In this document: one piece after another, positions 1-32,000 of the stretch | Layout of the letters: every line of letters begins with the position of its first letter | Position numbering within the stretch: position 1 is the stretch's first letter | From: Candidatus Micrarchaeum sp. | Lineage (GTDB): Archaea > Micrarchaeota > Micrarchaeia > Micrarchaeales > Micrarchaeaceae | Length of the DNA stretch: 32,000 bases | Assembly: GCF_016806735.1 (NCBI RefSeq) | Contig: NZ_CP060530.1 | Location: forward strand, 210,001 to 242,000 | Direction of reading: 5' to 3' | Made by a program: the position numbers and the translations under genes | Notes under the pieces: generated by a model | Seen by the model: only the letters and a program-made list of their open reading frames with translations | Told to the model about the DNA's origin: nothing | The model's database searches: none

Positions 1-265
1 CAATCGGCGTGTCTTTGTCTATGATTCCAAGCTTTACGAGCCTGGTCTTAAGCGCTTGCTCGACGTTTCCCGTGCCAGTGGCTCCGGAAAGAAGAAGCCT
101 TACGTTGCCTCGTATCCTGCTAAGCTCGCTCTGCACCTTCCACAGCTCGCTCATGTTTTTGAGGCCGTATTCCTTTATCAATGCGTTGTCAGCGTTTATC
201 CTTGCCAAGTTCCATATGTCCTTTGGCTTGTCAAATTTTTTCCTGTTTCTTTTAGGTGCTCCCAA
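1..265 (-). CDS. rps4: 30S ribosomal protein S4 (uS4), N-terminal part; gene continues past the left edge of the window
   Basis: Not in the ORF track because it is truncated. Manual translation of the minus strand from TTG at 265-263 gives (M)GAPKRNRKKFDKPKDIWNLARINADNALIKEYGLKNMSELWKVQSELSRIRGNVRLLLSG..., matching the conserved uS4 N-terminus (basic KK..P..W block, YGL.N..ELW). It lies directly downstream of S13, as in the archaeal S13-S4-S11 operon. Confidence 0.8.
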   Translation of the reverse strand, partial: MGAPKRNRKKFDKPKDIWNLARINADNALIKEYGLKNMSELWKVQSELSRIRGNVRLLLSGATGTGNVEQALKTRLVKLGIIDKDTPI

Positions 266-277
266 GCAATCACTTTA

Positions 278-832
278 TCATTTCTTGTCGGATTTCGCCG
301 CAGGCGCTCCGGGCTTTACCGCCTGCTTCTTCGTGACTCCCATAGTGGCTCCGGTCCTTCCGGTTGACCTTGTGTGCTGTCCGCGCACCTTCTGTCCGTA
401 CTGGTGCCTTGCGCCCCTCCACGTCCTAAGCGTAACGTCCCTTGAGACGTCCTGCCTGTTGGCGAAGATCAGGTCGTTGCCTACTACGTGCACGTCTTTT
501 CCTGTTTCGAAATCCTTGTTTCTGTTAAGCATAAATCTTGGTATCCCGTACTTTTGCGGGTCCTTTATGAGCGCTTCAAGCTTTGCTATGTTCTCCTCGC
601 TGAGCGAGCCTATCTCGTCCTTGGGGTCTATTTCAAGCTTGTTTTCCAGGGCGTAGCTCATGGCTCTTGCCATGTCCCTGCCTATGCCTTTGACAGAGTC
701 TATGGCCCTTTCAACGCTTAAGCTGCCGTTGACGTCCTTTCCCGAAATTCTTATTACAGAGGTCAGCCTAGCGGAAGACTCTTTTCTTCCGTGCTGCTTT
801 TCATTGCTTTGAGTATTTTTTTCTTCAGCCAT
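278..832 (-). CDS. rps13: 30S ribosomal protein S13 (uS13)
   Basis: The translation VIRISGKDVNGSLSVERAIDSVKGIGRDMARAM...RTWRGARHQYGQKVRGQHTRSTGR is typical uS13. I place the start at ATG 832 (MAEEKN...), not at 868, because 845-959 is a tRNA. GGTG sits 5 nt upstream of ATG 832. Confidence 0.93.
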   Translation of the reverse strand: MAEEKNTQSNEKQHGRKESSARLTSVIRISGKDVNGSLSVERAIDSVKGIGRDMARAMSYALENKLEIDPKDEIGSLSEENIAKLEALIKDPQKYGIPRFMLNRNKDFETGKDVHVVGNDLIFANRQDVSRDVTLRTWRGARHQYGQKVRGQHTRSTGRTGATMGVTKKQAVKPGAPAAKSDKK

Positions 833-844
833 TTGAACACCAAA

Positions 845-959
845 CGCCAGGGCTGGGATATTCAGCATAGAGCATTTGAACCCAGAAGGCTCGAGGAGCC
901 ATACGCTTGCAGGTATTTAACTTCCAGGCGTACGCGTTACCAGTTTCCGCCACCCTGGC
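845..959 (-). tRNA. tRNA-Ser (anticodon GGA), 115 nt, with two putative introns (37/38 and T-loop 59/60)
   Basis: Hand fold of the reverse complement. Acceptor stem GCCAGGG/CCCTGGC with discriminator G. D arm GCG-GAAACTGGTAA-CGC. Anticodon stem TACGC/GCGTA with loop CT-GGA-A. A 14-nt insert lies at 908-921. Long variable arm GGCTC-CTC-GAGCC (class II). T stem CTGGG/CCCAG, with T loop TTCAA..T interrupted by a 16-nt insert at 859-874. The mature length would be 85 nt. Confidence 0.85.
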
Positions 960-982
960 ATTCAAGCTATAATTCTAATGCG

Positions 983-994
983 TTAATAATTTAA
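983..994 (-). promoter_or_regulatory. Candidate TATA box for the tRNA-Ser / S13 transcription unit
   Basis: The minus strand reads TTAAATTATTAA, centred about 29 nt upstream of the tRNA 5' end at 959. That is appropriate spacing for an archaeal TATA box. Confidence 0.4.
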
Positions 995-1186
995 CCTTTG
1001 CTTTTTCCTCATGCTGAAAATATGCCTATTTCCCTTTTGCTTTGCACCTATATTTTTGATGGAAGCTTTTTATAACCTTTCATAAACTCGTGATTATCGG
1101 CCCATCAGCACTATGGCATTGCTTTCGCATTTCCAGAAAAAGAGCCCACAGCACAATGATTCACCGCCAAAAATATTCTGATAAAA

Positions 1187-1339
1187 TTATTGCCTCTTTT
1201 CCGTTCCATCAGCCCAGATAAACTCGTAAACGTTGGAGTTCCCCTTTATCATTGCAACTGGCCTTGCGTTTATGGCGTACATTTCCAAGAATCTTTCAAG
1301 CTTCCTGTGCTTCATAATTTTGAATAGGTTAGTATTCAT
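1187..1339 (-). CDS. Small hypothetical protein (50 aa)
   Basis: Below the ORF-track length cutoff; found manually. Sequence: MNTNLFKIMKHRKLERFLEMYAINARPVAMIKGNSNVYEFIWADGTEKRQ*. It has the same orientation as the flanking lysS and tRNA-Ser. I recognise no family. Confidence 0.3.
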   Translation of the reverse strand: MNTNLFKIMKHRKLERFLEMYAINARPVAMIKGNSNVYEFIWADGTEKRQ

Positions 1340-1400
1340 AATTCTACCAATCCTTCAATTATGCTAAAATTCATCCTGCCCTGAGAAAATACTGGAAATC

Positions 1401-2855
1401 TCACTCATTTTTATCCTGAGGCAGCGGCCTCACTGCAGGGAACGGGAGCACCTCCTTTATAGATACGTTGTCCGTGAGTATCATTGCCAGCCTGTCTATC
1501 GCAATGCCAAGGCCCGCTGTAGGTGGCATGCCGTACTCTATCGCTTCAAGGAAATCCTCGTCGCTAGGCGGCGCTTCCGAATCGCCCTTCCTTCTTTCGG
1601 CATCCTGCTCCTCAAACTTCTTCCTCTGCTCTATCGGGTCGGTTAGCTCGGAATAGCAGTTGGCATCCTCCTTGCCCGCCAGGTAAAGCTCAAACCTCTC
1701 GCTAAGCTTCGGGTTGCCGCGCTTGTCCTTAGTGAGCGGGCACATATAAGCAGGGAAATCAAGCACGAAAGCAGGGTCGAAAAGCTCCGGCTTTATGTAT
1801 TTGTCGAAAAGCGCATCTGCAACATGGTACGCGTTGACTATGCCTATCTCAAGCTTCTCCTTCTTGGCTATCTCTTTTGCATCCTCATCCGTGAGATCCG
1901 CAAGGTCTATGCCTGTTTTCTTCTTTATCTCTTCTACCCAGTAAACCCTCTTGAACGGCGGTTCGAAGTTCAGCTCTTTGCCCTGGTACTTGACCTTGTA
2001 CGTGCCGAACAGCTCCTTGGCAAGAGTTGAAAGCATTTCCTCGGTCATATCCATAAAGTCGTTGTAGTCCTTGTAAGCCTCGTAAAACTCTATCTGCGTG
2101 AACTCTGGGTTGTGCGTGGAGTCTATGTCCTCGTTCCTGAAGTCCTTCGATACCTCGTATACCTTCTCGAAGCCGCCTATTATGAGCCTCTTAAGGTACA
2201 GCTCGTCCGATATCCTAAGGTAAAACTCGCTTTCTAGAGCGTTGTACCTGGTCTTGAAAGGCTCTGCGTTTGCGCCGCCGTAAGTAGGCTGAAGTATCGG
2301 CGTTTCGAATTCTACATAGCCTCTGCTGTCAAGGAAGTTCCTCAGAAAGCTCAATATCCTTGCCCTTGTAGTGAAGAAATTCCTTACTTCTGGATTTGCA
2401 ACGAGGTCCAGGTATCTTTTCCTATACCTTATCTCTGTATCATTCAACCCGTGGAACTTTTCCGGCAGCTGGCGCAGCGATTTTCCAAGCATTGATATGC
2501 TCTTTGCCTCTATGCTTATCTCGCCCCTCTTGGTCTTGTTCACCTTGCCCTCTATGCCTAGCATGTCTCCGGAATCTATGGACTCAAGGAGGTCGAATGA
2601 CTTCTTTTCGGTTACGTTCGCGGCTGCGAGCACCTGTATCTTGCCGCTTTGGTCAAGCAGGTCTATGAAGTAAAGCTGCCCCATATGCCTAATGCTCAAG
2701 GCTCTTCCAGCAACGCTTGTATCCTTGCCCTCCCATTTATCATAATCGTTCTTTATCTCCTCCGCATGGGCCTTCTGCTTGAAGGAATACGGGTATGGAT
2801 TTATCCCCTGCTCCTGCAGTTTTTTCAATTTTTCGAGCTTAAAATCGTCTACCAT
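1401..2855 (-). CDS. lysS: Lysyl-tRNA synthetase, class II
   Basis: 484 aa. It has an N-terminal OB anticodon-binding region (VAGRALSIRHMGQLYFIDLLDQSGKIQV). Class II motifs are present: RYRKRYLDL, FETPILQP..GGANAEPF, YLRISDELYLKRLIIGGFEKVYEVSKDFRNEDIDSTHNPEFTQIEFYEAY, FELYLAGKEDANCYSELTDP and EYGMPPTAGLGIAIDRL. Confidence 0.92.
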   Translation of the reverse strand: MVDDFKLEKLKKLQEQGINPYPYSFKQKAHAEEIKNDYDKWEGKDTSVAGRALSIRHMGQLYFIDLLDQSGKIQVLAAANVTEKKSFDLLESIDSGDMLGIEGKVNKTKRGEISIEAKSISMLGKSLRQLPEKFHGLNDTEIRYRKRYLDLVANPEVRNFFTTRARILSFLRNFLDSRGYVEFETPILQPTYGGANAEPFKTRYNALESEFYLRISDELYLKRLIIGGFEKVYEVSKDFRNEDIDSTHNPEFTQIEFYEAYKDYNDFMDMTEEMLSTLAKELFGTYKVKYQGKELNFEPPFKRVYWVEEIKKKTGIDLADLTDEDAKEIAKKEKLEIGIVNAYHVADALFDKYIKPELFDPAFVLDFPAYMCPLTKDKRGNPKLSERFELYLAGKEDANCYSELTDPIEQRKKFEEQDAERRKGDSEAPPSDEDFLEAIEYGMPPTAGLGIAIDRLAMILTDNVSIKEVLPFPAVRPLPQDKNE

Positions 2856-2991
2856 CTAACCACTTGAAAATGCAATAAAGATGGCTATGTTAAATTATTA
2901 TTGATTTTGTGCCGTCTCCAAAGTTTATCGTGCTACAAAATCAGCCGCAAAACAAATATTATTTTTAACCGCGCATAAGCATTGTGATTGA

Positions 2992-3804
2992 ATGGAACTT
3001 AAGACGGAAGAGCTGAAATACAAGACCGCAGACAACGACGAAATAAGCGCATTTCTTGCTATTCCCGAAGACAACGCCAAGCACCCCGGCATAGTCCTGA
3101 TACACGAGATATTCGGCTTGGACGATCATATAAGGGACGTGGCAAAAAGGCTTTCCACTCAGGGCTACGTTGTCCTTGCGCCAGACCTTTTCACGAGCAA
3201 CAAGCTTTCGCAGACTATAACAAAAGATGGCATAATGAAGACAATGAACTTTATAATGTCGATACCTCCTGAAAAGCAGAGGGACGAGGCATACAGGGCA
3301 GAGCAGATGGCAAAGATGAGCCCGGAGGACCAAAAGGCAATATCTGGAGTTTACCAGACGCTTTTCATGAACAGGCCCACGGAGCTTTTGACGCAGTACC
3401 TATCCAGCGCAGTGGATTTCCTCAACCAGCATCCGAGCGTCAACGGAAAGATAGGCAGCATAGGATTCTGTTTCGGAGGAGGAATGTCCATAAGCCTGGG
3501 CTGCACCGGCAAGGTTGATGCCGTTGTAATATTCTACGGCGAAAATCCAGAGCCGGTAGAGAAGGCAAAAAACGTCAAGAATGCGGTGCTTGGAATATAC
3601 GCTGCTAACGACACCCGCATAACCTCAAGCGTGCACGAGCTTGTCAAGGTCCTGGCAGAAGCGAAGAAGCCAACCACTATAAAAGTATATCCAAACGCCT
3701 ATCATGCATTCTTCAACGACACAAGGCCGCAGATATACAACGAGAAGGCAGCCAAGGACGCCTGGCGCATGGTCATAGACTTCTTCAAGGACAATCTGCA
3801 GTGA
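2992..3804 (+). CDS. Dienelactone hydrolase family protein (alpha/beta hydrolase)
   Basis: 270 aa. HPGIVLIHEIFGLDDHIRDVAKRLSTQGYVVLAPDLF and the nucleophile elbow GFCFGGG (Cys nucleophile) are typical of the DLH family. A C-terminal YPNAYHAF provides the catalytic His region. Confidence 0.8.
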   Translation: MELKTEELKYKTADNDEISAFLAIPEDNAKHPGIVLIHEIFGLDDHIRDVAKRLSTQGYVVLAPDLFTSNKLSQTITKDGIMKTMNFIMSIPPEKQRDEAYRAEQMAKMSPEDQKAISGVYQTLFMNRPTELLTQYLSSAVDFLNQHPSVNGKIGSIGFCFGGGMSISLGCTGKVDAVVIFYGENPEPVEKAKNVKNAVLGIYAANDTRITSSVHELVKVLAEAKKPTTIKVYPNAYHAFFNDTRPQIYNEKAAKDAWRMVIDFFKDNLQ

Positions 3805-4024
3805 GCTTATCTCCTGCTATCTTTGACAAAAGCCCGCAGGCCACTAAATTGGCCGCGCATAGTTCAGCAGACCTACGCATCGCATGAATCTCAAACTTGG
3901 TTTATTATCTTGCTTTTAAAGAAGCCACAAATACCAAAAAATTTATAAACATTGAGAACGTAACTTTCTTGCTTAATATACTGCTTTTCCCGCAGTTACT
4001 GCAGCTTTGCAGGAGGGAGCTTAA

Positions 4025-4657
4025 ATGGAACAAGAGCAATTTGAAAAGCTAAGGGCTTTGATAGAAGAGAACAAAGGAAAGAGAAAGTTCAAGCAGAGCG
4101 TCGAGCTCGCGGTAAACTTCAAGGGTGTCGACTTCTCCAAGCAGGAGAACAGATTGAACCTTCAGGTGCTGCTTCCGAACGGAAAGGGCAAGCAGAGCGA
4201 AGTGCTAGTGTTCGCTGATGACAGCAACATAAGCGCCAAGGCCAAGGAGCTAGGAGCACGCGTGATATCCGGAAGCGAGATACAGGGGGTTGCATCCGAC
4301 AAGGCTCAGCTCAATTCGCTTCTCAATTACGAAATGATTGCGCAGCCAAGCCTGATGACTTCTGTGGCAAGAAGCATGGGTTCTTTTCTAGGTCCAAAGA
4401 ACAAGATGCCAAAGCCATTGATAGGCACAGATGTTGCATCAATGATAAACTCGGTCAGCAAGTCCGTTTACTTGAGGAGCAAGGGCAAATACCTGCCGAC
4501 AGTGCACTGCATGGTCGGAAAGGAGGACATGCCACTTGAAAAGATATCAGCAAACATAGACGAAGTGATAAATTCCCTTGCAAAGAAGCTTGGGAAGCAG
4601 AACATAAAGTCGGCTTACGTCAAGCTCACGATGAGCTCCCCTGTAAAAATCCTTTAA
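4025..4657 (+). CDS. rpl1: 50S ribosomal protein L1 (uL1)
   Basis: 210 aa. KFKQSVELAVNFKGVDFSKQENRLNLQVLLPNGKGK matches uL1. GGAGGG lies 7 nt upstream of the ATG. The gene is first in the L1-P0-P1 order. Confidence 0.93.
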   Translation: MEQEQFEKLRALIEENKGKRKFKQSVELAVNFKGVDFSKQENRLNLQVLLPNGKGKQSEVLVFADDSNISAKAKELGARVISGSEIQGVASDKAQLNSLLNYEMIAQPSLMTSVARSMGSFLGPKNKMPKPLIGTDVASMINSVSKSVYLRSKGKYLPTVHCMVGKEDMPLEKISANIDEVINSLAKKLGKQNIKSAYVKLTMSSPVKIL

Positions 4658-4666
4658 GGTGTTTGA

Positions 4667-5500
4667 ATGCTTACATTGGAACAAAAAAAGAAATTCGTTG
4701 AAGAGCACATAAAGCTCATTGACAGCTACAAGCTCATAGGCATAGTGCCGCTCAGCGGCATACCGGACAGATTGCTACAGTCGTCAAGGAACAACATGCG
4801 CTCTGAAGTAAAGTTCATAACGGGAAAGAAGTCGCTGCTGGTGAGGGTCCTGGAAGGCAGCAAGAACGGAAAGGAGCTCGCAAAGATGCTCGACGGCACA
4901 ACCGCAATACTGCTAAGCAATTCAAATCCGTTCGAGATTTACAACAGGTTTGCATCAAGCTCAATAAAGCTGGCGGCCAAGCCAAACCAGATAGCCCCAG
5001 CAGACATAGAAATAAAGGGCGGGGAAACCACCCTGCAGCCTGGCCAAGCGGTTACAGAGCTCAAGAGCGCAGGCATAGATGTCAAGATTGACAAGGGAAA
5101 GGTCGTAATATCAAAGGACAAGGTCATAGTGCCCAAGGGCGGAGCCATAAGCCTTGCGGTTGCAAAGGCCCTGCACACTCTGGACATAATGCCATTCAAG
5201 GCGAGCATAGAGCCAAGCCTTATGCTCAGCGGTGGGCTCAGGTATACGAAGGACGTTTTCAGCATAAACGCGGAGAGCGTGTCAAAGGACATAGCAAAGG
5301 CATTTTCGAGCGCGCTTGCAATCAGCTACAAAGGGAAGATGGTCAACAGGTACACGATAGAGCGCTTCATAGCCAACGCGTACAACGAGGCCATGGCACT
5401 TGGCGTAGAGGGCAAGGTGCCCGATACCGGCATAATGGAGAAGCTTGTAGAGATGGCTTCCCTGCATGCCAAGGCTCTCGACGGCAACGTCAAGGAATAA
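4667..5500 (+). CDS. rplP0: 50S ribosomal stalk protein P0 (uL10), short form without C-terminal acidic tail
   Basis: 277 aa. It sits between L1 and P1, with AGGTG upstream. The uL10 N-domain and the inserted domain II (IEIKGGETTLQPGQAVTELKSAGIDVKIDKGKVVI) are recognisable. The protein ends ...LHAKALDGNVKE* with no hinge or tail. Confidence 0.88.
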   Translation: MLTLEQKKKFVEEHIKLIDSYKLIGIVPLSGIPDRLLQSSRNNMRSEVKFITGKKSLLVRVLEGSKNGKELAKMLDGTTAILLSNSNPFEIYNRFASSSIKLAAKPNQIAPADIEIKGGETTLQPGQAVTELKSAGIDVKIDKGKVVISKDKVIVPKGGAISLAVAKALHTLDIMPFKASIEPSLMLSGGLRYTKDVFSINAESVSKDIAKAFSSALAISYKGKMVNRYTIERFIANAYNEAMALGVEGKVPDTGIMEKLVEMASLHAKALDGNVKE

Positions 5501-5550
5501 ATAATATATGGTGTAAAAAAGATTTGCGCTAATGATAAACGGTGAAAAGT

Positions 5551-5853
5551 ATGGAATATGTATATGCGGCACTGCTGCTTGACGCAGCTGGAAAGGAAGT
5601 GAACGAGAAGGAGCTTATGGACGTAGTCAAGGCTGCGGGATTTTCGCCAGACGAGGCAAAGGCCAAAGCTGTAGTCGAATCCCTTAAGGGGCTCAACATA
5701 AAGGACATAATAAAGAACGCTCAAAGCATGCAAGTGGCAGCACCGGCAGCGGCACCTGCGTCAGCTGCACCTGCAAAGGAGAAGAAGGAAGCAGCAAAGG
5801 AGGAAAAGAAAGAAGAGGAAGCTGCAAGCGGACTCGCGGGACTTTTCGGCTGA
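5551..5853 (+). CDS. rpl12: 50S ribosomal stalk protein P1 (aP1 / L12e)
   Basis: [22 protein letters not shown]... followed by an Ala-rich hinge, a KEE-rich stretch and the conserved tail [10 protein letters not shown] prefer ATG 5551 (GGTGA 5 nt upstream) over the track start at 5542. Confidence 0.93.
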
Positions 5854-5858
5854 TTTTC

Positions 5859-6749
5859 TCAACCGAAATAATCCAGCATATTGCGCTGGCCTGATGCCTG
5901 CGCAATTTCATTCTTTTTTTCTTCTGTAGGCGCCGTTTCCGCGGCGATCTTTTTTGCCTCTTTTTCATTTTCAACGGCACTTGCAGAGTCGGGTTTCTCC
6001 TTAAATTCTGTGTCTATCCTCGCACCTGCAATCTTAAGCTCTTTTCTTAATGACCTGTATTCAGGGATGTATTTTGCAACTGTTTTCCAGAACCTTTTCG
6101 AGTGCGACCTTACTTTCGTGTGCGAAAGCTCGTGCACCACAACGTAATCAAGGAATTTTCTGTCAAGGAAAAGAAGCCTTAGGTTTATCGATATGTTGTT
6201 TTTGGGCGAGCATGACCCCCATATCGTAAGGCCCCTGCTTATGCTTATTCTTCCAAGCTCGCTTCCGAACTTTCGGTTCCATTCTCTTACATAGCTATCA
6301 ACATAGCTTTTGTAGTGCTTTGCCAGCGCCCTCGAAACTAGATCCGATACATTCCTGCTGCTGTCTCTTCCAAGCTTTACTGAAACCATGCCGTTTCCGA
6401 TCGCTACGCGTGAGTGCACAAGGCCGGATTCACGTACCGATATTGCAAGCCTTTCAGATAAAGGTGCAATAATCTCCCCATCCCTAAATTCAAGCTGGCT
6501 GTTCCCGAGAAAGCTGCCAGGCTTTTTTCTTACCGCATTCGATATCTTTCCGTATAGCTCGTCTATAATCCTGAGCTTTCTTTTCCTGCTGCATTTCTGC
6601 GGTACCCTTATCATTACTTTGCCGTTTCTTATCGACGCGTAGCCGTTCTTGAGCCTAGCTTCTACTATCTCAACTTCCAATTTTTTGCCGTAAAATTCTA
6701 TAGGCTCCAAGCGTTTTGCATATTCGGATGGAGATGGGATGCCAAGCAT
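5859..6749 (-). CDS. YgjP/DUF45-family HExxH zinc metallopeptidase-like protein with a C-terminal PIP-box tail
   Basis: 296 aa. WGSCSPKNNISINLRLLFLDRKFLDYVVVHELSHTKVRSHSKRFWKTVAKYIPEYRSLRKELK is the YgjP-like (M48/DUF45) core with its HExxH. It is followed by a K/E/A-rich tail ending QRNMLDYFG*. Confidence 0.85.
   Translation of the reverse strand: MLGIPSPSEYAKRLEPIEFYGKKLEVEIVEARLKNGYASIRNGKVMIRVPQKCSRKRKLRIIDELYGKISNAVRKKPGSFLGNSQLEFRDGEIIAPLSERLAISVRESGLVHSRVAIGNGMVSVKLGRDSSRNVSDLVSRALAKHYKSYVDSYVREWNRKFGSELGRISISRGLTIWGSCSPKNNISINLRLLFLDRKFLDYVVVHELSHTKVRSHSKRFWKTVAKYIPEYRSLRKELKIAGARIDTEFKEKPDSASAVENEKEAKKIAAETAPTEEKKNEIAQASGQRNMLDYFG
5865..5888 (-). other. PIP-box-like motif QRNMLDYF at the C-terminus of the DUF45 metallopeptidase
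   Basis: The codons read directly as Q-R-N-M-L-D-Y-F, then G and stop. This fits Qxx[LIVM]xx[FY][FY]. Confidence 0.6.
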
Positions 6750-6791
6750 AATGCTTATTGCATTCTAACTTTTTTATACCTGAGCGATTTT

Positions 6792-7373
6792 TCATGCGGT
6801 AGTGCGATTCCTGAGTGCCTTAGCGCATGCGCTGTCCATGTCTTCTGGCGCAGCGATAGTTACCAAATTATTTACTCCTTTGATGAAGAATCCTGCAACT
6901 CTGTTGTAATCGGTGCGTATCAATACGGATCTTATGCCCTTCCTTGCCGCATTTATCACGACATTTGGTTTGTCGTCGAGCAGAAGCGCAGGCTTTTCGC
7001 CGTTGTGCTCTGCGTATTTATACCTGTCCTCGGTAAGCTCCACGCTGGCATCTATCCCGTAGCGCTTCAGAACGGATTTTATTCTTTCTGCGCCAGATGT
7101 CCCTATCCTCTTGTTTGCCGTCCTAACTATTACATCAAACCCTGAATCGTAAACCGTTTTCAGGGCTTTGACTACCTGCATGTTGAGCCCCTTTTCGACG
7201 TCTATGTGCTTTGCAACGGAATCGACTACAGAAGGTATCCTGTCAAGGGCGTTGAATATGAGCTCCTTGAACACATGCTCTGTGCCAGAATCTTCACGCC
7301 TGAGAAACTTGCCAAAAGTTTCATGGACATCGTCCACCAGACATCCGTCCAAATCTACTACAACAAAAGCCAT
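6792..7373 (-). CDS. HAD-superfamily hydrolase-like protein (capless, small)
   Basis: MAFVVVDLDGCLVDD carries HAD motif I (DxDx) at the N-terminus. VIVRTANK is motif II-like and LLLDDKPN is motif IV-like. I prefer ATG 7373; the track start at 7385 is a TTG four codons upstream. Confidence 0.6.
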   Translation of the reverse strand: MAFVVVDLDGCLVDDVHETFGKFLRREDSGTEHVFKELIFNALDRIPSVVDSVAKHIDVEKGLNMQVVKALKTVYDSGFDVIVRTANKRIGTSGAERIKSVLKRYGIDASVELTEDRYKYAEHNGEKPALLLDDKPNVVINAARKGIRSVLIRTDYNRVAGFFIKGVNNLVTIAAPEDMDSACAKALRNRTTA

Positions 7374-7514
7374 GTTGGTCAGCAAGTAATTTTTAATGCA
7401 GGTTTAAATTGCACTGCTGCCACTACGTCTATCGTCAAAGTGCATGTACGATGTGCATGTCGGCGTTATAATGGCAAAGGCAAGCAATAAATAAACCTAA
7501 AGGCAATCAATATT

Positions 7515-8666
7515 ATGCCTGATATCGATCAAAGCGTGCAGAGCTTGGCAAGGACGATGTTCAGAGAGTTTTACCGGAAGCACCCTATCACGATAAGCAA
7601 TCTGACGAAAAGAGAGTTCGGGTTTGGCACGTTCGACAAGAAAATAGCCAAGAGGCACATGGCCTTCAACAACGCCGAGTCGCTCAACAGGTACATAGAC
7701 GCAAACTCTCCAGCTTTCATATCTGCATCTCCTGCATTCTACGAAAATCCTTCCGGCAGGCCCATGGAGACCAAGGGCTGGCTCGGGAGCGAGCTGGTTT
7801 TTGACCTGGACGCTTCGGATCTGCACCTCGAGTGCCAGAAGCGGCACGGAACTTCCTGGGTGTGCCCGAACTGCCTTCACGAGGTTAAGCGCGAAGCCTT
7901 CAAGCTCATAGAGGAATTCCTGATTCCTGATTTCGGGTTTTCCAACAAGGAGATAAAGATAAACTTCAGCGGCAACAGGGGCTACCACATAATAATAGGC
8001 TCAGAGTCGGTGCTCACACTTGACGAGGCATCCAGGAGCGAGATAAGCGACTACGTGACAGGCAGGGGATTGGAGCCGGAAAGCTTTTTTCCCAACATAG
8101 CCGACAAAAGCTCAAGGCTGCAGGGCCCGAAGCCGAACGACCCTGGATGGGGAGGCAGGATGGCCAGGTCGCTCGTAACAGCTCTTAACGCCGGCGAAAC
8201 GCAGCTGCAGGCCCTTGGCATGACCAGGCAGTTGGCGCGCAAGATGTACCTGAACAAACCAAGCATAGTGCTGGGAATAACTACTGGAAACTGGGACAAG
8301 GTCAGCATACCGAAGAAGGATGAGTTCTGGAGAAAGGTGGCCGAGAGCATGACGATAAAACAGAGCGATTCGATAGACAGCAACGTCACAAAGAATCCGC
8401 AGCACCTGCTGGGCATGGCCGACACGCTGCACGGAGGCACAGGCCTGGTGGCAAAATCCGTAGAAAGCGTATCTGCTTTTGAGAGGTTCGACCCGATGAA
8501 AGATTGCATAGCCTTCGAGAAGGGCGAAACGCTAGTTGTGGCAGACACAAAGGAAAAGCTCACAATGAATGGAATGGAGTATGGGCCTTTCGAAAACAAG
8601 AAGGCAGTGCTGCCAAACTATGCGGCCATGTATCTGCTTCTCAAAGGTGTCGCAAAGCTTCCCTAA
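7515..8666 (+). CDS. priS: DNA primase small (catalytic) subunit PriS
   Basis: 383 aa. It has the catalytic LVFDLDASD, a zinc knuckle CQKRHGTSWVCPNC, and NFSGNRGYHIII. All are hallmarks of archaeo-eukaryotic primase. Confidence 0.92.
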   Translation: MPDIDQSVQSLARTMFREFYRKHPITISNLTKREFGFGTFDKKIAKRHMAFNNAESLNRYIDANSPAFISASPAFYENPSGRPMETKGWLGSELVFDLDASDLHLECQKRHGTSWVCPNCLHEVKREAFKLIEEFLIPDFGFSNKEIKINFSGNRGYHIIIGSESVLTLDEASRSEISDYVTGRGLEPESFFPNIADKSSRLQGPKPNDPGWGGRMARSLVTALNAGETQLQALGMTRQLARKMYLNKPSIVLGITTGNWDKVSIPKKDEFWRKVAESMTIKQSDSIDSNVTKNPQHLLGMADTLHGGTGLVAKSVESVSAFERFDPMKDCIAFEKGETLVVADTKEKLTMNGMEYGPFENKKAVLPNYAAMYLLLKGVAKLP

Positions 8667-8732
8667 TTCGGCATTCCAAGCAGCCAATGATATAGTTTTT
8701 TAATTGCTTTATTCCATATTTTTAATGATAAG

Positions 8733-9953
8733 ATGGCTGAAAGGCTCCTTGTGCTTGCTGTAGATATAGACAACGACCTCTACAGGAAGACAAAGATAAG
8801 CGGGCCCGTAATAGGGAGAAACGAGATAATAAGGGCAGCGACCAAGCTGGCGCTGGCAGACCCGCAGGAGACCGACGCCAATACAATGTTCGAGGCAGTA
8901 AAGAAGTACGACGAGCTCAAGGCTAAAAAGTATTCGGTGAGGGTCGCAACGATAACCGGTGCAGAGGACGAAAGCTTCCAGGCCGACAATGAGCTTTCCA
9001 GGCAGATAGACCTTCTAATGGAAAGGTTCAGGCCAGATGCGTGCGTGCTTGTTACCGACGGTGCAAGCGATCAGCGCGTGCTTCCGCTTCTCAAGAGCAG
9101 GCTAAAAGTGAACAGCGTAGACTTGGTCAGGATGAAGCAGGCAGAGCAGCTGGAGAATACATATTTCACCATAATAGAGAAGCTCAAGGAGCCCCACTAC
9201 GCAAGGGCGGTCTTTGGAATACCTGCTGTGCTTTTGCTGCTGTTTGCAATAAGCTATTACCTAAATCTGGGGTGGCAGTTCCCCGTTGCGCTCATAGGGT
9301 TGTACCTTCTAATCAAGGGCTTCGGTCTTGAGGATTATTTCATATCTTCGGTAAAAGGCCTGGGCTTCAGCGTCAGCCGGGTGACATTCACGCTCTACAT
9401 GGCTTCGCTATTGTTCTTCATAATAAGCATAGTGCTGGGATATGGGGGCTATGTGCATTCGCTTACGATAACAAAGGATCCGCTGACGCAGGTTTCCTAC
9501 GCCATTGAAAATCTTTTGCTGCTGCTTCCCGTGAGCCTTGTGCTATACTTGATAGGCAGGATGATAGATCTAGAGAGCAGGCACTACAGGTATAGGGCCA
9601 TAAACCAGGGAACCTACATGGGCTATGCAGTAGTGACGCTGGCCCTGATATATTTGGTATCTGCATGGTTCATAGGGCAGATATACTTCTACCAGCTCCT
9701 GGTCTTCAGCGTTATAATGATAATACTGGGATATGTAATATCATATTCAAGCACTATGCTCAAGAGGCATGCCGTCAGGAAGGCAAGGCTCAAGGACAAG
9801 AACGTGATAAACGACATAGGGGCATACATAGGCAAGGTCACGAGCATAGATTCGAAGCGTGGCTACATGATGGTAAAAACCGAATACGGCTCGACGCTCA
9901 GGTTTGACATCGACAGGATAACGAGCGTTTCAGACAAGATAATAATAAGGTAA
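8733..9953 (+). CDS. Archaeal integral membrane protein, DUF373-like
   Basis: 406 aa. The N-terminal soluble domain LLVLAVDIDNDLYRKTKISGPVIGRNEIIRAATKLALADPQETDANTMFEAVKKYDEL resembles the DUF373 signature. It is followed by about 6 hydrophobic helices and a short C-terminal soluble domain. Confidence 0.65.
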   Translation: MAERLLVLAVDIDNDLYRKTKISGPVIGRNEIIRAATKLALADPQETDANTMFEAVKKYDELKAKKYSVRVATITGAEDESFQADNELSRQIDLLMERFRPDACVLVTDGASDQRVLPLLKSRLKVNSVDLVRMKQAEQLENTYFTIIEKLKEPHYARAVFGIPAVLLLLFAISYYLNLGWQFPVALIGLYLLIKGFGLEDYFISSVKGLGFSVSRVTFTLYMASLLFFIISIVLGYGGYVHSLTITKDPLTQVSYAIENLLLLLPVSLVLYLIGRMIDLESRHYRYRAINQGTYMGYAVVTLALIYLVSAWFIGQIYFYQLLVFSVIMIILGYVISYSSTMLKRHAVRKARLKDKNVINDIGAYIGKVTSIDSKRGYMMVKTEYGSTLRFDIDRITSVSDKIIIR

Positions 9954-9981
9954 ATGGCACGCAGTTCAAGCGGTGTATTCA

Positions 9982-10302
9982 ATGTCAAAATCGAAACAGC
10001 AAATGGAAAACGACCGGATATTGTACCTCCTAGCCTATGTCTTCACGATAATATCCGGGGCTATAATATACCTGTTTTTCTCCAAGGACAACAAACAGCT
10101 CAAGCTCCATTCGGAGCAGGCAATAATACTTGGCGTAATAATAATCGTTGTAGAAGCGGTGCTCTTTCTTGTGCCATATATAGCCGGCATAATCGGGCTT
10201 CTCATATGGCTATACGGCATTTATGTCGGCTTCGAGGCATATATGGGCAACAATGTCAAAATACCCTACATCACAGATTTCGTAAGGTCCAATGGCTTAT
10301 GA
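9982..10302 (+). CDS. Small membrane protein, DUF4870-like
   Basis: About 106 aa with three hydrophobic helices. The YLLAYVFTIISGAIIYLFFSKDNKQLKLHSEQAII pattern resembles DUF4870. I prefer ATG 9982 over GTG 9973. Confidence 0.55.
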   Translation: MSKSKQQMENDRILYLLAYVFTIISGAIIYLFFSKDNKQLKLHSEQAIILGVIIIVVEAVLFLVPYIAGIIGLLIWLYGIYVGFEAYMGNNVKIPYITDFVRSNGL

Positions 10303-10355
10303 AAAAATTGGAAAACTATATATATTAAAATTAGAGAAATCGCTATGGTGTCAAT

Positions 10356-11216
10356 GTGCCTGCATACAAATACGCTAATGTGCAGGAATCAAGCCTAAAA
10401 TTCAGGATTGATTCCGGCCAGCTTCTTGGGAAATTGAGCTCAACCTCGCCGAAAATGGCAGAGTTTCTGAAAGACACGGACTACATAATCGCCCTAAGGG
10501 ATCTCGCAGGAATTTCCGGAGCCAATGCCAAAAGCCACGAAGTGCACGAAATAGAAAATGAAGAATTGTTCTCCATGCTAAGGCGTGCAAGGGACAAATC
10601 CGGAAATCAGGTGTATAAGGATGCGCACTTTTCGGTAGAGCAGCATGATGCAGACAGCATATACGGAATACAGACATTCATAAGCGTAGACAAGCTTGCC
10701 GAATCTGAGAAAAGAGACATATTTCTCAATGCCGTTGGCGCAACTGCATATCCAGAGGGCCGCAGCTACGCAATAAAAGCAAATTTTGGCGGAAAAACCT
10801 ACGCTTCCATACTTGTGCCGCCAGTAGTAATAGACTACAGGTCCAAGGATCTCGAAGGGCCCATCAAGATCGTGGAAGAAAGAATTGCCAAAGGCGACGC
10901 CATAAAGATAAAAGGCGTCGAAGGCACGGTCGAATTTGACATGGTAAGCGCCCTTGCAGATATAAAAAATACGATATCAAAAAGCGATACAGTCAGGACG
11001 GTTAAAGACGGCACCCACAGGACATATCTGGCATATCTGCTGAACAAAAAATTCAATGCCATAACAATAAGCAACCAGACCGAGCTGCCTACCAACATAC
11101 CCGTGCGATTCGGCATGATGGTAATGTCAAAAGAAAAGCCCAGGCCAGAAGACAGGTATCCAGGTTATACTCCAGCAGCAAATTCCGAGCTTAAGCAGTT
11201 CGGCATAGATTCGTGA
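10356..11216 (+). CDS. Hypothetical protein with a ParB/Srx (DGxHR)-like motif
   Basis: 286 aa with protein-like composition. The C-terminal half contains TVRTVKDGTHRTYLAYLLNKKFNAITI, which resembles the ParB N-domain / sulfiredoxin / DGQHR signature. The start is uncertain: GTG 10356 or ATG 10455. A TATA-like TATATATTAAAA lies at about 10317-10330. Confidence 0.6.
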   Translation: MPAYKYANVQESSLKFRIDSGQLLGKLSSTSPKMAEFLKDTDYIIALRDLAGISGANAKSHEVHEIENEELFSMLRRARDKSGNQVYKDAHFSVEQHDADSIYGIQTFISVDKLAESEKRDIFLNAVGATAYPEGRSYAIKANFGGKTYASILVPPVVIDYRSKDLEGPIKIVEERIAKGDAIKIKGVEGTVEFDMVSALADIKNTISKSDTVRTVKDGTHRTYLAYLLNKKFNAITISNQTELPTNIPVRFGMMVMSKEKPRPEDRYPGYTPAANSELKQFGIDS

Positions 11217-11770
11217 TAAGCTTGAAGCAAAAAATTCCCACGGTAAAAAAACCAACCCGCAGAAGCGCTGCAGTGGTGGATTTTGACAACACGCTGTTTT
11301 TCACAGACGAATGCACAATCATGGCTTCTAAGTCAATCTATGGCAGGCGCATGCCTGTAGAAGAGATAAGGTCCCTTCCGAAGCCAGAAAAGCACAGGAT
11401 CTACAGGCTCGGATTCGAAAAATACCACAGTAAAAGCAGGCCAAATACATTTATAATAAGAAAGCTCAAGAAGAGCGATGCAGAGCTGATATTGCTGACT
11501 GCCAGGACAAAGGAGGATTCCAAAACTATAATGTCCCTTATCGCATCCAGTGGCCTCGAGTTTGACCGCCTTATCTTCAGGCCAAAGAAATATCTTTTCG
11601 GCCACGACGAAGAATGGAAGCTTGGGGTATTGAGCAAGATTTCTAAGAAGTATGACGATATAGAGTTTTATGAAGACAAGATTGAAAACATAATGCACGC
11701 AAAAAGCGGCCTTCCGGACCAAAAAATCAAGTACTTCAGAGTTTCAGGAGCTTCGATAAATAGGGTATGA
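11213..11770 (+). CDS. HAD-superfamily phosphatase-like protein (capless)
   Basis: 185 aa. AAVVDFDNTLFF is motif I (DxDxT). LILLTARTKED is motif II. IEFYEDKIEN is motif IV-like. The GTG start overlaps the upstream stop (GTGA at 11213-11216). No in-frame ATG precedes motif I. Confidence 0.65.
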   Translation: MISLKQKIPTVKKPTRRSAAVVDFDNTLFFTDECTIMASKSIYGRRMPVEEIRSLPKPEKHRIYRLGFEKYHSKSRPNTFIIRKLKKSDAELILLTARTKEDSKTIMSLIASSGLEFDRLIFRPKKYLFGHDEEWKLGVLSKISKKYDDIEFYEDKIENIMHAKSGLPDQKIKYFRVSGASINRV

Positions 11771-11840
11771 CCAAAACGGCTGCTCCAGCTACTTTTCATA
11801 ATATATAAAGGCTGCGGCTTTGTTCTAATCTCCTGTAATG

Positions 11841-11850
11841 CTTAAATATC
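11841..11850 (+). promoter_or_regulatory. Candidate TATA box (CTTAAATATC) for a leaderless transcript of the 11872 ORF
   Basis: This AT-rich box is centred about 26 nt upstream of ATG 11872, and no SD-like motif lies between them. Confidence 0.35.
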
Positions 11851-11871
11851 TGGAAAAGCGGATATTATACC

Positions 11872-12486
11872 ATGGCATTTGTTAGAAAGGATAGGGTAAG
11901 CGTAAAGATTGTCGATACTAAAAAGGCAGAGGAGCTGCTGTCATATTTTATAGATGTGGCTTTGCATACAAACAAATCCATATCGGAGCTTGCCGCCGAT
12001 GACACAAAAAAGTTAAGCAGGGGAATGCTAAAAGTGGAATCAAAACCCGAAGACATAGACGTTTTCTACAAGCTGCGCGACTTTGAACTCGATAGGCTGG
12101 GATATGAAATCGGTGCATTACACCTGATGTACAAGGCCCTAAAGCGCTCGGAATTTAGCGATGACCATAAGGATACGCTCAAATTCATAAAACAGCTCCA
12201 AAAGGATTTGCGCGTGCGCGCCACATCCAAGCTTGGCCAAATGGAAGAAGCCAAGTTCAAGGCCGACCTTGCAGCAGATGGCATGCTGCAGATAACAATA
12301 AACCTGAAGCGCAGCCTGTTGCCTGAAAGCACGCTCAATGTGGACAAGAAGATGCAGATTGACTCTTATATAGGCATTGCCCGCACCTACGAGAACGGCC
12401 TCACCAATTCTTTCGCACGCTACATAGAAAAGCTAAGGGAAAGCAGCGAAGTCGAATACCTGAAGCTCAGGTTTAAAAGGGAATAA
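11872..12486 (+). CDS. Hypothetical protein, predicted mostly alpha-helical
   Basis: 204 aa. The only long ORF here with protein-like, K/E/L-rich composition (MAFVRKDRVSVKIVDTKKAEELLSYF...). I recognise no motif. Confidence 0.55.
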   Translation: MAFVRKDRVSVKIVDTKKAEELLSYFIDVALHTNKSISELAADDTKKLSRGMLKVESKPEDIDVFYKLRDFELDRLGYEIGALHLMYKALKRSEFSDDHKDTLKFIKQLQKDLRVRATSKLGQMEEAKFKADLAADGMLQITINLKRSLLPESTLNVDKKMQIDSYIGIARTYENGLTNSFARYIEKLRESSEVEYLKLRFKRE

Positions 12487-12512
12487 TCCCAATTAAGCCC
12501 TGCGGTGCTTGC

Positions 12513-12845
12513 TTGAAAAGTCCCAAAAGAAGCCCTGAGAAAGCCTTGGAACCTGAATACAGCAACAAGAACATAGTGCTACAGGAGCTGATAGGGCTCA
12601 GGGTAAGAATCAAAAGTTCGGATGATTCAAGCAGGGAAGGCATATCCGGCACGGTCATAGACGAAACAAAGTCCACTCTTGTAATTAAAAAATCTGATAA
12701 AACGGTAAGGGTGCCGAAAGTCGGGACGGTTTTCGCGTTCAGATGCGGAAGGAAAAGCTTCATTGTCGACGGAAAAGAGATAAATTTCAGGCCCCACGAG
12801 CGCATAAGCAAGGGTCTTAAGTTCTACAAGGCGCGAAGCGTATGA
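12513..12845 (+). CDS. rnp1: RNase P protein component 1 (Rpp29/Pop4)
   Basis: LIGLRVRIKSSDDSSREGISGTVIDETKSTLVIKKSDKTVRVPK is the Rpp29 Sm-like barrel signature. The gene sits just before S17, as in archaeal r-protein clusters. The ORF has no in-frame ATG, so a TTG start at 12513 is likely. Confidence 0.85.
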   Translation: MKSPKRSPEKALEPEYSNKNIVLQELIGLRVRIKSSDDSSREGISGTVIDETKSTLVIKKSDKTVRVPKVGTVFAFRCGRKSFIVDGKEINFRPHERISKGLKFYKARSV

Positions 12846-12974
12846 TTTTTATATATTATACATCTAATAATTAACTGCAATTTTATTGCTTTTCGGCTCT
12901 TGGCGTTTTTTGCCTAGGCCAACTGCTACGGTGGCACCCTTATTCGTGCCTTTAAAAGTTTGCAGAGTGATTAA

Positions 12975-13271
12975 TTGGAATGCGAAGACCCTAAATGCCC
13001 GATACACGGCAGCGTCAAGACGCACGGCAGCAGCATAGAAGCTGTCGTAGTCAGCGACAAGGCTGCCAAAACAGTGATAGTGGAAAGGCCATACACGACC
13101 TTCCTGAAGAAATACGAGCGTTCGCTTAGGAAGTCATCGCGCATACCTGCCTACAATCCCCAGTGCATAGGGGCAAAGGCGGGAGACACTGTTATCGTTG
13201 AGGGCTGCAGGAGGCTCAGCAAGACGAAGTCCTTCGTGGTCACTAAGATAGTAAAGAAATCAGGTGCTTGA
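12975..13271 (+). CDS. rps17: 30S ribosomal protein S17 (uS17)
   Basis: ECEDPKCPIHGSVKTHGSSIEAVVVSDKAAKTVIVERPY...SKTKSFVV. The TTG start is forced: an in-frame TAA lies at 12972-12974, and no other start codon precedes the conserved CxDxxCPxHG. Confidence 0.93.
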   Translation: MECEDPKCPIHGSVKTHGSSIEAVVVSDKAAKTVIVERPYTTFLKKYERSLRKSSRIPAYNPQCIGAKAGDTVIVEGCRRLSKTKSFVVTKIVKKSGA

Positions 13272-13272
13272 A

Positions 13273-13671
13273 ATGAAAGGCATTACCACTAACATATCAA
13301 AAACATTGGTACCGGGCAGCATACTTACATGCGCGGACAACAGCGGCGCCAAGACGCTAATGATAATAAACAAGATAGGAAAGTCCGGCGCGCACAAGAG
13401 GATGGCAAGCAACGGCATAGGCGATATAGTGCTGGCAAGCGTAAAGAGCGGCTCTCCGCAATACATAAAAAAGAAGGTCAGGGCCGTCATAATAAGGCAG
13501 AGGCAGCCAATAAGGCGCGCCAACGGCATGAGGATCAGGTTTGAGGACAACGCGGCAATACTAATAAACGACACCAATCTTCCGATAGCCACTGAGGTAA
13601 AGGGGGCTATGGCCAGGGAAGTTGTCGAAAGGTACATAAAGCTGGCAGGCATAGCTTCAAGAGTGGTATGA
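13273..13671 (+). CDS. rpl14: 50S ribosomal protein L14 (uL14)
   Basis: LTCADNSGAKTLMII...GDIVLASVKSGSP...VRAVIIRQRQPIRRANGMRIRFEDNAAILIN is typical uL14. ATG 13273 lies just after the S17 stop. Confidence 0.95.
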   Translation: MKGITTNISKTLVPGSILTCADNSGAKTLMIINKIGKSGAHKRMASNGIGDIVLASVKSGSPQYIKKKVRAVIIRQRQPIRRANGMRIRFEDNAAILINDTNLPIATEVKGAMAREVVERYIKLAGIASRVV

Positions 13672-14102
13672 TGATCAAAAGCAGCAAGCCCAGAAAGCAG
13701 AGGAAATTCAGGCATACGGCGCCACTGCACCAGATGCAGCACATGGCACATGCCCACATAAGCAAGGAACTCAGGCAAAAGCTAAAGATAGCAAAAAGAA
13801 CCATACAGGTGTCGAAGGGCGACACGGTAAAGCTGGTCTCAGGAAAGAAAAAGGGAACCTCCGGAAAGGTCGTCAACGTTGACCTAAGGAAGGGAAAGCT
13901 CTCTATAGACTCTATGAACAGGAAGGACGTGAAGGGAAAGGAAAAGCCTGTCTTCGTAAGCATAAGCAACGTTTACATAACCGATCTGAACCTGTCGGAC
14001 AAGAAAAGGGCTCAAAAATTGAAAGTCGCTCCCACTACAAGCGCAAAGCCCAGCGTGGAAGCAAAAGACGTGATTCAAAATGGCAAACAAAGGGAACAAT
14101 AG
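13668..14102 (+). CDS. rpl24: 50S ribosomal protein L24 (uL24)
   Basis: SSKPRKQRK...HISKELRQKL..RTIQVSKGDTVKLVSGKKKGTSGKVVNVD carries the KOW motif. There is an ATGA overlap with the L14 stop. A C-terminal extension overlaps the S4e start. Confidence 0.93.
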   Translation: MMIKSSKPRKQRKFRHTAPLHQMQHMAHAHISKELRQKLKIAKRTIQVSKGDTVKLVSGKKKGTSGKVVNVDLRKGKLSIDSMNRKDVKGKEKPVFVSISNVYITDLNLSDKKRAQKLKVAPTTSAKPSVEAKDVIQNGKQREQ

Positions 14103-14763
14103 GCACATAAAGTCGCTCAACGCACCCAAATTCTTCGGGGTTGCAAAGAAGGGCAACAAGTACACCGCGAAGCAGAGGCCCGGAAGGCACAGCTTCGAAA
14201 AGTCGGCTCCTCTGCAGACGATTGTAAAGAAGACGTCTCTTTTTGCAGGGACTGCAGAGGCCGTGAAATCCATAAAGAACATGCAGATAGCAGTTAACGG
14301 CACAAAGGTCAAGGACCCGAAATATCCCGTTGGCCTTAACGACATAATAAGCATAGATACAATTGGCAAGAAATTTTCGATAAGCATAAACGGCCATGGG
14401 CAGGCAGTGCTTGAAGAGCAGAAGGGCCAGCCGGAAAGGAACGCCAAAGTCACTGGCAAGTACGTATACAGGAACAAGAAGCTCATGCTCAAGCTGCACG
14501 ATGGCAGCATAATACCTTCGCCAAACAATGACGTGAAGGTTGGCGACACAATCGCACTTTCAGAATCCAACGAGGTGAAGCAGCATTTTCCGCTGAAGGC
14601 GGGCGCAAAGTGCATGGTCATTGACGGGGTACACGTAGGAGCCAAAGGCAAGATTGCCAACATGGCAAAGGGGACTATGCATACCGGAGCAACGGCCACA
14701 GTCGAGCAGGAGAACGGGGAGAAATTCGACACTCTTGTCGAGAACCTCATAGTTATAGGTTGA
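14080..14763 (+). CDS. rps4e: 30S ribosomal protein S4e (eS4)
   Basis: GNNRHIKSLNAPKFFGVAKKGNKYTAKQRPGRHSFEKSAPLQ matches eS4. The position after L24 is canonical. Confidence 0.94.
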   Translation: MANKGNNRHIKSLNAPKFFGVAKKGNKYTAKQRPGRHSFEKSAPLQTIVKKTSLFAGTAEAVKSIKNMQIAVNGTKVKDPKYPVGLNDIISIDTIGKKFSISINGHGQAVLEEQKGQPERNAKVTGKYVYRNKKLMLKLHDGSIIPSPNNDVKVGDTIALSESNEVKQHFPLKAGAKCMVIDGVHVGAKGKIANMAKGTMHTGATATVEQENGEKFDTLVENLIVIG

Positions 14764-14768
14764 TTCCG

Positions 14769-15320
14769 ATGGCAGAGAAAGAAACAGGAGCAAGAAAGCA
14801 GGACAACCCAATGAGGCGCATAAGGATAAACAAGCTTGTGATAAACATAGGCACTGGAAACGATGACAAGCAGCAGTCAAATGCAAAGAGGCTGCTGCAG
14901 CAAATATCCGGGTTCAAGCCAGCGGATTCGATATCGACTAAAAGGATACCGTCATTCAAAATATCGAAAGGTGCCAAGATAGGCTCATTCGTAACAGTCA
15001 GGAATGAGCCGGCAAGGAAGCTCGCAAAGAGGCTGTTCGAGGCCGTAGGCAACAAGGTGGCCGAGCGCAGCATACAGGACAACACAGTGAACTTCGGCAT
15101 AAAGGAATACATAGACATAAATGGGATAAAGTACGACCCGGTTATAGGCATGCTTGGCATGAACGTCAACGTCTCGTTCAAGAGGCCAGGACTCAGAACC
15201 GAGCTCAAGAAGCGCGCCAACGGCGTAATAAAAAGGTCGCACAGGCGCATACCCAAGGAGGAGCTTAAATCATACTTGAAAAAGGAATTCGACGTAACCG
15301 TAGAGGGTGCTGCTCAATGA
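14769..15320 (+). CDS. rpl5: 50S ribosomal protein L5 (uL5)
   Basis: NPMRRIRINKLVINIGTG...FGIKEYIDI...GMLGMNVNVSF matches uL5. I prefer ATG 14769 over TTG 14760. Confidence 0.94.
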   Translation: MAEKETGARKQDNPMRRIRINKLVINIGTGNDDKQQSNAKRLLQQISGFKPADSISTKRIPSFKISKGAKIGSFVTVRNEPARKLAKRLFEAVGNKVAERSIQDNTVNFGIKEYIDINGIKYDPVIGMLGMNVNVSFKRPGLRTELKKRANGVIKRSHRRIPKEELKSYLKKEFDVTVEGAAQ

Positions 15321-15475
15321 AAGTTAGACCAGAAGAAAAATACAAGGGAAAAGGAACAAGAAAATGCAGGATATGCGGTGCAAGCCGCGCCCTGATACGC
15401 GAGCACGGGCTCTACGTATGCAAGAGATGCTTCAGAGAGGTGGCAAAGGACCTCAATTTCAAAAAATATGGCTGA
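15317..15475 (+). CDS. rps14: 30S ribosomal protein S14 (uS14, zinc-ribbon type), 52 aa
   Basis: Below the track cutoff; translated manually as MKVRPEEKYKGKGTRKCRICGASRALIREHGLYVCKRCFREVAKDLNFKKYG*. It has the CxxC...CxxC zinc ribbon. The start overlaps the L5 stop and the end overlaps the S8 start. Confidence 0.92.
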   Translation: MKVRPEEKYKGKGTRKCRICGASRALIREHGLYVCKRCFREVAKDLNFKKYG

Positions 15476-15863
15476 TTTGATGGTTGACAGACTCGCTGAT
15501 ACTATAAACAAGATAAAGACGAACGAAAACATAGGCAGGCGCGAGTGCGTAGTGTACTCGACGAAGCAGATAAAGGCATTTATAGACCTTCTGAAGGCTG
15601 AAGGCTACCTCGGCGATTACGAGGAATTCAGCGACAGGTACTCAAAGAAAATGAGGCTTAAGCTGCTGAACAAGGTGAACGGAATAGGCATAGTAAAGCC
15701 CCACTATTCGATGTCGAGCAGCGACATAAGCAAGTATGAAGAGCGATACATACCGAGCAAGGACTTCGGCATACTGGTGCTTTCCACGTCAAAGGGCTTG
15801 ATGACACACAGGAAGGCGAGGGAGCAGAACATAGGAGGAAGGCTGCTCGCATACATATACTGA
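15468..15863 (+). CDS. rps8: 30S ribosomal protein S8 (uS8)
   Basis: DRLADTINKIKTNENIGRRECVV...ILVLSTSKGLMTHRKAREQNIGGRLLAYIY is typical uS8. Confidence 0.95.
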   Translation: MADLMVDRLADTINKIKTNENIGRRECVVYSTKQIKAFIDLLKAEGYLGDYEEFSDRYSKKMRLKLLNKVNGIGIVKPHYSMSSSDISKYEERYIPSKDFGILVLSTSKGLMTHRKAREQNIGGRLLAYIY

Positions 15864-15893
15864 AAATTATGTTTAAAGATTCATGGTAATTGA

Positions 15894-16418
15894 ATGGCTG
15901 AAATAACATTGGCACAGGGCGTTAGCGCAACACTCTCGGCTGGCAAAGTGATTATAAAAGGCCCGCTTGGGAGCAACGAGAGGCAGTTCAACGACGCACT
16001 GCTTAAAGTGGAAATAAACGGCCCAAAGATAAAAGTGGAGCCGTCTCCAGCAAACAAGAAGCTCGCCAAGAAGGCGATGGTAGCAGAGCAGTCGCTGGCC
16101 AAGGAGCTGTCGAACGACTCCGAAGGCGTAGTAAAATACTTTGAGGTCAACATGGAAGCGGTATATGCACACTTCCCGCTTACTATCGAAGTAAAGCCTA
16201 AAGAGATAATAATAAAGAACATGCTGGGCGAGCGCGCAGCGCGTGCTGCCGACATAGTCGGCGCGACAAAGGCCGAAGCGAAGGAAAAGAAACTTCGCAT
16301 ATACGGCATAAAGCTTGAAGATGTGACGCAGACTGCCGCAAATGTAAGGAAGGCGTGCAGGGTAAGGCACAAGGACGAGAGGGTATTCCAGGATGGAGTA
16401 TACTATGCTATCGAGTGA
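15894..16418 (+). CDS. rpl6: 50S ribosomal protein L6 (uL6)
   Basis: 174 aa in the canonical position. It carries YAHFPLTIEV...IIIKNMLGERAAR and VRHKDERVFQDGVY. Confidence 0.93.
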   Translation: MAEITLAQGVSATLSAGKVIIKGPLGSNERQFNDALLKVEINGPKIKVEPSPANKKLAKKAMVAEQSLAKELSNDSEGVVKYFEVNMEAVYAHFPLTIEVKPKEIIIKNMLGERAARAADIVGATKAEAKEKKLRIYGIKLEDVTQTAANVRKACRVRHKDERVFQDGVYYAIE

Positions 16419-16423
16419 AGATC

Positions 16424-16819
16424 ATGGCGATAAAAAAAGAGAAGAAGGCAAGGGTCAAGAAGAAGGGCCATCCCAAGTTCAACGTGCCCAACGTAGGCGC
16501 AAAGAACAGGAAGAGGGTCCCTGACAGGTGGCACAAGCAGCGCGGCCAGGACAACAAGAAAAGGATAAAGAGGGACTTCATGGGTGCCACCCCAACAATC
16601 GGCTACAAGAACCCGGCCAGCGTTTCTGGCGTACGCTCTGACGGCAAAAGGCTGATGCTCGTGCACAATATGAACGAGCTCAACGCTGCGCTTAGGAATC
16701 CGGAAATAGCATCATACAACATAGTCATATCCCACGATGTCGGAAGGAGGAAGCGCCTTGAGATGGCGAAGATTGCTTCATCCAGCGGCGTCAGGATAGT
16801 AAACGGTGTTCACCAATGA
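16424..16819 (+). CDS. rpl32e: 50S ribosomal protein L32e (eL32)
   Basis: PKFNVPNVGAKNRKRVPDRWHKQRGQDNKKR...PTIGYKNPASVSGVRSDGKRLMLVHN matches eL32. I use ATG 16424; the longer track ORF overlaps L6. Confidence 0.93.
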   Translation: MAIKKEKKARVKKKGHPKFNVPNVGAKNRKRVPDRWHKQRGQDNKKRIKRDFMGATPTIGYKNPASVSGVRSDGKRLMLVHNMNELNAALRNPEIASYNIVISHDVGRRKRLEMAKIASSSGVRIVNGVHQ

Positions 16820-17289
16820 GCGTAAAACTTACAAGGAGGGTTGCCGCGGACATAATGAAGCGCGGAGAAACCAGCATAAGGATAAAGCCGTCTGCAATAG
16901 ACGATGCCAAGAAGGCCATAACAAGGGACGACGTAAAGGAGCTCATAAAGAGCGGAAGCATATACGCCATGGCCGAGAAGCGCAACGTCAGCAGGTACGG
17001 AAAATCGCTCAAGAAGAAGAGGTCCGAGGGAAGGAAGCGCGGCCCTGGAAAGAAGAAGGGAACGAAGAAAACGCGCTCGACAGCCAACCACATGAAAAGG
17101 ATGAGGTCCCAGAGGAGGATACTTGCAGCACTTAAATCCGACAAGACGATAAACAATGAGCAGTACAAGGAGTTCTACGCCTTGGTTAAAGGAGGCACAT
17201 TCCAGACCAAGCTCACGCTCCTGAACCACATAAAGAGCAGGGGCGTCGAGATAAGCGACGAAAGGCTTGAAAAGCTCAAGCATATATGA
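16816..17289 (+). CDS. rpl19e: 50S ribosomal protein L19e (eL19)
   Basis: LTRRVAADIMKRGETSIRIKPSAIDDAKKAITRDDVKELIKSG...GPGKKKGTKKTR matches eL19. There is an ATGA overlap with L32e. Confidence 0.94.
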   Translation: MSVKLTRRVAADIMKRGETSIRIKPSAIDDAKKAITRDDVKELIKSGSIYAMAEKRNVSRYGKSLKKKRSEGRKRGPGKKKGTKKTRSTANHMKRMRSQRRILAALKSDKTINNEQYKEFYALVKGGTFQTKLTLLNHIKSRGVEISDERLEKLKHI

Positions 17290-17298
17290 GGCATTTTT

Positions 17299-17856
17299 AT
17301 GGAAATCAAAAAGAGAAGGCGCGCGAAGTCGCTGACGAATTACAGGAAAAGGATCGCAATTCTTAAGGGCAGGATGCCCCGTGTAGTAATACGCAGGAGC
17401 AACAGGTCTATAACGGCGCAGATAATATCGTACGAGCCCAACGGCGACAAGGTAAAAGCAAGTGCAGTTTCTTCGGAGCTCAAGGCTTTGGGCTGGATGC
17501 CAAAGTCCAACATACCTACTGCGTATCTGACAGGAATGCTCCTGGCCAAGAAGGCCCACGAGAAGGGCATAAAGGGTGCCATGGTGCTGGACATAGGTCT
17601 GAACAAGCCGATAAAGGGGAACGTCATATTCTCTGCGGCTAAGGGATGCAAGGACAACGGTCTCGATCTCGTATCTGAGATAGAAGCCGACGAATCCAGG
17701 CTGTCTGGAAAGCACATAGCCGATTATGCGAAGACAGGCTCTGGAAAGGGCGTTTCAGAGTTTGCACAGTACGAAAAGGCCAAGCTCAACGTAAAGGAGC
17801 TCGACAAGGTTTTTGCCGACGTAAAAGGCAAGATCGCCATTGCAATAAACAAGTGA
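17299..17856 (+). CDS. rpl18: 50S ribosomal protein L18 (uL18)
   Basis: RRRAKSLTNYRKRIAILKGRMPRVVIRRSNRSITAQII...NIPTAYLTGMLLAKKA matches uL18. Confidence 0.94.
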   Translation: MEIKKRRRAKSLTNYRKRIAILKGRMPRVVIRRSNRSITAQIISYEPNGDKVKASAVSSELKALGWMPKSNIPTAYLTGMLLAKKAHEKGIKGAMVLDIGLNKPIKGNVIFSAAKGCKDNGLDLVSEIEADESRLSGKHIADYAKTGSGKGVSEFAQYEKAKLNVKELDKVFADVKGKIAIAINK

Positions 17857-17860
17857 TTTT

Positions 17861-18529
17861 TTGAGAGGAAGAGGACGTTTTAACAATCAGGAAAGGCGCA
17901 GGGAATTCGACGTAGCTGCGTGGGAACCTGTTACGGTTCTAGGAAAGATGGTGAAGGCCGGCTCGATAACAAGCTTGGAGCAGATATTCAGCATGGGCAA
18001 GAGCATCGAGGAGAACGGCATAGTGGACGCGCTTCTCCCAAACATAAACAGCGAGGTTGTGGAGATAAGAAGCGTGCAGAGGATGACGAGCAACAACAGG
18101 AAGCAGAAGTTCAGGGTCACCGCGATAGTCGGCGACGGCAATGGCCACGTAGGCGTTGGCGCTGCCAAGGATGTTGAAGTAAAGGCCGCAATAGACTCTG
18201 CGATAAACGCTGCCAAAAGGAACATAATGCCTGTCGTGATGGGCTGCGGCTCATGGCAGTGCACGTGCGGGCAGCCACACAGCCTTCCGTTCATAACAAG
18301 GGGCAAGTGCGGCAGCGTAGAAGTCCTGCTAAAGCCGGCACCCAAAGGCCTGGGCATAGTGGCGAGCAAGCACGTAAAGCGCATGCTCGAGCTTGCTGGC
18401 GTTAAGGATATTTGGAGCTTCTCAAAGGGAAGGACGAGGACAACCTACAACGTTCTCATGGCTGTGATGGACGCGTTCCAGCACACGATAAGCATGAAGA
18501 ATCTCGAGGACTTCAACAAGTCGAAGTAA
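17861..18529 (+). CDS. rps5: 30S ribosomal protein S5 (uS5)
   Basis: WEPVTVLGKMVKAGSITSLEQIF...VQRMTSNNRKQKFRVTAIVGDGNGHVGVGAAKD...APKGLGIVAS matches uS5. A TTG start is required because no ATG or GTG precedes the conserved W-x-P block. Confidence 0.94.
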   Translation: MRGRGRFNNQERRREFDVAAWEPVTVLGKMVKAGSITSLEQIFSMGKSIEENGIVDALLPNINSEVVEIRSVQRMTSNNRKQKFRVTAIVGDGNGHVGVGAAKDVEVKAAIDSAINAAKRNIMPVVMGCGSWQCTCGQPHSLPFITRGKCGSVEVLLKPAPKGLGIVASKHVKRMLELAGVKDIWSFSKGRTRTTYNVLMAVMDAFQHTISMKNLEDFNKSK

Positions 18530-18611
18530 AACTTTTACACAGGGTTAACAAATTGCCCCAGCCCGTTTTAAATGTTTTTGTCGAAATATGCATATTAACC
18601 AAGTGATACAA

Positions 18612-18971
18612 ATGAAAGTGTATGTAGACAAGCCATTGTGTACTGGATGCCAGCACTGCAAGGACGTATGCCCTGTTGCGGTATTCGAGCTTAGGGACAG
18701 GAAGAACATCGACGAAGTCAACAAGGACACAGCTCCTGAGAACGCGCAGTGGAAGGGCACTACGGATCAGGCGATTTTCGACAAGTGGTCCAAGGTCGAG
18801 GACGGCCATCATCATTTCGCCGATGCAAACGACGGAACTAGTGGAGGCATATCCGTGGCCGTGAACGGCGATGCGTGCATACTGTGCCAGGCGTGCCTGA
18901 TACAGTGCGAAGGAGAGTGCATACACATAATAGACGATTCCGGAACGGAATACAAGTCGATATATGCGTAA
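18612..18971 (+). CDS. 4Fe-4S dicluster ferredoxin-like protein with a long insertion between cluster motifs
   Basis: It has CTGCQHCKDVCP (CxxCxxCxxxCP) and CILCQACLIQCEGEC, separated by about 65 residues that include DGHHHF. I prefer the start at MKVYVD (18612); the track ORF starts at 18588. Confidence 0.75.
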   Translation: MKVYVDKPLCTGCQHCKDVCPVAVFELRDRKNIDEVNKDTAPENAQWKGTTDQAIFDKWSKVEDGHHHFADANDGTSGGISVAVNGDACILCQACLIQCEGECIHIIDDSGTEYKSIYA

Positions 18972-18996
18972 AGCGCAGTTCTTGATTTTTAGTCGT

Positions 18997-19011
18997 GCCG
19001 GGTTTTCCGGC
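18997..19011 (+). terminator. Short GC hairpin (GCCGG-GTTTT-CCGGC) flanked by T-runs, downstream of the ferredoxin gene
   Basis: A 5-bp perfect stem, read directly. T5 lies at 18986-18990 and T-rich sequence follows. Archaeal termination usually uses oligo-T tracts. Confidence 0.3.
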
Positions 19012-19064
19012 CGTTGTTTCTTCTTATTTATTCTTATGCTTGGGTGTTTCATCTGATAAGCTAT

Positions 19065-21695
19065 ATGAGCAAGGGTTTTAGCGACAAGGAATCACTCGGC
19101 GTGCTCAACAAGGACGTCAGGGAATGGTTTACAAGCAACTTTAAAGAGCTAACAATGCCGCAGAGCTTTACATTCAAGCTTGTCAGCGAGCACAAAAACA
19201 TACTCGTGGCTGCGCCAACAGGTTCTGGAAAAACAATGTCCGGATTTGTCGCAATACTAAGCGACCTGTTCAACAAGGCTTCGCGGGACGATCTCAAGGA
19301 GGGCGTATACTGCATCTACGTTTCTCCGCTAAGGGCCCTCAACAACGACATATACAAGAACCTCAGCAAGCCATTGGAGGAGATATACAAGCTGTCCGAG
19401 AAGAACGCAAAGTCGTCAAAGGTCACGATAGCTGTCAGGACCGGAGATACCCCTCAAAAGGATAGGCAAAAGCAGCTCAAGCACCCTCCGCACATACTGG
19501 TAACCACGCCGGAGAGCCTTGCAATACTAATAACTTCGGAGAAATTTGCCGAAAATCTCAAGCTGGTTGAGTATGTAGTCATAGACGAGATACATGAGCT
19601 GGCTAACAACAAGCGCGGCGTGCACCTTTCGCTTTCTCTGGAAAGATTGCGTAGCATGATAGGCCACGATTTCACGCGCATAGGGCTTGGCGCAACACTC
19701 TATCCACTCGACGAGGCAGCAAAATACCTTGTGGGATGCAACGAGGACGGCACATCGCGAGATTGCGTGATAATAGACGCTTCATGGGGAAAGAAGCTCC
19801 AGGTGCAGGCTATAAGCCCAGTAAAGGACATGATATACACTCCAGACGAAAAGATAGAGCAGAACACATATTCGATAATAAACGACATAATAAAGAAAAA
19901 CAAGTCGACCCTGATATTCACAAATACGAGGAGCGGAACCGAACGTGTCGTATTCAACCTCAAGAAGAAGTTCGGCTACAACGAGGACATAGCAGCGCAC
20001 CATGGATCACTATCAAGAGAATCCAGGCTAGAGGTAGAAGAGCTGCTTAAGGCCGGCTCGCTGAAATGCGCAGTATCCTCGACAAGCCTTGAGCTCGGCA
20101 TAGACATAGGCAGCATAGATGATGTAATACAGCTCGGCTCTCCTAAAAGCGTAACGCGCGCGGTTCAAAGGATAGGCAGGGCCGGCCACAAGTACAAATC
20201 CGTTGCCAAGGGCGAAATAATTGTGCTCAACAGGGACGACCTCGTCGAATGCAGCATAATGCTTGACGCTGCGCTCAAGCGCCACCTGGATTCATTCAGG
20301 GTGCCGATGAATGCGCTGGACATACTCTCGCAGCACATAGTCGGAATGTCCATAACCAAGAAATGGGACGTCAAAGAGGCATATTCAGTAATCAAATCGT
20401 CATATCCATATTCAAAGCTGCCCTATGAAGATTTCATTGCCACCATAAGGTACCTTTCCGGGGAATACGTAGGCCTTGAAAGCAGGAGGGTATACGGGAA
20501 AATATGGTACGACGAAAAGGAAAATACATTCGGCAAGCGGGGCAAGATGATACGCCCAATATACATGCTCAACCTCGGCGCAATACCCGACGAAGTATCT
20601 GTCAACGTATTCGACACAAAAACAAAAAAGTGGATAGGAAACATAGAGGAGGAATTCCTGACAAGGCTGAAGCAGGGTGACATATTCACCCTTGGCGGCA
20701 GGCTCTACAGGTTCGAGTATGCAAAGGGCATGAGGTGCTACGTGTCCACAGCAGTTTCGGCAGCTCCGACCATACCTCCGTGGTTCTCCGAGCAGCTTCC
20801 ACTGAGCTACGAGCTAGCGATTGAAATAGGTGCATTCAGGCGCAACTTTTCCGAGACAATAGCAAAACATTTCAAGAAGTCTGCTCTCAAGCTGGCTTCG
20901 AAGATGCCAAAGGAGGTTTCAGAAATGCTCGGCTCGCTCCCGATAGATTCAAACGCTTCCAAGGCCATATATGGCTATTTCGTAGAGCAGCTGCTCTTCG
21001 CCGGATCCGTTCCTAACGACAAGCTGATGCTCATAGAAATAACAAAGGATCCCAAGAGCGGTCAGAATCTTGCAATATTTCATTCACTTTACGGCCGGCG
21101 CATAAACGACACCCTCTCGCGAATAATAGCCATACACATAGGCAGGAGGCTTGGAACCGACGTAGGCATAATGATAAACGACAATGGCTTCCTTATAAAT
21201 ACCGAGGGAACGCTAAAGCCCTCTGATATAGAAGAAGCCATAAATTCCATGGTTGGCAGGGACCCAGAACCGCTGCTCAAGTCCAACATAAGGAAAACGG
21301 AGATAATGAAGCGCAGGTTCAGGCACGTCGCAGCAAGAAGCTTCATGATACTTCGCAACTACAAAGGCTACAAGCTGCCCGTGGGAAAGCAGCAGATAAA
21401 CGCTACGCTTTTAATCAAGGCAGTGGAGAGCATAGACAAGGATTTCCCTGTCTTGAAGGAAACCTACAGGGAGATATTTGAGGAGGTGATGGACCTTCCA
21501 AGGACAAAATCGCTGCTCAAAAGCATAAAATCCGGCGACACGAAATACAAAATCATAAAGACGCAGATCCCGAGCCCGTTCGCCCACTCTATGATAACCT
21601 TCGGCCATGCGGACGTAGTGCTTATGAAGGAAAGGCATGAATACTTAAAATACCTGCATAAGATGGTAATAAAGAGGATAAACGCATCAAAATGA
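19065..21695 (+). CDS. lhr: Lhr-type (Lhr-core) ATP-dependent DEAH-box helicase
   Basis: It carries VAAPTGSGKT (motif I), VVIDEIHE (motif II), GLGATL, HHGSLS and QRIGRAGH (motif VI), plus a long Lhr-type C-terminal winged-helix/domain-4 region. I prefer the start at MSKGF (19065); the first 17 codons of the track ORF look non-coding. Confidence 0.88.
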   Translation: MSKGFSDKESLGVLNKDVREWFTSNFKELTMPQSFTFKLVSEHKNILVAAPTGSGKTMSGFVAILSDLFNKASRDDLKEGVYCIYVSPLRALNNDIYKNLSKPLEEIYKLSEKNAKSSKVTIAVRTGDTPQKDRQKQLKHPPHILVTTPESLAILITSEKFAENLKLVEYVVIDEIHELANNKRGVHLSLSLERLRSMIGHDFTRIGLGATLYPLDEAAKYLVGCNEDGTSRDCVIIDASWGKKLQVQAISPVKDMIYTPDEKIEQNTYSIINDIIKKNKSTLIFTNTRSGTERVVFNLKKKFGYNEDIAAHHGSLSRESRLEVEELLKAGSLKCAVSSTSLELGIDIGSIDDVIQLGSPKSVTRAVQRIGRAGHKYKSVAKGEIIVLNRDDLVECSIMLDAALKRHLDSFRVPMNALDILSQHIVGMSITKKWDVKEAYSVIKSSYPYSKLPYEDFIATIRYLSGEYVGLESRRVYGKIWYDEKENTFGKRGKMIRPIYMLNLGAIPDEVSVNVFDTKTKKWIGNIEEEFLTRLKQGDIFTLGGRLYRFEYAKGMRCYVSTAVSAAPTIPPWFSEQLPLSYELAIEIGAFRRNFSETIAKHFKKSALKLASKMPKEVSEMLGSLPIDSNASKAIYGYFVEQLLFAGSVPNDKLMLIEITKDPKSGQNLAIFHSLYGRRINDTLSRIIAIHIGRRLGTDVGIMINDNGFLINTEGTLKPSDIEEAINSMVGRDPEPLLKSNIRKTEIMKRRFRHVAARSFMILRNYKGYKLPVGKQQINATLLIKAVESIDKDFPVLKETYREIFEEVMDLPRTKSLLKSIKSGDTKYKIIKTQIPSPFAHSMITFGHADVVLMKERHEYLKYLHKMVIKRINASK

Positions 21696-21699
21696 TAAA

Positions 21700-22449
21700 A
21701 TGATGCTTGGCGAAGACATAGAGCTCATCGACGGCATGCCATTGCTATTTATAAAAAGCCTGAACGCCATTGTTGTCGCCGACATGCACCTCGGATACGA
21801 GGGAGTTATGGCTAAGCGCGGGGTGCTGATACCGAAGGTAAATTTGCGGAAAATGCTGGAAACAATAGGCTCGGCAATCGAGAAGACTCACGCCAAAAAG
21901 CTTATAGTCGACGGAGATATAAAGAACGAATTCTCAAAGGTAGACGAAGAGGAATTCAATGAGTTATACGATTTCATAATGTTCTGCAGGAACGCAGGAA
22001 TAGAGCCCGTGCTCATAAAAGGAAACCATGACAATTTTGTCGAAAGGTACAGGGAGCCTTTCAAGCTTTCGGTATACAGGCAGCAGGCAGTTATGGGCAA
22101 ATACCTGTTTTTCCACGGGGAGGAGCTCCCGGAACTCGGCAAAGCGACAAAGGGGATAAAGGCGATGATAATGGGCCATGAGCATCCTGCGATAGGCATA
22201 ATCGACGCTATAGGAAAACACGAAAGGCTGAAGTGCTTCCTTTACGGCAAATACAAGAATATTCCCCTAATTGTAATACCTGCGCTTAACTTCTTCGCCG
22301 GCGGCACGGAAATAAACATGGTGCCAAAATCAGAGCTGCTCGCCCCTATATTTTCAAAGCTTAACCTGGATGGCATGCATGCCATAGCCGTGGGATACGG
22401 ATCGACGATAGACTTCGGCACAATAAAAGACTTGCGCAAGCTTGCATGA
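21700..22449 (+). CDS. Metallophosphoesterase, PdeM/MPE-like (helicase-associated)
   Basis: It has the calcineurin-like motifs VVADMHLGYE, VDGDIKNE, KGNHD and MGHEH. The start is 4 nt after the Lhr stop. Confidence 0.82.
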   Translation: MMLGEDIELIDGMPLLFIKSLNAIVVADMHLGYEGVMAKRGVLIPKVNLRKMLETIGSAIEKTHAKKLIVDGDIKNEFSKVDEEEFNELYDFIMFCRNAGIEPVLIKGNHDNFVERYREPFKLSVYRQQAVMGKYLFFHGEELPELGKATKGIKAMIMGHEHPAIGIIDAIGKHERLKCFLYGKYKNIPLIVIPALNFFAGGTEINMVPKSELLAPIFSKLNLDGMHAIAVGYGSTIDFGTIKDLRKLA

Positions 22450-23967
22450 CTATATCCAAGGCAGTATGTTAAGAAGCAGGGCTATTACCACTACCGCAGT
22501 TAGCACGTTTATGTACCTCTTTTTCAGGCTGTTGTCGTATATCCTCCATCCATCGAACCCCGGAACTGGGAGAAGGTTGACTACTGCTATGAGGAAGTTC
22601 AGCATGAACGATATCCCAAAAAGAGAGTAGAAGAAATAAGCTATCTCCTTCAGCGGTGTGTTCGTTATCGGAAAATACTTTTCGTAAAGGTTGACTCCAA
22701 TTACTCCGCGCGATGTGCCGTTATACGATTTGGCCACGAAAGTATAATTGCCGGTGCTTGTTGCTACGCTCACAAGCGATCCGGGCCTGTCCCGCAGTGC
22801 AGCGGTGCCTAGCTGGGTAAGGTTGCTTACTGCATTGCCGTCCCATGCCAGGATTTCAGTGCCAGGCTGTATTACGTTGTATGCAGGGTATCCTGGCGTT
22901 GTGGAATAAACGAACACCCCATGGCCGTATATGTTTGTCAGCACGAATGGTAGCATCAAAAGCATCGGTATTAGAAATATTATCATTGCGAGGAAATTTG
23001 AAGAAACTCCTGCAGAAAATATCTTGTTCTGCTTTTTCTTGTCGAGCTTCAGCACTTCAGTTTCGTCGGGCTCGACAAATGCTCCTACCGGGACAACTCC
23101 GAATAGTAGCACGCCTACGGATTTAAGCTTTACCTTGAATGATCTGGCAAGTATGCCGTGTGAAAATTCGTGTATTATCAATATTATCGCAAGAGACAAT
23201 ATGCCGCTGAACAGCGGCAGGTCTATTCCCGGTATTACCGGAGCCACTCCTGGGGTTGAGCTATGCAGCGGGGCTATTGAATTTATCGATATGGATTTTA
23301 TCAAAGCCTCAACTATGGTTCCCGCATTTGCCACGAGGAGCGCTATTATATAACCTGAGAAACCTGCGACAAGGACTATGCCCTTTAGTAGGTAATCAAG
23401 GTAATAGGCCCCCGGATACGTGAAGTTATATATCAGCGCCTGGAAAGTCGGCAATGTTGTCGAGAATTCCGCGCTAGATATGAGGTTGAAGCGCGATATG
23501 TTTATAAAAAGAAGCGCATACGAAGTAAACGGGAGCACGAACGCCATTATGAGCATGTTGCTTATGATTCCTATCGCGTACACTTTTTTCGATGCCCTGC
23601 CACGTATCAGCGGATACGAAAGCAGCCCAAACCCAAGCACCATGCCCCACATGGAAAGCAGTTCCCAGAAACGCGAATACCTTTTGGCAAGGTAATCTAT
23701 CTCCTTTATTCCATGCTCTCCGCTAAGCATGACCATTCCGTAGCCTCCCTTGAGCGAAAGCAGCTTCTTGATCGCAAGCCCTGAAACAACAAGGATTGCT
23801 ATTGGAAGTGCTACCTGCAAAGCCAGCCCAAGGTAATAAGCATGGTAATCGTAATATATGAACGCAAAGACGGCTATCGCTATTGCCACGGATGCGGCTT
23901 TCTTGTATGCCAGAAAACGCGATTTGTAGGCTCCCTTATCAGCAGCCTTGCTACCCTTAACCACCAA
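22450..23967 (-). CDS. Site-2 protease family (M50) membrane metalloprotease with PDZ-like domain
   Basis: 505 aa and polytopic. It has IIHEFSHGILARS (HExxH) and NLLPVPGFDGWRI (the NxxPxxxxDG motif), with a soluble PDZ-like insert between them (IQPGTEILAWDGNAVSNLTQL). Confidence 0.88.
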   Translation of the reverse strand: MVVKGSKAADKGAYKSRFLAYKKAASVAIAIAVFAFIYYDYHAYYLGLALQVALPIAILVVSGLAIKKLLSLKGGYGMVMLSGEHGIKEIDYLAKRYSRFWELLSMWGMVLGFGLLSYPLIRGRASKKVYAIGIISNMLIMAFVLPFTSYALLFINISRFNLISSAEFSTTLPTFQALIYNFTYPGAYYLDYLLKGIVLVAGFSGYIIALLVANAGTIVEALIKSISINSIAPLHSSTPGVAPVIPGIDLPLFSGILSLAIILIIHEFSHGILARSFKVKLKSVGVLLFGVVPVGAFVEPDETEVLKLDKKKQNKIFSAGVSSNFLAMIIFLIPMLLMLPFVLTNIYGHGVFVYSTTPGYPAYNVIQPGTEILAWDGNAVSNLTQLGTAALRDRPGSLVSVATSTGNYTFVAKSYNGTSRGVIGVNLYEKYFPITNTPLKEIAYFFYSLFGISFMLNFLIAVVNLLPVPGFDGWRIYDNSLKKRYINVLTAVVVIALLLNILPWI

Positions 23968-24113
23968 AACGCCTCAATGCAATAGGCTTTGCCGATAAAG
24001 CTATTTAGCATTAATCCCTGCTGCTGGCACGATTTTGCACCTCCTGTCCAAAAGCGTCGCAATTCAATGAATGCAAAACCTTTCTAGACTTTGCCATACA
24101 ACGTAAAAACATC

Positions 24114-24344
24114 ATGGGTGGGAATTTGAGCATAAGGTTCTGGTACTATAAGCATTTCAACAGGGCAAAGCTCCTGGAAGAGCTGTCGAAACCTGCAGAT
24201 GGAGACTACGTTGCAGTAACAGAAGGAAATATGGTTACGCGGGTAAGGAGGGATGAGCTTGAGGAATACATGCGTTACGTAAAGGAAAGGGACCAGAAGC
24301 ACGAAGTTGCCCAAATCCTTGAAGTCAAGCAGCCCAAGCATTAA
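24114..24344 (+). CDS. Small hypothetical protein (76 aa)
   Basis: MGGNLSIRFWYYKHFNRAKLLEELSKPADGDYVAVTEGNMVTRVRRDELEEYMRYVKERDQKHEVAQILEVKQPKH. Its charged, protein-like composition contrasts with the overlapping minus-strand ORF. A T7 run follows the stop. I recognise no family. Confidence 0.4.
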   Translation: MGGNLSIRFWYYKHFNRAKLLEELSKPADGDYVAVTEGNMVTRVRRDELEEYMRYVKERDQKHEVAQILEVKQPKH

Positions 24345-24439
24345 ATATCCGTATTCCTTTAGCACAATGCTTTTTTTGCAGTTTCGGCCCAATATAAGAA
24401 TATATACCTTGCCGGCATTAATATACTGGGTGTGATTTG

Positions 24440-24901
24440 ATGGAAGAATGCGAGCTCTGCGGCAGGCAAATGGACGTTGCGTATGTGGTATCAATAGAAG
24501 GTGTCGAGTTCAGGGTATGCGCAAGCTGCGCAAAGGGCAAGAAAATAATCTCGGAACCTGCAGGGCGCAAGCCCAACAGCACCGGCAGCTATTCGAGGCG
24601 CGCCCTACCGGAGGCAGATGACAATGGACCCGCTTTGATAGACGGCTATGGCACTGCGATACGCAACGCAAGGGAAGGGCTTAAGATACCTCTAAAGGTG
24701 CTTGCAGAAATGATAAACGAGAAAGAAACTTTCCTGTCAAGGGTGGAGGAAGAGAAAACCGAACCCCCTATGGCGCTGGTAAAGAAGCTTGAGAAGACCT
24801 TAAACATAAACCTCATCTCTGCAACAGACAAGCCAGATGCCAAAACGCATTCGATAGGGCAGCGCGGCAACGTTACTCTGGGCGACTATACTACCAAATG
24901 A
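24440..24901 (+). CDS. mbf1: Archaeal multiprotein bridging factor 1 (MBF1): zinc ribbon plus HTH
   Basis: An N-terminal CELCG...CASC zinc ribbon, a linker, then an XRE-type HTH (IRNAREGLKIPLKVLAEMINEKETFLSRVEEEKTEPPMALVKKLEKTLNINL). Confidence 0.85.
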   Translation: MEECELCGRQMDVAYVVSIEGVEFRVCASCAKGKKIISEPAGRKPNSTGSYSRRALPEADDNGPALIDGYGTAIRNAREGLKIPLKVLAEMINEKETFLSRVEEEKTEPPMALVKKLEKTLNINLISATDKPDAKTHSIGQRGNVTLGDYTTK

Positions 24902-24913
24902 AAAGTGCTTGAG

Positions 24914-25963
24914 ATGGCGGTAGACCTTAGCAAACTCATAATCAGGGAGAAGATATCGCTCAAGGAGCTAAGCGGCAAAACGGTGGCAATAGACGCATAC
25001 AATGTGCTCTACCAGTTTCTTTCAATAATAAGGCAGCCGGACGGCACGCCGCTAAAGGATTCCAAGGGTAGGGTAACAAGCCACCTATCTGGGCTTTTCT
25101 ACAGGAGCATAGACCTGATACAAAACGGGATAACTCCTATATACGTGTTTGACGGGATACCGTCAAAGCTCAAAATGAAGACCATAGAAGCAAGGACAAG
25201 GAGGAGGGACAATGCCTACAACGCGTGGCTTGAGGCAAAAGCGCAGGGGGCCCTTGAAGCGGCAAGGACATACGCGCAGGAAAGCACCAGGGTGGACAAG
25301 GCAATAGTGTCCAGCGCCAAACAGCTACTGGATCTTATGGGCATAGCGCAGCTTACCTCTACTGGCGAGGGCGAGGCTCAAGCGAGCTACATGTGCAGGG
25401 AGGGCCTTGTTGACGCAGCTGCAAGCCAGGATTACGACACCCTGCTCTTCGGCGCCCCTGTGATAATAAGGAACCTTACGCTTTCCGGAAGGCGCAAACT
25501 CCCCAAAAAGAACGTTTATGTAGAGGTTGAGCCTGAGCGCGTGATACTGGCCGAAACCCTCAAAGCCCTTGGAATATCAAGGCAGCAGCTCATATGGATA
25601 GGCATAATGCTTGGAAACGATTTCAACGACGGCATAAAGGGCATAGGCCCGAAGACTGCGCTCAAGATAGCGATGGAATCAAAAAGCATAAGCGACGTGG
25701 AGTCAATAGTTGAGCAGAAGTTCAAGACTCCCTTCCAGACCGACATACGCGAGGTCGAGGAGCTGTTCAATAATCCGGATGTCAAACGCATCGAGAAGCC
25801 GGAGCTGGAGAAAATGGTCTCGGCAAAGCCCGATATAGAAGGCATAAAGCGCATGATGTGCGACGATTACGAGTTTTCCGAAGCTCGTATTGTCAAGTTT
25901 GCCGAACTCCTGGCCAAAAAGAGGGATTCGTCAAGGCAGGAAGGCATATCCAAGTGGTTCTGA
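24914..25963 (+). CDS. fen: Flap endonuclease 1 (FEN1)
   Basis: LSGKTVAIDAYNVLYQFLSIIRQPDGTPLKDSKGRVTSHLSGLFYRSIDLIQNGITPIYVFDG, GEGEAQASYM and SQDYDTLLFGAP match FEN1. It has a C-terminal PIP box QEGISKWF*. I prefer ATG 24914 over GTG 24905. Confidence 0.94.
   Translation: MAVDLSKLIIREKISLKELSGKTVAIDAYNVLYQFLSIIRQPDGTPLKDSKGRVTSHLSGLFYRSIDLIQNGITPIYVFDGIPSKLKMKTIEARTRRRDNAYNAWLEAKAQGALEAARTYAQESTRVDKAIVSSAKQLLDLMGIAQLTSTGEGEAQASYMCREGLVDAAASQDYDTLLFGAPVIIRNLTLSGRRKLPKKNVYVEVEPERVILAETLKALGISRQQLIWIGIMLGNDFNDGIKGIGPKTALKIAMESKSISDVESIVEQKFKTPFQTDIREVEELFNNPDVKRIEKPELEKMVSAKPDIEGIKRMMCDDYEFSEARIVKFAELLAKKRDSSRQEGISKWF
25937..25960 (+). other. PIP box QEGISKWF at the FEN1 C-terminus
   Basis: Q-x-x-I-x-x-W-F immediately before the stop. 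This is the established location of the archaeal FEN1 PCNA-binding motif. Confidence 0.8.
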
Positions 25964-26053
25964 ACCTCACATACAAATAAAAGTAGGCCCAGTTATGCTG
26001 GCTCCGCAAAGCTTTTTATATCTGGTTCAAAAAGTAAAGAGTGTGGCGATTTT

Positions 26054-26596
26054 ATGCCAGGAAAGAAGAAAAAGAGCGACAATAAGGACCAAAACCCGAA
26101 TGGCGTTCCAGATATAGAGAATCTGATAAAGCTTATTGCAAAAACATTGAAGGAAAATTTTGACAACAACGACATGGCAAGCCTAGCCAATGAGTTTGGA
26201 ATAGACATAAAACTTTCTGCAAATCCCTCAAAGGCTGTTCCGCCACCAAAGCCCGTGCGCCTGCAGAAGCCGGAGCCGAAGCTGCCCCAGGGCATGCCGC
26301 CGGAAATACAAACGCCAACTGAGCCATTTGTCGAAACCATATACAAGAAGGATTCGGTCGTAATAGATGCCAGCATGCCGAATGTTTCAAAGGGGGAGAT
26401 AAACGTCATAGCCTCGCAGGGAACGCTCATAATAGAGATAAGCCACAAGGGCACTATATACAGCAAGAAGCTGCAGCTTGAGGCCAATGTCGACCCGGAA
26501 AAGGCATCAGCCACGTTCAAGAACGGGGTGCTTGAAGTAGTCATGCCAATAGTTGAGATGGCTTACATGAAGGACTTCAAGCTCAGCATAAAATAA
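26054..26596 (+). CDS. Small heat shock protein, Hsp20/alpha-crystallin family, with a long N-terminal extension
   Basis: The alpha-crystallin domain is VVIDASMPNVSKGEINV...LEANVDPEKASATFKNGVLEVVMP. It is preceded by about 95 aa that include a Pro-rich stretch (AVPPPKPVRLQKPEPKLPQGMPPE). Confidence 0.85.
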   Translation: MPGKKKKSDNKDQNPNGVPDIENLIKLIAKTLKENFDNNDMASLANEFGIDIKLSANPSKAVPPPKPVRLQKPEPKLPQGMPPEIQTPTEPFVETIYKKDSVVIDASMPNVSKGEINVIASQGTLIIEISHKGTIYSKKLQLEANVDPEKASATFKNGVLEVVMPIVEMAYMKDFKLSIK

Positions 26597-26653
26597 GCCA
26601 AGCAAAAGCAATAAATATGCCACCGGGGAAATAAAGCTATCAATGGTGCTTTA

Positions 26654-26788
26654 ATGCAGAAGAAAGTAACAAAATCGAACAGGAAGCTAGGCAAGGACTA
26701 CAGGAACAAGAAGAAGCTCAGCAGGCTGAAGAAAGAGCATAGAAAGAGGCTCAAGGCAGTAAGGAGAAAGGGCAAGGTAGTCGGCTGA
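26654..26788 (+). CDS. Very basic 44-aa micro-ORF (possible small nucleic-acid-binding or ribosome-associated protein)
   Basis: Below the track cutoff. Sequence: MQKKVTKSNRKLGKDYRNKKKLSRLKKEHRKRLKAVRRKGKVVG*. About half the residues are Lys/Arg. It fills the gap between Hsp20 and the next gene almost exactly. Confidence 0.4.
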   Translation: MQKKVTKSNRKLGKDYRNKKKLSRLKKEHRKRLKAVRRKGKVVG

Positions 26789-26799
26789 GCCCATAACGC

Positions 26800-27393
26800 C
26801 TATGTTATGTCGACGTACATCTTGTCGTTGAATTCATAAGCAACGGAATCCTCGCCTATGCCTATATTGGCGAGCATCTCATCCTTGCTGGCAAATTTTC
26901 TTATTTCGCTGTCGAAGTCCATAAGGTATATCCCGTCCGTCTCGTAATACAATATGGGGTTGAGCCTGTCGTTCTTTTCTATTATCAATATTTTTGCAGA
27001 GGGATTCCCAAGCGCTATTATAAGGCTGCACAGCAGCGTATACCTGTCTAGCTTTTCCCCGGCTCCGAACTCCATGGTCTCTGCGGGCTCAAGCCAAAAT
27101 TCCACTGGAAGGTTTATCGTTTCTATCTCCTTCCTTACAAATTCGTATGCTACCACGCTTGCTGCGTAGAAGTCCCTTTCATAGGAATATTTTTCAAAGC
27201 CGCTCTTTATGTCCTCGGCCTTTTCCAATACTGACTTGTCTTTCGGGGTAACAAGCCTTGGCAGCTCCGCTACTGAAAGGCTTTCCTCCTCTCCTATATA
27301 ATCGCGATACCTGTTTATGATCCTTAAATATATCGCGTTCAGCTTCGCCAGCCTCTCAAAATTAGTGCTTCCGCCTTCAGCTTCCGAATCCAT
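26800..27393 (-). CDS. Hypothetical protein, possibly a transglutaminase-like fold lacking the catalytic His
   Basis: 197 aa. GEKLDRYTLLCSLIIALGNPSAKILII...NPILYYETDGIYLMDFD loosely follows the transglutaminase-like pattern (G.C....L...LG.P......HAW.E...G.W...D), with Cys and Asp present but no His. This is weak, by-eye evidence only. Confidence 0.5.
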   Translation of the reverse strand: MDSEAEGGSTNFERLAKLNAIYLRIINRYRDYIGEEESLSVAELPRLVTPKDKSVLEKAEDIKSGFEKYSYERDFYAASVVAYEFVRKEIETINLPVEFWLEPAETMEFGAGEKLDRYTLLCSLIIALGNPSAKILIIEKNDRLNPILYYETDGIYLMDFDSEIRKFASKDEMLANIGIGEDSVAYEFNDKMYVDIT

Positions 27394-27454
27394 TCAAATG
27401 CACTGTTGTTATGGCTCTGGCAAATGATAAATCTCTTGCGGTGCTTCTGCTGCA

Positions 27455-27464
27455 TATTTTAAAT
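27455..27464 (+). promoter_or_regulatory. Candidate TATA box (TATTTTAAAT) for a leaderless polX transcript
   Basis: It is centred about 24 nt upstream of ATG 27484, and no SD-like motif intervenes. Confidence 0.4.
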
Positions 27465-27483
27465 TTTTCATCGCTTTATAATT

Positions 27484-29217
27484 ATGGCAAACGAAAAGCT
27501 CGCGGAAATATTCAATGAAATCGCTGACATGCTGAGCGTTGACAAAAGGCCAACCGCAAGGTTCGAGGTGCGCGCCTACCAGAACGCAGCCATGGCGCTG
27601 CTCTCCATGGATGAGGACGTATCCAAGCTCTATGAGCGCTCAGGCATAGACGGTCTTATGTCGATAAGCGGGATTGGAAAGGGCCTTGCCGGAAAGATAG
27701 AGGAATACATAAAGACCGGCCGCGTCAGGAAGTACGACGAGCTAAAGAAAAAATACCCAATAGACTTCGAAAATCTTACGAAGATAGAAGGCATGGGGGC
27801 AAAGAGGGCAATTACGCTTTACCAGAAGCTAAACGTAACCGACATAAAAAGCCTTAAGGATGCCATATCCTCTCACAAAGTCATGACTCTTGAGGGTTTT
27901 GGCGAGAAGAGCGAGCAGCTGCTTGAAAAAGGTATAGAGATGCTCGAAGGCTCAAAGGGAAGAATGCTGCTCGGCTACGCACTGCCTGCAGCGGAATCCA
28001 TAGTATCAGAACTTCTGGCCTCGAAAAAAGTGGAGAAAGCCATAATATGCGGCTCAACGAGGCGCATGAAGGAAACAATAGGCGACATAGACATACTTGC
28101 AATATCGCAGCACCCCGAAGATGTAATGGACCTGTTTGCGAAAATGAAAGGCGTATCCAACATAGTAGTCAAAGGCCCAACGAAAACCACCGTATGGCTT
28201 GACATTGGCACGACTTGCGATTTGAGGGTGATAGCCCCAGAAAGCTTCGGGGCAGCAATGCAGTACTTTACCGGCAGCAAGGAGCACAACGTGGAAGTAA
28301 GGAAGATAGCAATATCCAAGGGCTACAAGCTTAACGAATACGGGCTATTCGACAAAAACGACAAGGTGGTCTCAGCGATAGACGAAACGGACATCTATTC
28401 ACGGCTTGGAATGGATTGGATAGAGCCTGAAATGAGGGAGAACCGCGGCGAAATAGCCCTGGCAAAAAAGCATAAGCTGCCGAAGCTGGTAAAATTGCAA
28501 GACCTAAAAGGAGACATGCATTCCCATACAAAGGAAACGGATGGGACAAACACTCTGGAAGAAATGGCAAGCGCCGCCATGGCACACGGGCTCGAGTATC
28601 TGGCGATAACCAATCATACGAAAAGCCTGAAAGTTGCCAGGGGAATGGACGAGAAGAAGTTTGCGGAATTCTTCAAAAGGGTCGATGCCTTGAACGAAAA
28701 GCTTGATGGAAAGCTCACGCTGCTCAAAGGGGCAGAAGTTGACATATTGAAGGACGGATCTCTGGATCTTTCCGCAGCTGCGCTCAAGAGTATGGACTGC
28801 GTGGTTGCCGCTGTACACTCAGGCTTCAACATGGGCATCAATGAGATGACATCTAGAGTAATAAAAGCAATTGATTCCGGATACGTGAACATACTTGCGC
28901 ACCCTACTGGCAGGATAATCAACGAAAGGGAGCCGTACGCTATAGATCTCAGAAAAGTCGCAGAAAAGGCTGAAGAGAAAGGCGTTGTAATGGAGATAGA
29001 CTCGTATCCGAGCAGGCTAGACCTCAACGACGCATCGATATTTGCCATACGCGACTACAAGGTATTGTTTTCGATAGATTCCGATGCACACAGCGTATCG
29101 CATTTCGACAATCTGCGCTATGGGATTGGGATGGCAAGGAGAGGCTGGCTTACAAAGGAAAAGGTCATAAACACGATGCCGGCAAGGCGCATATCCAAGC
29201 TGATAGCCAGAAAATAA
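27484..29217 (+). CDS. polX: Family X DNA polymerase with C-terminal PHP domain (PolX-PHP)
   Basis: HhH motifs (GIGKGLAGKIEEY, IEGMGAKRAITLY), a catalytic GSTRRMKETIGDIDIL, and YFTGSKEHN. The PHP domain begins GDMHSHT...LAITNH...AHP...DSDAH. Confidence 0.92.
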   Translation: MANEKLAEIFNEIADMLSVDKRPTARFEVRAYQNAAMALLSMDEDVSKLYERSGIDGLMSISGIGKGLAGKIEEYIKTGRVRKYDELKKKYPIDFENLTKIEGMGAKRAITLYQKLNVTDIKSLKDAISSHKVMTLEGFGEKSEQLLEKGIEMLEGSKGRMLLGYALPAAESIVSELLASKKVEKAIICGSTRRMKETIGDIDILAISQHPEDVMDLFAKMKGVSNIVVKGPTKTTVWLDIGTTCDLRVIAPESFGAAMQYFTGSKEHNVEVRKIAISKGYKLNEYGLFDKNDKVVSAIDETDIYSRLGMDWIEPEMRENRGEIALAKKHKLPKLVKLQDLKGDMHSHTKETDGTNTLEEMASAAMAHGLEYLAITNHTKSLKVARGMDEKKFAEFFKRVDALNEKLDGKLTLLKGAEVDILKDGSLDLSAAALKSMDCVVAAVHSGFNMGINEMTSRVIKAIDSGYVNILAHPTGRIINEREPYAIDLRKVAEKAEEKGVVMEIDSYPSRLDLNDASIFAIRDYKVLFSIDSDAHSVSHFDNLRYGIGMARRGWLTKEKVINTMPARRISKLIARK

Positions 29218-29219
29218 GC

Positions 29220-32000
29220 CTACATGAATTTAAGCAGGTTGAACTGCTTGTCGTCTTTTATCGGCACGGTTCCCACCAGCCCAAATACCGCTTCTATCTC
29301 CTCCTTGAGGAGAAGAATCCTCTGCTTTATGTACGGCTCTAGCTCATACCTGTCGGCAAGATTTATCGCAGTGTAAAGATACTTCTCTATTCCTCCCTTG
29401 GATATCGTGAGCAAAAGCTTGCCTCCGCATCTGGTGCATACGCCCTTTATCGGTATGCGCCTATATTTTGCATTGCACTGCACGCAGCGGAATCCCTGCC
29501 TTGAATATGAATGAAGGTTGCCCATCAGGTCAGGTATGAAATGGCTTAGTATTAGCCTCCTGGCAGTATCTCTTTTGTCTATGCTGTACAGCTTGTCCAT
29601 CAGGCTGAACTGCATTTCTATTTTGTCGTTCATGGTTTTGAGAGTAGTGTACGAACTTCTCTTCGGAGCTTGTGCTACTGCGTCTATGCCGGAAAGATGC
29701 GTGAACTTTATCCCGGAATATATGGAATCTTTCTGAAGCCTGTCTCCCACGACTTCTACCTTCACCTCTCCGGGTGCAGGATACGAATATGTCTTGTCAT
29801 AAAAATCTATGCCGTAGCTTTCCACCACTTCCATGGCGTGGACCTCGTCGTCAACCTCTTCGGGCTTGACGTTTACGGTGAGTATCAGCGGTGCGTCCAT
29901 TGTGCCTCCCACTGTTGTGGGCATGTAATGCTTTGAAAAATTCACAAGCGCATCAAGGAGCATCATCGTAGTGTCTTCGTCCCCGTCGCAGTTCCTCCTC
30001 CTCGCAGAAACAAGGTACGGATGCGCGAATCCCACGCTGGCATCGGTGAATCCTATGATCCTGCCGAGCACCCCTGCAGAAGTGTGCGGAGAAAGCGTTA
30101 TCACGTAATGGCCTATAAGGTCCTTCTGCTCAGATACGTTGTAAAATTTTTCCAGGCCGTAAAACCTTACCAGCATCTCGTCCATAAATTGCGTGACGTT
30201 GATGAAATAATCTGCGCCCCTCCTGTTCAATATTACGTCCTGATGCATGAGCTCGACCAGCTGGTCCCCGCGCTCAAGCGGATTGCCCATATAATCTTTG
30301 TCATAGCCTAGCTTCTTCAAGGTCTCTACATCTACGGATATCTCGTCAGGATAGAAATGCGTTATCGGCACATCGGTAGCGTCGAATCTCGATGTTCCGT
30401 CTTTGAATATGAATATGTTGTGTGTGCTGCGGAGCAATCCCTTCTCCAGAGGCTCTGCAAGCTTGTCGGCATTCGAAAGCCCCTTAACTCCTTTCATGAG
30501 CTTCGGAAGCGAAGTCATTCCAATGTTTTTCATGGCCCTGTTAACCTCGGAAACTATGTTTATTTGCTTCATTTCGCCTCCTTCCATCTGGCCCCCGCAT
30601 TTCTCGCATTTCAAGCCAGTCCCGAAGTTTCCGCAAAGCTTGCATTTGCGCATTATCTCTGCCCTGCACTTGTGCTCCTCGCAGTAGAATGAGTTTATGT
30701 ACTCGCCACCTTTGGTGCAGAGGTGTCTTGCAAGCTCGACGTTTATGCTCTGCGAATTGAACTTCTTTCCCTGCAGAACGTACGCCTTGGTTATGCTTCG
30801 TTCCTTGCCCCCATATTCGCCTATCGGAAACAATATGTGCGGCGCGGGCTTCATCAGCCTCTCTCTTGCCTTTTCCGGCCTTCCCATTCTTCCGCCGATT
30901 TTCGTGGAGCGCTTCATTATCTTGAACTTGGCCAGCTTGTTGAGCATCTCAAGCGAGCTCTGTGCCCGCAGCGCATCTTCGGGCAATTCCTCATTTTGGA
31001 TTATATTTCCATTCCTTACGAGCCCGAAGCTGGCAATGAGCGACTTTGCTGTTTCGCCCTCTACGTCTATGCTTTCGTTCCTGTCCATGTGGGGTATGCA
31101 GGCCCTCTCCAAAAGTTCGCGAGCCTTGGCCAGCCTGTCGCCGCTTATGGTAACCGAATGGATTTCATCCAGCATTTTGGCGCCCCCGAGGTCGGCCTCC
31201 TTGAAAGTTTCAACCAGAAAGAGCATGTCCTCAGTGCTTATGTCCGAATAATCGTATATGAATTTTGGATGCATTGGCACTCCGTATTTTTCCGAGATTT
31301 CTAACGCCTCTGCAAAATCCGATACCTTTGGAATCACATCGCATCCTGCTTTTTTGAGCTGAAGCGCCCAGTACTCCTCCACATAGCTCGTCGGGCTTAG
31401 CGGGGTATTTGTCTTCTTGAAATCTCCGTAAGTGACGAGTATGTCGCCAACCGACAAAATCTTTTTTATATGGGGTTCGAGCCTTCTTGCCTCATCTGCA
31501 TCCTTTATCCTGAAAGCCTCGCCAGTATCGAGCTTGACAAACGGCCCCTCTATGGTATCAACTGGCACGGCTACGCAGCCTTTTCCGGGCTTTTCGACCT
31601 TGAGCTGTGTTCCGGTAGCTATAAATTCATCCATAAGGTACATGGTTGCAGGGTTGAAACCCTTAGAAGCTATGCCGGTGAATCTGCTCCTTCCGTATCT
31701 GAGCCTGAAAGCTCCCGAATGTTCCGGATATGCAAATATGGGCCTTCCAGCCACAAGCTCCTGCAGGAATACCACGTCCTTCTTGGTTTCCTTCTGCTCG
31801 GTCTGCTGAGATTTTTCTACCTTTATTATCTGGTTGAGCCAGGACCAGTCCAGCCCGGCTCCTTTCGTGTACTTGAGCACGCTTTTTGCCTTCTGCGCTA
31901 TTCCCTCGCACGAAACAAGGCATATGCCGCTCCTTATCTTGTTTGATATCATCTGCGGCTTCCCGGCAGCGTCAAGCCTGTTTATGTTCCTGTGTATGCC
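29220..32000 (-). CDS. polC: DNA polymerase II (PolD) large subunit DP2, C-terminal ~925 codons; N-terminus lies beyond the right edge
   Basis: The minus frame stays open to nt 32000: GIHRNINRLDAAGKPQ precedes the track's first M. It has Zn-finger modules (CEEHKCRAEIMRKCKLCGN...CEKCGG; CVQCNAKYRRIPIKGVCTRCGG) and the catalytic RRRNCDGDEDT block. The C-terminus is QFNLLKFM*. Confidence 0.92.
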   Translation of the reverse strand, partial: GIHRNINRLDAAGKPQMISNKIRSGICLVSCEGIAQKAKSVLKYTKGAGLDWSWLNQIIKVEKSQQTEQKETKKDVVFLQELVAGRPIFAYPEHSGAFRLRYGRSRFTGIASKGFNPATMYLMDEFIATGTQLKVEKPGKGCVAVPVDTIEGPFVKLDTGEAFRIKDADEARRLEPHIKKILSVGDILVTYGDFKKTNTPLSPTSYVEEYWALQLKKAGCDVIPKVSDFAEALEISEKYGVPMHPKFIYDYSDISTEDMLFLVETFKEADLGGAKMLDEIHSVTISGDRLAKARELLERACIPHMDRNESIDVEGETAKSLIASFGLVRNGNIIQNEELPEDALRAQSSLEMLNKLAKFKIMKRSTKIGGRMGRPEKARERLMKPAPHILFPIGEYGGKERSITKAYVLQGKKFNSQSINVELARHLCTKGGEYINSFYCEEHKCRAEIMRKCKLCGNFGTGLKCEKCGGQMEGGEMKQINIVSEVNRAMKNIGMTSLPKLMKGVKGLSNADKLAEPLEKGLLRSTHNIFIFKDGTSRFDATDVPITHFYPDEISVDVETLKKLGYDKDYMGNPLERGDQLVELMHQDVILNRRGADYFINVTQFMDEMLVRFYGLEKFYNVSEQKDLIGHYVITLSPHTSAGVLGRIIGFTDASVGFAHPYLVSARRRNCDGDEDTTMMLLDALVNFSKHYMPTTVGGTMDAPLILTVNVKPEEVDDEVHAMEVVESYGIDFYDKTYSYPAPGEVKVEVVGDRLQKDSIYSGIKFTHLSGIDAVAQAPKRSSYTTLKTMNDKIEMQFSLMDKLYSIDKRDTARRLILSHFIPDLMGNLHSYSRQGFRCVQCNAKYRRIPIKGVCTRCGGKLLLTISKGGIEKYLYTAINLADRYELEPYIKQRILLLKEEIEAVFGLVGTVPIKDDKQFNLLKFM
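29223..29246 (-). other. PIP-box-like motif QFNLLKFM at the DP2 C-terminus
   Basis: Q-x-x-L-x-x-F-M immediately before the stop. A C-terminal PCNA-binding motif on the PolD large subunit is established. Confidence 0.7.

Follow-up and report, generated by a model that had tools for sequence, protein, structure and literature searches.

SPRTN (Spartan) is the eukaryotic replication-coupled protease for DNA-protein crosslinks, and it carries a SprT zinc-binding subdomain, an SHP box and a UBZ domain. To our knowledge, replication-fork-tethered proteases are so far known solely from eukaryotes. Wss1 and SPRTN share the minigluzincin scaffold, and the nearest neighbour of Wss1 is proabylysin, PDB 4JIU (PMC4559962, PMC5557861). 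Proabylysin is latent: its own C-terminal tail reaches the zinc and plugs the active site (PMC5557861).

For the DUF45/YgjP family, whose clusters at 50% identity exceed 25,000 in number, the searchable literature yielded nothing that defines a cellular role and no member with demonstrated protease activity. We also found there no dedicated DNA-protein-crosslink protease of archaea and no description of a PCNA-tethered DUF45 protein or of a PIP box joined to a metalloprotease, which agrees with an earlier note on this DNA, whose author was not aware of any DUF45 protein described as a PCNA client.

The window, meaning the whole 32,000-nt stretch of DNA that was analysed, encodes a DUF45/YgjP-like zincin identical to GenBank QRF73725.1, 'hypothetical protein Micr_00242' of Candidatus Micrarchaeum sp. 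Candidatus Micrarchaeum is a tiny archaeon of the DPANN group from an acid mine. Some relatives of the protein carry the names 'Marsarchaeota' or 'Methanothrix', names that are probably wrong, given that the identical protein comes from Candidatus Micrarchaeum. We propose, with a probability of about 0.5, that this zincin is tethered to PCNA and cleaves proteins stuck on DNA, as an analogue of SPRTN, Wss1 and FAM111A. The gene and its parts are as follows.

5859..6749, minus strand: gene of the DUF45/YgjP-like zincin with C-terminal PIP tail; complete, 296 aa, ATG start, stop codon at 5859-5861
6033..6635, minus strand: YgjP-like metallopeptidase domain (Pfam: PF01863), residues 39-239
6102..6134, minus strand: zinc site HELSHTKVRSH with invariant residues, aligning to the active-site helix of proabylysin
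5889..5996, minus strand: linker, modelled as disordered, acidic and K/E/A/T/S-rich, residues 252-287 (36 residues)
5865..5888, minus strand: PIP box QRNMLDYF, residues 288-295, followed by G296 and the stop codon

The Pfam model PF01863 matches residues 39-239 with 141.3 bits against a cut-off of 26 (E=5.4e-41) and is matched by all 13 of the 13 orthologues, so that the DUF45/YgjP core with HExxH proposed in the earlier note is borne out. Across the 13 orthologues (alignment A1), H206, E207, H210 and H216 are invariant, as is the WGSCS motif W177-G-S-C-S181. From this alignment, H206, H210 and H216 are putative metal ligands and E207 the putative catalytic base, in an HExxHx5H spacing which we take to be of the Wss1 type. 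The domain is strongly basic (pI 10.2, net charge +24), and a pI of about 10 recurs in the DUF45 domain of more than 250 family members. Neither Peptidase_M48, the name used in the NCBI annotation, among the Pfam models nor any NCBIfam family matched the protein at E<=1, and a PADLOC search for defence systems returned no match for the zincin or for the HAD-like protein encoded next to it.

By sequence as well as by fold, the best PDB match is proabylysin 4JIU (hmmsearch E=5e-6). Foldseek aligned the AlphaFold2 model of the zincin to it with E=6.9e-4, a TM score of 0.73 on the target and an rmsd of 2.1 Å over 96 columns, the similarity to minigluzincins spanning only the C-terminal ~100 residues of the domain. 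As modelled, the catalytic half is minigluzincin-like, of the 4JIU/4JIX type. After the archaeal minigluzincins, Wss1 came next (5XBN, 5LN5 and 5JIG; probability 0.91-0.99, TM ~0.54 on the target, E-values 0.1-0.3), and the SPRTN structures 6MDW and 6MDX were matched weakly (probability 0.15-0.21). Two sequence profiles match below their thresholds: WLM (Pfam: PF08325) is the best secondary Pfam match with 23.2 bits against a gathering threshold of 26 (E=8.2e-5), and SprT-like (Pfam: PF10263) reaches 18.5 bits against 25.6. Among the 13 orthologues these sub-threshold matches appear in 10 (WLM) and 11 (SprT-like), and no other Pfam family besides PF01863 was hit.

AlphaFold2 folds residues 6-251 confidently and leaves residues 252-296 at pLDDT<50, with a low-confidence one-turn helix at M291-D293. 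The tail is acidic (pI 4.9) as opposed to the basic domain, and in view of the model it is probably disordered. The earlier note had described it as a K/E/A-rich low-complexity tail, and this holds for residues 252-287, which are followed directly by the PIP box; direct reading of the window sequence confirmed the position of QRNMLDYF exactly and places the G296 codon at 5862-5864. Residues 288-295 agree with the consensus Qxx[LIVM]xx[FYW][FYW/aliphatic].

The six reading frames of the window contain 154 stop-to-stop segments that are 80 aa or longer, and we scanned these for Qxx[LIVM]xx[FYW][FYWLIVM] in the last 15 residues. Only three segments matched, namely the zincin and two replication proteins that serve as in-window references:

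24905-25963, plus strand: FEN1 gene, Pfam-confirmed
25937..25960, plus strand: PIP box of FEN1, QEGISKWF, directly before the stop codon
29220 to past the window end, minus strand: gene of the PolD large subunit DP2, Pfam-confirmed
29223..29246, minus strand: PIP box of DP2, QFNLLKFM, directly before the stop codon

The layout that the earlier note saw shared between the zincin, FEN1 and DP2 is therefore real, both references being confirmed by Pfam and having their motifs at the C-terminus. As a positive control, 100 of 120 Micrarchaeota FEN1 orthologues end in Qxx[IML]xxW[FLMVI] with 0-1 further residues. No PCNA gene was found in the 32,000-nt window.

The zincin belongs to a monophyletic clade (the window clade) that contains Micrarchaeum and Mancarchaeum and reaches down to 47% identity. 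The pattern Qxx[MIL]x[DEN][YF] with 0-2 terminal residues was present in 12 of 12 sequences of this clade, compared with 0.21 expected from shuffled tails, and the 8-residue motif ends 0-1 residues from the stop codon throughout. Within it the terminus varies from YFG to FIG, NFS or YMA. Mean pairwise identity across the orthologues is 20% in the linker (minimum 3%) versus 62% in the domain, and the linker length ranges over 31-41 variable residues. An absent or scrambled motif in the orthologues had been named in the earlier note as a refutation; what we found is a motif kept in 12/12 sequences down to 47% identity, next to a linker at 3-20%. A second clade, made up of relatives of Candidatus Bilamarchaeum (order Anstonellales, in Micrarchaeia), carries the motif in 22 of 49 tails, where shuffling gave a mean of 0.87 and a maximum of 4 (about 25 times the expectation); examples are GQQKITQFF and GQYKITDFFILQ, each directly before the stop codon. 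This clade 2 also conserves another motif, [DE]EPY, at the very C-terminus. Among other DUF45 proteins 1 of 302 matched, in line with chance. The pooled logo of 27 distinct motifs reads Q-x-[TKS]-[ILM]-x-[DE]-[FY]-[IF..] and fits the PIP consensus; degenerate forms occur, in that P0007 and P0008 have S at position 8 and four proteins of clade 2 end after position 7. As judged from these tails, the terminal motif is under selection in two clades of Micrarchaeia.

Positional orthologues in sister Micrarchaeota lineages (P0012-14) have no tail, and in the nearest sister lineages, P0121 and P0123, a tail is present that has no PIP box. This makes the tether a lineage-specific add-on rather than a core property of the enzyme, from which it follows, as far as the orthologues tell, that PCNA tethering would not be needed for the core function of the zincin.

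Two further features lie upstream of the gene:

6770-6778, minus strand: TATA box TATAAAAAA, 20 nt 5' of the zincin ATG at 6749
6792..7385, minus strand: small HAD-like phosphatase with DLDGCL and LLLDD motifs, upstream neighbour; likely true start at ATG 7373

The sequence CAGGTATAAAAAAGTT is kept at an equal distance from the ATG in the loci of P0011 (47% identity), L003/L004, the variant CAGTATAAAAAAGTT, shorter by one base, is found in L001/L002 (P0005, 78%), and L007 has TATAAAG. A TATA box 20 nt from the ATG implies that the zincin is transcribed from a promoter of its own as a leaderless mRNA, and the conservation of this box favours the start that gives 296 aa over that of RefSeq, which gives 273 aa. 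The HAD-like gene lies directly upstream of the zincin in all examined tail-bearing loci (L001-L003 and L007). We considered an operon of the two genes, which is weakened by the conserved TATA box dedicated to the zincin: with a promoter of its own, the zincin does not require it. The HAD-like protein itself gave only weak HAD matches (Pfam E=0.047; TIGR01662 E=0.0025), a PDB sequence search with it gave no match, and its single-sequence AlphaFold2 model was unusable at a mean pLDDT of 47.5.

Other members of the family have different contexts. hsdR, of type I restriction, encodes a DNA-translocating enzyme, and a DUF45 homologue abuts hsdR in 7 of 9 sampled plasmids, one of which is a Haloarcula plasmid. 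The same arrangement occurs in an EPEC island (PMC12255303). These hsdR-linked proteins, whose genes follow hsdR within type I restriction-modification operons, are annotated as 'M48-family' or 'SprT family' metalloproteases. Fusions of GIY-YIG with DUF45 occur as well. Among the 41 same-strand neighbours of DUF45 genes at 79 GTDB loci, which are mostly bacterial, Pfam annotation showed no enrichment of DNA-repair or restriction-modification genes; these loci displayed only a lineage-specific synteny with Aminotran_5 and are uninformative for close relatives.

In the mechanism that we propose, the protein would be a soluble zinc hydrolase composed of a basic catalytic domain, a flexible acidic linker of ~36 residues and a C-terminal PIP box. 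On the PCNA ring of Micrarchaeum, the PIP box would fill the hydrophobic pocket beneath the interdomain connector loop, and the zincin, being docked in this way, would move along with the clamp where replication and repair take place. When extended, the linker may span roughly 100 Å or more and let the basic domain reach clamp-adjacent DNA, where the HExxHx5H site could cleave proteins that have become stuck on the DNA or trapped there covalently, or else stalled clamp clients. For this enzyme we infer binding to PCNA, peptidase chemistry and a DNA-bound protein as substrate. There is some support for a link to the DNA-protein-crosslink proteases in the sub-threshold WLM and SprT-like matches, the minigluzincin/Wss1-like fold, the pI of ~10 and the coupling to hsdR.

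The PIP-box evidence applies equally to an enzyme that is tethered to PCNA and yet is no protease, acting as a nucleotide or small-molecule hydrolase, for example an NTP pyrophosphatase that cleans up the pool of nucleotides at the fork, perhaps together with the HAD-like phosphatase. A weak or slow UTP pyrophosphatase activity is on record for E. coli YgjP, and the conserved position of the HAD-like gene would suit such a pathway. We nevertheless think this unlikely: the great majority of HExxH zincins are peptidases, the structures closest to this protein are those of the zincin metallopeptidases proabylysin, selecase and Wss1, and the family-wide pI of ~10 and the hsdR coupling suggest a macromolecular, DNA-associated target. 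The partner is also a doubtful one, its HAD assignment being weak and the conserved promoter of the DUF45 gene making a shared operon unnecessary. A different question is whether the terminal motif binds PCNA at all. The zincin gene is always convergent with the gene of the P1 stalk, which recruits translation GTPases, and the zincin and aP1 tails are both K/E/A-rich and end in ASG...[LY]FG before the stop codon, so the zincin might mimic the aP1 stalk tail; or its motif might be read by an adaptor that also recognises the [DE]EPY terminus of clade 2, which PCNA binding does not explain. We gave less weight to stalk mimicry, since Micrarchaeum and Mancarchaeum have the same aP1 tail, which contains no Q, whereas the DUF45 terminus varies. 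The invariant Q1, aliphatic residue 4 and aromatic residue 7 are a PIP signature, and the layout agrees with the PIP boxes of FEN1 and DP2 in this lineage; a partner other than PCNA is in our judgement quite unlikely.

Proabylysin (PDB: 4JIU), the closest solved relative, owes its latency to its own C-terminal tail at the zinc (PMC5557861), and by analogy the tail of the zincin could be mainly an autoinhibitory pro-segment with the motif as pseudo-substrate, and the residue following the motif is indeed always small (G, S or A). Against this, AlphaFold2 leaves the tail undocked on the domain at pLDDT<50, an in-cis plug has no need of 31-41 variable linker residues, orthologues that have no tail exist, and the motif fits the PIP consensus at each position; an autoinhibitory role as the main one seems improbable to us. 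The two roles could also be combined, with PCNA binding withdrawing the plug and activating the enzyme. Finally, the motif might have arisen by chance in a functionless extension and be held by shared ancestry alone, in line with the caveat in the earlier note that so short a motif can arise by chance. A strict PIP motif at the extreme C-terminus is expected at ~9e-5 per protein, or ~0.09 per 1000-protein genome, which is small though not negligible over many genomes, and we did meet one isolated match, the internal QKTLITYL of P0147, which we rejected as chance because the other members of P0147's 90% cluster do not conserve it. The terminal motif of the zincin behaves differently: it is kept in 12/12 sequences while the linker is randomised, it recurs independently in clade 2, with both counts far above the shuffled tails (12/12 against 0.21 and 22/49 against 0.87), and its codons carry synonymous substitutions between the window and L001. 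A neutral origin is accordingly very improbable indeed.

Under the preferred reading, a protease tethered to PCNA, the conserved clamp-docking tail is the first specific and testable cellular address for DUF45, namely the replication fork. If the reading is true, archaea came to tether a minimal zincin to the sliding clamp independently of the eukaryotic SPRTN and FAM111A, and a role is suggested for the DUF45 genes linked to type I restriction, for instance clearing stalled HsdR off DNA. The retention of the zincin in DPANN genomes of ~1 Mb suggests that it matters to the cell. A broader proposal, which we regard as possible though doubtful, is that DUF45/YgjP is the long-missing prokaryotic counterpart of Wss1 and SPRTN, a protease that acts at the DNA to remove stalled or crosslinked proteins, recruited by the DNA-tracking machine of each lineage (PCNA via the PIP tail in Micrarchaeia, HsdR via the operon in bacteria and haloarchaea), and that the Micrarchaeum protein is the first archaeal replication-coupled DNA-protein-crosslink protease.

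The archaeal PIP clients FEN1, PolD DP2, NucS/EndoMS and NreA resemble the zincin in ending with a terminal Qxx[ILM]xx[FYW]x after an ill-conserved linker. Unlike what is proposed for the zincin, none of the known archaeal clients with C-terminal PIP boxes is a peptidase, and the words protease, peptidase and hydrolase are absent from a 2016 review of archaeal PCNA partners. The closest solved structures to the zincin, proabylysin, projannalysin and selecase (PDB: 4JIU, 4JIX and 4QHI), are likewise archaeal, soluble, minimal zincins, but they stand alone with ~105-110 residues and have neither the N-terminal DUF45 half nor a PIP tail. The hsdR-linked DUF45 proteins share the zincin's Pfam family and domain size, and they too are coupled to a DNA-tracking machine; in their case the link is a common operon, in which stop and start codons often overlap, where the zincin has a PIP tail instead.

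Wss1, the DNA-dependent DNA-protein-crosslink protease of yeast, and the zincin have the HExxHx5H metal-site spacing in common, and they differ in recruitment, which for Wss1 is via SUMO and Cdc48 (SIM, SHP and VIM) and not via PCNA, while the zincin carries a candidate PIP box. SPRTN belongs to a separate Pfam family (SprT-like, PF10263) and has no counterpart of the DUF45-specific N-terminal half of the zincin (~150 residues), and Pfam gave no signal for a SprT zinc-binding subdomain, SHP box or UBZ domain in the zincin. What SPRTN and the zincin share is an HExxH site on a minimal minigluzincin-like scaffold, within a basic, DNA-compatible module, a protease in SPRTN and a putative one in the zincin, that is followed by a long disordered C-terminal region with a PIP box.

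The DUF45-PIP gene codes for a zincin with a C-terminal tail that ends in a probable PIP box, and it is situated in an archaeal core region with the genes for ribosomal L1, P0 and P1, PriS, Lhr, PolX, FEN1 and PolD DP2.

Features of the window
5859..6749, minus strand: DUF45-PIP ORF, 296 aa
5542-5853, plus strand: aP1 ribosomal stalk protein, convergent with the DUF45 gene, 5 nt between the stop codons
6792-7385, minus strand: small, divergent HAD-like phosphatase gene, likely true start ATG 7373
11213-11770, plus strand: second small, divergent HAD-like phosphatase gene, weak match to the HAD of 'Swiss Army Knife' RNA-repair proteins
19014-21695, plus strand: Lhr-type helicase with DEAD, WH_Lhr and DEAD_assoc domains
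21700-22449, plus strand: SbcD-related, PdeM-like metallophosphoesterase (TIGR00024, E=2e-43), 4 nt after Lhr
27484-29217, plus strand: PolX family polymerase with C-terminal PHP domain, adjoins the DP2 gene
29220-32000, minus strand: PolD DP2, frame open to the window edge

The HAD-like gene (about 195 aa) and DUF45-PIP form a pair that is divergent from PriS and convergent with P1, P0 and L1, and Micrarchaeum relatives and Mancarchaeum share this order from PriS to L1. Across both genera the HAD-like gene at 6792-7385 is kept directly upstream of DUF45-PIP. In the Mancarchaeum locus, beyond the L1 gene, there is a 134-aa ORF with HEVLH (L007, 6819-7223, minus strand), which may be another mini-zincin. 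Together, Lhr and the metallophosphoesterase resemble a DNA-repair gene pair of the Lhr-MPE type, here in a DPANN genome. The 910-aa DP2 ORF starting at 31952 is a window-boundary artefact, since the frame is open to the edge and the protein truly begins beyond it. The window contains no gene for PCNA. Several homologues (P0005, P0006, P0011, P0299, P0273 and others) carry the NCBI labels 'Candidatus Marsarchaeota archaeon' or 'Methanothrix sp.'; these MAG proteins are 72-99% identical to Candidatus Micrarchaeum proteins, and the labels probably stem from binning or taxonomy errors affecting Micrarchaeota.

The DUF45-PIP protein is identical to GenBank QRF73725.1 ('hypothetical protein Micr_00242', Candidatus Micrarchaeum sp.), which comes from an ARMAN-type DPANN archaeon with a genome of 989,838 bp. 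RefSeq holds a shorter version of 273 aa, WP_203134851.1, named 'M48 family metallopeptidase', whose start is 23 codons downstream (the 5' end at window 6681-6749, minus strand). Judged from its upstream sequence, the gene has a promoter-like element of its own: the TATA element CAGGTATAAAAAAGTT precedes the ATG (6749) by about 20 nt and is conserved at the loci where the orthologue has 47% identity, and in the 78%-identical orthologue it is one G shorter. This conservation argues for the 296-aa start and for an mRNA without a leader. Because the N-terminus of the longer version (MLGI...) is also kept in the orthologues, RefSeq probably places the start too far downstream.

Residues 39-239 match PF01863 in Pfam (YgjP-like/DUF45, E=5.4e-41), and by this profile the protein is a member of that family. 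Its only secondary Pfam matches are two sub-threshold ones, to WLM (E=8.2e-5; 23.2 bits with a Pfam cut-off of 26) and to SprT-like (E=1.9e-3). HMM tests for SprT-like, WLM and M48 membership were negative, so the protein is placed in none of these families; searches of NCBIfam and PADLOC gave no match for the zincin. The HExxHx5H residues H206, E207, H210 and H216 and the WGSCS motif are invariant in the orthologue alignment. AlphaFold2, run on a 13-sequence alignment, folds residues 6-251 confidently (block means mostly 85-96) and gives residues 252-296 a pLDDT below 50, where the sole structure is a one-turn helix at M291-D293 within the PIP motif. The nearest solved structures span the C-terminal catalytic half only and are proabylysin 4JIU (hmmsearch E=5e-6; Foldseek TM 0.73 on target), projannalysin and selecase. 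Wss1 follows (5XBN, 5LN5, 5JIG; Foldseek probability 0.91-0.99), and SPRTN and IrrE are weak Foldseek matches. Wss1 and SPRTN share the minigluzincin scaffold, and of the non-WLM structures 4JIU is the one closest to Wss1 (PMC4559962, PMC5557861). Domain and tail differ in charge, the former being strongly basic (pI 10.2, 50 K+R and 26 D+E) and the latter acidic (pI 4.9). A pI of about 10 runs through the whole family, as seen in over 250 DUF45 domains from bacteria and archaea, and such a charge would be compatible with polyanions.

The earlier note had placed QRNMLDYF at nt 5865-5888 and compared its terminal layout with those of FEN1 and DP2, and both observations hold. The motif is followed by Gly and TGA, and the FEN1 and DP2 of the window end in QEGISKWF and QFNLLKFM. 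The six frames contain 154 stop-to-stop segments of 80 aa or more, and among them a PIP-like motif occurs within the final 15 residues of these three proteins only. A word-index search found 11 full-length orthologues (47-99% identity, 289-297 aa), all of which end in QRNMLDYF[GS], QRDISEYFG, QRTLENFS, QR[QH]ISDFIG or QGSLLDYMA. An exhaustive profile search (25,469 DUF45 hits) gave one further member of this first clade, a fragment with the terminus QRSMTDYFG, and drew attention to a second group. The expectation that the pattern would be conserved is borne out, as it is retained in 12 of 12 tails (mean 0.21 when each tail was shuffled 500 times) while the linker diverges, with a mean pairwise identity of 20% (minimum 3%) and 62% for the domain. 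Kept throughout are Q1, an aliphatic residue at position 4, an acidic residue or Asn at 6 and an aromatic residue at 7, and the motif codons show synonymous changes when the window is compared with the 78% orthologue. Among other DUF45 proteins 1 of 302 matches, as chance predicts. In some proteins the motif is degenerate, in that position 8 is Ser or the stop codon follows directly on position 7. As a positive control, 100 of 120 FEN1 orthologues from the same lineage have the ending Qxx[IML]xxW[FLMVI] with 0-1 further residues, and their position 8 is as variable.

The aP1 tail is K/E/A-rich and resembles in style the DUF45 tail, AQASGQRNMLDYFG, and we considered whether the latter is a look-alike of the stalk tail. 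However, the aP1 tail does not differ from genus to genus, whereas the DUF45 terminus is variable, and the invariant Gln of the DUF45 terminus is absent from the stalk motif. At the sequence level, selection acts on the terminal motif, which behaves as genuine PIP boxes do in these organisms, and we consider it likely to be a functional PCNA-binding PIP box. In a neighbour-joining tree the PIP-bearing sequences of the window clade are monophyletic, and their sisters P0121 and P0123 have tails without the motif. The tether is a lineage-specific addition, since the positional orthologues P0012-14 of another Micrarchaeota lineage, also convergent with the P1 gene, end right after the domain.

The second clade centres on Candidatus Bilamarchaeum (Micrarchaeia, order Anstonellales). 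Qxx[LIVM]xx[FYW] is found in 22 of its 49 tails (shuffle mean 0.87, maximum 4), for example in the termini GQQKITQFF, GQYKITDFFILQ, GQQTLYEYYDEPY and GQLRIDDFVYEEPY. Many proteins of this clade (P0446-P0490 and relatives) have another conserved motif at the extreme C-terminus, [DE]EPY, with the variants HEPDETY and ELSFD; it occurs in 10 proteins with a PIP box and 15 without. This acidic-aromatic end is reminiscent of tips that bind partners, the bacterial SSB tail among them.

The evidence on enzyme function is indirect and points to a DNA-associated protease, based on the Wss1/SPRTN-type zincin site, the WLM and SprT-like matches, the family charge and genomic coupling elsewhere in the family. 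The secondary matches are consistent and only to these two crosslink-protease families (WLM in 10 and SprT-like in 11 of 13 orthologues). Out of 124 plasmid homologues found by tblastn, nine plasmids were sampled; in seven (Bartonella, Klebsiella, two Vibrio species, Acaryochloris, Bacillus and the archaeon Haloarcula) the homologue directly adjoins a type I restriction-modification hsdR gene, and in two it does not. The homologue is usually directly downstream of hsdR, with overlapping stop and start codons in three cases. At plasmid loci L088-L094 (e.g. NZ_CP104897.1, NZ_CP155668.1, NZ_CP073367.1) it is the last gene of the type I operon; these hsdR-linked homologues occur in Proteobacteria, Cyanobacteria, Bacillus (convergent there) and one Haloarcula plasmid, and PGAP names the plasmid homologues 'SprT family zinc-dependent metalloprotease'. 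An EPEC defence island has the same arrangement, with a 'predicted M48-family metallopeptidase' after hsdR, and in restriction alleviation ClpXP proteolytically removes DNA-translocating HsdR (PMC12255303). Fusions of GIY-YIG and DUF45 also exist in the family.

Two points count against a DNA-associated protease. Around 41 relatives in GTDB genomes, most of them bacterial, the neighbouring genes showed no DNA-related enrichment, and the activity on record for E. coli YgjP is that of a slow UTP pyrophosphatase. Weighing both sides, the DUF45-PIP enzyme is probably a peptidase, and DNA-bound or crosslinked proteins are tentatively proposed as its substrates, at somewhat below even odds. The best combined explanation, a PCNA-tethered zincin acting on proteins on DNA, has a probability of roughly 0.5.

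The archaeal PCNA partners covered in a review are polymerases, RFC, FEN1, ligase, RNase HII, NucS, NreA/B and TIP, and the words protease, peptidase and hydrolase are absent from it (PMC4929162). A full-text literature search found no paper connecting DUF45 or YgjP with PCNA and no description of an archaeal crosslink protease. In how DUF45-PIP would work, the closest known system is SPRTN, a eukaryotic zincin with a PIP box, together with FAM111A, a serine protease that also has a PIP box. Both are clamp-recruited proteases which remove protein obstacles on DNA.
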